Below are positions 1-64,000 of a DNA stretch of 64,000 nt, piece after piece. The stretch lies in NCBI GenBank assembly GCA_041736555.1, contig JBGSTJ010000008.1, forward strand, positions 62,084 to 126,083, in the 5' to 3' direction. Both the position numbers and the translations under genes were made by a program. The stretch comes from Cyclobacteriaceae bacterium (lineage in GTDB: Bacteria; Bacteroidota; Bacteroidia; Cytophagales; Cyclobacteriaceae). Positions within the stretch are counted from its first letter, which is position 1, and the number at the start of each line of letters is the position of its first letter. Under the pieces are notes generated by a model. That model ran no database searches and was not told the origin of the DNA. It saw nothing but the letters and a program-made list of their open reading frames with translations.

Positions 1-9
1 TAAAAGTAT

Positions 10-441
10 CTATTTGGGTGAAATTTTCTGAGAAAGAAGATAAACAGGCCAACTCACAATCCACACACAAATCAGCATCAGGCTTCCATAAATAGCAGGG
101 GCCATGCTGCTGTAGTTGTAGCGGTCGCCCCCATTAAATACATTCATGAGGCCTAAAGATGCAATAAAAAATAGGTTGACGGATATTATCAGGCCATAAA
201 ACCAGGTAATGAATCGTTCGTCTTTTTGCCCGATTATGCCGCGAACCATAAACACCATTACGTTAATCAACGCCATCAGCAACAGGGAGATATAGAATAA
301 GGCATTTCTTGAAACAGAAACATTGGATCCCTCCTGCCACAAGGCTACATCCTGCGGCAAACCTGCGTATACATAGAAAAAGACTACGAGCAGGCCCACC
401 AGCGAAAAGAACCAAACACCTTTGAAAATCTTTAATGCCAT
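10..441 (-). CDS. hypothetical integral membrane protein
   Basis: 143-aa ORF with several long hydrophobic segments. No family recognised. Confidence 0.55.
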   Translation of the reverse strand: MALKIFKGVWFFSLVGLLVVFFYVYAGLPQDVALWQEGSNVSVSRNALFYISLLLMALINVMVFMVRGIIGQKDERFITWFYGLIISVNLFFIASLGLMNVFNGGDRYNYSSMAPAIYGSLMLICVWIVSWPVYLLSQKISPK

Positions 442-479
442 TCGATTAAATTTGACGCAAAACTAATCGATAATTCAAC

Positions 480-1712
480 TTGAACCTCAACCCGATTGTT
501 CTTTCCATACCCATTTTTTTCATCCTTATTGGGATTGAATTAGTGGTGGAACGCCTCTCCCATCGCAAACTCTACCGGTTGCCGGATGCCATTGCTAACA
601 TGAGTTGCGGCATTACCTCCCAACTCTCGGGTCTGTTTATGCGGGTATTGGCTATCGGAGTGTATGAGGTTATCTATTCCAACTTCGCATACTTCACACT
701 GCCGCGAAACTGGATGTATTGGATAGGTTTATTCCTGCTAACAGATTTTGCTTATTACTGGGCCCATCGAATGAGTCATGAAATCAATTTGTTCTGGGGC
801 GGGCATGTGGTTCACCATCAAAGTGAAGAATACAACTTATCAGTTGCACTACGCCAAAGCAGCTTTCAGGTAGTATGGACGTTTGCCTTTAGTCTGCCCA
901 TTGCTTTTCTGGGATTTAATACCCTTGACTTCGCGCTGATCTCCGCGCTTAACACACTCTATCAGTTTTGGATTCATACGGAGACCATTAACAAGATGGG
1001 CTGGTTCGAATACATTTTTAACACGCCATCGCACCACCGTGTGCATCATGGTCGCAATCCCAAATACATTGATAAGAACCATGCTGGTTCGCTGATTATC
1101 TGGGATAAGATGTTTGGAACATTTCAGGCCGAAGAAGAGCGACCTACGTATGGAATTACAAAACCTATTAACAGTTGGAATCCAATCTGGGCCAACTTCA
1201 GTCATTATGCGGAGATGGCTAAGGAAATAAAGACTATTCCAGTATGGAGTGACAGAGCTAAATATTTGTTTAAAAAACCAGGTTGGTTGCCCGATTACAT
1301 GGGTGGTACAAGACCCATACCGGAAGTGAATAAGTCCACATACAATAAATACGACACCTCCTACCCGGAACAATTGAGCTATTACGTACTCTTTCAGTAT
1401 GTGATTTGTTTGGGAGTAACAGCATACTTTCTATTCCAGCAAGGTCAGTTTACATTAAGTGAAAAGGCTATTGCAACAACCTTAATTTCTATCTGGGTGG
1501 TAAACTGTGGCGTGTTGTTCGAATCGAAAAAATGGGTTCATTATGCTGAGTGGATCCGGATTGGGACCTATTCGATTTTATTGATTGCAGTAACCAACCT
1601 GTTTTCACTAAGTTCATATTACTATTTCGTTGCCCTGGTGTATGGGCTAGCTTCGGGTGTCTGGTTTTATTCAATTTCAAATGCGCGCAATGAGAAAGTG
1701 GCTGTTGCTTAG
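480..1712 (+). CDS. fatty acid hydroxylase / sterol desaturase superfamily membrane protein
   Basis: Histidine boxes HRMSHE, HVVHHQSEE and HHRVHHG in a polytopic membrane protein. TTG start at 480. Confidence 0.8.
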   Translation: MNLNPIVLSIPIFFILIGIELVVERLSHRKLYRLPDAIANMSCGITSQLSGLFMRVLAIGVYEVIYSNFAYFTLPRNWMYWIGLFLLTDFAYYWAHRMSHEINLFWGGHVVHHQSEEYNLSVALRQSSFQVVWTFAFSLPIAFLGFNTLDFALISALNTLYQFWIHTETINKMGWFEYIFNTPSHHRVHHGRNPKYIDKNHAGSLIIWDKMFGTFQAEEERPTYGITKPINSWNPIWANFSHYAEMAKEIKTIPVWSDRAKYLFKKPGWLPDYMGGTRPIPEVNKSTYNKYDTSYPEQLSYYVLFQYVICLGVTAYFLFQQGQFTLSEKAIATTLISIWVVNCGVLFESKKWVHYAEWIRIGTYSILLIAVTNLFSLSSYYYFVALVYGLASGVWFYSISNARNEKVAVA

Positions 1713-2058
1713 TGTGGTTTGTTTAGTTTTTTCCTGTGGGAAACCACTTCCCGATCTTAGTCCAATCGATCTGGCGCAATGGAAAGAAGACAAAAACGGA
1801 TGCAAAAATATCCGCACAACTTACCTCGTCCAATTAACTGAACAGAAAGACGAACTGAAGGGACTTTCTGAGGGTGACATCATTAAAATTCTAGGTAGAC
1901 CCGATCGCAACGAGTTATATAAACGAAATCAGAAGTTTTATTACTACGATCTGGAGCCGGGTAAGCCCTGTGATTCTACCTTGACAAACCAGCAGCTTAT
2001 TCTGCGCTTTAATGCCATGGGTATGGCAAAAGAAGTTTCTATTGAAACGCTGAAGTGA
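1681..2058 (+). CDS. hypothetical lipoprotein
   Basis: The ORF-track start at 1657 is probably too early. MRAMRKWLLLSVVCLVFSCGK is a signal peptide plus lipobox Cys. Confidence 0.6.
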   Translation: MRAMRKWLLLSVVCLVFSCGKPLPDLSPIDLAQWKEDKNGCKNIRTTYLVQLTEQKDELKGLSEGDIIKILGRPDRNELYKRNQKFYYYDLEPGKPCDSTLTNQQLILRFNAMGMAKEVSIETLK

Positions 2059-2064
2059 TCCTTC

Positions 2065-2571
2065 TCAACTATGTAACGCGTTGGCCTGAAAATGCTGCTT
2101 TCGCTGTTGTGCCCGATTAATATTTCGTCTTAAAATATTCACCTGTGTATCTTTCTCTTTGTAGTTGAAAGGATACAATAAAGATGGTTTGAAATAGAAT
2201 TTTTTGCCCAACTGTTCCGCAGCATACAACTCAACTTCATAAACACCGCCCAGGGTTTTAATGTCGACTTCTTTAATATTTTCAAGTGGGATGAGTATAT
2301 CCTGATCTTTTAGTATGACATAGAGAAATTCGTTGTCAAACTCAACCTGATGAACGTTACGGTTTATCCGTATCCAGCCATACACAAAAAATCCAAAATA
2401 AAACACATTGAAAAAGGAACTATAATAGTATTTACCAGCCATATACGTTTGCGCGGCCAGATATATAAAAAACAAGAACAGTACAACCAATACCACCAAC
2501 ACACTATACTTATAAAACCCGAGGTAGCGTGTAGATAAACTCTTGATTCGTTGACTTTTCAATTCTGCCAT
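2065..2571 (-). CDS. hypothetical membrane protein
   Basis: ORF 2065..2598. The internal ATG at 2571 (MAELKSQ...) is preferred because 2598 leaves only 5 nt to the divergent hbd-like gene. Two TM segments. Confidence 0.5.
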   Translation of the reverse strand: MAELKSQRIKSLSTRYLGFYKYSVLVVLVVLFLFFIYLAAQTYMAGKYYYSSFFNVFYFGFFVYGWIRINRNVHQVEFDNEFLYVILKDQDILIPLENIKEVDIKTLGGVYEVELYAAEQLGKKFYFKPSLLYPFNYKEKDTQVNILRRNINRAQQRKQHFQANALHS

Positions 2572-2603
2572 TATCTTTACCAAAAGTTTAAGATACACAT
2601 TCT

Positions 2604-3494
2604 ATGAAAAATATTGCTGTCGTTGGCTCAGGTACAATGGGAAATGGTATTGCGCATGTGTTTGCACAGTATGGATATTCCGTAAGTCTGATTGATATCT
2701 CCGAAGAATCCCTGAAAAAGGCCGTTGCAACAATTGATAAAAACCTAAACCGTCAGGTTGAGAAAGGGATACTTTCTGATGAAAATAAAAAGAAAGCATT
2801 GAGCAATATCACCACGACAACTTTTTTAAAAGAAGGCGTGCGCGATGCGGATTTAGTCATTGAAGCAGCCACGGAGAATATTGATCTTAAACTGAAGATC
2901 TTCAAAGAAATTGATGAGAGCACAAAACCAGAAACTATTCTGGCTACCAATACCTCTTCCATTTCCATAACTAAAATTGCTTCCGTCACAAAAGGTCCCG
3001 ACCATGTAATTGGGATGCACTTTATGAACCCGGTTCCGGTAATGAAACTAGTCGAAGTCATCCGCGGCTACAGAACCAGCGATGCAGTGACTGCACAGAT
3101 TATGGAATTGGCAAAAAAGCTTGAGAAGATTCCGGTAGAAGTAAACGATTACCCTGGCTTTGTGGCCAATCGCTTATTGATGCCCATGATCAATGAGGCA
3201 ATTTATACGCTTTACGAAAATGTTGCAGGTGTGCAAGAGATCGACACGGTAATGAAATTAGGGATGGCCCATCCAATGGGTCCGCTGCAATTGGCAGACT
3301 TTATTGGGTTGGATGTTTGTCTCTCAATCCTCCATGTATTGTATGATGGCTTTGGAAATCCTAAGTATGCACCATGCCCTTTGTTAGTGAATATGGTACA
3401 GGCCGGACACAAAGGAGTGAAAAGCGGCAGTGGATTTTATCAGTATAAGGCCGGGAGTAAAGAATTGGTTGTAGCCGAACGGTTTAGAAAATGA
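2604..3494 (+). CDS. 3-hydroxyacyl-CoA / 3-hydroxybutyryl-CoA dehydrogenase
   Basis: N-terminal Rossmann motif VVGSGTMGNGIA, and full-length resemblance to the Hbd/FadB NAD-binding plus C-terminal domains. Confidence 0.9.
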   Translation: MKNIAVVGSGTMGNGIAHVFAQYGYSVSLIDISEESLKKAVATIDKNLNRQVEKGILSDENKKKALSNITTTTFLKEGVRDADLVIEAATENIDLKLKIFKEIDESTKPETILATNTSSISITKIASVTKGPDHVIGMHFMNPVPVMKLVEVIRGYRTSDAVTAQIMELAKKLEKIPVEVNDYPGFVANRLLMPMINEAIYTLYENVAGVQEIDTVMKLGMAHPMGPLQLADFIGLDVCLSILHVLYDGFGNPKYAPCPLLVNMVQAGHKGVKSGSGFYQYKAGSKELVVAERFRK

Positions 3495-3781
3495 GCACAC
3501 CTACCGATGAAAAATTTATAGCCTATTGGAAGGAAAAGCGAAAGCTTGGCAAGAATAAATTCGCGCTGCTACATGGAGTTCTCTACTTCGCGATGCCAGC
3601 ATTTATTTTCTCGGAGTTAGTTAAGAGTCTATTTCCGAGTGGTAATTACGAGCTTTCAGTAAGTCGGTTTATAATAGGATTTATTATCTGGTCGCTGCTT
3701 GGTTTTTATTTTTTTGAATTCCTTCAATGGCGCGGCCAGGAGAAGCGATTTTTAGAGTTACAAAAAAAGGAAGATCAATGA
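3491..3781 (+). CDS. small hypothetical membrane protein
   Basis: 96-aa ORF overlapping the upstream stop (ATGA). Two hydrophobic helices. Confidence 0.5.
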   Translation: MSTPTDEKFIAYWKEKRKLGKNKFALLHGVLYFAMPAFIFSELVKSLFPSGNYELSVSRFIIGFIIWSLLGFYFFEFLQWRGQEKRFLELQKKEDQ

Positions 3782-3793
3782 CCTTCCTTTTTT
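3766..3793. terminator. bidirectional hairpin between convergent genes
   Basis: AAAGGAAG (3766-3773), 9-nt loop, CTTCCTTT (3783-3790), flanked by an A-run and a T-run. Confidence 0.5.
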
Positions 3794-3810
3794 ATTTCTG
3801 CGAATGCGAA

Positions 3811-4188
3811 TTATTTCTTTAACAAATCACGAATCTCGGTAAGCAAGATAATATCTGCTGGTGGCGGTGGTGGTGCAGAAGGGGGCAATCCTTCCTTTTT
3901 CTTGGTCGCTGCATTCATCCCTTTAATGATCAGGAATAACACAAAAGCAACAATAACAAAATTGATTACTGCTGACAAAAAATTACCATACTTGACAGTT
4001 CCAAAAACAGTAAGCTCTGCAAGTTCGGTCAGGTTAGCGGCTTCCAGCGCTGGTTTTAATGCTAGTGGCGTAATAACGTCCTCAATGAACGAGCCTACAA
4101 TTTTTCCAAAGGCTCCTCCAATAATAACACCTACTGCAAGGTCAACCACATTACCTCGCATTGCAAAGGCTTTGAATTCTTTTAACAT
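3811..4188 (-). CDS. mscL: large-conductance mechanosensitive channel
   Basis: MLKEFKAFAMRGNVVDLAVGVIIGGAFGKIV is the canonical MscL N-terminus. Length 125 aa. Confidence 0.92.
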   Translation of the reverse strand: MLKEFKAFAMRGNVVDLAVGVIIGGAFGKIVGSFIEDVITPLALKPALEAANLTELAELTVFGTVKYGNFLSAVINFVIVAFVLFLIIKGMNAATKKKEGLPPSAPPPPPADIILLTEIRDLLKK

Positions 4189-4260
4189 AGATTTAATATT
4201 TAGGTTAGGTAATGCGCGAAAATAAAAAAAGTAATTAATAAGCCTGTGTGTGGCTGTGAC

Positions 4261-5076
4261 TTATTGTACGATCTTCAGTTGATTTCGTAAACCTTTAAAG
4301 CCGACAAGCTCAATGCCTGTGCTTCCTATAAACATCTTGGCTTGTATTTTAATGGGTATTTTGTTGCCATCATTGGAAATCCAGCACGTAATTGAATTTT
4401 CACCATCGAAGAGTTTATTATCAGGCATCACGGGCACCAATTTGTGGCACGGGATTTTGCCGATTTTAGTGCTCACATTATCCTTGCCGGCATAAATAAT
4501 CTTCATATTGTAGGGAGTGTCTTCAAAGAAGCCTGAGATAGCCAGGGTATCGCCTTTTTTATATTTATCAAAATCAATCACGCGCAAGTACATAAAACCT
4601 GCCACCATATCACGTACGTTATCAGGAGTCTGGTAATACTTTGGCTCTCCGTAGGTACCTGTTTCTTTGTTCATCACCTTAACTTCCGCTTGAAGTTTGT
4701 CATGATCGTACGTAATAATCTCATCCTTCCGATAATTTCCCTCCCGAATTTTACGATACGACACGTGCGTAACAAGTGCTGCGGTGTCAATATAAGCGCC
4801 CCATTGATCATTGACTTTGGTAATCCACGAAACAAAGCCCAGCGTTTCGCCATACGCATCTACTTTATAACAAGGACGGGAGTTCATTGTGAAGATTTTC
4901 TTTTCTATTACCGTAGATGCTTTGCCTACAGTAAAAAAGCCAAAGTTCACCCGGTATTCAAGAACCTCTCCTTTGCCAAAACTTGTGTTCTTTAGTGCGA
5001 TGAAATCCTTTCTTGCTCCACCCGTAAAAGAAGAGAGAAGAACAAAAAGCGCAAGACTTTTAAGAAAGACCTTCAT
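4261..5076 (-). CDS. DUF3108-like secreted protein
   Basis: Signal peptide, and a GEVLEYRVNFGFFTVGKA-type motif that I associate with DUF3108. Confidence 0.6.
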   Translation of the reverse strand: MKVFLKSLALFVLLSSFTGGARKDFIALKNTSFGKGEVLEYRVNFGFFTVGKASTVIEKKIFTMNSRPCYKVDAYGETLGFVSWITKVNDQWGAYIDTAALVTHVSYRKIREGNYRKDEIITYDHDKLQAEVKVMNKETGTYGEPKYYQTPDNVRDMVAGFMYLRVIDFDKYKKGDTLAISGFFEDTPYNMKIIYAGKDNVSTKIGKIPCHKLVPVMPDNKLFDGENSITCWISNDGNKIPIKIQAKMFIGSTGIELVGFKGLRNQLKIVQ

Positions 5077-5178
5077 AGTTCAAAGTTAAACCTTGATGGG
5101 GTAAGGACAAAGGATATGCCAAGGTGATAAATCGGCCAAACCGTGCTTAAAACGAAAAAAATGATGAAGGCTGATACA

Positions 5179-5991
5179 CTACACAGATACATTATTTTCT
5201 CGTAGGGCATCGTTCAAGGAAGTCTTCTTGTCTGTACTTTCTTTGCGCGTGCCGATAATCAAAGCACAAGGAACCTGATATTCTCCAGCCGGGAACTGCT
5301 TGGGTATTGTGCCTGGAATAACAACAGATCTGGGTGGAACGAAACCCTTATACTCTACAGGCTTATCACCCGTAACGTCAATAATCTTTGAACTGGCCGT
5401 GAGAACAACGTTGGCACCCAACACCGCTTCTTTACCAACCCGAACGCCTTCTACCACAATACATCTTGAACCGACAAAAACATTATCTTCAATAATTACC
5501 GGAGCTGCCTGCACCGGTTCCAACACACCACCTAAACCAACACCACCACTTAAATGAACATTTTTACCTACCTGTGCGCAACTGCCTACCGTGGCCCAGG
5601 TATCGACCATGGTACCTTCATCTACATTCGCGCCAATGTTAACGTACGAGGGCATCAGAATAACCCCGCGATTTACAAACGATCCGTATCGCGCAATGGC
5701 ATGGGGAACCACTCGAACGCCAAGATTTTTATAATCTTTCTTAAGCGCAATCTTATCATGAAACTCAAACGGCCCTACTTCTATAACCTCCATTTGCTGT
5801 ATCGGGAAATACATAATCACAGCCTTCTTAATCCACTCATTAACCTTCCAATTATCACCGTCAGGTTCGGCCACGCGAAGCTTTCCTTTGTCTAATAAAG
5901 CCACCACTTCCCGCACCGCATTTTGGCTTTCAGCCGACTTCAATAATTCGCGATCCAACCATGTCTTTTCAATTAATTCTTTCAGTTCCAT
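5179..5991 (-). CDS. dapD: 2,3,4,5-tetrahydropyridine-2,6-dicarboxylate N-succinyltransferase
   Basis: Hexapeptide-repeat left-handed beta-helix region preceded by a DapD-type N-terminal domain. 270 aa. Confidence 0.88.
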   Translation of the reverse strand: MELKELIEKTWLDRELLKSAESQNAVREVVALLDKGKLRVAEPDGDNWKVNEWIKKAVIMYFPIQQMEVIEVGPFEFHDKIALKKDYKNLGVRVVPHAIARYGSFVNRGVILMPSYVNIGANVDEGTMVDTWATVGSCAQVGKNVHLSGGVGLGGVLEPVQAAPVIIEDNVFVGSRCIVVEGVRVGKEAVLGANVVLTASSKIIDVTGDKPVEYKGFVPPRSVVIPGTIPKQFPAGEYQVPCALIIGTRKESTDKKTSLNDALRENNVSV

Positions 5992-6023
5992 TTATATCCT
6001 ATTTTTAAACCGGCTTGCAATAA

Positions 6024-7133
6024 ATGAAAAAACAAAGAATAGTCCTTGCCTCCATACTCAAACCCGTTGATGATACGCGTATGTTTGAGAAGATGGCATT
6101 GTCACTTTCGGGGGTAAACAACTATCAGATTTTTGTTATTGGATATCCTACAAAAGCGACCCTTACCAGGGATCAAAACATCACACAATTCTCGCTAAAT
6201 CCCTTCCAAAGAATCAGTCTCGATAGATTGATAGCTCCCTGGCAAGCATTGAAAATTATATATAAAGTAAAACCTGAGCTGTTGATAGTTAATACCCATG
6301 AATTACTGATAGTTGGTATCATAAACAGAATATTCTTTGGTGGCAAAATTATCTATGATATCCGGGAAAATTACTGGCGGAATATTCTACATACCCATGC
6401 CTTTCCATCACCGATGCGGTTCATTATTGCAAGCTGGGTTCGGCTCAAAGAAAAGCTTGGTGCCCCGCTCTATCACGGATTCTTTCTGGCTGAAAAAACA
6501 TTTGAAAAAGAACTCACATTTTTAAGAAACAAACACGTAGTTATTGAGAATAAAATGCGGGTACCCTCCGGGTTTCAACGGGTAGGTTCGAGTGAAAAAA
6601 CCAAGTTGTTATTTAGCGGAACATTAGCGGAAAGCACGGGGGTTTTTCAGGCCATTGAACTGGCCAAAAAATTACATCAGGTTGACTCAAAAGTAGAGCT
6701 TACCATCATTGGCTTTTGTGCGCTGCAACCCACCTTAATTCAGATCAGAAAAGCGATTGAAAATCATCCCTACATCTACCTGATTGGTGGCGATCAGCTT
6801 GTTCCACATCAGGAAATAATTGCCGCCATTGCTCAAGCAGATTTTGGGATTATTGCCTACCCACCCTCTTATCATATAGAGAACCGGATCCCCACTAAAC
6901 TATACGAATACCTGGCTTGCCATCTGCCCATTCTTTTACAAGATTACCCAGCCTGGGTCCAGATTTGTGAGCCATTTTCAGCAGCGATAGCGTTCGATAT
7001 TATTCAGGCTGAACCTGGTTCACTGCTTGCTAAAATGAACAGCAAAAGCTTCTACACAACAAATCCAAGTGAAGTAACATGGGACTCTGAAGAACCAAAG
7101 CTTCTAAATAGGATAGCAGAAATTTTAATCTAA
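6024..7133 (+). CDS. glycosyltransferase (GT4-like)
   Basis: C-terminal IPTKLYEYLACHLPIL resembles the GT-B EX7E region. No signal peptide. Confidence 0.65.
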   Translation: MKKQRIVLASILKPVDDTRMFEKMALSLSGVNNYQIFVIGYPTKATLTRDQNITQFSLNPFQRISLDRLIAPWQALKIIYKVKPELLIVNTHELLIVGIINRIFFGGKIIYDIRENYWRNILHTHAFPSPMRFIIASWVRLKEKLGAPLYHGFFLAEKTFEKELTFLRNKHVVIENKMRVPSGFQRVGSSEKTKLLFSGTLAESTGVFQAIELAKKLHQVDSKVELTIIGFCALQPTLIQIRKAIENHPYIYLIGGDQLVPHQEIIAAIAQADFGIIAYPPSYHIENRIPTKLYEYLACHLPILLQDYPAWVQICEPFSAAIAFDIIQAEPGSLLAKMNSKSFYTTNPSEVTWDSEEPKLLNRIAEILI

Positions 7134-7140
7134 ATTATTT

Positions 7141-7168
7141 TTTAGACTCATCTAAATATTTACTTTTG
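7141..7168 (+). promoter_or_regulatory. candidate DtxR/MntR-type operator plus Bacteroidota -7 box
   Basis: Palindrome TTTAGA-CTCA-TCTAAA (7141-7156), followed directly by TACTTTTG (7161-7168, matching TAnnTTTG), 22 nt before the ATG at 7190. Confidence 0.3.
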
Positions 7169-7189
7169 TGGACTTCAAACCGCAAAAGC

Positions 7190-7843
7190 ATGTTAAGCCT
7201 CACGGAAGAAAACTACCTGAAAGCCATCTATCATTTATCGGATGGTGGCTCCAAAGCTGTATTAACCAATGAACTGGCCGAAGCCATGAGCACCAAGGCC
7301 GCCTCGGTCACGGATATGATTAAAAAACTCTCGGCCAAAGAGGTGATTAACTATGAGAAATACTATGGCGTAAATGTAACAACGAAAGGCAAAACCGAAG
7401 CTTTGATGGTAATTCGTAAGCATCGGTTATGGGAGACCTTTCTGGTAGAAAAACTGGGATTTACCTGGGATGAAGTCCATGAAGTGGCCGAACAACTTGA
7501 ACATATTAACTCACCGCGATTAATTGAAAAGCTGGATGAATTCCTTGGATTCCCAAAAGTAGATCCACATGGCGATCCTATCCCCGATCATAAAGGAAAA
7601 TTGAAGGTACAACCTCAAATAACGATTGATCAGTTAGCCATCGGTTATCAGGGCCTAATCGCAGCGGTTAAAGATTCCGATTCAAACCTGCTGAAGTATC
7701 TCGATAAGATAGGGGCAAAACCTGGCACAAAAATCAAAATCTTAGGGAAAGAAGAGTATGATGACTCGATGGAGATTTTAATTGAAGACCATCGCATTTT
7801 TATTTCAAAAGAAGTATCACAAAACATTCTGGTAACTGAATAA
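7190..7843 (+). CDS. DtxR/MntR-family metal-dependent transcriptional regulator with C-terminal FeoA-like domain
   Basis: LTEENYLKAIYHL wHTH N-terminus, a metal-binding/dimerisation region, and an SH3-like tail. The track start at 7166 lies inside the putative promoter. Confidence 0.85.
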   Translation: MLSLTEENYLKAIYHLSDGGSKAVLTNELAEAMSTKAASVTDMIKKLSAKEVINYEKYYGVNVTTKGKTEALMVIRKHRLWETFLVEKLGFTWDEVHEVAEQLEHINSPRLIEKLDEFLGFPKVDPHGDPIPDHKGKLKVQPQITIDQLAIGYQGLIAAVKDSDSNLLKYLDKIGAKPGTKIKILGKEEYDDSMEILIEDHRIFISKEVSQNILVTE

Positions 7844-7844
7844 T

Positions 7845-9752
7845 ATGAGCGGGCACAAAATCCAACGAAAATCTCTGAGTGAAGTTCATGCAAGTGTAGA
7901 TGTTACCAACCGCAAGGGCTGGAGAAAATTGTTTGCATTCCTGGGGCCTGCCTATCTGGTAAGTGTTGGGTATATGGATCCGGGAAACTGGGCCACCGAC
8001 ATTGCCGGTGGAGCTCAATTTGGTTATAAATTAATCTGGGTTCTATTGATGTCAAACCTCATGGCTTTGTTACTTCAAAGTCTGAGTGCTCGTTTAGGTA
8101 TTGTCCGTCAACTCGACCTCGCGCAAGCATCCCGAAGTTCCTATCATCCGGTCGTAAATTTCTCCCTATGGATTCTTGCCGAAATAGCGATAGCCGCAAC
8201 CGATCTGGCCGAAGTTCTTGGTATGGCTATTGGCCTTCAATTGTTATTTGGATTACCGTTAATCTGGGGCGTTACGCTTACGGTCTTAGATACACTAATC
8301 ATTCTCGTGTTACAAAGCTACGGCATGCGCAAAATCGAAGCATTTATCATTGCCCTGGTAGCTATCATTGGTGTTTCCTTTTTGTTCGAAATGATCTGGG
8401 CCCGACCCGACCTGGGCGAGTTGGCCAAAGGATTCATTCCTTCCCTGCCATCCGATGCTGCGCTATATATAGCAATCGGTATAATTGGTGCTACAGTAAT
8501 GCCGCATAACCTATACCTCCACTCTTCACTTGTTCAAACCCGAAGAATCGATACCAGCGAGCGCGGAATCTGGAGTGCCCTCAAGTATAATCTCATTGAT
8601 TCAACCATTGCGCTGAATGCAGCCTTCTTTGTCAATGCGGCTATTCTCATTTTGGCCGCTTCCACGTTTTTTCGGGCTGGCATGTATGAAGTGTCAGACA
8701 TTCAGGATGCTTACAAATTTTTATCGCCCATGCTGGGAAATCAGTGGGCTTCAATACTGTTTGGAGTTGCCTTAATTGCTGCGGGGCAAAGCTCAACGAT
8801 CACCGGCACGCTGGCGGGCCAGGTAGTGATGGAAGGCTATTTGAATTTACGGATAGCCGCCTGGATGCGCAGATTGATAACACGTTTGATCGCAATAATA
8901 CCGGCATACATTGTTATCCTGATGTATGGTGAGGGTAAAACCGGAGAACTACTAGTCTTTAGTCAGGTGGTGTTGAGTTTGCAACTCGGCTTTGCTGTTA
9001 TCCCCCTCATCCATTTCACCAGTGACAAAGAAAAGATGGGGGTATTTGCCATTAAACTCTGGATGCGAATTGCAGCCTGGTTGATAGCCATCATTATAGT
9101 TTCATTGAATGTAAAGTTGGTGATGAATGAGGTCTCACTTTGGATTACCAATGCCGGGGAAAACGCCTGGATTGTATGGTCTTTTGTTATCCCTATTTGC
9201 ATGGCCGCAGGTTTGTTGTTGTTATACATAACCTTTAAACCCTGGTTAAACAGACGGAGAACGGATAAGATGGCCCGCATACCGCACGGAACGGCCGCTC
9301 CTTTGCGGGATTTAGGCTCTACTATTTACAAGCAAATTGCCATCACGATTGATTTCAGTTCGGTAGACAACTTAACCATTAGAAGTGCAACTGCACAAGG
9401 TGGTAAGGAAGCCCACTACTTGCTGGTGCATGTTGTTGAAACTGCGGGTGCCATGTGGTATGGAAGCGAGATTGCCGATCACGAATCGGCTGAAGATTCG
9501 CTGGCTCTGAAAGATTATCTGAATCAATTGCAATCACAGGGTTACAAGGTGGAAATGAAGATTGGATTTGGTAACCCTAAACAAATCATTCCTGAAATTG
9601 TAGATGCTTTTAAAGCTGATTTGCTCGTGATGGGCGCTCATGGACATAAGTGGTTTAAAGACTTGATATTTGGAACCACCGTAGATACCGTGCGGCATCG
9701 GGTTAAAATACCTGTGCTGATTGTAAGAGATCAACCTGCAGGCAAGATGTAA
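7845..9752 (+). CDS. mntH: Nramp-family divalent metal transporter fused to a C-terminal universal stress protein domain
   Basis: GPAYLVSVGYMDPGNWATDI and MPHNLYLHS Nramp motifs. The last ~140 aa (YLLVHVVE...LLVMGAHGH...PVLIV) form a UspA fold. Confidence 0.88.
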   Translation: MSGHKIQRKSLSEVHASVDVTNRKGWRKLFAFLGPAYLVSVGYMDPGNWATDIAGGAQFGYKLIWVLLMSNLMALLLQSLSARLGIVRQLDLAQASRSSYHPVVNFSLWILAEIAIAATDLAEVLGMAIGLQLLFGLPLIWGVTLTVLDTLIILVLQSYGMRKIEAFIIALVAIIGVSFLFEMIWARPDLGELAKGFIPSLPSDAALYIAIGIIGATVMPHNLYLHSSLVQTRRIDTSERGIWSALKYNLIDSTIALNAAFFVNAAILILAASTFFRAGMYEVSDIQDAYKFLSPMLGNQWASILFGVALIAAGQSSTITGTLAGQVVMEGYLNLRIAAWMRRLITRLIAIIPAYIVILMYGEGKTGELLVFSQVVLSLQLGFAVIPLIHFTSDKEKMGVFAIKLWMRIAAWLIAIIIVSLNVKLVMNEVSLWITNAGENAWIVWSFVIPICMAAGLLLLYITFKPWLNRRRTDKMARIPHGTAAPLRDLGSTIYKQIAITIDFSSVDNLTIRSATAQGGKEAHYLLVHVVETAGAMWYGSEIADHESAEDSLALKDYLNQLQSQGYKVEMKIGFGNPKQIIPEIVDAFKADLLVMGAHGHKWFKDLIFGTTVDTVRHRVKIPVLIVRDQPAGKM

Positions 9753-9786
9753 ATCGATAACATAGGATTCATCACTATCTTGCATC

Positions 9787-11154
9787 ATGCCAGCCCATTT
9801 TCCAGAGGATACTATCATTGCATTGGCAACCCCCCATGGGGTTAGTGGACTCGCTGTTGTTAGACTCTCCGGCAAGGATGCCATTCGAATTACACAACAG
9901 GTATTTCAAGGAAAGAAACTGGAAGATCAACCCTCCCATACCATTCATTTAGGTACAATAGGTATTGAAAAGCCAATCGATGAGGTAATGGTTTCAATTT
10001 TCAAAGAACCCAATTCATTCACCAAAGAAAATTCAATTGAGATTTCCTGTCATGGTTCGCCCATTGTTGTTCGCGAGATTATCAAGCTTTTCCTCAGACG
10101 TGGAGTAAGACTTGCAGAACCCGGTGAGTTTACCAAGCGGGCTTTTCTAAACGGACGGTTTGATCTTGCACAGGCCGAAGCTGTTGCCGACCTGATTCAT
10201 GCCGAAAATGACAACGCCCGGCAAGCAGCACTTAACCAGATGCGTGGTGGATTCTCCAAAGAGATAAAACACCTTCGCGAAGAACTCATCCATTTTGCCT
10301 CGTTAATTGAGCTCGAGCTTGATTTTGGTGAGGAGGACGTAGAGTTTGCGGGTCGTAAAGATCTGATTGCCTTGGTCGAAAAAATCCAGGCATACATAGC
10401 CAGTCTTATCACCTCCTTTGACCAAGGCAATGTTATTAAGAATGGGATTCCTACGGTGATAGCTGGTAAGCCCAATGCCGGGAAATCCACACTGCTCAAT
10501 GCATTGCTGAATGAAGAGAAAGCCATTGTCTCAGAAATCCCAGGCACCACCCGCGATGTTATTGAAGACGAGATCACATTAGGTGGAGTCACGTTCAGGT
10601 TTATGGATACAGCCGGACTTCGGGATACACAAGATGCCATTGAAGCCATCGGTGTTTCGCGTACCCGCGACCGAATGAAAAATGCTTCTTTGATTCTATA
10701 TATGTTCGATCTGTCGGATACCACTCTGGAGGAAATCAAGCGTGAAGAGGCTGAACTAAAAGCGCTGGCGATTCCATTTATTAAAGTAGGTAACAAATTG
10801 GACAAGGCACCTAAGGAGTTGATTAATAGCATTGATAATCAAGACTTTATATTGATTTCTGCGGCTACCAAAGTCAACCTTGAATCACTTAAGGAAAAGA
10901 TCCTATCGCGATTTACAATCCATGAAGTGAAGCAAGGTGATGTGTTAGTAACCAACTTACGTCACTATCAGATACTCACGGAAACCCAGCAAGCTTTGAG
11001 TCGTGTATTGGATGGATTGCATTCAGGTATAACCGGAGATTTTCTGGCTATGGACATACGTCAGTCGCTATTCCATCTGGGTGAGATCACCGGTGAGATT
11101 ACCAGTGATGATTTACTCGCAAATATTTTCGCAAATTTTTGCATAGGTAAATAA
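9787..11154 (+). CDS. mnmE: tRNA uridine-5-carboxymethylaminomethyl modification GTPase
   Basis: G1 motif GKPNAGKST, DTAG, NKLD, and the C-terminal CIGK tetrapeptide. Confidence 0.93.
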   Translation: MPAHFPEDTIIALATPHGVSGLAVVRLSGKDAIRITQQVFQGKKLEDQPSHTIHLGTIGIEKPIDEVMVSIFKEPNSFTKENSIEISCHGSPIVVREIIKLFLRRGVRLAEPGEFTKRAFLNGRFDLAQAEAVADLIHAENDNARQAALNQMRGGFSKEIKHLREELIHFASLIELELDFGEEDVEFAGRKDLIALVEKIQAYIASLITSFDQGNVIKNGIPTVIAGKPNAGKSTLLNALLNEEKAIVSEIPGTTRDVIEDEITLGGVTFRFMDTAGLRDTQDAIEAIGVSRTRDRMKNASLILYMFDLSDTTLEEIKREEAELKALAIPFIKVGNKLDKAPKELINSIDNQDFILISAATKVNLESLKEKILSRFTIHEVKQGDVLVTNLRHYQILTETQQALSRVLDGLHSGITGDFLAMDIRQSLFHLGEITGEITSDDLLANIFANFCIGK

Positions 11155-11236
11155 ATCTGTTAATTACATTTACATAGAGAATAATTCAATTACTCTGAAG
11201 TAAACGGTCAACCAAAAAAAATAAACAAACCACACC

Positions 11237-11608
11237 ATGGCAAAAAAAGCAAAAAAGGCAGCTAAAAAAGGAAAAGCAAAACCAAAGAAAGCCGCTAAAA
11301 AATCAACCAAGAAGTCAGCTAAAAAAGCTGCCAAGAAATCTGCTAAAAAAGCAGTGAAGAAGTCTGCTAAAAAAGTTGTAAAAAAAGCGGCTAAGAAATC
11401 GGCTAAAAAGGCAACTAAAAAAGCGGCCCCTAAAAAGGTGGTGAAGAAGGTTGCGAAAAAGAAAGTTGTTAAAAAATCAACGCCTAAACCTGCGGTGGTA
11501 AATACTCCAGCTCCTGCACCTGTAGTAATACCTACACCGATACCAACCCCTGAACCCCCTCCATCTACCTCAGAAAATTCAGGCGAAGGATCTGGATTTC
11601 CTCAATAA
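11237..11608 (+). CDS. histone H1-like Lys/Ala-rich DNA-binding protein with Pro/Thr-rich tail
   Basis: About 95 aa of AKKxxKKS repeats, followed by PKPAVVNTPAPAPVVIPTPIPTPEPPPS. Own terminator downstream. Confidence 0.75.
   Translation: MAKKAKKAAKKGKAKPKKAAKKSTKKSAKKAAKKSAKKAVKKSAKKVVKKAAKKSAKKATKKAAPKKVVKKVAKKKVVKKSTPKPAVVNTPAPAPVVIPTPIPTPEPPPSTSENSGEGSGFPQ
11294..11413 (+). repeat. in-frame 24-nt tandem periodicity inside the Lys/Ala-rich gene
   Basis: GCTAAAAAA-type unit starts at 11294, 11318, 11342, 11366 and 11390, exactly 24 nt apart. Confidence 0.8.
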
Positions 11609-11631
11609 TCTAGAAAAGCATTTTTATATCA

Positions 11632-11660
11632 GGGCGACCCAACAAGGGTCGCTCTTTTTT
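11632..11660 (+). terminator. rho-independent terminator
   Basis: GGGCGACCC, loop aacaa, GGGTCGCTC, then TTTTTT. Confidence 0.75.
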
Positions 11661-11795
11661 GTTATTGAATCTGGAGCCGCAATAAGGTTATTTACCCATA
11701 CATCTTTTTGATTTGGTATCTGGCTTATGAAATGGTAATTATTGGTAACTTGCTAGCTTAGCTCTTATAAACTTCAGCACTAAAAATTAACTACT

Positions 11796-12611
11796 ATGAA
11801 CAACCGCAGACTACCGCTTATCATTTTTGCAATCATTGCTTTCATCGTTATCCTGGCACTCTCATCAAGTTTATTTTATACGATCAGTGCAACGGAGCGG
11901 GCAGTTATGTTCTTTCCATTTGGTAAAGGGTTGGACAAGGACAATATTATAGGTCCTGGTACGCACATCAAGGCTCCCTGGAACGAGGTCTACCTTTACA
12001 AGGTGAACGAGATGTCATCCGAAGAAAATATGGATGTCCTGGATAAAAATGGTCTTTCCATACATATTGATATTACCGTGCGGTATTATCCCATTCCCGA
12101 TAAAATCGGATATATTCACGAGCAGTTTACTACGGACTATGAAGCAGTACTTGTAATTCCGGAAGTAAGATCAACCGTACGCCAGGTAATGGGCCGCTAC
12201 ACAGCCGAAGAAATTTATTCTACCAAAAGAGCTGAAGTCGAGACAGCTATCACAACCGAAACGGAAGCTATCCTGAATGCGAAAAATGTGCATGCTACGG
12301 CTGTGCTTATCCGTTCCATCATGTTGCCGGAGCAAATTAAAATGGCTATTGAGAATAAGTTGCAGCAGGAACAGGAAGCTCTTGCCTATCAATTCAGACT
12401 TGATAAGGAAAAGAGCGAGGCCGAGCGAAAAAGAATCGCTGCTGAAGGAGAATCAAGAGCCAACAACATTATCAACAATAGCTTAACTGACAAACTATTG
12501 AAAATGAGAGGTATAGAGGCCACACTTGAGTTATCTAAATCTCCCAATAGCAAAATCATTGTTGTGGGTTCAGGAAAAGACGGAATGCCGTTGATCTTGG
12601 GAAATAACTAA
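11796..12611 (+). CDS. SPFH/band 7 (prohibitin-family) membrane protein
   Basis: N-terminal TM anchor, SPFH core, then a coiled-coil region EQEALAYQFRLDKEKSEAERKRIAAEGE. Confidence 0.85.
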   Translation: MNNRRLPLIIFAIIAFIVILALSSSLFYTISATERAVMFFPFGKGLDKDNIIGPGTHIKAPWNEVYLYKVNEMSSEENMDVLDKNGLSIHIDITVRYYPIPDKIGYIHEQFTTDYEAVLVIPEVRSTVRQVMGRYTAEEIYSTKRAEVETAITTETEAILNAKNVHATAVLIRSIMLPEQIKMAIENKLQQEQEALAYQFRLDKEKSEAERKRIAAEGESRANNIINNSLTDKLLKMRGIEATLELSKSPNSKIIVVGSGKDGMPLILGNN

Positions 12612-12682
12612 TTCTTAAAAACTCATTTTTTTCTGAAAACCGAACCCTCTATCTTTAAATCGAACGTTTAAATATTTCACTC

Positions 12683-13969
12683 ATGGCGAAGACTGCTGAA
12701 TTGATTATCGATGGTAAATCATACAAGTTCCCGATAGTTGAGGGTACTGAAGGCGAGCAAGGTATTGACATCAGCAACCTGTTGGAAGAAACAGGTGCCG
12801 TTACCCTGGATTTTGGGTACAAGAATACCGGGGCAACAAAAAGCGCCATCACATTTCTGGATGGAGACAAGGGTATACTACGTTATCGTGGCTACTCGAT
12901 TGAAGACCTGGCTGCAAAATCGACATTCCTGGAAGTTTCCTACCTGCTGATCTTTGGAGAACTCCCTACCGCTGATCAACTCACCAAATTTTCTGATGAT
13001 ATCAAGAACCACACGATGGTTCATGAGGATATTAAGAAGATACTGGATGGTTTCCCGTCCTCATCCCACCCCATGGGTGTATTGGCTTCTCTTTTTTGTG
13101 CACAGACTGCCTTTTATCCCGAATCACTTGATCCAAACCGCTCGGTAGATGGGGTGTATCTGAGCATCGTAAGGTCTTTGGCTAAGATGCCCACGTTTGC
13201 CTCCTGGGCTTACAAAAATGAAGTTGGTCATCCGGTGAATTACCCTGATAATTCATTGGATTATTGTTCTCGGTTTTTGAAAATGATGTTTGCACTACCG
13301 GCTGAAAAATATGAGGTGGATCCTGTAGTTGCTGCAGCACTTGATAAGTTATTAATCCTTCATGCCGACCATGAACAAAATTGCTCTACCTCTACCGTTC
13401 GGATTGTTGGATCATCGAAGGCCAGCATTTACTCTTCAATTTCGGCCGGCATCAACGCCCTTTGGGGCCCTTTGCATGGAGGCGCGAATCAGGAAGTAAT
13501 CCTTATGCTGGAGCAAATTAAGAAAGACGGTGGCGACACTGATAAGTGGATTGCGAAAGCAAAGGATAAAAACGATCCATTCCGTTTAATGGGTTTTGGT
13601 CATCGTGTGTACAAGAACTTCGACCCACGTGCCAAGATCATAAAGAAGGCCGCTGATGATGTACTTGAAAAACTAGGCGTTAATGATCCGACTCTTGAAA
13701 TAGCCATGAAACTGGAAGAGATCGCGTTAAAGGATCCTTATTTCATCGAACGCAAACTTTATCCTAATGTGGATTTTTACTCGGGCATCATTTACAGAGC
13801 GCTAGGCATTCCGGTTGATATGTTTACCGTTATGTTTGCCATTGGTCGCTTGCCGGGCTGGATTGCACAATGGAAGGAGTTACGCGAGAACAAAGAACCG
13901 ATTGGCAGACCGCGTCAGATTTATACAGGCCAAAATTTAAGGCCCTATGTTGCCTTGAATAAGAGATAA
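12683..13969 (+). CDS. gltA: citrate synthase
   Basis: Full-length type II citrate synthase, with GFGHRVYKNFDPRA and the catalytic-His context LHADHEQN. Confidence 0.95.
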   Translation: MAKTAELIIDGKSYKFPIVEGTEGEQGIDISNLLEETGAVTLDFGYKNTGATKSAITFLDGDKGILRYRGYSIEDLAAKSTFLEVSYLLIFGELPTADQLTKFSDDIKNHTMVHEDIKKILDGFPSSSHPMGVLASLFCAQTAFYPESLDPNRSVDGVYLSIVRSLAKMPTFASWAYKNEVGHPVNYPDNSLDYCSRFLKMMFALPAEKYEVDPVVAAALDKLLILHADHEQNCSTSTVRIVGSSKASIYSSISAGINALWGPLHGGANQEVILMLEQIKKDGGDTDKWIAKAKDKNDPFRLMGFGHRVYKNFDPRAKIIKKAADDVLEKLGVNDPTLEIAMKLEEIALKDPYFIERKLYPNVDFYSGIIYRALGIPVDMFTVMFAIGRLPGWIAQWKELRENKEPIGRPRQIYTGQNLRPYVALNKR

Positions 13970-13996
13970 AATATACTCACAACAAGTATCTTTAAG

Positions 13997-14019
13997 GGCT
14001 GGTTGATCCAGCCTTTTTT
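13997..14019 (+). terminator. rho-independent terminator
   Basis: GGCTGG, loop ttgat, CCAGCC, then TTTTTT. Confidence 0.65.
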
Positions 14020-14043
14020 GTTCCACCAATAATCAAAAATTCT

Positions 14044-14307
14044 ATGGCACTTCAAGACGACTTTCAGGCAGCCGTTTCACGATCTAAAGAACTTACCAAA
14101 CGACCCTCCAACGAAGAGTTACTCGACTTGTATGCTTTGTTTAAACAAGCCACCGATGGCGATGTAAGTGGCGAGCGTCCCGGAGGCTTTGACTTTAAAG
14201 CCATTGCCAAGTATGACGCCTGGGCCTCCCGCAAAGGAGCAACAAAAGAAAAGGCGATGGAAGATTATATAGCCTTGGTAACTAAGCTTCATCAAACTTA
14301 CGCCTGA
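14044..14307 (+). CDS. acyl-CoA-binding protein (ACBP)
   Basis: 87 aa with the ACBP signature context P.NEELLDLYALFKQAT.GD and KYDAW. Confidence 0.85.
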   Translation: MALQDDFQAAVSRSKELTKRPSNEELLDLYALFKQATDGDVSGERPGGFDFKAIAKYDAWASRKGATKEKAMEDYIALVTKLHQTYA

Positions 14308-14310
14308 GCG

Positions 14311-17036
<2,726 letters not shown>

Positions 17037-17088
17037 ATCAATCCTGCCCTTTCAACTCAACCTTGAACTTTTTTATTAGCTTTCGGCC

Positions 17089-17598
17089 ATGTTTAAAATG
17101 AACTTCCTGAAAATGCGGACGGAGACCGCATTGAAAAAAAATAAAACTCAGCGAGCCAGCAAACCCTACAAAAAAGCTGACTCAATCGGTATTATTTTTA
17201 GCGTGGAGGACAAACAAAAACATCTTGATGTTAAAGAGTTTATTCACCAATTAGAGAAGGATGGTAAAAAAGTGCAGGTTCTAGAATATCTCCCGTTAAA
17301 AAAGGAAAACTACGAGTTTAAGTTTGACTTTTTTACCATGGAAGATCTTTCCTTTTGGGGTAAACTAGAAACGCCCGCTACAGATAAGTTTATTGAAACC
17401 CCTTTTGATTATTTGTTTTACCTGGACAAACAATCCAATCCATTGGTTCTTAATTTACTGGCACGCAGTAAAGCTCAGTGTCGCATTGGTCGTTATAATG
17501 AAAATGAAAGTCAATTCTACGAACTGATGATTGAACAGAATGGTACTAACAAGGGGCTTATGGAAACCATGTATAATTATACAAGTCAATTGAGATAA
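17089..17598 (+). CDS. hypothetical protein
   Basis: 169-aa ORF between ligA and dapA. No motif recognised. Confidence 0.55.
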   Translation: MFKMNFLKMRTETALKKNKTQRASKPYKKADSIGIIFSVEDKQKHLDVKEFIHQLEKDGKKVQVLEYLPLKKENYEFKFDFFTMEDLSFWGKLETPATDKFIETPFDYLFYLDKQSNPLVLNLLARSKAQCRIGRYNENESQFYELMIEQNGTNKGLMETMYNYTSQLR

Positions 17599-17600
17599 TA

Positions 17601-18470
17601 ATGAAAAAGTTATATGGAACCGGTGTTGCCTTAGTTACACCCATGAATGAACAAGGGGACATTGATTATAAGTCGATAAAGAAACTCTTACGCCATACTG
17701 CCAAAGGAGCAGACTATTTTGTGGTCATGGGTACAACGGGAGAATCGGCAACACTCAGCAAAGAGGAAAAAAAACAAGTGCTCGCTTTTGTACGGAACAA
17801 CAATCCCGGAAATCTTCCTATTGTGTATGGTATAGGAGGCAACAATACGCTCAGCGTGTTGGACGAAATTAAGTCGACCAATCTACAGGGAGTTGATGCG
17901 TTGTTAACAGTAAGTCCGTATTACAACAAACCTTCACAGGAAGGAATTTATCAGCACTTTAAAGCGATAGCCCAAACATCACCCATTCCGGTTATACTTT
18001 ATAACGTGCCCGGCCGTACCGCTTGCAATCTAACAGCTAAAACAACGCTTCGTTTGGCTAACCTTAAAAATATCATTGGCGTGAAGGAGGCTTCGGGAAA
18101 CCTGGAACAATGCATGATGATCGCTAAGAATAAACCAGCAGACTTTCTACTGATTTCCGGTGACGATTTGCTAACGCTTCCGATCTATTCAATTGGCGGA
18201 GTTGGGGTAATCTCTGTGTTGGCGAATGCACTGCCGAAAGTTTTCTTAAAGATCAAAGAGTATACCATGGCCGGAAATCTTCCCAAAGCACAGCTTGAGC
18301 AATTCAAAATACTTGAGATCAATGGTCCTATGTACGAAGAAGGAAATCCTGTAGGTGTTAAATATCTATTAAGTCTGATGGGTATTTGTAAGGCTCAAGT
18401 CCGGTTGCCCCTTGTAGAAGCATCCAAAGCGCTAAAGGAGAAGATCAATTTCCAATTTAAAAACCTATAG
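17601..18470 (+). CDS. dapA: 4-hydroxy-tetrahydrodipicolinate synthase
   Basis: GTGVALVTP, GTTGES and YNVPGRT motifs, with the Schiff-base Lys context GVKEAS. Confidence 0.92.
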   Translation: MKKLYGTGVALVTPMNEQGDIDYKSIKKLLRHTAKGADYFVVMGTTGESATLSKEEKKQVLAFVRNNNPGNLPIVYGIGGNNTLSVLDEIKSTNLQGVDALLTVSPYYNKPSQEGIYQHFKAIAQTSPIPVILYNVPGRTACNLTAKTTLRLANLKNIIGVKEASGNLEQCMMIAKNKPADFLLISGDDLLTLPIYSIGGVGVISVLANALPKVFLKIKEYTMAGNLPKAQLEQFKILEINGPMYEEGNPVGVKYLLSLMGICKAQVRLPLVEASKALKEKINFQFKNL

Positions 18471-18489
18471 ATTTCCTAGAAGAAAACTA

Positions 18490-21400
18490 TTACCGTTTTA
18501 TGGTAATGTATCCCGTTAATTCGCTCGGATTACTGCCTAGATACAAGACCTTATAGAAGTAAACGCCTGACGGAAGTTCTTTGCCATTGGTTTGTTTGCC
18601 TTCAAATCGTTTGGAGTCATTGTTATAATTATCCATATCAAATACCTTATCTCCCCATCGGTTAAAAACCATTACCCTATTTATTGGTTCAATAAATTGA
18701 ATGTTCTCAATTCTAAAATAATCATTCCTACCGTCTCCATTGGGTGATATACCATTATAGACAACAATCTCACCTTCTACTTCAATTTGTAAAACCAGTT
18801 GCGAACATGCACCTGCCAAATCACACACCTGAATGGTGATCATATCTGTGCCAACAAAAGAAACATTGGAATAATCTATAACCAGATTAAAATTTGAATC
18901 GAACGAAACACTGGCATTGCTTGATGGTCCTTTAAAAATCTGTACTGAGTTAAAATCAATATTATCATTGACATCACCAATGATGCTGCCAAATGGAACA
19001 GTAATCGATTGCCCCGCCATAATAGTGATCGGGATACCAGGTGTGATAAGTACAGGAGCTTCATTCTGAATAGACACACTGACAACCCCATCACTGCAAA
19101 GATTACACTGATTGCAAATCCGGTACGCGAAGGAATCGGGGCCTACAGTTCCTGGAAGTGCCGTATACTCCATGGTGTTGTCCGCATTAATAATCACATT
19201 TCCTTTTGTGGGTACCTGCAAGAGTGAGGTTGTAATTACATCACCCGGGTTTAAAATCGCCAGAGAAATAGCATTAATCGAAATAGATTGACCAACAGTA
19301 CTTTGAATAATGGGTGAACCCGCGCTTATCGGTTGGTTAACGGTTATCAATACTTCGTCTTCAACTTGTGGACAGGGTGCATTCGCGACTACCGTAAGGG
19401 TAAATATAATTGAACCCAAGAGCTCATCTGCAACACTGGGTGTATACGTTGCATTGAGAAGTGTAGCATCATCAAAAGAACCCGTTCCGTTAGTTGACCA
19501 CTCGGCCACGGTTGCACTGCCGCCCAACGTACCGGTTAAAATAATACCTGTACCAGGACAAACGAACTGATCTACTCCTGCATTTACAGTTGGCAAAATA
19601 GTGCAGGTAGATGGAGTAACTATTCCGAAAATTCCAAACACAAAGGTGCCTTCGTCTGCATCACTGTTTGCAATGGTGATTGTCTCACTGAAGGTACCTG
19701 CATTGGCACCACTTAATATTACACTGATGGTTTCTGTTGCACAAGGTGCAATCGAAACAGGAGGTATTGATAATAAACTAAAGGCTGATCCCGTGAACGA
19801 AATATTCGTTATTGTTAGCGGACTGGTTCCCTGATTCCGAATTGTAAACTGGCGAATAACATCGGTACCTTGCAGCTCTGATCCAAAATCCAAACCAATA
19901 ACCTGTCCACTGGTAATGGATGCACCTGTTGTGGTAGGTCCTTCGAAGACAGAAATTTCATTTCCCGTACAATTTAAACCTGCATCACTTATTGTCCAGC
20001 CATAGGAAGTAATGATCGTATTTCTGGCCGTCTCCCCATTGCAATAAAAAACACCGGTTGCTCCCAGGGCAATTCCATTCTGCAAAGAAGGTAATGAAGC
20101 CCAACCAATCAATGTTTGATCGTAGTTACATATTGAAACCCCGGAAGTATTGAACATCCCAGTCATGTTGGTAACATTGGATACATCCCAACTACCCAAA
20201 TCCTGGTCAAATGCAAGTGTAAGATTAAACATACCACCCATATTGGTTACACTACTTACATTCCACGAACTTATATCCTGATTAAATGCATTGGCATTAT
20301 TAAACATATTACCCATAAAGATGACGTTGCTCACATCCCAGCTACCGATGTCTTGATTAAATACCTGTGCACTGGCAAACATGGAAGTCATGTCCGTTAC
20401 GTTGCTGACATTCCAAGTGCCAATGGGTTGGTTAAAAATACTCCCTGAGAAGGTTGACCGCATCGTTGTAACCGTGCTGACATCCCAGGCACTGATATCC
20501 TGATTAAAAGCAGAAAAAGTAAAGGTGCTATTCAGGTTCGTAAGACTAGCTAAGTTCCAGTTACTAATATCCTGATTGAAACCCGAAAAGCTGAACGTGG
20601 CATTGAGGGTTGTCACATTGCTTACATCCCACGCTCCAATATCATGATTAAACGCACTCGCATTTCTGAACATAGAGCTCATGTTTGTTACGTTACTGAC
20701 ATTCCAGTTGTCAATCGCGCCATTGAAAACAAAAGCACCTTCAAACATAGATGCCATGTTGGTTACACTGCTCACGTTCCAACTATTCAGGTTTTGATTG
20801 AAACTATCTGCATTTTCAAACATCCGTTGCATATTGGTAACACTGCTCACGTTCCAGGCATCCAGCGGTTGGTTAAAGTCTCTTTCGCCACTAAACATGG
20901 AAAACATGTTGACTACATTACTCACATTCCAACCACTAATATCTTGGTTAAAGATATTGGCTATAACAAACATGCTGGACATATCGGTAACATTGGCCGT
21001 ATTCCAGGCACCAATATTCTGATTGAAGGAAGTACAAAAAACAAACATCTCGGTCATGGTAGTAACATTACTCACATCCCATGTCGTTATATCCCCATTG
21101 AACGCGAAGGCATTTCGAAACATGGAACCCATGTTGGTTACATTGCCAACATCCCAACCTGATAAGTCCTGATTAAACACATCGGCTCCGAAAAAAATGG
21201 AGTTCATATTGGTGACATTGCTGACGTTCCAATTGTTGAGGGGTTGGTTAAAGGATGTGGCGCCATTAAACAAAAGGCTCATGTTTGTGATGCTGCTTAC
21301 ATTCCAACTGTTAATGTCCTGGTTTAGAGAGGTAGCCCCGCGAAACATTGAAGCCATGTCTGTTACACCTGATAAATCGGGTGAATCCGTTGCATTTAGT

Positions 21401-21807
21401 ACCAGGTTCTGACACCCACGAAAAGCGGAATTCATGGAAGTCCAGGCAATATTGCCCCATTGCTCAACGCTTAATATTTTATTTCTATCGCCACCGCCAC
21501 TAAAAAAAATACGTGGAAAGGATCCTGATATTTCGACACGATACGTTCCAGCTACCGGAAAAGTAATGGTCGTACTTCCTGTAATTCCTGCTAACGTTCC
21601 ATTGTTTGCGGGAACTCCTACTTCGGCCCATACAACATTATATAAATAGCCACCGCCAGTAGTAGGTATTGTGATCTGTACGGGACTTGAGGTGCCCGGG
21701 TTATCCGTTTTCCAGGTTGTAATAAAATTTTGCGCCTGGTTTACTATAGGAAATAATACAACGATAAAAAGTGTATTAACCAGCCTAATTAAGAATACTT
21801 TATCCAT
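18490..21807 (-). CDS. BspA/DUF285-repeat surface protein with T9SS type B (gliding-motility) C-terminal sorting domain
   Basis: Signal peptide, then about 18 repeats of F..A..FNQDIS.W(N/D)VSNVTNM..MF, then Ig-like middle region. C-terminus is SPNGDGRNDYF...VFNRWGDKVF...LPSGVYFYKV. Confidence 0.85.
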   Translation of the reverse strand: MDKVFLIRLVNTLFIVVLFPIVNQAQNFITTWKTDNPGTSSPVQITIPTTGGGYLYNVVWAEVGVPANNGTLAGITGSTTITFPVAGTYRVEISGSFPRIFFSGGGDRNKILSVEQWGNIAWTSMNSAFRGCQNLVLNATDSPDLSGVTDMASMFRGATSLNQDINSWNVSSITNMSLLFNGATSFNQPLNNWNVSNVTNMNSIFFGADVFNQDLSGWDVGNVTNMGSMFRNAFAFNGDITTWDVSNVTTMTEMFVFCTSFNQNIGAWNTANVTDMSSMFVIANIFNQDISGWNVSNVVNMFSMFSGERDFNQPLDAWNVSSVTNMQRMFENADSFNQNLNSWNVSSVTNMASMFEGAFVFNGAIDNWNVSNVTNMSSMFRNASAFNHDIGAWDVSNVTTLNATFSFSGFNQDISNWNLASLTNLNSTFTFSAFNQDISAWDVSTVTTMRSTFSGSIFNQPIGTWNVSNVTDMTSMFASAQVFNQDIGSWDVSNVIFMGNMFNNANAFNQDISSWNVSSVTNMGGMFNLTLAFDQDLGSWDVSNVTNMTGMFNTSGVSICNYDQTLIGWASLPSLQNGIALGATGVFYCNGETARNTIITSYGWTISDAGLNCTGNEISVFEGPTTTGASITSGQVIGLDFGSELQGTDVIRQFTIRNQGTSPLTITNISFTGSAFSLLSIPPVSIAPCATETISVILSGANAGTFSETITIANSDADEGTFVFGIFGIVTPSTCTILPTVNAGVDQFVCPGTGIILTGTLGGSATVAEWSTNGTGSFDDATLLNATYTPSVADELLGSIIFTLTVVANAPCPQVEDEVLITVNQPISAGSPIIQSTVGQSISINAISLAILNPGDVITTSLLQVPTKGNVIINADNTMEYTALPGTVGPDSFAYRICNQCNLCSDGVVSVSIQNEAPVLITPGIPITIMAGQSITVPFGSIIGDVNDNIDFNSVQIFKGPSSNASVSFDSNFNLVIDYSNVSFVGTDMITIQVCDLAGACSQLVLQIEVEGEIVVYNGISPNGDGRNDYFRIENIQFIEPINRVMVFNRWGDKVFDMDNYNNDSKRFEGKQTNGKELPSGVYFYKVLYLGSNPSELTGYITIKR
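20127..21447 (-). repeat. coding tandem array of ~24-25-codon DUF285-type repeats
   Basis: Periodic W(N/D)VS(N/S)VTNM motif in the translated sequence. Boundaries are approximate. Confidence 0.75.
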
Positions 21808-21946
21808 GGAGAGATATTAAAAAAATCTTTAAAAACTTAAAGAAAAGGCTTGACGATAAAAGATCAAATAAAAAAAGAGGGTGATTTTGATTGCTGACGC
21901 TGACAATTATTCCATAATTCTTATCTAAACTGAAACCATTATCCAT

Positions 21947-21973
21947 AAAAAAGGCTGAATCAACGATTCAGCC
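21947..21973 (-). terminator. rho-independent terminator of the small histone-like gene
   Basis: GGCTGAATC, loop aac, GATTCAGCC, with an A-run on the plus strand that is a U-run for the minus-strand transcript. Confidence 0.7.
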
Positions 21974-21998
21974 TTTTTTATTCAGAAGACCACATCAA

Positions 21999-22193
21999 TT
22001 ATTCACCACCTCCACCACCATCTTTATTCTTCAATTCCTGTACTTCCTGACGGATTGCCTGAGCAGCATTCTTAAGATCCTGCATGCCTTTTCTGATACG
22101 AGTACCAGCAGCGCTATTTCCTTTGTTGTAGAACTTATCAGCATCGCCTTCCAGTGACGCAATTAGAGTCTTTAGTTCTTCAAATTTTTTCAT
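21999..22193 (-). CDS. small Bacteroidota 'histone H1'-family protein
   Basis: Start moved to MKKFEEL. KGN.AAGTRIRK..QDLKN resembles the ~60-aa proteins annotated histone H1 in Bacteroidota. Ends in GGGGGE. Confidence 0.7.
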   Translation of the reverse strand: MKKFEELKTLIASLEGDADKFYNKGNSAAGTRIRKGMQDLKNAAQAIRQEVQELKNKDGGGGGE

Positions 22194-22279
22194 TTTTATC
22201 GGATGTTTAGATTTAAAAAATTGATTTCGTAATGCCAATTTAAGGAAAAACCTTTAAAAACTACCTAAAAACCCATTTT

Positions 22280-23533
22280 TTAGATTTTGGTTACCGAAAC
22301 AAGCTCTTCTTTTCGATAAAAACCACTGTCAAGCTTCGTTTTTAGGGCAGAAAAGGCATTTAGCGTTTCTTCCACATCCGACAGCGTATGGGCTGCCGTT
22401 GGGATAATTCTGAACATAATCACGTCTTTTGGCACCACCGGGTAGATCACTACCGAGCAGAAAATGCTGTTATTTTCTCTCAAATCCATGGCCATATTAG
22501 CCGCTTCACCAACACCACCTTTAAAGAGCACTGGCGTGGGTGGAGTTTGGGTCGGGTTGATGCTAAACCCACGATCTTTTAGACCTGATTTAATTGCACC
22601 CATGATTTTTTTCAAGTCAACTCTTAATTCAGGGTGTTTTTTTACCAATTCCAAGCGCTTCAAAATTCCAATGACCATGGGCATGGGCAGCGACTTCGCG
22701 TAAATCTGCGAACGCACGGTATATCTCAAATACTTTAGGATATTTTTATCGCCAGCAACAAAGGCACCAATACCCGCCATGGATTTAGCAAAGGTTGAAA
22801 AGTATAAATCAATCTGATCTTGAACACCTTGCTCCTCACCTACACCGGCTCCGGTAGCTCCCATCGTTCCAAATCCATGGGCATCATCTACCAGCAACCG
22901 GAAATTGTATTTCTTCTTTAGTTCAACAATTCCCTTCAGGTCGCCCATGTTACCTGACATACCAAAAACACCTTCTGTAATCACCAGGATACCGCCACCT
23001 GTTTCATTGGCAAGTTTAGTTGCGCGCTGAAGTTGTTTCTCCAGATTCTCCATGTTGTTGTGCGGATACACAAACCGCTTACCCATATGCAAACGAACAC
23101 CATCAATAATACAGGCATGCGACTCAGAATCATATACAATCACATCCTTACGATCGACAATGGCATCAATAATAGAAAATACACCTTGATAGCCATAATT
23201 CAGCAGCATGGCATCTTCCTTTTGAACAAAGTCAGCCAATTGCTTCTCCAATTCAAGATGATACACTGAATTACCTGACATCATGCGTGCACCCATGGGT
23301 GAAGCAAGACCAAATTGAGCGGCCGCATCGGCATCTGCTTTTCTAACTTCGGGATGGTTTGCCAAACCCAGATAATTATTCAAGCTCCAGTTAAGAACCT
23401 CTTTTCCATTAAATTTCATCCGCGGACCAATCTCGCCTTCTAACTTGGGGAAGAAGAAATAATCATCAGGGAGATGTGAATACTTGGCCAATGGACCGGC
23501 CTCCATGCGTAACTTTGAAAATAAGTCAACCAT
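22280..23533 (-). CDS. alpha-oxoamine synthase family PLP enzyme (AONS / KBL / serine palmitoyltransferase-like)
   Basis: DDAHGFG and the STFAKSMAG PLP-lysine context. 417 aa. Confidence 0.85.
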   Translation of the reverse strand: MVDLFSKLRMEAGPLAKYSHLPDDYFFFPKLEGEIGPRMKFNGKEVLNWSLNNYLGLANHPEVRKADADAAAQFGLASPMGARMMSGNSVYHLELEKQLADFVQKEDAMLLNYGYQGVFSIIDAIVDRKDVIVYDSESHACIIDGVRLHMGKRFVYPHNNMENLEKQLQRATKLANETGGGILVITEGVFGMSGNMGDLKGIVELKKKYNFRLLVDDAHGFGTMGATGAGVGEEQGVQDQIDLYFSTFAKSMAGIGAFVAGDKNILKYLRYTVRSQIYAKSLPMPMVIGILKRLELVKKHPELRVDLKKIMGAIKSGLKDRGFSINPTQTPPTPVLFKGGVGEAANMAMDLRENNSIFCSVVIYPVVPKDVIMFRIIPTAAHTLSDVEETLNAFSALKTKLDSGFYRKEELVSVTKI

Positions 23534-23711
23534 TATTGTAGATTGTTTCGTGTCTCTTTTAGAAAGTTTGAAACCTCAATCTTATAAGCTGAGGATCAAC
23601 TAAAATTGCGGCAAAAATAGAAAAATTAAAACACAGTGCCTAAATACCTAATAATATAGCCATTTTTATGGTTTGCCGAGATTCATTAGCATTGCAATCG
23701 ATATAAGTCAA

Positions 23712-25202
23712 ATGCAAAAAATCAAGAAACTATTAGTAGCCAACCGCGGTGAGATCGCGCTGCGGGTAATGCGGAGTGCCCGCGAAATGGGGATTAAAAC
23801 AGTAGCTGTATTTAGTGAGGCCGATCGAAATGCCCTTCATGTGCGCTTTGCGGATGAAGCCGTTTGTATTGGTCCGCCTCCTTCAGCACAGTCTTACCTC
23901 GTTATGGATAAGATTCTGCAGGCAGCAAAACAAACCAACTCCGATGCGATTCATCCTGGGTACGGATTCTTGTCAGAGAATGAAGACTTTGCCCTGAAGG
24001 TAAGGACAGCCGGTTTGATTTTTATCGGGCCATCTCCTGAATCAATTGAATTGATGGGGAGTAAATTGGCAGCTAAAGCAGCGGTGGCTAAATTCAATGT
24101 ACCTCTTGTGCCTGGCACTTCCGAACCTATCTCAGATATAAATGCCGCCAAAAAAATAGCCAAACAAATTGGCTATCCGATTCTTATTAAGGCCAGTGCC
24201 GGTGGGGGTGGCAAAGGGATGCGTATTGTTGAAATAGAAGCAGACTTCGAAAATCAAATGGAGCGTGCTGTTAGTGAAGCAACTTCTGCTTTTGGTGATG
24301 GCTCGGTATTTATTGAAAAGTATGTTACCCAACCACGGCATATTGAGTTTCAGATTTTTGGCGATCAGCATGGCAATGTAGTCCATCTGTTCGAGCGTGA
24401 ATGTTCCATTCAACGCAGGCATCAAAAAGTAATTGAAGAAGCTCCCTCCTCCATTCTAACCCCTGCCCTTCGAAAACAAATGGGTGAAGCTGCTGTAAAT
24501 GTTGCCAAGGCTGCTAATTATTACAATGCAGGAACGGTTGAATTCATCGTTGACGAAAAAAAGAATTTCTACTTCCTGGAAATGAACACCCGCCTGCAGG
24601 TGGAACATCCGGTAACAGAACAAATCACCGGGTTAGATTTAGTAAAACTTCAGATACAGGTTGCCCAAGGCGAAAAACTTCCTTTCCAACAGGAAGACTT
24701 AACCATACACGGGCACGCTGTTGAAGTACGAGTTTATGCCGAAGACCCGACCAATAATTTCTTGCCTGATATTGGTACGTTAAAAACATATAAGCGTCCG
24801 CAAGGGCATGGCATCCGTGTAGATGATGGATTTGAACAAGGGATGACTGTTCCCTTTTATTATGACCCAATGATTGCTAAAATGATTTGTCATGATTCAA
24901 CCCGTGAGCGCGCCATACAAAAAACCATCCGGGCCATTGACGAATATGAAATTACCGGACTGGAAACTACGTTGGGCTTTTGCCGATTCGTGATGAATCA
25001 TGATGCATTCCGCTCAGGCAACTTTGATACAAAATTTGTAGAAAAATATTTTAATCCAGAACAGCTGAAAAGTAAACCCGTGGAAGAAGAAGAATTAATT
25101 GCAGGATTACTGGCGACCTATGTAAGAGAAGAAGTAAAAATTCTACGTGCCCAGTCCGTTCAGGTAGAAGCAACCAGTAACTGGAAGAAAAACAGGGTTT
25201 AG
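23712..25202 (+). CDS. accC: biotin carboxylase subunit of an acyl-CoA carboxylase
   Basis: Start moved to MQKIKKLLVANRGEIA. ATP-grasp motifs GGGGKGMR and EMNTRLQVEHPVTE. Confidence 0.88.
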   Translation: MQKIKKLLVANRGEIALRVMRSAREMGIKTVAVFSEADRNALHVRFADEAVCIGPPPSAQSYLVMDKILQAAKQTNSDAIHPGYGFLSENEDFALKVRTAGLIFIGPSPESIELMGSKLAAKAAVAKFNVPLVPGTSEPISDINAAKKIAKQIGYPILIKASAGGGGKGMRIVEIEADFENQMERAVSEATSAFGDGSVFIEKYVTQPRHIEFQIFGDQHGNVVHLFERECSIQRRHQKVIEEAPSSILTPALRKQMGEAAVNVAKAANYYNAGTVEFIVDEKKNFYFLEMNTRLQVEHPVTEQITGLDLVKLQIQVAQGEKLPFQQEDLTIHGHAVEVRVYAEDPTNNFLPDIGTLKTYKRPQGHGIRVDDGFEQGMTVPFYYDPMIAKMICHDSTRERAIQKTIRAIDEYEITGLETTLGFCRFVMNHDAFRSGNFDTKFVEKYFNPEQLKSKPVEEEELIAGLLATYVREEVKILRAQSVQVEATSNWKKNRV

Positions 25203-25203
25203 T

Positions 25204-26505
25204 ATGGCTGAAATTAAACCTGTACGCGCGTGGCGATATAACGATGTATTAACGAAAAGCCTGGATGATCTCACCTCACCCCTGTTTGATGTAGTGTCCG
25301 AGAAACAACGGAAATCATTGTATCAAAATCCTTTAAACTCCATTCATTTATCGGTGCCCGAAGGACCGGATGCCGCCTCGAAAGCGGCTACCTTACTAAA
25401 TCATTGGAAAAAGGAGGGCATTATCTTACAGGACAAGTTACCTGCGATTTATGTTTATTATCAATACTTTAAACTTGCCGGCTCTCCAAAAGATTATTGT
25501 CGTAAGGGATTTATTGCTCATATCCGAACCTATGATTGGGAGGAGAAGGTTATTCTGCGACATGAAAACACCATACCCAAAGCTGTCAATGACCGTGTGG
25601 AATTATTGGAGCATACAGAACTTCATGTAAGTCCAACCCATGGGTTGTATACTGACCCCACTTTTGAGTTGGAGCAGTATATGGATGAAGTTATTACAAA
25701 TCCGTTATATGAAACGGAGGATTATCAGGGTGTTCGTGATGTACTCGCTATTATTCAGGATGCCAACGTAATTCAAAAGTTTATTCATCTGCTTCAATCA
25801 AAGTCAATCATATTAGCCGATGGCCATCATCGTTATGAAGGATCGTTACTTTATAAACAAAAACGAAAATCAAAAAATCCTACGCATACAGGAACAGAAG
25901 GTTATAATTTTCATCTCATGTATTTCACCAATACTGAAGCGGATGATTTGAGAATTCTTCCTACCCATAGGTTACTGCACCAGCTTGCCGGTTTTGATGA
26001 AAAAATGGTTATTGAAAAATTAAAAGAAGATTTTATCATAAAAGAAATCGAAGATCCCGATACGCTTCACGAAATTATATTAGGCAAGAAGTGGGCTTTT
26101 GGAATTCTCTTCAAGGATCGAACCCTCAAAGTCAGACTTAAACCGGAATCATTTCCGAAAATGAAATGGCACTTTCCGGAAGAAGTTAAATCGCTGGATC
26201 TTACTGTGCTGCATTATTTTATCATAGAGAAAGTACTGGGCATTGCAGGCAAGGATCAACGAACCTCAGATAATATTTCCTTCGACCGCAGTTTCTCCGA
26301 TTGCCTCACCAAAGTAATTCGGGAAGAAGTTCAGATGGCCATTATCACTCCAGAAATATCGATCGAAGATGTTAAACGTGTCTGCGCCAGTGGCTACACC
26401 ATGCCGCAAAAATCAACCTATTTCTATCCCAAAGTAATTTGTGGATTTCTTTTCAGCTCAATCAAGGAAGATGAATTTCAATCGCCCTCTTATTCTATAT
26501 TCTGA
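25204..26505 (+). CDS. DUF1015 family protein
   Basis: Begins IKP.RAWRYN, with ADGHHRYE in the middle, as I recall for DUF1015. Confidence 0.72.
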   Translation: MAEIKPVRAWRYNDVLTKSLDDLTSPLFDVVSEKQRKSLYQNPLNSIHLSVPEGPDAASKAATLLNHWKKEGIILQDKLPAIYVYYQYFKLAGSPKDYCRKGFIAHIRTYDWEEKVILRHENTIPKAVNDRVELLEHTELHVSPTHGLYTDPTFELEQYMDEVITNPLYETEDYQGVRDVLAIIQDANVIQKFIHLLQSKSIILADGHHRYEGSLLYKQKRKSKNPTHTGTEGYNFHLMYFTNTEADDLRILPTHRLLHQLAGFDEKMVIEKLKEDFIIKEIEDPDTLHEIILGKKWAFGILFKDRTLKVRLKPESFPKMKWHFPEEVKSLDLTVLHYFIIEKVLGIAGKDQRTSDNISFDRSFSDCLTKVIREEVQMAIITPEISIEDVKRVCASGYTMPQKSTYFYPKVICGFLFSSIKEDEFQSPSYSIF

Positions 26506-26524
26506 TTTTAGTTAACTTTAGATT

Positions 26525-26764
26525 ATGAATAAAACTCTTTTAAGTCGCATTACACTTAATCCCCAGGTTGGGCATGGAAAACCTACCATCAGAAATACTC
26601 GGTATTTAGTTGAAAGTATTTTAGAATATCTATCGGGTGGCGATTCGATGGAAGATATACTTCAAGAATTCCCCGACCTTGTTAAAGAAGATATTCTTGC
26701 CAGTATTGCTTATGCTACGGAGGTACTAAAATATAAAGGAATTACCTATTCAGGAGCTGAATGA
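26525..26764 (+). CDS. DUF433 antitoxin-like protein
   Basis: I.L.P.V.HGKPTIR.TR..V..IL..L..G.S.E.IL..FP.L..EDI matches the DUF433 pattern. 79 aa. Confidence 0.8.
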   Translation: MNKTLLSRITLNPQVGHGKPTIRNTRYLVESILEYLSGGDSMEDILQEFPDLVKEDILASIAYATEVLKYKGITYSGAE

Positions 26765-27117
26765 AATTCCTAATTGATGCACAATTACCCGCCTCACTAG
26801 CAAGGTTGTTTATTGAAGCAGGTTTCGATTGTGTGCATACCTTAAGTCTTCCAGACAAAAATTTAACATCTGATCACGCAATTAATTCTCTTTCCCTAAA
26901 AGAAAGCAGGATTTTGATTACTAAGGATACTGATTTTTTTCATTCCTATTTGCTTTATAAAGAGCCTTATAAGTTAGTATTCATTACAGTTGGCAATCTT
27001 CAACTTAAGGAATTGCATAATGTTTTCGAAACACACTTATCTTCCATTATTTCGGCTATTAAAGACAACGGGATGATCGAGTTAAATAAACAGGGTGTCA
27101 AAATTCTCATTCCTTGA
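26761..27117 (+). CDS. DUF5615 PIN-like toxin-like protein
   Basis: MKFLIDAQLP...RILITKDTDF pattern. 4-nt ATGA overlap with the DUF433 gene. Confidence 0.8.
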   Translation: MKFLIDAQLPASLARLFIEAGFDCVHTLSLPDKNLTSDHAINSLSLKESRILITKDTDFFHSYLLYKEPYKLVFITVGNLQLKELHNVFETHLSSIISAIKDNGMIELNKQGVKILIP

Positions 27118-27785
27118 ATTTCCATCGCCCTCTTATTCTCGCTTCTAGTTCGCCACGCAGACAGTATCTGATGCGGGAAGCGGGGTTTGAATTTCAGGTG
27201 CTGGTGCCCGACATGGACGAATCATTTCCAGCTGATATGGAAATAAAAGAAGTGCCCGGATACCTGGCAGAAAAAAAAGCGAGAATCTTTGAATTGCAGT
27301 TGGACGATGAAATTATCATTGCTTCCGACACGGTCGTGATCTTGAAAAATGAGATTCTCAATAAGCCAACGGATCGGAATGATGCAATCAACATGTTAAA
27401 TCGATTGAGCGGACAAACTCATACGGTTATCACTGCGGTATGTCTTTTGGCAAAAGAAAAAGTTGATTGTTTTGAAGACAATACAGAAGTGACTTTCAAT
27501 AAATTGACCTCTGAACAAATAGTTTATTATGTAGATACCTATAAACCCTTCGATAAGGCGGGGGCGTATGGAGCACAGGACTGCCTGCCTGCCGGAGTTA
27601 ATCCTTGCTCGAAAGAGGAAATTGATTTCCTGAAACAAATCAATAAACCGGAATTGATCGATAAAACATTCACGGTAACCACATCGGGTATCGGTATGAA
27701 TGCAATCAATAAAATCAATGGTTCGTACTTTACCGTTATGGGAATGCCCATACATCTTGTGTACGCTCACCTAAACATGTTCTGA
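27114..27785 (+). CDS. maf: Maf-family nucleoside triphosphate pyrophosphatase
   Basis: LILASSSPRR, SDTVV, DKAGAYGAQ and GSYFTVMGMP. The TTG start overlaps the upstream stop. Confidence 0.85.
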   Translation: MNFHRPLILASSSPRRQYLMREAGFEFQVLVPDMDESFPADMEIKEVPGYLAEKKARIFELQLDDEIIIASDTVVILKNEILNKPTDRNDAINMLNRLSGQTHTVITAVCLLAKEKVDCFEDNTEVTFNKLTSEQIVYYVDTYKPFDKAGAYGAQDCLPAGVNPCSKEEIDFLKQINKPELIDKTFTVTTSGIGMNAINKINGSYFTVMGMPIHLVYAHLNMF

Positions 27786-27786
27786 G

Positions 27787-28719
27787 TTGAAGTATCTTCT
27801 CTCGCTCATCAAAGAACACACAAAACAAGATTTTAACATTTTCTACTACTTGGGTCTTTTCTTTTTTACTACACTCTTACTTTCTCTCAATTACTACTTC
27901 GACATAGAAAATAGTTGGATTGATCGGGAAACCGGAAACCCGATTAGCATAGTATTGTATTTTATACTTTATGGCTTTGGCTATTATAGTACCTGTCTGA
28001 TTGTTTCGTATTTCAATCCTAACACAAAATTCTGGACTTCGCGAAAATTCTGGTTATTTTCAATTTTTGGTTTGAGTATTTTATCTATCGACAGTGGGTT
28101 CCCCTTTCTTCACAGCATTATCAGTTCCTTCAATCAATCCTACGAGGCTTATTCGTGGCTGTATAAAATTGGTACAAATTCAATCTCATTGCTAATAGTG
28201 ATTCTGCCCCTCTATATATTCAATCGATTTATAGATACCGAAAAAAATAGCTTCTATGGATTGTTAAAGAAAAGTAGCCTAAGGCCCTATCTGCTACTTC
28301 TGCTTTTGATTGCTCCATTTATCATGTTAGCAGCCTTTCAAAAAAGTTTTACTGAATATTATCCCATCTATAAACCTAATTCAATTGCCGAACTCTGGCA
28401 TTGGCCATCGTTTATGCCCGTGTTACTATTTGAGATTTTTTACGGTGCTGACTTCCTGCCGGTGGAATTGCTCTTTCGGGGATTCTTTGTTATCGGTATG
28501 GCACAAATATTAGGCAAGCATTCCATCATGCCGATGGTTGTAGTTTACTGCTTTCTACATTTTGGTAAACCAGCCGGTGAAGCTGTCGCTTCAATTTTTG
28601 GTGGCTATGTATTAGGGGTTATCGCACTTTACACCCGATCTATTTGGGGTGGCATTATTGTGCATATAGGTGTTGCCTGGACGATGGAATTGACTGCTTA
28701 TTTAGCCAGGCAGTTTTGA
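27787..28719 (+). CDS. CPBP-family intramembrane glutamic endopeptidase
   Basis: Polytopic protein with the VELLFRGF (EExxxR-like) motif and later His-containing helices. TTG start. Confidence 0.7.
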   Translation: MKYLLSLIKEHTKQDFNIFYYLGLFFFTTLLLSLNYYFDIENSWIDRETGNPISIVLYFILYGFGYYSTCLIVSYFNPNTKFWTSRKFWLFSIFGLSILSIDSGFPFLHSIISSFNQSYEAYSWLYKIGTNSISLLIVILPLYIFNRFIDTEKNSFYGLLKKSSLRPYLLLLLLIAPFIMLAAFQKSFTEYYPIYKPNSIAELWHWPSFMPVLLFEIFYGADFLPVELLFRGFFVIGMAQILGKHSIMPMVVVYCFLHFGKPAGEAVASIFGGYVLGVIALYTRSIWGGIIVHIGVAWTMELTAYLARQF

Positions 28720-29699
28720 AGAGCCTCGGTGGTAATTGTTGTGGCACATTTGAAATGCCCTTGCGGACAAGCCTTATGTCCATGGAGTCCACAGGGCCGG
28801 CATGATAATGTTTCCTGGGTTTGTATGAGATAAGATTGTTCGGATAGAGGTCCAAAACCAAATGCCGGGATGGTAGAACAAAAAATTGCTGTTACAGGAG
28901 CATTTATGGCAGAAGCCAAGTGCATGGGCGCTGAATCATTTACAAAGTTCATCTCCGCTCCTTTCATCAATGCGGCCGACTCGAGAAAACTTAACTGTCC
29001 TGCCAGGTTAATAACCCGGTCGCTTTGTGATTCCAGCTTTATAGAATCACATAGCTGTGAGTCGGATGGAGCTCCTAACAAATAGATCTTATCGTATCGG
29101 CCTGCTATAGATTGTATAAATGTAATCCATTGAGTTGCCGGAAATTGCTTGGTAAACCATACGGATGTGGGTGCTATACAGATGTAACTGCTCGTTTGGA
29201 ATTTTCTTTTTGATTCATAATCACTTGTAGATGGATACAGACATGGAAGTTCGCGGGTTCGATCTGTAATAGCTGCAATTAGTTTTTGATTACGATCGAT
29301 TTCGTGCAATCCGGAATCCAGATCGTGTTGGATACGATGACTGAAGGCAAACGACCATGGATTTTTATTAAACCCAATTTTGTTGGTCGCACCGGAAAAC
29401 GCAGTAATTAAACCTGAACTGGCAAACCGATGAATGTTAATAACCGTGTCATATTTTTTTGACCGAACAAGGCTAATCAGTTTGAACAAATTTCTGATTT
29501 TATCCTTCTTCTTTTCCCAGATCAACACTTCACGGATATGAGGATGATTCTTTAGTAATGACTCGTTTCCTTTGCGAAGAAGAAAATCAATAGACGAATC
29601 AGGAAACGATTTGCGAAGTTTTTCAACAACGGCTGTAGCTAAAATAACATCCCCGATAAAGGCAGTTTGTATTACCAGAAAGGATTTTTTTTGCGACAC
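28698..29699 (-). CDS. glycosyltransferase family 9 (heptosyltransferase-like)
   Basis: LVIQTAFIGDVILATAVVEKLR N-terminus and ND(S/T)APMHLA. The 3' end overlaps the convergent CPBP gene by 22 nt. Confidence 0.8.
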   Translation of the reverse strand: MSQKKSFLVIQTAFIGDVILATAVVEKLRKSFPDSSIDFLLRKGNESLLKNHPHIREVLIWEKKKDKIRNLFKLISLVRSKKYDTVINIHRFASSGLITAFSGATNKIGFNKNPWSFAFSHRIQHDLDSGLHEIDRNQKLIAAITDRTRELPCLYPSTSDYESKRKFQTSSYICIAPTSVWFTKQFPATQWITFIQSIAGRYDKIYLLGAPSDSQLCDSIKLESQSDRVINLAGQLSFLESAALMKGAEMNFVNDSAPMHLASAINAPVTAIFCSTIPAFGFGPLSEQSYLIQTQETLSCRPCGLHGHKACPQGHFKCATTITTEALQNCLAK

Positions 29700-29703
29700 G
29701 ATC

Positions 29704-30234
29704 CTAGAACTTAGTCTTGTAATAGGCCAGCGCTCGCGTTACAATTTCCATGGCAATTTTCTTGTCCTGAAAATCAGGAACGGTAACAACTTTGTTTTCC
29801 AACTTCTTATAGCTTTCAAAAAACTCCTTCAACTCAAGTTTAAAATGCGAGGCCAACTCACTAATATCATTCAGATGTTTGGTATTAGCATCATTCTCCG
29901 CTACCGCGAGAATCTTATCATCGCCCAGGCCCTGATCAATCATGCGCATCACTCCCACCACACGAGCCGGCACCAGGCATAAAGGCTGTATAGGTTCGCG
30001 ACATAATATCATGATGTCAAGTGGATCATTGTCATCCCCTAAAGATTGTGGAATAAAACCATAGTTGGCAGGGTAGATAACAGATGAATATAATACTCTA
30101 TCCAACTTCAGCAATCCTGTTTCTTTATCTACCTCATACTTGGTGCGCATGCCCGTTGAGATTTCAATAATGCCATTAACAAATTCTGGGGGCTGAATGC
30201 CAGCGGATGCTTCGTGCCAGGGATGTTTGATCAT
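29704..30234 (-). CDS. ppa: inorganic pyrophosphatase (family I)
   Basis: KYEVDKETG and the DGDPLD-like DNDPLDIM motif. 176 aa. Confidence 0.93.
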
Positions 30235-30294
30235 AGACTAACGATTATTCACGAAGATACTATTTCTCGCTTACCCTGTTTGATTTATCCTGCA

Positions 30295-30332
30295 ACAAAA
30301 AAAATGCCCACCCGGAAAATCCAGATGGGCAT
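30295..30332 (-). terminator. rho-independent terminator after the adaptor gene
   Basis: On the minus strand: ATGCCCA, 15-nt loop, TGGGCAT, then a T-run of 9. Confidence 0.6.
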
Positions 30333-30350
30333 TCTATCGTTGCTTACCTA

Positions 30351-31757
30351 TTAATTTTTAGCAGCTTCTTCTTTTTCCTGTTCTTTTTTCTTTTCCTCCT
30401 CTGTTTTCGCGGTTATCTTATCTCCGTTTTTCAATCGTTTTGAAACGACCAGGAAAGGGCCCGTAATTACTTCCACAGTGTCTGCAAGACCTGAAATAAT
30501 CTCGATATTATCGTAGTCGCTGATACCTGTTTTTACTTCTACCATCTTGGCAGCTCCATTTTCATTCACAAAAACAACAACCTTATCAGCCTTCTTTTCT
30601 ACTTTCGGTTTACTACTGTCTGTTACCTGTGGCCTGTCGTTGTCATTGTTGTCTTGATTTTCGGTTGGCATGGCCTTGTCATCTGCAGGACGCGTGGTTA
30701 CTGCAGCCAAAGGAACAGACAACACATTTTCTTTACGGGTTGTAATGATGTCCACACTGGCGGTCATCCCCGGACGGAACGGATACCGATTGCCCCCTTT
30801 CACCAGATCTTCATAGGAAGATGGAAGAATACTAATTCTAACTTCAAACTCCGTAATGGCATCTGCAGATGCTTTATCGCGGGCTGTATTGGCAATATTA
30901 GTCACGAGGCCTTTAAATTCTTTGCCCGTATTTCCATAGGCATCTACATCAATAATTACGGAGTCGCCATAATGAACCCGCACAATATCATTCTCATTTA
31001 CGTTAACACGCACTTCCATTTTATTCAAATCTGCAATACGCATCATTTCCGTACCTGCCATTTGCGCAGTTCCCACAACGCGCTCACCTTGTTTTACATT
31101 CAACTTGGATACAATCCCAGTCATGGGTGCCAGCACCGTGGTTCTACGCACATTTTCACGCGACTCCCTAACGCTCGCCTCTGAACTATTAACAATATAT
31201 TTAGCTGCTTCCAAGGATTGCTCAGCAGATTTCAAATCGTTAGTCGCAATTTTAAAATTCTGTTGCGCCAACTGCCAATCCGCTTCAGAGATAACCTTTT
31301 CATTCCATAGTTTTTCCTGTCGCTTGTAATCTTGCTCAGAACGCATATAGGTTGCCTGAGCCCGCGCCAGGGAAGCTCGTGAAGATTCCAGATTTGCCAG
31401 TTGTTGGTTGTAGGCAGCTTCGGAACGCTCCAACTGACTCTTCCATACATCAGGCCTTATCTTCACCAATACATCGCCTTGTTTCACTGAGTCACCATCT
31501 TCAACAGTCAGATCTGTAATTTCACCAGAAACCTCAGGAGCAAGTTTAACCTCGATCACAGGTTGCACGGTGCCTGAGGCACTCACCTTTTCTGTAATGG
31601 AGACCTTTTTCGCTTTGCTTACATCCACCTCAAGGGTTTTTGCTTTGCCAATCCAGCCCTGCGACTTACCGATGATTAAGAACAGTATTAGGAATCCTAC
31701 TACACCAATGCCGATGTACAGTAACTTATTTGATTTTTTCTTCGATTGCTTTGCCAT
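30351..31757 (-). CDS. efflux periplasmic adaptor (HlyD/MacA-type membrane fusion protein)
   Basis: N-terminal TM anchor, a long coiled-coil hairpin, lipoyl and beta-barrel segments, and an acidic/lysine-rich tail. Confidence 0.85.
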   Translation of the reverse strand: MAKQSKKKSNKLLYIGIGVVGFLILFLIIGKSQGWIGKAKTLEVDVSKAKKVSITEKVSASGTVQPVIEVKLAPEVSGEITDLTVEDGDSVKQGDVLVKIRPDVWKSQLERSEAAYNQQLANLESSRASLARAQATYMRSEQDYKRQEKLWNEKVISEADWQLAQQNFKIATNDLKSAEQSLEAAKYIVNSSEASVRESRENVRRTTVLAPMTGIVSKLNVKQGERVVGTAQMAGTEMMRIADLNKMEVRVNVNENDIVRVHYGDSVIIDVDAYGNTGKEFKGLVTNIANTARDKASADAITEFEVRISILPSSYEDLVKGGNRYPFRPGMTASVDIITTRKENVLSVPLAAVTTRPADDKAMPTENQDNNDNDRPQVTDSSKPKVEKKADKVVVFVNENGAAKMVEVKTGISDYDNIEIISGLADTVEVITGPFLVVSKRLKNGDKITAKTEEEKKKEQEKEEAAKN

Positions 31758-31785
31758 GTGCGTTTTATAGAGTGAAAGTTGGAAA

Positions 31786-33225
31786 TTAGAATTCTAGCGG
31801 TAAGCCCTGGTAAAAGTCAAGAACCTTGGTTCTAAAGATGAAGTCATATTTGGCTCGTAATAAATCAGACTGCGCCTGAAACAAATTGTTTTGTGCAATC
31901 TGGTAATCAACAAAATTAACGGCACCCAGATTGTAACGCTGCTGTGTCATTCGAAATGCTTCGTCCCGAGCCCGCACCTGCTTATTGGTAGATGTATAGG
32001 TCTTGATCGCTGCAATAGCATTGTTATAGGCCGTTTCAACAGTTTGACGGAGGGTATTCTTCGTTTCGATCAGTGTGATGTTGGCTAACTCCCGATTAAT
32101 GGCAGCCCGTTGCATGTTTGATCGGGTTGAAAATCCATTGAATAAGGGTATTTGAATATTTAATCCAAGGCTGCGCCCCCGGTTGTCATTGTACTGATCC
32201 ATGATGCCTGGCACCATGAATTGACCCGTTGGTGTAGTAACATCTGTGAATACCGGAGAATTGGAACCTTGTACGTAACCAATCTGACGAGACGTGGTGG
32301 CTGTTCCGCCATCCGCAAAAAACTGCTGACGTTGATCGGAGTACACGGTGCTGAGCGAGCCATTGATACTGATTCGGGGATATAAATTTCCCCGCGTTGA
32401 GCGGAACCCATAATCAGCACTTACCTTCCGTAATTCTGCACCTTTAATCTCAGGCATGGCCGTCATGGCGATGTCAAAAATTTCTTCAGCCGATTTATTT
32501 AATAATGAAACATCTTCCACAGTGACTTGAGGAATCTCAACATCCATAGGGTTAGAAGCGGGTAATTGTAACGCTTGCTTCAGTTGAAGCAGGGAGATAT
32601 TCAATGCATTTTCGCGTTGAATAACGTTCAATTCATTCGTGGCTAATTGGGCGTCCAGGTTCAGTACATCTCCAATAGGTACCGATCCGGCATCTGATAG
32701 TATCTTGGTTCGGTCCAACTGCTCTTGTGTTGATTGTACCTGAAATTGCGCTACCGCCAAAAGTTCTTTATTGAAAACAACATTTAAATAAAGCGTAATC
32801 ACATTCAGAATAACATCATTCCTGGCTTTCATTAAATCTTCATTCGCAGCATCCAGATCTATGTTGCTTTGCTTTAAATTGTAGAACAAACGAAATCCAT
32901 TCCACAGCAACAAAGAACTACTGGTGCTCAGGTTTGAATTTTCGATTTTATTCTCTGTAAAAACATTGGTGGTTGGGTCAATGGTACGGCCCCAATTGAG
33001 ACCGTAACTCCCATTGGCATTCAGGCTCGGAAGCATGGTCATTTTGGATTGAAGCAAATTGACCTGGCTGGTTTCCACACCATAGGTGCTTCGCTTAACG
33101 GTCAGGTTATTGGCAATGGCTTGATCAATCAATTCCCGCAAGGTCCATACCTTGGATGTCGCCTCCTGTCCAAAAGATATGTGCGACATAAAGAGTAAAC
33201 TGATAGCTAAAATTTTCTTCATCAT
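31786..33225 (-). CDS. TolC-family outer membrane efflux protein
   Basis: Start moved to MMKKILAISLLFMSHISFGQ. Two-fold repeat of coiled-coil/beta segments typical of the OMF family. Confidence 0.85.
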   Translation of the reverse strand: MMKKILAISLLFMSHISFGQEATSKVWTLRELIDQAIANNLTVKRSTYGVETSQVNLLQSKMTMLPSLNANGSYGLNWGRTIDPTTNVFTENKIENSNLSTSSSLLLWNGFRLFYNLKQSNIDLDAANEDLMKARNDVILNVITLYLNVVFNKELLAVAQFQVQSTQEQLDRTKILSDAGSVPIGDVLNLDAQLATNELNVIQRENALNISLLQLKQALQLPASNPMDVEIPQVTVEDVSLLNKSAEEIFDIAMTAMPEIKGAELRKVSADYGFRSTRGNLYPRISINGSLSTVYSDQRQQFFADGGTATTSRQIGYVQGSNSPVFTDVTTPTGQFMVPGIMDQYNDNRGRSLGLNIQIPLFNGFSTRSNMQRAAINRELANITLIETKNTLRQTVETAYNNAIAAIKTYTSTNKQVRARDEAFRMTQQRYNLGAVNFVDYQIAQNNLFQAQSDLLRAKYDFIFRTKVLDFYQGLPLEF

Positions 33226-33227
33226 AG

Positions 33228-33905
33228 TTATAATACAATATCTGGTATATAGATCACTTCCTTTACCCAACTTAGACTCTTCAAATAATCAAATGTTACA
33301 GGTTTGATCCCCGAATCCATTTCGATTACCTGACAAGCCAGATCATTTTTTCCTTTGCGCGAAACAGACATGGTTGCAATATTGCAATCATCATGAGCCA
33401 GTATACTGGCAATGAAGGCAATGCTTCCTTTTTTATCTTCAGCCAGTATAATCAATGTGTGCAGGTTGGCTGAAAAATCTGCTTTGAATCCATTTACTTC
33501 GGCAATATTGATCACACCTCCGCCTTTGCTTTCGCCTAATACCTCAACGGTGCGTTTACCTTTTGTGAGCCGAAGACGAATGGAGTTAGGATGTAAAGCC
33601 GAAGCATTTCCTACTGACTTGAATTGATAGTCCAGATTTTTTTCTTTTGCAATTTCAAGTGATTCACGAATTCGCTTGTCATCGGTAGTAAAGTCCATCA
33701 ATCCCGCAATAATTGCCCGGTCGCTTCCATGTCCTTCATAGGTGCGGGCGAACGAGTTATAAAATGTAATTTCAGCATGATCAGGTTCAGAGCCCAGAAT
33801 TTTAATGGCGGCCCTGGCAATACGCACCACTCCGGCCGTATGAGAGCTGGACGGACCGATCATAACAGGACCGATCATATCAAAAATGCTACTCTTTTCA
33901 GCCAT
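33228..33905 (-). CDS. sdaAB: L-serine ammonia-lyase (Fe-S dependent), beta subunit
   Basis: SIFDMIGPVMIGPSSSHTAG and a C-terminal ACT-like domain, collinear with B. subtilis SdaAB. Start moved to MAEKSS. Confidence 0.88.
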   Translation of the reverse strand: MAEKSSIFDMIGPVMIGPSSSHTAGVVRIARAAIKILGSEPDHAEITFYNSFARTYEGHGSDRAIIAGLMDFTTDDKRIRESLEIAKEKNLDYQFKSVGNASALHPNSIRLRLTKGKRTVEVLGESKGGGVINIAEVNGFKADFSANLHTLIILAEDKKGSIAFIASILAHDDCNIATMSVSRKGKNDLACQVIEMDSGIKPVTFDYLKSLSWVKEVIYIPDIVL

Positions 33906-34091
33906 ACGCGGTAAATAACGGAATAGTGGATAAAAGGATTGCTTTTGAGGGTATTTTATCACCCTATACCGGGTATTTTTTAACAAGCGGCAAAATTAAC
34001 TGATTTGCGAGAGAATAAGACCAAAAATGCGATCTTTTATGAATCAACTTCCTGGCCGATTTATCCAAATGACAGATTCGTTGGAATAATC

Positions 34092-34886
34092 CTAAACTGC
34101 AATCGGGGCCTTAATGGACGGATGATACGTATAGTTTACTATTTCAAAATCTTCGAATTCATAATCAAATAAACTTACAGGCTTCCGCTTGATCAACAAC
34201 TGAGGCAACGCGAACGGTTCACGTGTTAATTGTAGTTTGGCTTGCTCAATGTGATTGGTGTATAAGTGAACATCCCCTCCGGTCCAGACAAACTCACCGG
34301 GTTTGAGATCGCATTGATGGGCAACCATATGAGTCAGCAACGCATAGCTTGCAATGTTAAAGGGTACGCCTAAAAAATAATCTGCACTGCGCTGGTACAA
34401 TTGACAGGAAAGTTTTCCATCCGCCACATAAAATTGAAAGAGTGCATGACATGGAGGCAAAGCCATGTTATCTACTTCGGCCGGGTTCCACGCTGACACA
34501 ATGTGCCTGCGCGAATCGGGTTTGGTTTTTATCTGATTGAGTACTTGCGTAATCTGATCTATTCTTCGACCATCCGGTGCGGGCCAGCTGCGCCATTGAC
34601 TTCCGTATACCGGGCCGAGGTCGCCATTTTCATCGGCCCATTCATCCCAGATGGACACTCCATTGTCTTTCAAATACTTAATGTTGGTGTCGCCTTTTAA
34701 AAACCAAAGCAACTCATATATAATAGAGCGCAGATGAAGTTTTTTGGTGGTTACAAGTGGAAAGCCCTCTGCGAGATCGAACCGGAGTTGCCGGCCAAAG
34801 ACGGAAAGTGTGCCCGTGCCTGTGCGGTCAGTTTTGCTGGCTCCCTGTTCAAGAATATTGCTTAGAAGATCTAGGTATTGGCGCAT
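34092..34886 (-). CDS. thyA: thymidylate synthase
   Basis: [20 protein letters not shown] and WNPA motifs. 264 aa. Confidence 0.96.
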
Positions 34887-34955
34887 TCGATAAATTTAAT
34901 GCAATTACGGAGTTCCGGAAAAGAAAAAAAAGTGAATAACTCAGAGAAAAGATTA

Positions 34956-34981
34956 GCGGTTTTTTAGTCTACGTAAACCGC
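34956..34981 (-). terminator. possible terminator hairpin
   Basis: GCGGTTT / AAACCGC 7-bp stem with a 12-nt loop downstream of the 155-aa gene. The U-tract is weak. Confidence 0.3.
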
Positions 34982-35030
34982 GCGATTATTTTAAGACAAG
35001 TCTAAATCTCAAATAACTTAAACTGTCCCT

Positions 35031-35498
35031 TCAAGACAAATTACCTACAACCAATTTCTTTTGGGTGTAGTCCAATTCCACAGTCTTAATTGCTTCTCCT
35101 TTGTCAATGGTGATAATAATTTCTCGCTCAAAGCGTGAGTCATATCCATGATGCACATAAAATAATTTATTGCCTTGGGGGATTCTGATTTTTCCCGTGA
35201 ACCACGAAGCCACAACCCCATTACTTTGCACTTTCGGAAATAACATTTTCCATGAGTACGGGATTACTTTTTTCCAGAAAATAAAGTTACTCTTTTGAAT
35301 GTTTCCTTTTACATCCCGAAGAATGAGGCGGTGATCGTGCAATTCCCAGGTTGCGATATATCCGCGCTTACAACTTTCGGTTGATTGAAAGACAGGTCTT
35401 TTTTGGGGATACAAATCCCAGTAGGATTCGAGTGGATTTGAGTACAAATCAACCTTGGTTCCGTTCAGGATCATTACATCGGGAAGTTGTGCCGCCAT
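35031..35498 (-). CDS. hypothetical protein
   Basis: 155-aa ORF with no signal peptide. No family recognised. Confidence 0.55.
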   Translation of the reverse strand: MAAQLPDVMILNGTKVDLYSNPLESYWDLYPQKRPVFQSTESCKRGYIATWELHDHRLILRDVKGNIQKSNFIFWKKVIPYSWKMLFPKVQSNGVVASWFTGKIRIPQGNKLFYVHHGYDSRFEREIIITIDKGEAIKTVELDYTQKKLVVGNLS

Positions 35499-35794
35499 AA
35501 TTGTACAAAATTGATGTTATAGCCGCACCTTGACGAAGCAAATGTAAGGCAACCTAAACCATAATTAAATAACAACTCTATTGATGGTTTGAATAGAAGA
35601 TGAATGACGGAGAGAATCGATTATCTGTGTAAATAATCTACATTAATTTTTGCGAGATGGAAGTACAATACACAGCAACAAAGCCCTTAAGTGCATTTAT
35701 CCAGTAATTTGTTAGCCTATCGAGGTTTCGGAATAATGGTATGATTTTGTCTTACGTTTCTGCGTTAGGAACCCACATACCAATTAAGAATCTC

Positions 35795-36328
35795 ATGAAG
35801 AACCCAGGAAAGTCAACTACCCTTGCCCTATTGGTTTTACTATTTATAATAACGGCCTTTGGTTGCCAGAGTAAAAAGAAAGCTATGGAAGCCGCCTACC
35901 TTGCCGGTGAAAAAGCTCGAATTGAACAAGAAGCGGCAGAGCGTAAAGAAAGAGACGCAGAGACTGCCCGAAAAGAAGCCGAAGCAGAAGCGCGGAGAAA
36001 GGCAGAAGCAATGGGTACAAACGAATCAACCAATGACGCAATCAATACTCGCGTTAATAATTATTTTGAAGCAACCGCACAGGCGAGTACGGTAGCCGCA
36101 GCCAACGCAACTATTGCTGATGCGCTCACACTCTTCGCTTCTCCGGAAATACCTGTCTTGATAGTAATTAGTGAAGAAGGCGGTCAAAAAGATTATGATC
36201 GACCCACGACCATCAGCGAATATCTCAATTACATTAAAGATCAGAAGAAGAATAGCAACCGGATCTCTAACGTTAAGACGAATGACGCTGGTAAAATAAC
36301 TGAGGTCGAAGTAAGGAAACTCTTTTGA
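35795..36328 (+). CDS. hypothetical lipoprotein with charged coiled-coil linker
   Basis: Start moved to MKNPGKS. Lipobox ITAFGC, then EAAERKERDAETARKEAEAEARRKAEA, then a globular domain. Confidence 0.6.
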   Translation: MKNPGKSTTLALLVLLFIITAFGCQSKKKAMEAAYLAGEKARIEQEAAERKERDAETARKEAEAEARRKAEAMGTNESTNDAINTRVNNYFEATAQASTVAAANATIADALTLFASPEIPVLIVISEEGGQKDYDRPTTISEYLNYIKDQKKNSNRISNVKTNDAGKITEVEVRKLF

Positions 36329-36367
36329 AGAAACCGAACCAAATCTTTACAATCAAAATTTTAAACT

Positions 36368-36949
36368 ATGATCAAATTTGCTCTTGTTTTATCTACTCTC
36401 CTTCTCGGCATAACGCTTTCGTCTCGCCTGCTTGCGCAGACGGGTGAGGTGAGTCCTGCTCGGAAACTGGCCATCGACTCTCTGGCTCTTGAAAAAGTGC
36501 GGGACTTGAGTAAATACATTAGCATCATTGGTAATAAAGAAACAGCATTCTCGGAGGCCACCCGAGTAATGGATCGGGCAGAAGAACTTTTTACTCCGGG
36601 CAGTGAAATGGGTGTATCCTCACTCTCCAGTCAGGAGGTTAAGTATTACAAAGTACGCAAGTACTTTGAACACCTGGTGGCATTGAACTATGATCGCGTA
36701 ACCATTAAGTGGTATGATATTCATTACATCAGCGACCTGGAACGGCAACCCGATGGACGTTATGTAGGAGTGATTACCATTTATCAACGTTTTGAAGGCG
36801 AGTCGGATGATGGCATGAAATACAAAGACACGACTAAAAAGGATATTACAATTTATGTAGAGCGAAAGAAAACTCAGATACAAGGAAGAGTCATTGAATT
36901 TTGGGATGTGCTTCTGGGCGATATCAGGGTAACAGAAACAGGAGTATAG
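36368..36949 (+). CDS. hypothetical secreted protein
   Basis: Signal peptide ending LLAQ. 39 nt after the preceding gene. Confidence 0.6.
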   Translation: MIKFALVLSTLLLGITLSSRLLAQTGEVSPARKLAIDSLALEKVRDLSKYISIIGNKETAFSEATRVMDRAEELFTPGSEMGVSSLSSQEVKYYKVRKYFEHLVALNYDRVTIKWYDIHYISDLERQPDGRYVGVITIYQRFEGESDDGMKYKDTTKKDITIYVERKKTQIQGRVIEFWDVLLGDIRVTETGV

Positions 36950-37043
36950 GCATTCAACGATTTTAGGCTACGGGCAACTTGCTGCGAAAAGGGGTTTTGG
37001 TAATGTGGGAAGCCTGTAGCCTTTTTAAATCCAACTATTTACT

Positions 37044-37874
37044 ATGAAAGTGAGTTACCTGCTTTCCGTATGGATGCTTTTTTCATTTCACCTGCAGGCC
37101 CAGTTGGTGGATGATATGACTGATGAAAGTAAACTCTTTGCCGAATCCAAACAGGTGAATCAGTTTTTCAGACGCTTCAACGGAGAAGAGGACAAAAAGG
37201 GAAACCGCTATACATCGCAAGACAAAGCCTATCGTAGTGCTAAACTCCGAAAGAAATATTTCAGCGTTCTGTTTGATGAAAATAACAAGGGAATCAATAC
37301 ATCACTCAAGAGTGAATTCGTAAATCAGGTAGTGGAGCGCGAAGTTCCATCTTTTCTGAATTTTCACGGACCCCAGTGGTTCTCTGAAGTATCGGCAGTT
37401 TTTACATCTAACGGCAAAGAGCAGCCAATAACCTTATTTATGGAACTGGAGAAAGATCACCTGGGACACAAGTGGGTAATTCGAAAAGTGCATGCCGAAA
37501 TGTATCAACCCTATTTTGATCATGATACCACCAGGGTCGGCAGCTTTCTGCATCCATTAAGTCATGAGTTGGATTTCATGAACCTGCACAAAGCATTTAA
37601 TAAAAGTGATAGCATCAGTCAGTTTACGGCTAAGCGTTTTATACCCGATCACCTTTCTGTATTTCTATACGAATTCAAAAAGGGAACGTTGAAATTCAAA
37701 TCCGTACGCGAAGTGAAATTTCATTTCTTTCAGATAGACGGCTGGTATTTTGAACTGGCCGACTTTAACAGGCCCGGATACAACACCGGTTGGCTGATTT
37801 CTAATCTTGTAAAACTAAATACGGATGCTGAAAAGATTCTCCTGCAAAGATATTTATTCCATGAGACGAAATAA
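37044..37874 (+). CDS. hypothetical secreted protein
   Basis: Signal peptide ending LQAQ. The 3' end overlaps the LRR gene start by 14 nt. Confidence 0.6.
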   Translation: MKVSYLLSVWMLFSFHLQAQLVDDMTDESKLFAESKQVNQFFRRFNGEEDKKGNRYTSQDKAYRSAKLRKKYFSVLFDENNKGINTSLKSEFVNQVVEREVPSFLNFHGPQWFSEVSAVFTSNGKEQPITLFMELEKDHLGHKWVIRKVHAEMYQPYFDHDTTRVGSFLHPLSHELDFMNLHKAFNKSDSISQFTAKRFIPDHLSVFLYEFKKGTLKFKSVREVKFHFFQIDGWYFELADFNRPGYNTGWLISNLVKLNTDAEKILLQRYLFHETK

Positions 37875-40332
37875 CTGGTTGCTGGTGCTTGTGCTGTTGG
37901 TTTGTTCGCTCCCGGTATTGGCACAAAAAAAACCGACTAAGAAACCAGCAAAAGTTGTTGACACAAAACCTGTGGTAACGAAACCTGATCTGGCTGCGGA
38001 TGAAAAAAAAGTTCGGGATATGGTGGCCTTCCTGGAATTTATGCTCAACACCCTGGGCAATAGCAGCACACCCATACGCGACAAAGAAATAGTGATCACA
38101 GAAAGTTATGCGAAGATCTTCCGCGATTCAAAAGTGCAGGTGGAAGATGATCTGGATAATGAACGGAAGGTGATTACCAATAAAGACGTAGTGGCATACC
38201 TGAAAGATGTTAATTTCTTTTTCCATGATGTAAGGTTTGAATTTACCATTGAGAGTATTACCAGCAGTACCTTACCCGATGGTCAAACGTTTTATAAAGT
38301 CACCACTACCCGAAACCTGAAAGGGAATACCGTTGACCTCACACCGGTAAATTCAACGCTTGCCCGCTACATCGAGATCAATTACAATCCTGTTGATCAG
38401 GATCTTAAAATCGTAAGCCTTTATACGCACGAGTTTGATGAGAAGGTAGCCTTGATGAGCTGGTGGAAGGAGATGCCATCGGAATGGAAATCTGTATTCA
38501 CGGAAAGACTTATCCTCTCGGATAGCGCTACCCTGAACGACCTCAAGACGATGGCTTCTCTCACCGAATTAGACATTAGCAATAATAGCAACATTCAGGA
38601 TCTTACACCGCTGTCTCAATTGATTAACCTTACTTCGCTCAATCTGTCGGGCATACCCGTTAGCGATCTTACCCCCATCCGCAATCTTACGGAGTTGGTT
38701 GAGTTAAACATCGCCCATACTTCTATTACCGATTTATCGCCTTTAAAATATTCTAATAAGATAAGCCGGTTGATGATGAACAACACGGCCGTGGTTGATA
38801 TCACCGTATTGGAAAAAATGCCGGCATTAAAACACCTCGAAATGCGAGGGACCCAGGTTAACAACTGGATGCCGCTTGCCAAACTGGTGGCATTGCAAGA
38901 GGTAGATGTCAGTAATACAAAAATTATCAGCCTCACTCCTTTTGAAAATCTTTTGACGATCACGGAATTAACGTTGTCCAACACGCTTGTGGATGATGTT
39001 GAACCCTTAAAAAACCTGCGCATGCTTACGAAGCTTACGCTGGACAGTACAAAGATTCGCACGTTGGCAGGACTAGGTTCCATTGAAATGTTGGAGACGC
39101 TTTCCATTAATCATACGGCTGTCTCCGATCTTGCTCCGTTGCAAAAACTTGAGCATCTGGAAAAAATTTATTGTGACAATACCGGTATCAACCAGGAAGC
39201 TGCCAATGCATTTATGGCGTTACATGCTAACGTGCTGGTCATCTTTGATTCGGAAGATTTGAAAGTATGGTGGAATCAGCTCTCGCCAGATTGGCAAACT
39301 GTTTTTTCAAGATCGGCCGGGCTGGACGGGAATCCCACCAAGGAAGAATTGGCCATCATTCCCTTGCTTGATTCCATTAACCTGCATGGCAATCAGAACC
39401 TTAATAATCTTGAACCACTCACCCGGTTAACAAAACTTAAATTCCTGCTTGCCAACAAGACATCGATTTCAGATCTGGAACCGCTCCAAGGACTTGCTGA
39501 GATCACTTATCTCGATATCAGTGGCACAAATGTAAGTGAGCTTTCTGTGCTGGGTACATTGAAACACCTGACATCCTTAAAAGCAGATGACAGCCAAATA
39601 AAAAATATAGAAAAGTTAACATTCAAAAGCCTGAAGCATTTCTATGCGGATAACTCCGGTATCACCGATGACGTTGCTGCCGCTTTCCTGAAATTAAATC
39701 CTGCTTGTTTATTGGTGTACAAGACAGCTACGCTGAAAACGTGGTGGAGCAACCTTTCTGAAACCTGGCAGGAGGTATTCACGAAGCAGCTTGGCGCCAA
39801 CCCCGATGCTTCGCGGGAAAAACTCCATACACTCATTCAACAACCAACACTTGAAATTAACAACGCCCCGATCAGCGATCTTGCCGCACTGAGCAAATAC
39901 ATTCGTTTACAGGAACTTCACTTTTCGGGAACCTCGATTACTACGATCACCCTGCCCGAAAATATTCATACCCTCAAATCCCTGCATGCAACAAACAGTC
40001 CTATTAAGGACATTAAGTCATTACCTGTGCTAACGGAGTTGGAAGATCTTGATGTTTCCAATACACCCATCGATGATGTGTATGAGTTGTGGAAACTGAA
40101 AAAGTTAACCAAACTAAATTGTGCGGGTACACAAATCAAAAGACTGGATGCCCTGGAGAAAATGGAAAACCTCACCTACCTGGATTGTTCCAACACCAAT
40201 GTTAATAAACTCAGTGCGCTGGACTATCTTCCACTGAAGACACTGAAGTGTTTTAATACCCGGATTCCCAACCGGGTGATAGAAAACTTTAAGGCCAGTC
40301 ACCCGGAGTGTGATGTGGTTTATTACCGGTAG
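37861..40332 (+). CDS. secreted leucine-rich-repeat protein (three LRR blocks)
   Basis: Start moved to MRRNNWLLVLVLLVCSLPVLAQ. About 25 22-residue LRRs (L..L..L.L..T.I.DL.PL) fall in three blocks. Each block is preceded by a WW..L...W..VF module. Confidence 0.8.
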   Translation: MRRNNWLLVLVLLVCSLPVLAQKKPTKKPAKVVDTKPVVTKPDLAADEKKVRDMVAFLEFMLNTLGNSSTPIRDKEIVITESYAKIFRDSKVQVEDDLDNERKVITNKDVVAYLKDVNFFFHDVRFEFTIESITSSTLPDGQTFYKVTTTRNLKGNTVDLTPVNSTLARYIEINYNPVDQDLKIVSLYTHEFDEKVALMSWWKEMPSEWKSVFTERLILSDSATLNDLKTMASLTELDISNNSNIQDLTPLSQLINLTSLNLSGIPVSDLTPIRNLTELVELNIAHTSITDLSPLKYSNKISRLMMNNTAVVDITVLEKMPALKHLEMRGTQVNNWMPLAKLVALQEVDVSNTKIISLTPFENLLTITELTLSNTLVDDVEPLKNLRMLTKLTLDSTKIRTLAGLGSIEMLETLSINHTAVSDLAPLQKLEHLEKIYCDNTGINQEAANAFMALHANVLVIFDSEDLKVWWNQLSPDWQTVFSRSAGLDGNPTKEELAIIPLLDSINLHGNQNLNNLEPLTRLTKLKFLLANKTSISDLEPLQGLAEITYLDISGTNVSELSVLGTLKHLTSLKADDSQIKNIEKLTFKSLKHFYADNSGITDDVAAAFLKLNPACLLVYKTATLKTWWSNLSETWQEVFTKQLGANPDASREKLHTLIQQPTLEINNAPISDLAALSKYIRLQELHFSGTSITTITLPENIHTLKSLHATNSPIKDIKSLPVLTELEDLDVSNTPIDDVYELWKLKKLTKLNCAGTQIKRLDALEKMENLTYLDCSNTNVNKLSALDYLPLKTLKCFNTRIPNRVIENFKASHPECDVVYYR

Positions 40333-40370
40333 GTTAAAAATGATATTTGATTTTACTTACCACGTAAAAA

Positions 40371-40507
40371 AGGAGGCTGTCTCAAAAGTCAATTAAAATT
40401 AAAATGTCATTCCGGCCTTTTGAGCCGGAATCCCATCATTCGTGCACAAAATGAGATCGTCAAGCCTGAGGCTTGACGATGACAGACTACTTTTGAGACA
40501 GCCTCCT
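40371..40507. repeat. nested multi-hairpin intergenic element, copy 1
   Basis: 19-bp outer inverted repeat AGGAGGCTGTCTCAAAAGT / ACTTTTGAGACAGCCTCCT. It encloses hairpin ATTCCGGC-cttttga-GCCGGAAT (40409-40431) and hairpin ATCGTCAAGCC-tga-GGCTTGACGAT (40456-40480). Confidence 0.85.
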
Positions 40508-40523
40508 CTTAAATCTTACATTC

Positions 40524-41432
40524 TTAAATATTACCCTTTACTTCTACGGTTCGTGATTGACCATTGATTGTAACGGTCACGATTTTATCGCACTCACCGG
40601 TTCCATAATCGATGGTAATTACTTTGTTGTTGTCTACTGTTAATACTTTTACTCCTTCCACAGCCATGAATACTTTGTTGTTAATCGCACACTCACGTTT
40701 GTACACCAGGGGTGTAGTAATATCCACCTGGTAAACCCCGCCATTTCGGTTAGTACCAGCTGCGGTGCCATCCACTATCCACTCATCTTGTAAGGGGTTG
40801 GTTCCTCTTATCCATTCACGGGTGCGGTTTACTTCGCGGGTTGCTGTTGAACCATCCGGCCAGGTTGCTTTACCACCCTCCAGTACGATAGAGAATTTAG
40901 GACTTGCTTCCGTGCTTCCCGTAACATTGGTAACGGTGCGGGTTCCTTCTATCTGAACGTCATTAATAGAGTACCCGTCAAACGTGGTTATGATTTTAGA
41001 ACCCGATAAGAAACGTTTGCCCATAAATTCAACAACCATGATTCCTTTGCGCACATTTCCTTTGCCATCGGTACAGCCTGTTCCGAAATCGATCGTGATG
41101 TAGCCATGCGGAGTAGTTGTACTATTGTCGGCAGCAAATTCAAACGTTACGGTTGCACAATTGAAACGTAAATCACCGTTGGGCTTAACGCCACCCCGGC
41201 CTGAAGCTGATTGTCTCGAGCCCGATAAAGTTGATCCATCGGCAGCAACAGCCAGGGTTGCTATATCGTCAGCATCTTCAAAATAGCCATCGGTAGCGGC
41301 TTCATTTTCTACATTTTCTGAATCATTGACACTCAGGTCAAACTTGTCATCTGTACACGAAGCCAGAAATACCAAAGTAATTAAAGCCAGACCCGAAAGA
41401 CCCTTTAAGAATGCATTTTTCATTGTTTTCAT
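40524..41432 (-). CDS. hypothetical lipoprotein
   Basis: Signal peptide with lipobox FLASC. Internally duplicated I(T/D)(I/Y)DFGTG(C/EC) motif. Confidence 0.65.
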   Translation of the reverse strand: MKTMKNAFLKGLSGLALITLVFLASCTDDKFDLSVNDSENVENEAATDGYFEDADDIATLAVAADGSTLSGSRQSASGRGGVKPNGDLRFNCATVTFEFAADNSTTTPHGYITIDFGTGCTDGKGNVRKGIMVVEFMGKRFLSGSKIITTFDGYSINDVQIEGTRTVTNVTGSTEASPKFSIVLEGGKATWPDGSTATREVNRTREWIRGTNPLQDEWIVDGTAAGTNRNGGVYQVDITTPLVYKRECAINNKVFMAVEGVKVLTVDNNKVITIDYGTGECDKIVTVTINGQSRTVEVKGNI

Positions 41433-41570
41433 GGAGTTTATAATTTTTACAGCCCTTAGAGGCCTACCTTGACGAAAGGTTTAATCGACCTTAAAATTTT
41501 TTTAATCTTTTTTCCGTTTCACGTTCACTGGCCTGGATACAGTCTCTTTTCATTTGGTAACTTTACAAAC

Positions 41571-42221
41571 ATGAAGTTGACAATTGTTGTATTGCTTTTA
41601 TTAAGTATCGGTGCTGGCGCACAGACTACCTTAAAAATAGCCAAGCTTAAATACGATGGCGGAGGCGACTGGTATGCCAATAAAACTGCACTGCCCAACC
41701 TGATAGAGTTTTGTAATAAAGAATTGGGAATGAACCTGAATCCGGAGGAAGAAATTGCTGAAGCCGGCAGTCCGGACTTATTTGATTACCCCTATATCTA
41801 TATGACCGGCCACGGGAATGTTGTCTTTTCGCAGGAGGAAGCTGCTAACCTTAGAAACTACCTGATCGGTGGTGGTTTTTTGCACATCGATGATAATTAT
41901 GGTCTCGATAAATTTATTCGCCTCGAACTAAAAAAGATCTTTCCTGAACTTGAATTGATCGAAGTACCCTTTACGCATTCCATCTATCACCAGAAATATA
42001 ATTTCCCGGGTGGTTTGCCAAAGATTCATGAGCATGATGGAAAACCTGCCCAGGGTCTGGGGCTTTTTTATGAAGGCCGGCTTATTGTTTATTACTCCTT
42101 TGAAAGTGACCTGGGCAATGGCTGGGAAGACAGACGCATCCACAACGACCCGGAAGAAAAGCGGCAACTTGCCCTGAAAATGGGGGCCAATATCCTCTCC
42201 TACTGTTTTACAAATTACTGA
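41571..42221 (+). CDS. DUF4159-like secreted protein
   Basis: Start moved to MKLTIVVLLLLSIGAGAQ. KLKYDGGGDWYANKTALPNLIEF matches my recollection of DUF4159. Confidence 0.68.
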   Translation: MKLTIVVLLLLSIGAGAQTTLKIAKLKYDGGGDWYANKTALPNLIEFCNKELGMNLNPEEEIAEAGSPDLFDYPYIYMTGHGNVVFSQEEAANLRNYLIGGGFLHIDDNYGLDKFIRLELKKIFPELELIEVPFTHSIYHQKYNFPGGLPKIHEHDGKPAQGLGLFYEGRLIVYYSFESDLGNGWEDRRIHNDPEEKRQLALKMGANILSYCFTNY

Positions 42222-42256
42222 TTAATAGTACGTTAACAACTTTCTACCGGCTTTGA

Positions 42257-42287
42257 TTTGCTTTGTATAACTAAGTTATTAGTTTTA
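42257..42287 (+). promoter_or_regulatory. candidate promoter with palindromic operator upstream of the blaI-like gene
   Basis: TTTG (42257-42260), palindrome ATAACT-A-AGTTAT (42267-42279), near-consensus -7 box TAGTTTTA (42280-42287). ATG at 42305. Confidence 0.3.
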
Positions 42288-42304
42288 CAACGTAATTGAT
42301 AGTT

Positions 42305-42676
42305 ATGAAAGAGTTAACGAAAGCCGAAGATCAAATCATGCAGGTTTTATGGAACCTTGAAAAAGGGTTTGTAAAAGATATCATTGATCAGTTGCCGGAA
42401 CCCAAGCCTGCCTACAATACGGTGTCCACGATTGTAAGAATTCTGGAGAAGAAAGGTTTTGTGGGTTATAAAGCGTTTGGTAAAACGCATGAGTACTTTC
42501 CGTTGATCGGCAAAGAAAAATATACACGGTTTTATCTTAACAATATGGTGAAAGGATACTTCGATGGCTCATTCCAAAATCTGGTTTCTTTTTTCGCAAA
42601 AGAAAATAAAATGGATGTGCAGGATATCGATCAGCTCATGAAAGAACTCGAACTTCTTAAAAACAAAAAGCCATGA
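42305..42676 (+). CDS. BlaI/MecI/CopY-family transcriptional repressor
   Basis: LTKAEDQIMQVLW...YNTVSTIVRILEKKGFV winged-helix pattern. 123 aa. Confidence 0.88.
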   Translation: MKELTKAEDQIMQVLWNLEKGFVKDIIDQLPEPKPAYNTVSTIVRILEKKGFVGYKAFGKTHEYFPLIGKEKYTRFYLNNMVKGYFDGSFQNLVSFFAKENKMDVQDIDQLMKELELLKNKKP

Positions 42677-44253
42677 TAACATTCATCAACTACCTGATTG
42701 AAGTAAACCTGGGGTTGGTCTTCTTTTATGCTATTTACTGGCTGTTATTGCAAAACGAAAACCAATTTGAGTTTAAGCGCATTTATCTGGTAGGCAGTTT
42801 GTGTGCTTCCCTCCTCTTTCCGGCCTTCACCATTGAATCGCAATCACTGGTACTGATTCCTTCCCTGAGTGAATCGATGCCAGCCCATTGGCTACCGGAA
42901 ATAACCGTTTATGGAGATGGACAAGCAGCTCCCGAACGCGTGATTGCTCCGACAAGCAAGTGGACCTGGATCACCTACGCTTACTTTACGGTTACTGCTA
43001 TCATCCTGCTCATTTTCATCATTCGGTTGGTTGCCATCGCCAGGCTTTACATAACCGCCACACGCTATGCATGGAAAAATTATACCGTGGCTGAATCTAC
43101 TAACGTAAAAGGTATCTTTTCTTTTTTTCAATTCATCTTCTTAAGCCCGGCAGAGAATTTAGATGAGCAAGAGAAGCTGGAAATTCTCCGGCACGAAGAA
43201 GTTCACATTCAAAAACTACATTCATTCGATATTCTCTTGATCCATGTTATCGGCATTGTGTGCTGGTTCAATCCGGTGATCAAGCGTTATAAAAAATCCC
43301 TGGTTCAGATTCATGAGTTTGAAGCCGATGCGCGCTCGGTGGAAGGTCGGGATGTGAACGAGTATTGCGGCTTGCTGGCGAAAGTTGCTTTACAATCCCA
43401 TGGGTATGTACTCGCCAATCATTTTACCAATTCCTTCACCTTAAAACGAATTACCATGATGAAAACCGTTAGAAAGAAAATAAAACAATGGAAGGTAGTT
43501 ACCGTATCGGTTACTGCTTTGCTGATCTTTTTTGCAGTGGCTTGCCAGGATCAGGTTATCAAGGAAATTAAATCCATAACGAAAGAATCAACGATGGTTG
43601 ATGAAGCTAGTTATGATAAGGAAGTTGTAACAATTATTAATACGTTAAAGGCCAATAATCCCGGTAAGGAGTATTTTGTCATGCAAATTCCAAAAAAAGA
43701 AGCTCAGGAGAAATTTAAAGAATTGGAATTGCAACATAAGAGTCAAGTGAAAGGTTTGGTTGCGAATATAGATGAGGATGGAAGTTTCTATGCCGTGTTT
43801 GAAAAAGGTGCAATGAGCAACCAACTTTCAGAATTAACTGCCAATGAAGATGGCGTGTACTCGATTGTTGATGAAACTTCAGAGCCTAAAGGTGGTATGA
43901 TTGAATTTTACAATCATGTTGCGAAGGAGATAAAATATCCAGCACAAGCAAGAAGCATGGGCGTAGAAGGTCGGGTATTTGTTGAGTTTATCGTGAACAA
44001 AGACGGGTCAATCACAAACACACAAGTTATTAAAGGCATAGGTGCCGGATGTGATGAAGAAGCAGCGCGGGTAGTTGCAGCCGCCAAACCCTGGCAACCT
44101 GCCAAAGTGAAAGGCCAGGTTGTAAAACAAAGAATGGTTATACCGATCATCTTTCAACTAGAAAATTCAACTAAAAAAGTTGAGTTGGGTCAGGCGCCAA
44201 AAAACACCATGGAAGAAATGGTGGTGGTGGGGCACGATAAGAAAAATGATTAA
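42673..44253 (+). CDS. M56 (BlaR1-like) peptidase-domain sensor fused to a TonB C-terminal domain
   Basis: 4-nt overlap with the blaI-like gene. TM helices, HEEVHIQKLH zinc motif, and C-terminal PKGG...YPAQARSMGVEGRVFVEFIVNKDGSI TonB-C fold. Confidence 0.85.
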   Translation: MITFINYLIEVNLGLVFFYAIYWLLLQNENQFEFKRIYLVGSLCASLLFPAFTIESQSLVLIPSLSESMPAHWLPEITVYGDGQAAPERVIAPTSKWTWITYAYFTVTAIILLIFIIRLVAIARLYITATRYAWKNYTVAESTNVKGIFSFFQFIFLSPAENLDEQEKLEILRHEEVHIQKLHSFDILLIHVIGIVCWFNPVIKRYKKSLVQIHEFEADARSVEGRDVNEYCGLLAKVALQSHGYVLANHFTNSFTLKRITMMKTVRKKIKQWKVVTVSVTALLIFFAVACQDQVIKEIKSITKESTMVDEASYDKEVVTIINTLKANNPGKEYFVMQIPKKEAQEKFKELELQHKSQVKGLVANIDEDGSFYAVFEKGAMSNQLSELTANEDGVYSIVDETSEPKGGMIEFYNHVAKEIKYPAQARSMGVEGRVFVEFIVNKDGSITNTQVIKGIGAGCDEEAARVVAAAKPWQPAKVKGQVVKQRMVIPIIFQLENSTKKVELGQAPKNTMEEMVVVGHDKKND

Positions 44254-44263
44254 TAAAAGAGAC

Positions 44264-44435
44264 GAGGCCGTCTCAAAAGTCCAATAAAATTTGAATGTCA
44301 TTCCGGCCCTGCCTGCTCCGCCAAATGGCGGATTCGGCAAAGGCAGGCCTGAGCCGGAATCTCATCATCCGTTAACAAACCGGGATCGTCAAGCCTGAGG
44401 CTTGACGATGACCGGACGACTTTTGAGACGGCCTC
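44264..44435. repeat. nested multi-hairpin intergenic element, copy 2 (with extra palindrome in hairpin-1 loop)
   Basis: Outer repeat GAGGCCGTCTCAAAAGT / ACTTTTGAGACGGCCTC. Hairpin 1 arms at 44300-44307 and 44353-44360 enclose CCTGCCT...CCGCC-aaat-GGCGG...AGGCAGG. Hairpin 2 (44385-44409) is identical to copy 1. Confidence 0.85.
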
Positions 44436-44469
44436 TCTTCCTTTTAAACTTATGATTTAAGTTTGTTAC

Positions 44470-45606
44470 TTAAATCCCACCCATCACCTCTTCCAACTTC
44501 TTATCTAACGCAGCACCCCGTAAATTCTTTGCGATTATCTTTCCTTCTTTGTCTACTAAAATAGAAAAGGGAATTGCACTGATGTTATAATCGGTAGCGG
44601 CCTTGGACTCGAAATATTTCAAATCTGAAACATGGGTCCAGGTCAGGCCATCTTCCGCAATAGCTTGCACCCAATCTTCTTTGTTTCTATCCAACGATAC
44701 GCCAAAAACCTCAAAACCTTTGTCTTTGAATTTGTTGTAGGCCATTACTACGTTTGGATTCTCCCTGCGGCACGGTCCGCACCACTTCGCCCAGAAATCA
44801 ATCAACACAAATTTTCCACGCAGGGAAGATAACTTGATCACCTGACCATCAGGATTGGGCAACTCAATCTCCGGTGCAACCTGGCCAACAGCCGTTACCT
44901 TCATCTTTTCTACATATTGAACAAACTCCTTTCCATATTTATAGTCGGGCCATTCTTTTTTGAATTTATCGGCTGCCGTTGTATAAACATCAAAATATTT
45001 ATCCCGATCCAGTAAATTGTTTTGTTGCAGGAGTGTAATGAGGCCTAAAGAAGGCGGCTGATCGTTGATCATTGCCGCAACCTGGTCATATCCCCGATCC
45101 AGCATCTGCATGTATTCCGCTTGTATTTCTTTGATCCTCGTTTGATCATTGTTTTGAGATGCTTTGGCAAACTCTGCTTCGAGTTGTGAAATGAATGGCG
45201 AACTCTGAACATTATTCATCAAGGTTTGCACCTTAGTCAGCAATTCCTGGTCCGGGGATCCTTTTACTTCAAAAAATCCGGAAGGACTGTTGCCATCCAC
45301 AGTAACCTCTAAGTTGCTATGATCAAGGATAACGGTAAGAAATTGTTTGTCGTAAAAATTCAATTGATAATAGCCAGGTTCTGTCAACCGGATTTTCTTG
45401 GCGAAAGTATAATCCGCTTTTAATTGAATGGTATCCGCTGCTACCTCACCCTCATTCCTTAATTCTTTGATGGAGATTTGTCCCTTTTGTGGAAATCCTA
45501 CTTTGCCTTTAACGGTTATTTCCCAGCCTTTTTCTTCTTTACAACCAATTGTAAATATTGAAATCATTATTACCATCAACAACACCAACTTTTTCATATC
45601 ATTCAT
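44470..45606 (-). CDS. TlpA-family thiol:disulfide oxidoreductase lipoprotein
   Basis: Lipobox TIGC, an N-terminal beta-rich domain, and a C-terminal thioredoxin fold with WAKWCGPC. Confidence 0.85.
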   Translation of the reverse strand: MNDMKKLVLLMVIMISIFTIGCKEEKGWEITVKGKVGFPQKGQISIKELRNEGEVAADTIQLKADYTFAKKIRLTEPGYYQLNFYDKQFLTVILDHSNLEVTVDGNSPSGFFEVKGSPDQELLTKVQTLMNNVQSSPFISQLEAEFAKASQNNDQTRIKEIQAEYMQMLDRGYDQVAAMINDQPPSLGLITLLQQNNLLDRDKYFDVYTTAADKFKKEWPDYKYGKEFVQYVEKMKVTAVGQVAPEIELPNPDGQVIKLSSLRGKFVLIDFWAKWCGPCRRENPNVVMAYNKFKDKGFEVFGVSLDRNKEDWVQAIAEDGLTWTHVSDLKYFESKAATDYNISAIPFSILVDKEGKIIAKNLRGAALDKKLEEVMGGI

Positions 45607-45613
45607 TTATATG

Positions 45614-47065
45614 CTAACTCAATTTCTTTGCTAATAATTCACTTGTCAGTTTAGGATCGGCCTTGCCCTTCGTGCGCTTCATCACCTCGCCCATAAACAT
45701 AGTCAGGATGGCGGTCTTTCCCTTTTTATATTCTGCCACCTTCTGCGGAAAATCATTGATAACTTGCTCCACCACCGGCAATATCGAAGCTTCATTACTA
45801 TCCTGAATCAGGTTTAATTGCTGGGCTAATTGAAGTGGTGTTTGTTCAGGCGATTTAATTAACTCCGGAAATAACTTTTGTGAAGCAACAGCAAAATTCA
45901 ATTTACCTGCTTCTATGAGTGCAATCACTTGTGCCAACACATTTGGCGAAATGGGTATTTGATTTGCCGGTAGGTTGGTTTCATTCAAATAAGATTTGAT
46001 GGGGCCCATGATCCAGTTTGACACAGCCTTAAAATTAGTGGTATGGCAGCATACCTCTTCAAAATACAAAGCCATCTCTTTCGAATCGGTAAGCACCTGC
46101 GCGTCATACTCAGGCAACTTATACGTTGTGATTAATTTCTGTTTCAGCTCGCGAGGCAAAGCAGGCATTGACAATTTTATTTCATCAAGCCACGCATCAG
46201 AGACTATCAACGGACTTAGATCGGGGTCTGGAAAATAGCGATAGTCATTGAGTTCTTCCTTCGTGCGCATGCTATACGAGTAACCTGTGGCTACATCATA
46301 GGTCCGCGTTTCAGAGATAACCTGTTCTCCTTTTTCAAGCAGGTTAACCTGCCGCTCTACTTCGTGATCAATGGCCCGTTGCACATTGCGTATGGAGTTC
46401 ATGTTCTTTATCTCCACTTTCTTGCCATATTCAATAGCATCCTTCAGCATGATCGACACGTTTGCATCACAGCGCAAGGAACCTTCTTCCATATTGCCAT
46501 CGCAGATTTCAAGATAGCGGACTAATTTTCTTATCTCAGTCACGAAGGCAGATGCTTCCTCCGAACTTCTAAGCGCTGGCTCAGTTACAATCTCAATCAA
46601 GGGAACTCCGGAGCGGTTGAAGTCTAACAGCGTGTCTGCTTCATTGTCCAAATGAATAGATTTTCCGGCATCTTCTTCTATGTGGATTCGGTTCAACGGA
46701 ATTTGTTGATCACCCGTCTGGGTGGTGATGGTGATGTAGCCACCTTTACAAATTGGAGTTCTATCTTGTGTTAATTGATAGCCTTTGGGAAGATCGGGAT
46801 AGAAATAATTTTTGCGATCAAAAATCTGCCACCTAGAAATTTCCGAAAGACAGGCAATTCCCATTTTGATGGCATGCTCCACAACTTTCTTATTGAGTTT
46901 GGGCAATGTGCCCGGATGCGCGAGGGTAATTGCACTAAGATGCGTATTGGGCGCTCCGCCATACTTGGCAGAATCAGCATTATAGATTTTGCTTTTGGTA
47001 AGAAGTTGTGCGTGAACTTCAAGGCCAATAATTATTACATATTTATTTTGAACGGGTGAGTCCAT
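45614..47065 (-). CDS. gatB: Asp-tRNA(Asn)/Glu-tRNA(Gln) amidotransferase subunit B
   Basis: IGLEVHAQL N-terminus, RCDANVS, and a YqeY-like tail. The ATG overlaps the alaS stop (TAATG). Confidence 0.95.
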   Translation of the reverse strand: MDSPVQNKYVIIIGLEVHAQLLTKSKIYNADSAKYGGAPNTHLSAITLAHPGTLPKLNKKVVEHAIKMGIACLSEISRWQIFDRKNYFYPDLPKGYQLTQDRTPICKGGYITITTQTGDQQIPLNRIHIEEDAGKSIHLDNEADTLLDFNRSGVPLIEIVTEPALRSSEEASAFVTEIRKLVRYLEICDGNMEEGSLRCDANVSIMLKDAIEYGKKVEIKNMNSIRNVQRAIDHEVERQVNLLEKGEQVISETRTYDVATGYSYSMRTKEELNDYRYFPDPDLSPLIVSDAWLDEIKLSMPALPRELKQKLITTYKLPEYDAQVLTDSKEMALYFEEVCCHTTNFKAVSNWIMGPIKSYLNETNLPANQIPISPNVLAQVIALIEAGKLNFAVASQKLFPELIKSPEQTPLQLAQQLNLIQDSNEASILPVVEQVINDFPQKVAEYKKGKTAILTMFMGEVMKRTKGKADPKLTSELLAKKLS

Positions 47066-49734
47066 TAAACAAGATTGATCATTCCGCTCGCCTTCTTCAA
47101 CACGCTGTCAAGACCTTCCAGTTTTTTTCCTCCAGCCGTAGCAAAGAACGACTGACCACCACCACCGCCATCAATTTCTTTGGCTAATTCTTTCACCATG
47201 TTACCGGCATGAAATTTTTTCGAAGCTTCCAGTTTCTCCCCAATCATCACGGTTACTTGCGGTTTGCCCTCTACATCCGCGGCCAGGATCAACAACAAAT
47301 CGTCAAACTGATTACGCAAGGCATAGGCGATATTCTTAAGTGCATCAGCATTGGGCACGCTTACCTTTTCAGAAATTAGCGTGTGGCCATTTGATTTTAT
47401 TGCCTTACGGGCCAGCTCATCTTTCAACACGTTGGCTTGCTGCTGATAAACTATCTCAAGTTTCTTCTCCAGCGTATGCTTTTCTTCCATCAACGATTTT
47501 GCCGAAGCAAGAATGTCTTTGGGGTTTTTCAGGATTGATTTTACTTCGCTAAGCAGATTCAATCCTTCGTTAACATATTGCTCGGCACCCTCGGCTGTTA
47601 CAGCTTCAATCCTGCGCACCCCGGCCGCAACCGAACTTTCTGATACTATTTTAAACAATCCAATATTTCCGGTAAACGGTACATGCGTACCACCACAAAG
47701 TTCTACAGAAAATTTCGGGTCGAACGTAATCACGCGCACAAACTCACCGTACTTTTCGCCAAACAATGCCATGGCGCCAAGACTCTTTGCTTTTTCAATC
47801 GGCACATTTCGTTGCTCATTCAACTCAACGTTCTCACGTACTTTTTTATTAACGATGTCTTCTACTTTCTTTAATTCATCTTCCGTCATGGCGGCAAAGT
47901 GCGAGAAGTCGAAGCGTAAAATCTTTTCGTTGACCAGCGAGCCCTTTTGCTCTACATGTTTACCTAACACCTGACGCAATGCGGCATGCAGCAAATGCGT
48001 GGCCGAGTGATTGCTCATGGTAAGTCTGCGCTTGCTATCGTTTACCGATACAAAGAAGGTGGCTTCCTCGTTAGCCGGCAACGATTCAACGTAGTGAACA
48101 ATCAGTTCGTTTTCTTTTTTGGTATCAAGGATGAAAATTTTTTCATTGGCAGATTCCAGCACTCCGGTATCGCCCACCTGACCACCACTCTCGGCATAGA
48201 AAGGCGTTTTATCCAGCACAAGCTGAAATAACTCTTTATTCTTCTGCTTAACCTTTCTGAATTTTGTGATGCGGGATTCTGATTTCAAATGTTCATAGCC
48301 GATGAATTCTGTTTTCACATCATCGCCCACCAGCACCCAGTCTCCGGTTTCTTTAACCGCATCGGCTTTAGAGCGGGATTTTTGTTTGGCCATCTCCTCA
48401 TGAAATCCTTTTTCATCAACCGTAAATCCACGTTCGCGTGCGATTAAAGAAGTAAGGTCGAAGGGAAAACCGAAGGTATCGAAAAGTTCGAAGGCTTGTG
48501 TACCTGAAATAGTCTTGTCGATATTTTCAATGCGCTTTAAACCTTTTTCAAGTGTTCTCAAAAAAGAAATCTCTTCTTCATGAACCACCCGACTCACATA
48601 CTCCAACTGTTGTTGTAACTCTGGAAACACATCTTTAAATTGATTAGCCAGTACAGGCACCAACTTATGAAAGAAGGGTTCTTTGAAATTCAAATACGAA
48701 AATCCATAGCGCACAGCTCTTCGTAGGATTCTGCGAATCACATAGCCAGCTCCGGTATTAGAAGGCAACTGGCCATCAGCAATGGTAAACGCAACAGCGC
48801 GAATGTGATCGGCAATTACGCGAATGGCAATATCGGTTTTTACCTCACCCTGGCCCTCACCCCTAGCCCCTCTCCCCAAGGAGAGGGGAACAGTACCCGC
48901 ATATTTTACTCCAGCTTCTTTCGCAATAAAATTTATAAGCGGACTAAAAACATCCGTATCATAATTAGAAGTCTTCTTTTGGATGGCCATGCATAACCGC
49001 TCGAAACCCATGCCCGTGTCAACATGCTTATCGGGTAAAGGCTCCAGCGCTCCGGAAGCAAGCCGGTTAAATTGAATGAATACAAGATTCCAGATCTCCA
49101 CTATTTGCGGATGATCGCTGTTCACCAACTCGCGGCCACTCTTTTGTTTTACATCATCATCACTTCGCAAGTCGATATGAATCTCCGAACATGGCCCGCA
49201 GGGTCCCTGCTCACCCATCTCCCAAAAATTATCTTTCTTACTGCCGTGCAGGATTCGCTCTTCGCTAACAAATTGTTTCCACAATTCTTTGGCTTCTTCA
49301 TCTACCGGAAGGTTATCGGTTTTATCGCCACCAAACACGGTAACATATAATCTGTCTTTCGGAAGCTGGTAAACCTCGGTCAATAATTCCCACGCCCAGG
49401 CAATGGCGTCCTTCTTAAAGTAATCACCAAAGCTCCAGTTGCCGAGCATCTCGAACATGGTATGGTGATACGTATCTAACCCAACATCTTCCAGATCGTT
49501 GTGCTTACCACTTACACGAAGACATTTTTGTGTATCGGCAATGCGTTTGCTTTTTGGAATAGAGTTGCCCAAAAAGTTATCCTTAAACTGCACCATGCCC
49601 GAGTTGGTAAAGAGCAGAGACGGATCATTTTTTAGCACCAAAGGAGCTGAGGGGACTATTTTATGACCCTTATTTTCAAAAAAATCAAGGAATTTACGTC
49701 TGATTGTTGCTGAATCCATTAAATCTAAGCCCAT
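47065..49734 (-). CDS. alaS: alanine--tRNA ligase
   Basis: Class II motifs, the editing-domain HSATHLLH and CGGTHV motifs, and a C-terminal DHHA1 GGGG tail. An alternative start lies at 49719 (MDSATIRRKF). Confidence 0.95.
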   Translation of the reverse strand: MGLDLMDSATIRRKFLDFFENKGHKIVPSAPLVLKNDPSLLFTNSGMVQFKDNFLGNSIPKSKRIADTQKCLRVSGKHNDLEDVGLDTYHHTMFEMLGNWSFGDYFKKDAIAWAWELLTEVYQLPKDRLYVTVFGGDKTDNLPVDEEAKELWKQFVSEERILHGSKKDNFWEMGEQGPCGPCSEIHIDLRSDDDVKQKSGRELVNSDHPQIVEIWNLVFIQFNRLASGALEPLPDKHVDTGMGFERLCMAIQKKTSNYDTDVFSPLINFIAKEAGVKYAGTVPLSLGRGARGEGQGEVKTDIAIRVIADHIRAVAFTIADGQLPSNTGAGYVIRRILRRAVRYGFSYLNFKEPFFHKLVPVLANQFKDVFPELQQQLEYVSRVVHEEEISFLRTLEKGLKRIENIDKTISGTQAFELFDTFGFPFDLTSLIARERGFTVDEKGFHEEMAKQKSRSKADAVKETGDWVLVGDDVKTEFIGYEHLKSESRITKFRKVKQKNKELFQLVLDKTPFYAESGGQVGDTGVLESANEKIFILDTKKENELIVHYVESLPANEEATFFVSVNDSKRRLTMSNHSATHLLHAALRQVLGKHVEQKGSLVNEKILRFDFSHFAAMTEDELKKVEDIVNKKVRENVELNEQRNVPIEKAKSLGAMALFGEKYGEFVRVITFDPKFSVELCGGTHVPFTGNIGLFKIVSESSVAAGVRRIEAVTAEGAEQYVNEGLNLLSEVKSILKNPKDILASAKSLMEEKHTLEKKLEIVYQQQANVLKDELARKAIKSNGHTLISEKVSVPNADALKNIAYALRNQFDDLLLILAADVEGKPQVTVMIGEKLEASKKFHAGNMVKELAKEIDGGGGGQSFFATAGGKKLEGLDSVLKKASGMINLV
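48867..48888. repeat. GC-rich perfect hairpin inside the alaS coding sequence
   Basis: CCCCTCTCC-ccaa-GGAGAGGGG, within a stretch of about 70% G+C (48846-48888) that encodes VPLSLGRGARGEGQG. Confidence 0.7.
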
Positions 49735-49898
49735 ATTAACTTTTCACTCTAAGGTTTTTCTTTATATTTATGGGTTCTAAGCCCTGGTAATCAGCAAAAT
49801 TAAACCCCTTGGGGTCAATATGAAAGGAATCGATGAAAATCGATATGAGGCGGGTGAAGGTTTTTCGGGTGCTTACAACGTGTAAGTAATAGAAGTAA

Positions 49899-50870
49899 AT
49901 GGCCGATACTAAGTTTCATTATAACCCCAAGACACTCCGCTATGAGCGTGTGAAGATTTCTATCTTCAACATTATAATAACGGCCGTGAGTTATCTTGCC
50001 GTTGGGTGCATCTTTTTTATCGGACTTGTGCTCTTGCAAAATCTAATTATTGAAACACCTTCTGAAAAAAAATTACGGGCAGAGAACAAAGCCCTTGAGC
50101 ACCACAAGGTACTTCTTACTTCTCAATTATGGCAATCCAATCAACAATTGGCCGAGTTGAAGAAACAAGACATTGCACTCTATCAAAAATTATTTGAAAC
50201 CAAAGCACCTTCAGAATCATCTCCGGTTTATCCTGAACGGGAAGAACTACTCTTGGCGGGTACTTCCGATTTTAATGAATCCATCGAACAGTTGGGTCAA
50301 CGCTTTTCAGAACTCATACGATCTGCACAGCGGAGCAGTCAGCAGTTTGGTGCTGGTGTGCATGTTGATAAAGAGGACGTACCTCTGCTAACATCCATAC
50401 CCTCGGTTGCTCCGGTCGAAAATTTTGAAGTAGCCAAGTTGGTTTCTGGTTTTGGGGTCCGCATCAACCCTTTTCACAAAGGTCAATATCACCACGATGG
50501 CGTTGACATAGCTTCTCCCCGTGGAACACTTGTTTTAGCTACAGCACCGGGTCGCGTGATTCTTGTGAAGAAAAGTGATCTGGTGGCGGGGTATGGTAAC
50601 TATGTTGAGGTTGATCATGGAAACGGATACATAACACGTTACAGCCACCTGGAGGCTATTTCAATACGTGAAGGTCAGGCGGTAAAAAAGGGACAGGCAT
50701 TGGGATCGGTTGGTTCGAGTGGAGGTTCCATTGCTCCGCATCTTCATTATGAAATTATCTACGAAGGAAAAAATGTAGACCCGGTTAAATTTATTGTTAC
50801 CGGAATCGAAGCGAAACAATACGAGGTATTATTGAGTAACAGTAAAAAGCAAAACCAATCACTCGACTAA
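49899..50870 (+). CDS. M23-family metallopeptidase (membrane-anchored, coiled-coil)
   Basis: TM anchor, coiled coil, HHDGVDI and PHLHYEI zinc ligands. Confidence 0.85.
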   Translation: MADTKFHYNPKTLRYERVKISIFNIIITAVSYLAVGCIFFIGLVLLQNLIIETPSEKKLRAENKALEHHKVLLTSQLWQSNQQLAELKKQDIALYQKLFETKAPSESSPVYPEREELLLAGTSDFNESIEQLGQRFSELIRSAQRSSQQFGAGVHVDKEDVPLLTSIPSVAPVENFEVAKLVSGFGVRINPFHKGQYHHDGVDIASPRGTLVLATAPGRVILVKKSDLVAGYGNYVEVDHGNGYITRYSHLEAISIREGQAVKKGQALGSVGSSGGSIAPHLHYEIIYEGKNVDPVKFIVTGIEAKQYEVLLSNSKKQNQSLD

Positions 50871-51829
50871 TGGCCAAAGTTCGATATAGATACAATTCAG
50901 AAACATGTAAATACGAACCGGTAATTATTTCGCCTCGCATTGCCGGTAGAAGACTTCTCATTTTCATGAGCATTTCATTTATCATGGGCTTATGTGGTTT
51001 ACTCTATTTTAACTACAACTTTCCGCTGATTGACGAAACCCTGCAAGCTTCACGAAATCAGAAACTGAAGACGGAGTGGACTGTTTTGTATAAACAACTG
51101 GAACGTACGTCACGGCAGTTGAGTACTCTGGAACACAATGATGATAAAAACTACCGTGTTATTCTGGATCTGGAACCATTGGATCAATCGCAACGGGAAG
51201 CCGGTGTGGGTGGTCATGAAAAAGAAAGCAGTTCTATCCCCTACCCTTTAATACGTACCGCCTATGAGCAAGCCGATAAAATTAAAAATCGATTAGATAT
51301 TGAAGCCCAATCACTTGAGCAATTGTCGAATGAATTGACGCGTAAAGAAAAGATGTGGGCCAGCCGGCCGGCCATACAGCCTGTGAGCAACAAAGACCTT
51401 AAGCACCTACACACCATATTTGGTCTTCGCATGCATCCCTTGCTTGGCTATGTTAGGCCCCACAATGGATTGGACTTTACTGCTCCACAGGGTAGCCCTG
51501 TGTACGCCACCGGAGATGGACGGGTTGACTTTGCACAATTTTCAACTTCTTACGGCAATGTAGTTTATATTAATCATGGCTATCATTTCGAAACCCGTTA
51601 TGCGCATCTCACCAACTTCATTGTGGGTGCCGGACAAACAGTTAAACGTGGCCAAATAATTGGGTATGTTGGCAACACAGGACTTTCTGTATCGGCTCAT
51701 CTCCACTACGAAGTACTTTATAAAAACTCACCTATTAATCCGATTAACTTCTTTCAGCGCGACCTTAATAATAAGGAATATGAAAAGCTGATTGAAGTAG
51801 GAAGCATGGCTACCAGTTCGCTGGATTAA
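50870..51829 (+). CDS. M23-family metallopeptidase (paralogue of the preceding gene)
   Basis: Same architecture. HNGLDF and AHLHYEV. TAATG overlap with the upstream gene. Confidence 0.85.
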   Translation: MAKVRYRYNSETCKYEPVIISPRIAGRRLLIFMSISFIMGLCGLLYFNYNFPLIDETLQASRNQKLKTEWTVLYKQLERTSRQLSTLEHNDDKNYRVILDLEPLDQSQREAGVGGHEKESSSIPYPLIRTAYEQADKIKNRLDIEAQSLEQLSNELTRKEKMWASRPAIQPVSNKDLKHLHTIFGLRMHPLLGYVRPHNGLDFTAPQGSPVYATGDGRVDFAQFSTSYGNVVYINHGYHFETRYAHLTNFIVGAGQTVKRGQIIGYVGNTGLSVSAHLHYEVLYKNSPINPINFFQRDLNNKEYEKLIEVGSMATSSLD

Positions 51830-51889
51830 GTGCGTTTTCATTTCCCTCTTGAAAGACTTCTCCTTTTATTTGCATCCTTTATTTCTATT

Positions 51890-52933
51890 ATGATTCGGAT
51901 CGCGCTTCTATTTACTTTTTTACTTCTCAATGGGTTAGTTACCGCCCAGAAGAAAGATACAGTCACGGTTATTGGGGTTGGTGATATTATGATGGGTAGT
52001 AATTATCCGAATGGAGGGGTGTTGCCGCCCAACGATGGGCTTGAGTTAATGAAGGAAGTAGGACCATTGCTTTCAAGTGCTGATCTCACGATAGGAAATT
52101 TGGAAGGAGTGTTACTGGATGAGGGTGGCACCGCTAAAACCTGTCGCGATCCGAAAGTATGCTATGTTTTTCGTAGCCCGGCCCGGTATGTGCAAAATCT
52201 GGTGAATGCAGGATTTGATGTAATGAGTCTTGCAAACAATCACGCAGGTGACTTTGGCGAATTAGGTAGACAAAGCAGCATGAAAAGTCTGGAGGATGCT
52301 GGTCTGGATCATGCCGGCCAAACCAATCAGCCGTATACAATTATTGAAAGAGATGGAATTCGGTATGGCTTCACTGCTTTTGCTCCTAACAGCAATTGCC
52401 AAAATATTAATGACTTACCCGCAGCCCGCAAAATTGTATCTTACCTCGATTCTCTGACGGATATTGTTATTGTATCCTTTCACGGAGGAGCAGAAGGCCC
52501 TCAACACCAGCATGTGCCCCGTAAAAATGAAATTTTCTATGGTGAAGACCGTGGCGATGTGTATGCATTCGCACATTCGCTTATTGATGAAGGGGCTGAT
52601 ATTATCTTTGGCCACGGACCCCATGTAACGCGGGCTATTGAAGTTTATAAAAATAGGTTTATCGCCTATAGTCTGGGAAATTTTTGCACCTATGGGGGCA
52701 TTAATGTTTCGGGTATTAATGGATTGTCCCCCATTGTTAAGGTTTACACCAATTCGCAAGGTGATTTCTTTAAAGCTCAGATTACCTCAACTTATCAAAC
52801 ACCTCGATCGCCAGTAAAGATTGATTCGCAAAAGCAAGTATTAAAACGGATTCAACAGCTTACTAAAGAGGATTTTCCAGAATGCGAGATAGAATTTGAT
52901 GATTCGGGCTGGGTTTTTAAATCCACAAAATGA
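51890..52933 (+). CDS. CapA-family (poly-gamma-glutamate capsule synthesis-like) metallophosphatase-fold protein
   Basis: Start moved to MIRIALLF (the GTG at 51830 is also possible). GVGDIMMG, GNLEGV, NNHAGDFG and HGGAEG motifs. Confidence 0.8.
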   Translation: MIRIALLFTFLLLNGLVTAQKKDTVTVIGVGDIMMGSNYPNGGVLPPNDGLELMKEVGPLLSSADLTIGNLEGVLLDEGGTAKTCRDPKVCYVFRSPARYVQNLVNAGFDVMSLANNHAGDFGELGRQSSMKSLEDAGLDHAGQTNQPYTIIERDGIRYGFTAFAPNSNCQNINDLPAARKIVSYLDSLTDIVIVSFHGGAEGPQHQHVPRKNEIFYGEDRGDVYAFAHSLIDEGADIIFGHGPHVTRAIEVYKNRFIAYSLGNFCTYGGINVSGINGLSPIVKVYTNSQGDFFKAQITSTYQTPRSPVKIDSQKQVLKRIQQLTKEDFPECEIEFDDSGWVFKSTK

Positions 52934-53048
52934 TGTGAATAGGTTGTCGATAAAAAAATTAGGCAACATTGCTTGAAGTTTAAAGAATTGTTACTTTGCA
53001 TGATGATCGTTGGCAAAAAGCGATCAGTTATCGGCCCCTCAATCCCTC

Positions 53049-53384
53049 ATGGCGTATAAAGAAAAAGAAATTGAGAAGATATATTATTCAATCGGTGAAG
53101 TAGCCGAGATGTTTAATGTAGCTCCCTCCCTGATACGCTTCTGGGAATCAGAATTTGAACTCATACAGCCTAAGAAAAATCGCAAAGGCAATCGCCAGTT
53201 TACTAAAGATGACATTGATCATGTGCGCACTATCTTTCATCTGGTGAAAGAGAAAGGATTTACACTTCAGGGTGCGAAAGAGATGTTAAAAAATGATAGC
53301 CAATCCGTCCGCGATAAGATGGATCTCATGGAATCACTTAAAAAGGTGCGCCAATTTTTGGTGCAGATTCGCGAAAAACTCTAA
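53049..53384 (+). CDS. MerR-family transcriptional regulator
   Basis: YSIGEVAEMFNVAPSLIRFWESEF helix-turn-helix. Start moved from the TTG at 53010 to the ATG at 53049. Confidence 0.8.
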   Translation: MAYKEKEIEKIYYSIGEVAEMFNVAPSLIRFWESEFELIQPKKNRKGNRQFTKDDIDHVRTIFHLVKEKGFTLQGAKEMLKNDSQSVRDKMDLMESLKKVRQFLVQIREKL

Positions 53385-53440
53385 TCAGATTCCCAAGTTT
53401 ACGGTAGATTCTTTAATTTCAGAATTCCCAAATCGAATTC

Positions 53441-54538
53441 ATGGATCAGGAACGCGTTTCATTGCTTGCTCTACACTTGACACCTGGTATAGGTGACTTC
53501 CTGGTAAAACAACTGGTAAGTTATTGTGGCTCAGCCGGGCAAGTGTTTACAACCCCCAAAGGAAAACTCCTTAAGATACCCGGTGTAGGCGAAATCTCTG
53601 CGGACGCTATTAAAAATGGAAAGACATTTCAAGACGCAGAACGTGAACTTGCAAAAGCCGAAAAGAACGACACTGAAGTTCTGTTCTTTACAGATAAAAA
53701 ATATCCCCACCGATTAAAAGCCATTGACGATGCACCGGCAGTTCTCTATTATAAAGGAAATCAAAACCTGAATGTCGCAAAGTCCGTGGGTATCGTTGGA
53801 ACCCGGCAAGCAACAGAGTATGGTAAAGAAGTAGTGGAGAAGATTTGTCAGGAACTGGTGCCACACAAAGCGCTAATTGTAAGCGGCCTCGCTTATGGAA
53901 TTGATATAAATGCGCACAAGTGTGCTCTGAAGCATGGGCTTGCTACCATAGGTGTGATGGGCAGTGGTATGGACATTATTTATCCGGCTGTTCACAAAGA
54001 CACCGCAAAAAAAATGGTTAGCCAAGGTGGATTAATTACTGAAAATCATTTTGGCACCAAACCTGATGCCCATAATTTTCCGGCACGTAACCGAATCATT
54101 GCAGGTTTATGCGATGCCTTAATTGTAGTGGAAGCAGCCGAAAAAGGTGGTGCTTTGATAACTGCAGACATAGCAAACACCTACAACAAGGACGTTTTTG
54201 CTGTGCCTGGTAATCTGGGTCAAACCTACTCTGATGGTTGTAATAAGTTGATCAAAATAAACAAAGCCAATGTATATACTTCCGTGAAGGACCTTGAATA
54301 CATTATGAATTGGTCTGGTGAAACAAGTGGAGTACAAACGACATTAGACCTGCAACAATTTGAACCGGAAGAACAAAAAGTGATTGCGATACTGAAAGAA
54401 CGAAATGCACCCGTAATGATTGATGAACTTAGTTTTAAATCCTCTCTGCCACCCAGTCAACTGGCATCGCTCCTGCTAACCCTCGAATTTAAAAATGCGG
54501 TAAAGTCACTTCCTGGTAAAATGTTCACACTAAAGTAG
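53441..54538 (+). CDS. dprA: DNA-processing protein A
   Basis: N-terminal SAM-like region, a Rossmann-like core (GIVGTR, SGLAYGID, FPARNRIIAG) and a C-terminal wHTH. Confidence 0.9.
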   Translation: MDQERVSLLALHLTPGIGDFLVKQLVSYCGSAGQVFTTPKGKLLKIPGVGEISADAIKNGKTFQDAERELAKAEKNDTEVLFFTDKKYPHRLKAIDDAPAVLYYKGNQNLNVAKSVGIVGTRQATEYGKEVVEKICQELVPHKALIVSGLAYGIDINAHKCALKHGLATIGVMGSGMDIIYPAVHKDTAKKMVSQGGLITENHFGTKPDAHNFPARNRIIAGLCDALIVVEAAEKGGALITADIANTYNKDVFAVPGNLGQTYSDGCNKLIKINKANVYTSVKDLEYIMNWSGETSGVQTTLDLQQFEPEEQKVIAILKERNAPVMIDELSFKSSLPPSQLASLLLTLEFKNAVKSLPGKMFTLK

Positions 54539-54591
54539 TCTCATCACAAATCGGGTTATAGACTATTAAAGTATCATGTGACCAAGCTTTG

Positions 54592-55440
54592 TTAATGAGG
54601 AAAAATCTGATCCGCCATAGCCAAAGCAACTGAAAATTCGTGGCGATCTAATGGGGGAGCATCTTGTTTTGAATCCAGAAAAGATAAAATTGTTTCCGTA
54701 GCCATATTCCCTACCAGATCATCTTTGGCCATGGGGCAACCACCAAAACCTCTTATTGCGCCATCAAATCGCTGGCAACCTGATCGATAGGCAGCCTCAA
54801 TTTTTTCAACACGAGTAGCTGGAACTGAATGAAGATGGACGCCAAATTCAATGTTGGTAAATTTCTTTGTCAGTGATTTAAATAAATATTCAATCTGGGT
54901 TGGTTCAGAAACACCAATGGTATCGGCCAAAGAAACAATCTCAATTTCAAGGGTAGCAAGGATGTCTGTAAACTGTTCAACAATGGCTACATCATAGGGA
55001 TCATTGTAGGGATTTCCAAAACCCATACTAATATAGACTACCTGCTTTTTGTTATGCTTGACACATAATTCCTGAATTTCATTTACGGTATTTAAAGCTT
55101 CGGCAATCGACTTGTTCGTATTTCTTTGCTGAAACGTTTCGGAGATCGATAATGGAAAGCCTAAGTAACTAATCTGCTCAAACTTACAAGCCTCTTCGGC
55201 ACCCCGTTGATTTGCAACAATAGCCAACAGCTTGGACTTACTCTTAGACAAATTTAACCTACTTAAAACCTCGGCTGTATCGCGCATTTGTGGAATAGCC
55301 TTGTGCGATACAAAACTGCCACAATCAAGCGTGTCGAAGCCTACCTTTAGTAACTGATTAAGGTAACCTACTTTCTGATCGGTAGGAATAAATGGGTCGA
55401 GGCCCTGCATGGCATCCCGCGGACATTCTATGATCTTCAT
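54592..55440 (-). CDS. hydroxymethylglutaryl-CoA lyase-like (HMGL/DRE-TIM) enzyme
   Basis: IIECPRDAMQG start, TIM-barrel pattern with HLH near the C-terminal half. ATG at 55440 preferred to the TTG at 55449. Confidence 0.82.
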   Translation of the reverse strand: MKIIECPRDAMQGLDPFIPTDQKVGYLNQLLKVGFDTLDCGSFVSHKAIPQMRDTAEVLSRLNLSKSKSKLLAIVANQRGAEEACKFEQISYLGFPLSISETFQQRNTNKSIAEALNTVNEIQELCVKHNKKQVVYISMGFGNPYNDPYDVAIVEQFTDILATLEIEIVSLADTIGVSEPTQIEYLFKSLTKKFTNIEFGVHLHSVPATRVEKIEAAYRSGCQRFDGAIRGFGGCPMAKDDLVGNMATETILSFLDSKQDAPPLDRHEFSVALAMADQIFPH

Positions 55441-55585
55441 GTTATCCAAAAGTTAAACAAAAGTAGGGTAACTCAAGGTCAAGGAAAAATACATACAACT
55501 GTCGTGGATAAATGCTATTTAACTGGAAAATTGGATTAAATTTTAAATGAGATGGATTAACTTGTCGAGAGAATAATTTTTACCC

Positions 55586-57364
55586 ATGCCTTTACCTTCC
55601 TTTGGTGGCTCCTTAGGTTATAAAAGAGCCGCACACTTATTGCACAGGGCCTCGTTTGGCCCTACCAAATTGCAGATAGATTCTTTTGCAACCCTTACGG
55701 CCAATCAGGCAGTTCAATTATTATTTCAACAGCCACTCCCCGATCCGGCTTTGCCGATTGATCCGGAAACTGGAACGGAATGGGTGCTAACCGGAACTAC
55801 TGACGCCAATAGTGGCGACAGTGATTTACAGGAATTTTTTAAAGGTTGGTTTATCGGGCAAATGCTGGGTATCGGTGTTCCGGCCGGAAATTCATTAGCC
55901 TACGCAACGCGTGAGAAAATTGTTTTCTTTCTACATACTGTCTTTACCACTATTCAATCCAAAGTTGATAATAGTCGCTCGCTCTACTTTCAAAATCAGC
56001 TTTACAGAAAATTTGCTTTTGATAAAACACTCTTACCTGATTACAACATCAAAGAACTTACCAAAAAGATAAGTGTAGACAATGCTATGCTGCGCCTGCT
56101 GGATGGCAACCTGAATGTAAATGGCAGTGTAAATGAAAATTATGGCCGCGAACTATTAGAACTCTACTCGATTGGTCGTGGATTAGAAGGAACGTTGCCG
56201 CCCGCTACGGTGCCTGGTGACTATATCAATTTTAAAGAACAAGATGTGCGGGCAGCTGCGCAGGTTCTATCGGGTTGGGAACTGGATACAACGTTTTCAA
56301 CGATAGATGATACGGTAGATTTAGATCTTGCAGGCACAATAAAACTTCCTCGCGGGAAAGTGAGAGGCAGCATTACCAATGCCAGTGCTCATGACAATAC
56401 AGTAAAACAATTTAGCGAACGATTTGATAACGCTACAATTCAGGCCGATCCATTGCTTTTAAATGGTACCAACGCAACGGAAGAAAGCGCTTTAGATGAA
56501 ATTGACCAATTGATTGAACTTATCTATTCAAAACCAGAAACGGCAAGAAACTTTTGCCGCAGGATCTATCGCTTCTTTGTGTATCATGAAATAACGCAAG
56601 CTACCGATGACACGATCATCGCTGAAATGGCCAATACTTTTGCATCGAATAACTATAAAATTCAACCGGTACTGGAAGACTTATTCCAAAGTCAACACTT
56701 TTACGATGCTGCTGCCGGTGTAAACGATGATAACTTTGGAGGTATTATAAAATCGCCACTCGATTTAATGGTTGGTACCATGCGCATTTTTGATATCCAA
56801 CTTCCCGATCCAGTAGCAAATGCTGAGTCCTACTATGAAAAAACAGGTGAACTAATCGGCACCCTTCAGGATATGGGTATGCATTTTTACGAACCCTTTG
56901 ATGTTGCCGGATATGATGCCTATCATCAATATCCCATCTACCATCGCAGTTGGATCTCAACCAACTACCTGACACGCAGGTATGAATTTATCCGCAACCT
57001 GGTATCCAACAATCAAATGATGCCGGGTGAGTTAAACATCGATGTTGTGGCGTTTGTACAGAACAATATAAGTAATGCTGTTGCCTCAGACGCCCGTGCT
57101 TTAATTATAGAACTGGCAAAGTATTTTCTACCGATGGCTGAGAACCTGACTTTTGATCCGGCTCTGGATGATAATGCCGGCTTAACGGCCGAACGATTAA
57201 ATTATTTCCTAACAGCATTTTTAAAATCGCCTCAAATCGATGGCGACCCGGAAGGCGCCTGGACATTCCGGTGGAATAATCCGGTGGACATGGAAGTAGT
57301 CCGCAGGCAACTGGAGAATCTGTTTAATGCCATGTTACAATCACCTGAATATCAACTTTACTAA
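55586..57364 (+). CDS. DUF1800 family protein
   Basis: HLL.RASFGP N-terminal motif and overall length typical of DUF1800. No signal peptide visible. Confidence 0.72.
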   Translation: MPLPSFGGSLGYKRAAHLLHRASFGPTKLQIDSFATLTANQAVQLLFQQPLPDPALPIDPETGTEWVLTGTTDANSGDSDLQEFFKGWFIGQMLGIGVPAGNSLAYATREKIVFFLHTVFTTIQSKVDNSRSLYFQNQLYRKFAFDKTLLPDYNIKELTKKISVDNAMLRLLDGNLNVNGSVNENYGRELLELYSIGRGLEGTLPPATVPGDYINFKEQDVRAAAQVLSGWELDTTFSTIDDTVDLDLAGTIKLPRGKVRGSITNASAHDNTVKQFSERFDNATIQADPLLLNGTNATEESALDEIDQLIELIYSKPETARNFCRRIYRFFVYHEITQATDDTIIAEMANTFASNNYKIQPVLEDLFQSQHFYDAAAGVNDDNFGGIIKSPLDLMVGTMRIFDIQLPDPVANAESYYEKTGELIGTLQDMGMHFYEPFDVAGYDAYHQYPIYHRSWISTNYLTRRYEFIRNLVSNNQMMPGELNIDVVAFVQNNISNAVASDARALIIELAKYFLPMAENLTFDPALDDNAGLTAERLNYFLTAFLKSPQIDGDPEGAWTFRWNNPVDMEVVRRQLENLFNAMLQSPEYQLY

Positions 57365-57372
57365 CGCCAAGG

Positions 57373-59091
57373 ATGAAACGTAGAAATTTTGTAAAGAAAC
57401 TTTCCCTCGCTGCTTTACCTTTTACACTTGGTGGAATACCGCTTCGCTTAATGGCAGAGAATTCTCTTACCCGGATGGCGGGGCAAAGTACCAACGATCG
57501 GGTGCTCATCATTCTTCAGCTTCATGGTGGTAATGACGGACTTAACAGCATTATACCTGTAGAAGCTTACGACCTATATTATCAGTGGCGGGCTAACATC
57601 GCTATCCCGGCCAAGAACAGCCTGCGCAAAATGATTGCCCTCGACAGTACACTTCCTGCCGATGCGCAAGTGGGATTGCATCCGGATATGATTGCGATGA
57701 AAGATCTTTACGATCGGGGTAGAATGGCCGTGGTTCAAGGCGTATCGTACAAAAATAATAACGGGTCGCACTTTCGTGGAAGAGACATTTCGTTTATGGG
57801 TGGTGGCTTTGACGATTATTTCTCATCGGGCTGGGTGGGTCGTTATCTGCAGCAAGAATTTGAACCTAAAATTTATCCCAACGATTTTCCGAATCCTGAA
57901 ATGCAGGATCCACTCGCTATAGAGATGGGAAGCGATGTTTCATTAATCTTTCATCAGGCTGGCAACATTCCAACTTCCATTTCATTAAATAACCCGGAAA
58001 GCTTTGCACGATTGGTTGATGAGTTGGAAGGATTTACTGACGAAGGAGTGGATCCACGAGGTAAACCACCCACCGCGTTAGATAATTCACCTTATGGAAA
58101 AGAACTCAATTGGATTTTAGGTCTTGAAGAAAAATCAGAAGACTACGCCCAACGACTTTATGATGTTTACCGCAATGCGCCACTCTCTTCAGTAACTTAT
58201 CCCGAGCGGTATCCCTTCAACGCACCTCGGGGCAGCATGCGAAATGGATTAACTCCACAACTTCAGTTAATCGCCCGTTTGCTGGATGGTGGTGGTCCGG
58301 GTTTGGGTGTTAAAACAAAAGTTTTTCTTGTGAAAATGGGTGGCTTCGATACCCATGCCGAGCAAGTGGAAAGTTATGATCCGACTATGGGCCAGCATGC
58401 CGCATTAATGTATCACATCTCTTCGGCTATGAAAGCCTTTCAAGATGATCTCAAAGCCCGGGGTCTTGAAGATCGTGTGTTAACAGTTACTACTTCAGAA
58501 TTTGGAAGACGTGTGCGCGCCAATGGCAGTTATGGTACCGATCATGGTACGGGTGCTCCTGTTATGATTTTTGGTAAAGGAGTGCAACCGGGTGTAGTGG
58601 GTAAAGTGCCCGATCTAAACTTGCAGAATGTAGAGATGCAATATGATTATCGGCAGGTGTACGCCAATCTGTTACGCGATTGGATGCTGGTAGATGAAGC
58701 GAAAATCAATAACGATATTTTCTTTAAAGATTTTATCAATGGCCCCAAAGAAGATGGCTCTGGTAACTATGAGCCCATGCCTTTGGCTACGCAGGTAATA
58801 TCGGGTGTACAAGAAAATTTTATTGGTAATCGATTTAGCCTGGGTGACTGTTATCCTAACCCCGCCCATGCTTTTACCAATATTGAGTTCAAAATTAACA
58901 ACACCAACCTGGTTGATATTTCACTTAAAAATAGTAAGGGCCAACTGATTAAAAGTTTGTTACATGAAGAGCGAACGGAGGGAACACATGTTATTAAAGC
59001 GGATGTGTCGGATTTGCCCGCAGGCATCTATTTTTATCAAATGAAAACAGGATTTTTTAACGAAAGCAAAAAACTCATTGTAATCCGATAA
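57373..59091 (+). CDS. DUF1501 (sulfatase-fold) protein with Tat signal and T9SS type A C-terminal sorting domain
   Basis: KRRNFVKK twin-arginine motif plus h-region, a GGNDGLN and TDHG core, and the tail CYPNP...AGIYFYQMKT...KLIVIR. Confidence 0.8.
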   Translation: MKRRNFVKKLSLAALPFTLGGIPLRLMAENSLTRMAGQSTNDRVLIILQLHGGNDGLNSIIPVEAYDLYYQWRANIAIPAKNSLRKMIALDSTLPADAQVGLHPDMIAMKDLYDRGRMAVVQGVSYKNNNGSHFRGRDISFMGGGFDDYFSSGWVGRYLQQEFEPKIYPNDFPNPEMQDPLAIEMGSDVSLIFHQAGNIPTSISLNNPESFARLVDELEGFTDEGVDPRGKPPTALDNSPYGKELNWILGLEEKSEDYAQRLYDVYRNAPLSSVTYPERYPFNAPRGSMRNGLTPQLQLIARLLDGGGPGLGVKTKVFLVKMGGFDTHAEQVESYDPTMGQHAALMYHISSAMKAFQDDLKARGLEDRVLTVTTSEFGRRVRANGSYGTDHGTGAPVMIFGKGVQPGVVGKVPDLNLQNVEMQYDYRQVYANLLRDWMLVDEAKINNDIFFKDFINGPKEDGSGNYEPMPLATQVISGVQENFIGNRFSLGDCYPNPAHAFTNIEFKINNTNLVDISLKNSKGQLIKSLLHEERTEGTHVIKADVSDLPAGIYFYQMKTGFFNESKKLIVIR

Positions 59092-59094
59092 TCC

Positions 59095-59967
59095 ATGAAG
59101 CAACTTTTTACGATTCTTATGCTCTTAGCTGTATGCCTGAGTTCGTCAGCTCAAACAAAACGAAAGCAAGGTGGATTGGCAGCCAAACCAAGTCAACAAA
59201 ATAAATTTTTGGAGAAACAATGGTGGTTGGGCTTCAAAGCTGGTACAAATCTATCCGAAGCCTCGCCCATTAAACGCTACGCGGTAATGACCCCAACGAA
59301 CTATGCCGTTGCACTTACTGACAAGTCGTATGATTCATTCAGCAAAACCGGTAGTCAGGCAACGCTGGAGGCAACGTTTTACTTTAAAGGGTTCTCATTC
59401 AGCGTACAGCCTACCTATCGTCATAGTCGCTTTAGTTATTCCAACCAATTTCAATGGGATAACCCGGAAAACCCTGCCGAACGTCTTGTGTTGGAATACG
59501 ATCAGGAGCAGAAAATTGATTATGCAGATTTTCCACTAATAGTAAAGTATGATATCCTTCGAAGTAAACTAAGGCCATACGTTCAGGCAGGAATCTTTTA
59601 TTCTTTGCTTATCAATGCAAATAAGTCTGTACAAGTTACAGGCACCGATTATGCATCCGGGGGCACCAATCAATTTACCAATGAACCAATTATTGTAGGC
59701 GCCAAAGATTTATTCGACAACTATTGGGGCTTGATGGCGGGTGCCGGAGTTGATTATAATTTTGGTAACGTTCGGGTGGTATTAGATGCCTCCTATTGGA
59801 AAGGTATGAGCAATATTACCAACGTTGATAACCGATTTGGTAACGATCGGTTGGCAGGCATTGGCGATGCCCAGGATGATCTTGACCTAAATAACATAGT
59901 CATTTCAGCGGGAGTTTTATTCCCTATGCGTTTTCTGAGTAATAGCTTCAAAACATTAGATCGTTAA
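59095..59967 (+). CDS. outer-membrane beta-barrel protein (porin-family/PorT-like)
   Basis: Signal peptide ending SSAQ. Alternating amphipathic strands with aromatic girdle residues. Confidence 0.62.
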   Translation: MKQLFTILMLLAVCLSSSAQTKRKQGGLAAKPSQQNKFLEKQWWLGFKAGTNLSEASPIKRYAVMTPTNYAVALTDKSYDSFSKTGSQATLEATFYFKGFSFSVQPTYRHSRFSYSNQFQWDNPENPAERLVLEYDQEQKIDYADFPLIVKYDILRSKLRPYVQAGIFYSLLINANKSVQVTGTDYASGGTNQFTNEPIIVGAKDLFDNYWGLMAGAGVDYNFGNVRVVLDASYWKGMSNITNVDNRFGNDRLAGIGDAQDDLDLNNIVISAGVLFPMRFLSNSFKTLDR

Positions 59968-59970
59968 TTT

Positions 59971-61158
59971 ATGCGTTCCTTCTTACTACTTTTTACAAGT
60001 TTGGTTCTGCTGGCAGGTTGTTCCAACGAATCCGATCCGGCTTCTGATAAATCAAGTTTCACTCGCATTTATGATAATGATCAGTTTACAGCATCCTTCC
60101 ATCCCATTGATATAAAACAAACACCGGATGGCGGCTATTTGATTTTGGGTAGACGTAGAATTCAGGATTCGAACTTTAGTGGTGTATACATCATGAAGGT
60201 AGATGAGTTCGGAGCTTTCATTTCGGAGCAGGAAGTAGATGAGGGTTTTGTTAATCCGATTGGTCCTTTACTTGAAAGCGGTGGCAACTATTTCTTCTTT
60301 TGTATGACTCCGGTAGGATTACAAACCCAATTACTCAGCATGGATGCTGAAGGCAGCTTAAGCGACCCTATCAGTATAGGAGGTTCTTATCCGGCTGCCG
60401 CTGCTGCCGATAATGGAAATTTTCTCTTACTCAGTTACGATAATCTTAATAAACAGAGTGTAGTTTCTATAGTAACTCCTTCCGGTTCCATCAATCAATC
60501 CAAAGGTTTTAGTATTGGAGCTGGAGATGCCGTGGAAGAGCCTATCATCACTCACTTTTTGGGCACCGGAAAACAACAGCCTTTTTTAGTTGGAAGAAAT
60601 ACCGCTGGTCAATACTACTTCAATGGTTTTTATAACTACACGTTGTCGCTTGTATTTACCAATCTTGCAGATGATGATCCTCAAGGTGTAATTCAAGGAC
60701 AACAGGATGATGGTGGCTTAAGCCAGGTGGTGCCGTTGGATGGAGGTAAGTTTGCCTTGGCACGATTCAACTTTGGTGATAACTACTTTTTGCCCAATGC
60801 TACAATCAATACTTCGGGTGTTAGTTCAAGTACTGATCTAGGTGGTTTTTTGTTCCCCGAATTAGTAAGCAATGCTCCTGTAAAAATTCTACGCGCTACT
60901 ATAGGTACCAAAAAGGTAGCGCTTTATGGAAGTGATACCAGGAGCAGTCAAATAGCACTCTATGGCTATGATGAAAGTAACGGTGAATTTATTGGTAGTA
61001 GTTACCTGGGGTTCTCTAATCCGTTTGAGATCGCTGCTGTTGTATCCACGCTCGATGGAGGTCTGGCTGTTTGTGGAACCACCTATGTGGCAGGTCGTTT
61101 TCCGCGTATCTGTCTTTTCAAGTTATCAAAAGAAGAAGTAGCCGAGTCATTCCAGTAA
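59971..61158 (+). CDS. hypothetical lipoprotein
   Basis: Lipobox LLAGC. Repetitive beta-rich sequence, possibly a propeller. Confidence 0.6.
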   Translation: MRSFLLLFTSLVLLAGCSNESDPASDKSSFTRIYDNDQFTASFHPIDIKQTPDGGYLILGRRRIQDSNFSGVYIMKVDEFGAFISEQEVDEGFVNPIGPLLESGGNYFFFCMTPVGLQTQLLSMDAEGSLSDPISIGGSYPAAAAADNGNFLLLSYDNLNKQSVVSIVTPSGSINQSKGFSIGAGDAVEEPIITHFLGTGKQQPFLVGRNTAGQYYFNGFYNYTLSLVFTNLADDDPQGVIQGQQDDGGLSQVVPLDGGKFALARFNFGDNYFLPNATINTSGVSSSTDLGGFLFPELVSNAPVKILRATIGTKKVALYGSDTRSSQIALYGYDESNGEFIGSSYLGFSNPFEIAAVVSTLDGGLAVCGTTYVAGRFPRICLFKLSKEEVAESFQ

Positions 61159-61201
61159 TCATTTCTTTATTTCATTAGATTTTTCGTCCTTGGTCACCAA
61201 T

Positions 61202-62224
61202 ATGATCCGGATTGAAGAAAATGTAAGCCTGCGTTCCTACAATACCTTTGGCATTGATGCTAACGCGCGTTATTTCTGTCGAATTAGTACCGAGGCACAG
61301 TTTCAGGAACTCATTAAAACAGCTGTCTACAAAAATGAAAGGCATCTTATCCTGGGTGGTGGCAGCAATTTGTTATTCACAGGAGATTTTGAAGGCCTGA
61401 TTATTAAAGTTGATCTGAAGGGAATAACTAGTGTAGAAGAAAATGACGACCATATTCAACTGGAAGTAAGTTCAGGAGAAGCATGGCACGATCTGGTGAT
61501 GTACTGTGTACAACATAACTTCGGAGGAATAGAAAATCTATCCCTCATACCGGGTTCCGTAGGCGCAGCCCCTATTCAAAACATTGGTGCTTATGGTGTA
61601 GAGATACAAGAAGTAGTTCAGCTTATAAAAGGAATCGATCTTAAAACAGGTGAGCAAAAAAGTTATACCAAGGATGAATGTAGCTTCGGATACCGTGAAA
61701 GTATCTTTAAACATGAGTTGAAAGAAAAATATTTTATTTCAAGTGTTACTTTAAGTCTGACCAAGAAAAATCATCGTATCAACATGAGTTATGGTGCTAT
61801 TCAAGATACGTTGAAAGCAATGAACCTACTACCAACTGTACAATCAATCAGTGATGCAGTGATACAAATAAGAAGAAGTAAACTTCCTGATCCATCATGG
61901 ATCGGAAATGCTGGAAGCTTTTTTAAAAACCCAACGATTAGTTCATTGCAGTATCAAAATTTAAAAAATGTTCATCCCCAAATACCTAGTTATCCAACTG
62001 TAAATCAAGATGTTAAAGTGCCTGCTGGTTGGTTGATAGAACAATGCGGATGGAAAGGAAAACGTATAAATAATATTGGTGTGCATGAACATCAAGCGTT
62101 GGTGTTGGTCAATTATGGTAATGGAAAAGGTGAAGATATTTATCAACTCGCTATGCAAATTCAATCATCGGTGAAAGAAAAATTCAACATCCTATTAACA
62201 CCCGAAGTGAATATCATTCGATGA
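61202..62224 (+). CDS. murB: UDP-N-acetylenolpyruvoylglucosamine reductase
   Basis: SYNTFGI, ILGGGSNLL, GSVGAAPIQNIGAYG and AGSFFKNP motifs. Confidence 0.92.
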   Translation: MIRIEENVSLRSYNTFGIDANARYFCRISTEAQFQELIKTAVYKNERHLILGGGSNLLFTGDFEGLIIKVDLKGITSVEENDDHIQLEVSSGEAWHDLVMYCVQHNFGGIENLSLIPGSVGAAPIQNIGAYGVEIQEVVQLIKGIDLKTGEQKSYTKDECSFGYRESIFKHELKEKYFISSVTLSLTKKNHRINMSYGAIQDTLKAMNLLPTVQSISDAVIQIRRSKLPDPSWIGNAGSFFKNPTISSLQYQNLKNVHPQIPSYPTVNQDVKVPAGWLIEQCGWKGKRINNIGVHEHQALVLVNYGNGKGEDIYQLAMQIQSSVKEKFNILLTPEVNIIR

Positions 62225-62307
62225 AACTTCATGATCAGTTATGATAAAACTTATAAAAGTGTATACCTGATTTTTTTTTGTCATTGTAAAATTTTTTAAG
62301 CAAAATT

Positions 62308-62337
62308 TTTGTGAATTAATTATTTATTATACCTTTC
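62308..62337 (+). promoter_or_regulatory. possible Bacteroidota-type promoter for the mini-ORF
   Basis: TTTG (62308-62311), 18-nt spacer, TACCTTTC (62330-62337, 7 of 8 positions match TAnnTTTG). Confidence 0.25.
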
Positions 62338-62367
62338 GTACAGTTTTACTTAAAACATTAAAACGTT

Positions 62368-62433
62368 ATGGCAAAAAAACCCGCTAAGAAAGCAGCCAAG
62401 AAAGCAAAGAAGGCTGCTAAGAAAAAGAAGTAA
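62368..62433 (+). CDS. 21-aa Lys/Ala-rich mini-protein (MAKKPAKKAAKKAKKAAKKKK)
   Basis: ATG-to-TAA ORF translated by hand, below the ORF-track cutoff. Its N-terminus resembles the 123-aa histone-like protein. A strong terminator lies 27 nt downstream. Confidence 0.45.
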   Translation: MAKKPAKKAAKKAKKAAKKKK

Positions 62434-62459
62434 TCAAGCTTGTCTTGATTCTTTTACAG

Positions 62460-62493
62460 AGAGAAGTGATCCAGGATCACTTCTCTTTTTTTT
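62460..62493 (+). terminator. rho-independent terminator
   Basis: AGAGAAGTGAT-ccagg-ATCACTTCTCT, followed by a T-run of 8. Confidence 0.78.
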
Positions 62494-62509
62494 ATATCAA
62501 TCCATAAGC

Positions 62510-62689
62510 ATGCATCAAACCCTTGTGTACAAACTCCATGGATCACAATCGTTCCAACGACTTCTTACCACATTACCTGATGCCCATGTTAGTTTAAGAC
62601 TATCTGGTATAAAAGCCCATTACATAGTAGAATTACCAATGCAACGCATTGAATTTCATAATCTTAATCACACGATTGCGGAAATATAA
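62510..62689 (+). CDS. possible 59-aa hypothetical protein
   Basis: Hand-translated ORF MHQTLVYKLHGSQSF...HTIAEI, one codon below the track cutoff. No supporting motif. Confidence 0.25.
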   Translation: MHQTLVYKLHGSQSFQRLLTTLPDAHVSLRLSGIKAHYIVELPMQRIEFHNLNHTIAEI

Positions 62690-62758
62690 TTGACTACCCG
62701 CTTGTTTGCCGAGATATAAGGGTCTTAACTTTGCGCCAACACATAAATCATCTTACCC

Positions 62759-63070
62759 ATGGCAAAGACGTCAACCAAAACAGTAATCGATAAAAAGGCT
62801 CCGGCAAAAAAAAGTAGTGCAAAGCCTAAAACCGTATCAATAGAGAAAGTTTCTGAGGATATTCTCGCGAAATTGAAAACGTTGGATTTAGAGCACCAAC
62901 TTCAGGCAGACATAGAATGGTGTTTAGGCAGCTATCGCTATGATAACAATGCTACCGGACTTTTAGAAACGGCCAGCAAGGCGCTTACCGTATTTAAACA
63001 AGCCCAGGCAAAAAAAACGAAGGGAGTTACAGCCACCTTTATCGCTTCGATAGAAAGTGTTCTGAAATAA
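62759..63070 (+). CDS. hypothetical protein with Lys-rich N-terminus
   Basis: 103-aa ORF followed by a terminator. No family recognised. Confidence 0.55.
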   Translation: MAKTSTKTVIDKKAPAKKSSAKPKTVSIEKVSEDILAKLKTLDLEHQLQADIEWCLGSYRYDNNATGLLETASKALTVFKQAQAKKTKGVTATFIASIESVLK

Positions 63071-63091
63071 TCCGGAACAAGTTAAAGAATG

Positions 63092-63116
63092 AAGCCGGAG
63101 CGATCCGGCTTTTTTT
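63092..63116. terminator. hairpin terminator between convergent genes
   Basis: AAGCCGGA-gcga-TCCGGCTT, then TTTTTT. It overlaps the stop codon of the minus-strand deaminase gene. Confidence 0.7.
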
Positions 63117-63597
63117 ATATCATGTGCGTTACATTTGTTAGTGTGCCCATGTAGCGGGAACACGCTACGCCAAACTTGTTCAGAAAATCTACGCCTTCAT
63201 CAGACGCCAGTCCCTTGAATTCCGCGTATGAGTTTAGGTAGATTACCCGGGCAATACCCATACTAAAAATTATTCTCGAACACGCCAGACATGGCGACAA
63301 GGTAACATACAGCGTTGCTCCTTCTACTGAAGTCTTATTCTTGACTGCATAGAGAATTGCATTTTGCTCAGCATGTATAGCCAACGAGCAACCGCCTTTT
63401 GAATCCCGAGGGCAACCCTCTTCTGGCCATTCTTCATCGCAATTATGTGTGCCTGATGGCGGGCCATTATAGCCAATTGAGATAATACGGGTATCCTTTG
63501 TTAGCACAGCGCCTACATGTCGCTTTAGGCAATGTGACCGCTTCGCCAGGTTCACGGCTAGCTCCATATAGATGTCATCGAAGGCTGGTCTGATCAT
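63115..63597 (-). CDS. deoxycytidylate (dCMP) deaminase, ComEB-type
   Basis: HAEQNAI and PCLACSRII zinc-binding motifs. 160 aa. Confidence 0.88.
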   Translation of the reverse strand: MIRPAFDDIYMELAVNLAKRSHCLKRHVGAVLTKDTRIISIGYNGPPSGTHNCDEEWPEEGCPRDSKGGCSLAIHAEQNAILYAVKNKTSVEGATLYVTLSPCLACSRIIFSMGIARVIYLNSYAEFKGLASDEGVDFLNKFGVACSRYMGTLTNVTHMI

Positions 63598-63634
63598 TGC
63601 AGTAAAAATAAGGATTCAAAATAGTATATTCGCG

Positions 63635-64000
63635 ATGAAAATTGGATTCATGGTTGGTGACAGAAGATTAATTTTATTAGTCCTTATTTTTTTTCCAATC
63701 CTGCTGCAGGCACAGGAAACTATAAAACCCAGACCTAGTCCGGTAAGTTTGGTTACGGCCCGGTATAAAGATACCTATCTAAAGATAACCTATAGTCAAC
63801 CGCATAAACGAGGTCGGGTTATTTATGGAAACCTGGTTCCTTTTGGGCAACTGTGGCGCACAGGTGCCAATGAAGCTACCGAAATCACTCTTACAAGAGA
63901 CATCATCATCAATAATACTGAACTTAAAGCCGGCACTTATTCCATTTTTAGCATTCCTGAAAAAGAAAGCTGGACCATAATTATTAATAGTGATCTTGGC
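63635..64000 (+). CDS. DUF2911-like secreted protein (3' end truncated by the window end)
   Basis: Hand-translated open frame running to the window edge. Signal peptide ending LQAQ, and GQLWRTGANEATEIT as I recall for DUF2911. Confidence 0.62.
   Translation, partial: MKIGFMVGDRRLILLVLIFFPILLQAQETIKPRPSPVSLVTARYKDTYLKITYSQPHKRGRVIYGNLVPFGQLWRTGANEATEITLTRDIIINNTELKAGTYSIFSIPEKESWTIIINSDLG

Follow-up and report, generated by a model that had tools for sequence, protein, structure and literature searches.

Two long palindromic elements lie between pairs of convergent genes in the window analysed here, a 64,000-nucleotide stretch of contig JBGSTJ010000008.1 from a Cyclobacteriaceae bacterium. 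The original prediction offered several candidate roles for them, namely a REP/MITE-like repeat, a bidirectional terminator or mRNA stabiliser, a structured non-coding RNA, or a protein-binding cruciform. The question raised by this locus is which of these readings accounts for the elements. We judge, with a probability of roughly 85%, that they are non-autonomous MITEs of ~130 bp with IS1182-family TIRs like those of ISMsp1, which were moved in trans into terminator hairpins and probably act as replacement terminators.

Architecture and position of the two elements

The sequence statements of the original prediction all held on recheck. In copy 1, the perfect outer repeat of 17-19 bp and the two hairpins with 8-bp and 11-bp stems were confirmed (Table 1). 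The inverted repeat is perfect over 19 bp and can be followed over 22 nt at 95% (40368-40389 / 40489-40510). Within it, hairpin 1 is formed by an 8-bp stem (40409-40416 / 40424-40431) and hairpin 3 by an 11-bp stem (40456-40466 / 40470-40480), with a weak middle stem between them (40432-40435 / 40452-40455) and a TGTC/GACA closure around them (40405-40408 / 40481-40484). Two small hairpin units (TGTCAT-stem-loop-stem-ATC), arranged as an inverted doublet, make up the interior, and the upper stem of unit 2 is exchangeable among copies. Copy 2, for which a like architecture had been claimed, can indeed be aligned to copy 1 along its full length, save for an additional 40-nt hairpin inserted in the loop of hairpin 1. 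The run of six A next to the left arm of copy 1 was also confirmed.

Both copies were verified to lie between convergent genes, whose stop codons are 10-40 nt away. The ATG-initiated frames that had been noted to diverge between the two elements are all short and non-conserved. When the window was searched with the 17-mer arm at up to 3 mismatches, six matches were found (the four exact arms and two weak matches), compared with 0.25 expected; no further copies beyond copies 1 and 2 were present in the 64 kb. The predicted fold of copy 1 has an energy of -66.8 kcal/mol, compared with -28.9 ± 3.6 for shuffled sequences (z = -10.4), and that of copy 2 has an energy of -100.7, compared with -53.3 ± 4.2 (z = -11.4).

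Table 1. Coordinates of the two elements, their parts and the flanking genes (positions in the window)
Feature	Position	Strand	Description
835-aa LRR protein gene	37825..40332	+	convergent partner, site 1
A6 run	40366..40371	+	supplies U6 downstream of the long stem in transcripts of the minus-strand gene
MITE copy 1	40371..40507	.	137 bp with 19-bp perfect arms; 133 bp between 17-nt cores
Left TIR, copy 1	40371..40389	+	AG GAGGCTGTCTCAAAAGT; 17-nt core equals the IRL-type end of IS1182-family IS
Inner unit 1, copy 1	40405..40431	+	TGTCAT and 8-bp hairpin ATTCCGGC / GCCGGAAT (hairpin 1)
Central weak stem (CCCA / TGAG) and loop, copy 1	40432..40455	+	stem covaries family-wide: CG / UA / UG
Inner unit 2, copy 1	40456..40484	+	inverted relative to unit 1; 11-bp hairpin ATCGTCAAGCC / GGCTTGACGAT and GACA
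Right TIR, copy 1	40489..40507	-	ACTTTTGAGACAGCCTC CT
302-aa predicted lipoprotein gene	40524..41432	-	its ancestral simple terminator replaced by copy 1
526-aa BlaR/M56-TonB_C-type gene	42673..44253	+	convergent partner, site 2
MITE copy 2	44264..44435	.	172 bp; imperfect inverted repeat out to 44255-44444
Left TIR, copy 2	44264..44280	+	GAGGCCGTCTCAAAAGT; matches exactly the IRR-type end found in ISMsp1, L018 and L090
Nested palindromic module CCTGCC...GGCAGG, copy 2	44308..44347	.	40 nt; in the loop of hairpin 1
Hairpin 3, copy 2	44385..44409	+	identical to hairpin 3 of copy 1
Right TIR, copy 2	44419..44435	-	ACTTTTGAGACGGCCTC
378-aa thioredoxin/redoxin-family gene	44470..45606	-	convergent partner, site 2

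The outer arms are ends of IS1182-family insertion sequences

The arm sequence GAGGCNGTCTCAAAAGT was used to scan one genome per species, and at least 120 loci were obtained. Among the matches listed, nearly all came from Bacteroidota, Ignavibacteria and relatives, together with a few Bacillota, and a few were evident chance occurrences in coding sequence. The matches listed held 131 arm occurrences, of which 70 bracketed very diverse interiors, 40 had no partner within 450 nt, and 21 were plain hairpins followed by a T-run. The arm is thus conserved, and the interior lineage-specific.

To this end of the analysis belongs a screen of 1144 ORFs lying within 1.5 kb of the arms at the loci listed. 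The sole recurrent mobile-element gene in this screen encoded a protein of 500-550 aa (in loci L018, L062, L090, L105 and L111); the other recurrent neighbours were housekeeping or toxin genes (BNR/sortilin, ABC-F, sigma-54 activator, RHS-colicin E5 and GH109). The 500-550 aa protein is an IS1182-family transposase, scoring 414-431 bits against NCBIfam NF033551 (cutoff 270) and containing the Pfam domains DUF772 and DDE_Tnp_1_6. In six IS copies from different genera (the five loci above and ISMsp1, which is carried on plasmid pSD15 of Microscilla sp. PRE1), the transposase gene is placed between GAGGCTGTCTCAAAAGT and ACTTTTGAGAC(A/G)GCCTC, which in the five loci lie ~0-130 nt upstream and ~100-190 nt downstream of it, respectively. 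The outer arms in the window, GAGGC[T/C]GTCTCAAAAGT, are identical at 17/17 positions to the IS ends of all six genera. The first of the originally proposed roles, a REP/MITE-like repeat, was thus right, and can be stated more precisely as a MITE with IS1182-family TIRs.

ISMsp1 and its relatives in Algoriphagus, Dyadobacter and Putridiphycobacter share with the window elements the terminal 17-20 bp, AAGAGGC(T/C)GTCTCAAAAG, including the T/C variants. The likeness is limited to these ends: the IS are 1.7-1.8 kb long and encode a transposase, whereas past the ends nothing is common to them and the window elements. At the variable arm position, ISMsp1, L018, L090 and L105 all have T in the left end and C in the right end; by these variants, copy 1 is of the left-end/left-end type and copy 2 of the right-end/right-end type. 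A parent IS carrying the subterminal sequence of the MITE was not found, and neither the 64-kb window nor ~0.8 Mb of related metagenome loci (L135-L234) contained an IS1182 transposase gene.

It might be argued instead that the arms belong to a family of host hairpins or terminators, that IS1182 elements insert into the loop of such hairpins and are bracketed by them only in appearance, and that the window elements are hairpins of this family whose loops contain something else. Targeting of hairpins is indeed documented for IS1182-family members (PMC4923244), simple hairpins made up of GAGGCTGTCTCAAAAGT-n-GAGACAGCCTC and a T-run do exist (the 21 occurrences above), and in L018 and L111 complementarity runs a few bases past the 17-mer. 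However, a second, truncated copy of ISMsp1 on pSD15 is 99.6% identical to the first as far as GGCCTCTT, beyond which the flanks diverge. Because the identity of these two differently flanked copies includes the arm to its last base and ends there, the arm is the IS terminus and not the insertion target. Moreover, the arm shifts with the transposase clade, the ends of other IS1182 clades being homologous but diverged (ISBf3, GAGGTTGTGTCAAAACG; a Paenibacillus IS, GGGGCTGTCCCAAAAGT), as would be expected for transposase-binding ends. Arms and interior also arrive as one unit at sites whose ancestral hairpin was unrelated (see below), and no host function accounts for a 17-mer that is conserved phylum-wide at non-homologous loci. 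We consider the host-hairpin explanation very unlikely, and the arms are treated below as IS1182-type ends.

A dispersed subfamily at the 3' ends of genes

The original prediction had proposed that additional copies be sought elsewhere, and these were found. Metagenomes were scanned with a pattern in which the arm is linked to hairpin 1; the 100 loci obtained contained 81 complete elements with 72 distinct flank pairs. At least 18 of the matches came from assembly Ga0209573 and at least 13 from Ga0268299. Copies that are 100% identical but have unrelated flanks were observed, for example L135 and L162 on a single contig, and a single 129-nt sequence is common to five distinct sites. Elements of the basic form measure 127-134 nt, and those with the nested module 142-173 nt. 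The subfamily represented in the window is a dispersed, recently active repeat. None of the 72 copies is flanked by a direct-repeat target-site duplication of 3 nt or more, in line with what the IS1272-type branch of IS1182, in which no such duplications arise, would lead one to expect. Several short-read contigs (L121, L123, L124 and L126) stop inside the element.

Among the 47 copies whose context could be classified, the neighbouring genes were convergent for 33, tandem for 13 and divergent for 1, so that 46 of the 47 face at least one gene 3' end; one additional copy sits within an ORF. Divergent regions are likewise avoided by the arm loci phylum-wide (2/51 among the matches listed).

REP superfamilies are marked by GTAG or CGTC tags at the 5' side, and REP/BIME sequences are moved by RAYTs. 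A REP/REPIN-type element moved as single-stranded DNA by a RAYT (an IS200/IS605-like Y1 transposase) would agree with the intergenic location, with the lack of target duplication and with the REPIN-like interior. The inverted doublet of short hairpin units and the absence of target duplication are indeed shared with the REPINs of Pseudomonas, which are inverted REP doublets (PMC3337134); here, however, the doublet is enclosed by ends of the DDE type. These ends match IS1182 elements and not REPs, and the units begin with TGTCAT rather than with either REP tag. In addition, the RAYT/TnpA(REP)-type gene that the original prediction suggested looking for did not turn up: among the recurrent neighbours in the screened element neighbourhoods (the 1144 ORFs above) there was no Y1 transposase, and IS1182 was the sole mobile-element gene. 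We accordingly give a RAYT-driven origin very little credence.

Other small repeats offer a looser comparison. Correia elements (the MITEs of Neisseria) and the enterobacterial ERIC and REP-BIME repeats are small, dispersed, palindromic intergenic repeats, as the window elements are; they fold in transcripts and can serve as terminators or as processing or stability elements. Correia elements make a TA duplication and have ends unlike those seen here. To our knowledge, none of the three has IS1182 ends or replaces a resident terminator hairpin.

We also weighed a signal resembling a DNA uptake sequence, that is, an over-represented motif whose inverted pairs double as terminators, as with the DUS of Neisseria. 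The conserved 17-mer often occurs in inverted pairs at gene ends, and its GCCGTCT is superficially like the Neisseria DUS. The loci fetched, however, contain only about one extra copy per 85 kb, which is far below the density of uptake sequences; this candidate was rejected on copy density. The motif is, moreover, essentially absent from coding sequence and is fully explained as IS ends, and the probability that we attach to an uptake signal is negligible.

Filled and empty orthologous sites

Orthologous loci were fetched by way of the 302-aa predicted lipoprotein, whose orthologues assign the window to Cyclobacteriaceae. In L122, where the orthologue is 100% identical, the element is absent at both sites and simple hairpins are in its place. 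In L129 (91% orthologue, with neighbours as in the window), site 1 is also without the element. Its two flanks there, GAA(T)GTAAGATT and T-run-A(T/C)GTGG...ATCATTTTTAACC, are homologous to those in the window; exactly at the place of the 133-bp copy 1 stands GGGCTTCTGCTTTCGGGCAGAAGC followed by T9, a simple terminator with the hairpin GGGCTTCTGC-TTTCGG-GCAGAAGC. The more distant loci L128, L130 and L132-134 all carry a simple hairpin and T-run at site 1; a stem of the CTTCTGC type is common to L128 and L132-134, and that of L130 is different. Since all of the distant orthologues have a simple hairpin and T-run, the simple hairpin is ancestral at site 1.

Comparison of these aligned loci indicates that copy 1 replaced a stem-loop and kept the stem base and the T-run: the ancestral hairpin GCTTCTGC-TTTCGG-GCAGAAGC was swapped for the element, and the A6 run in the window is the counterpart of the ancestral terminator's T-run, which was retained at the junction. 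The left junction at site 1 is not base-exact, as a few flank bases differ among L129, L122 and the window. The element is present at site 1 in L125 (94% orthologue) and in the Logan contigs L123, L124 and L126.

At site 2, a filled orthologous locus was found in L226, with flanks 100% and 97% identical to those in the window. The interior of the L226 element is inverted (124/132 identical to the forward strand of the window), and the 40-nt insert of copy 2 is absent from it. In the empty-site comparison for site 2, the 3' end of the neighbouring gene differs as well, so that the junction is not readable there.

Paired changes and the structured-RNA reading

The outer stems of copies 1 and 2 differ by a paired change, T-A versus C-G, which had been taken as covariation. 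The change itself is real, but it is not RNA covariation: T and C are the standing left- and right-end variants of ISMsp1, L018, L090 and L105, and the paired arm difference is therefore no evidence for selection on an RNA. Palindrome-templated correction (quasipalindrome template switching) is a further possible source of such a change. Over the 72 copies, the eight arm positions left free in the search pattern showed 79 single-arm and 16 paired changes. The mismatches comprised 31 G.T, 24 A.C and 38 others, with no clear G.U bias. Given that the arm changes are mostly uncompensated and show no such bias, there is no sign of strand-specific RNA selection.

A structured RNA selected by the host (an sRNA, an mRNA-stabilising 3' structure or a dedicated terminator), for which the arm difference would be true covariation, could draw on the very stable predicted folding and on the pairing statistics. 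Across 34 distinct copies, pairing extends to 95.3% of cells, CG, UA and UG genuinely alternate in the middle stem, and 10 pairs have double changes, a number exceeding that in all 500 shuffles of a control that ignores relatedness. Palindromic mobile DNA, however, gives like pairing counts. At one locus (site 2, L226) the interior serves in both orientations, and in the closest relative neither site contains the element. Furthermore, Rfam yielded 0 matches at gathering score in the window and none on the elements at E up to 10. The original covariation argument does not stand as evidence for a selected RNA structure, and we find a host RNA of this kind scarcely credible. The readings as structured non-coding RNA and as protein-binding cruciform are not needed once the elements are taken as MITEs.

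Proposed mobilisation by an IS1182-family transposase

The staphylococcal IS1272 and TnSha1, which belong to the IS1182 family, always integrate into hairpins, several of which are confirmed terminators; the target is always partly deleted, without target duplication, and one target can be struck repeatedly and in both orientations (Furi et al. 2016, PMC4923244). A review, as cited in that paper, holds that some IS1182 members target palindromes. Every insertion signature of IS1272/TnSha1 is seen here, and for this reason the window elements are read as MITEs mobilised in trans. In keeping with MITEs, they are small and non-coding, have TIRs matching an IS, occur in dispersed copies and are polymorphic in presence and absence; flanking target-site duplication, another mark of MITEs, was seen in none of the 72 copies. 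In keeping with IS1272, integration at site 1 was into a hairpin/terminator that was partially deleted, and the family is biased to gene 3' ends. The reading is built on observed end identity, dispersal, polymorphism, hairpin replacement, lack of duplication and 3'-end bias. We infer that the mobilising enzyme is an IS1182-family transposase encoded by the source genome.

The likeness to IS1272 and TnSha1 lies in the shared insertion signature and in the presumed mobiliser, which would be of the same transposase family. They differ in that IS1272 (an autonomous IS) and TnSha1 (an IS-plus-gene transposon) measure 1.9-3 kb and come from Bacillota, whereas the elements described here are non-coding, 130-170 bp long, and from Bacteroidota. 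Hairpin targeting is documented for a staphylococcal member, and in one staphylococcal IS1182-family copy that was searched for inverted-repeat ends no clear ends were found.

In the course of events that we propose, an IS1182-family transposase encoded elsewhere in the genome would recognise the two ends and move the element. Integration would occur into DNA hairpins, which in practice would be intrinsic terminators at gene 3' ends, as described for IS1272/TnSha1. The cut would fall in the stem, most of the old hairpin would be deleted, and no target-site duplication would arise. The A- and T-tracts of the old terminator would remain, now flanking the two ends of the element. Finally, the two ends would pair as a long stem, and the element would probably take over termination in both directions.

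A probable role in termination

A bidirectional terminator was among the roles first proposed for the element. This role is plausible, although only as a secondary consequence of insertion; the sites where the element now lies, between convergent genes, formerly held terminators. In at least one gene pair the element removed the terminator that had been there, and with its very stable stem it probably acts as a bidirectional replacement. The sequence around the stems differs between the copies and strands. Copy 1 provides a U6 tract for the minus-strand gene and a poor one for the plus strand (CUCUUAAAUCUU); in copy 2, U-rich tails follow on each side after 5-6 nt. Runs of A or T at least 4 long flank 47 of the 72 copies on one side or both, with 16 of these flanked on both. 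A simple terminator scan, of a kind that is blind to long composite stems, reported only hairpin 3 and a small junction hairpin.

The full-length IS have a related arrangement, in which a partner segment and a T-run come after each end; when the strand is read from outside, these together form a hairpin that contains G.U pairs (for example, GAGGCCGTCTC...GAGATGGTCTC-T8). An IS end with its partner and T-run thus looks like an inward-facing terminator, and two such ends facing each other, as in the MITE, look like a bidirectional one.

Novelty and implications

Searches of the full-text literature with the arm sequence returned unrelated primers only. In the literature searched, whose coverage was incomplete and lay outside ISfinder, neither IS1182-family MITEs nor this element were found described under topics that included Bacteroidetes MITEs and terminators, and a preprint cataloguing MITEs mentions neither IS1182 nor terminators nor hairpins. 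Our verdict is that the element is an undescribed IS1182-type MITE, a further case of an established class of mobile DNA rather than a novel structured RNA. Its more unusual aspects are the replacement of one terminator by another and the nested, separately polymorphic 40-nt hairpin.

This identification explains why the 17-mer recurs at gene ends in Bacteroidota, Ignavibacteria and some Bacillota: it is the end of IS1182-family elements and of their miniature derivatives, and one could readily take it for a terminator consensus or for a conserved RNA. The identification would also extend the hairpin-targeting, target-deleting and duplication-free insertion of the staphylococcal IS1272/TnSha1 to Bacteroidota and to MITEs, and it supplies natural pairs of filled and empty sites in which a host terminator has been swapped for a mobile one. 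For annotation, the elements carry a warning that paired arm changes in palindromic repeats are not RNA covariation. Short-read assemblies are broken by these repeats.

The nested 40-nt module

The palindrome CCTGCC...GGCAGG, which is 34-40 nt in length and has no IS1182 ends, was found in hairpin 1, in hairpin 3 and in unrelated hairpins, in both orientations; as a nested module, it is independently present or absent at other sites. These occurrences raise the idea of a hierarchy of hairpin-seeking mobile hairpins, in which the MITE would be a mobile, self-renewing bidirectional terminator cassette that displaces host terminators genome-wide, and the palindrome would hop independently into hairpin loops. 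We offer this as a speculation that is rather unlikely to hold. If it were true, the palindrome would represent a hitherto undescribed type of ultra-small mobile element, the MITE ends themselves would be half of a terminator, and this hairpin-directed mechanism would also account for the swapping of upper stems and the inversion of the interior. A candidate empty site for the module at L125:12599 lies in a repetitive region. Nesting of palindromes reaches three levels in L099.

Variation within the MITE copies

The hairpin 3 stem was compared between copy 1 of the window and two contigs from close relatives, L123 and L124, which represent the same locus (the flanking protein is 100% identical). 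As shown in the table, the upper stem differed, and it stood on a constant base, GATCG...CGATGAC. At least four variants of this stem were found to circulate among MITE copies. Such an exchange on a constant base points to patch gene conversion among the copies or to hairpin-directed replacement. When copy 2 was compared with the same site in another strain (L226), the flanks were identical and the interior of the MITE was inverted; the rare C/G arm variant was retained in L226 despite the inverted interior. Either the interior flipped in situ between the inverted arms, or the MITE re-inserted at the same site.

A palindromic module of 34-40 nt, CCTGCC...GGCAGG, was also observed in hairpin loops, and its presence or absence at the same site was seen in three pairs of loci. 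The module occurred in both orientations (9 versus 3), was also contained in unrelated hairpins, and reached a third nesting level in L099; shorter versions were found in Ignavibacteriaceae and Chitinophagaceae. No IS1182 ends were found on the module, and no clear duplication at it.

Features, positions and loci
Feature	Location	Detail
MITE copy 2	window 44264-44435	
Hairpin 3, upper stem	window 40456-40480	TCAAGCC-TGA-GGCTTGA
Hairpin 3, upper stem	L123/L124	CCCCG-ATGTAT-CGGGG
CCTGCC...GGCAGG module	window 44308-44347; L148; L214; L125:12599; L201:6098; L099:3242; L079:6768; L025:310	
Module presence/absence pair	L148/L182	loop of hairpin 3
Module presence/absence pairs	L155/L214, window/L226	loop of hairpin 1
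17-mer in Bacillota	L005, L008, L043, L110	Bacillus, Paenibacillus, Sporosarcina, Anoxybacillus
BlaR/M56-TonB_C-type gene	window 42673-44253	adjoins copy 2
Simple hairpin	window 21945-21981	ATAAAAAAGGCTGAATC-GAT-GATTCAGCCTTTTTTAT

Full-length elements and other lineages

In loci with full-length IS1182-family elements (L018, L062, L090, L105, and L235, which carries ISMsp1), a partner segment and a T-run came after each IS end. On the strand read from outside, and on that strand only, the IS end and its partner segment form a hairpin that includes G.U pairs. These hairpins look like inward-facing terminators that would shield the transposase gene.

A second recurrent element of roughly 120 nt, with identical IS1182 ends, was present in L003, L030, L047, L065, L095, L107, L113, L040, and L102, with Chitinophagaceae, Mucilaginibacter, and Flavobacterium as hosts. 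It retains an end hairpin together with TTTTTATTCGG...GTTTAAGCGATTCTCAG and is a further MITE lineage of the IS1182 family. The exact Bacteroidota-type 17-mer (the arm core) was also found in Bacillota, at hairpins or MITE-like elements. A MITE-catalogue preprint mentions a MITE cluster common to Paenibacillus and Chryseobacterium, and this IS group may thus have spread horizontally.

Genomic surroundings

Genes for RHS-type toxins that carry a colicin E5 domain adjoined MITE copies in seven loci from Ga0209573-type metagenome assemblies (L140, L171, L173, L218, L223, L231, and L234). In the same loci, a second repeated hairpin, TTCACTAATCCCGAAGGGATAACAG, abutted the MITE copies, which suggests that small repeats occur in clusters.

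Logan short-read contigs of close relatives (L121, L123, L124, and L126) stopped within the MITE, and two of them, L123 and L124, broke off at an identical position. This pattern fits the breaking of assemblies at a repeated palindrome. The C-terminal part of the BlaR/M56-TonB_C-type gene differed in the closest relatives, whose version has an added CarboxypepD_reg domain (comparison proteins: 577 aa in L122 and L125, 522 aa in L128); the surroundings of site 2 are thus mosaic, which obscures the insertion junction there.

The window also contains a perfect 17-bp simple hairpin that is bidirectional terminator-like. Unrelated to the MITE, it illustrates the form of an ordinary terminator in the source genome.
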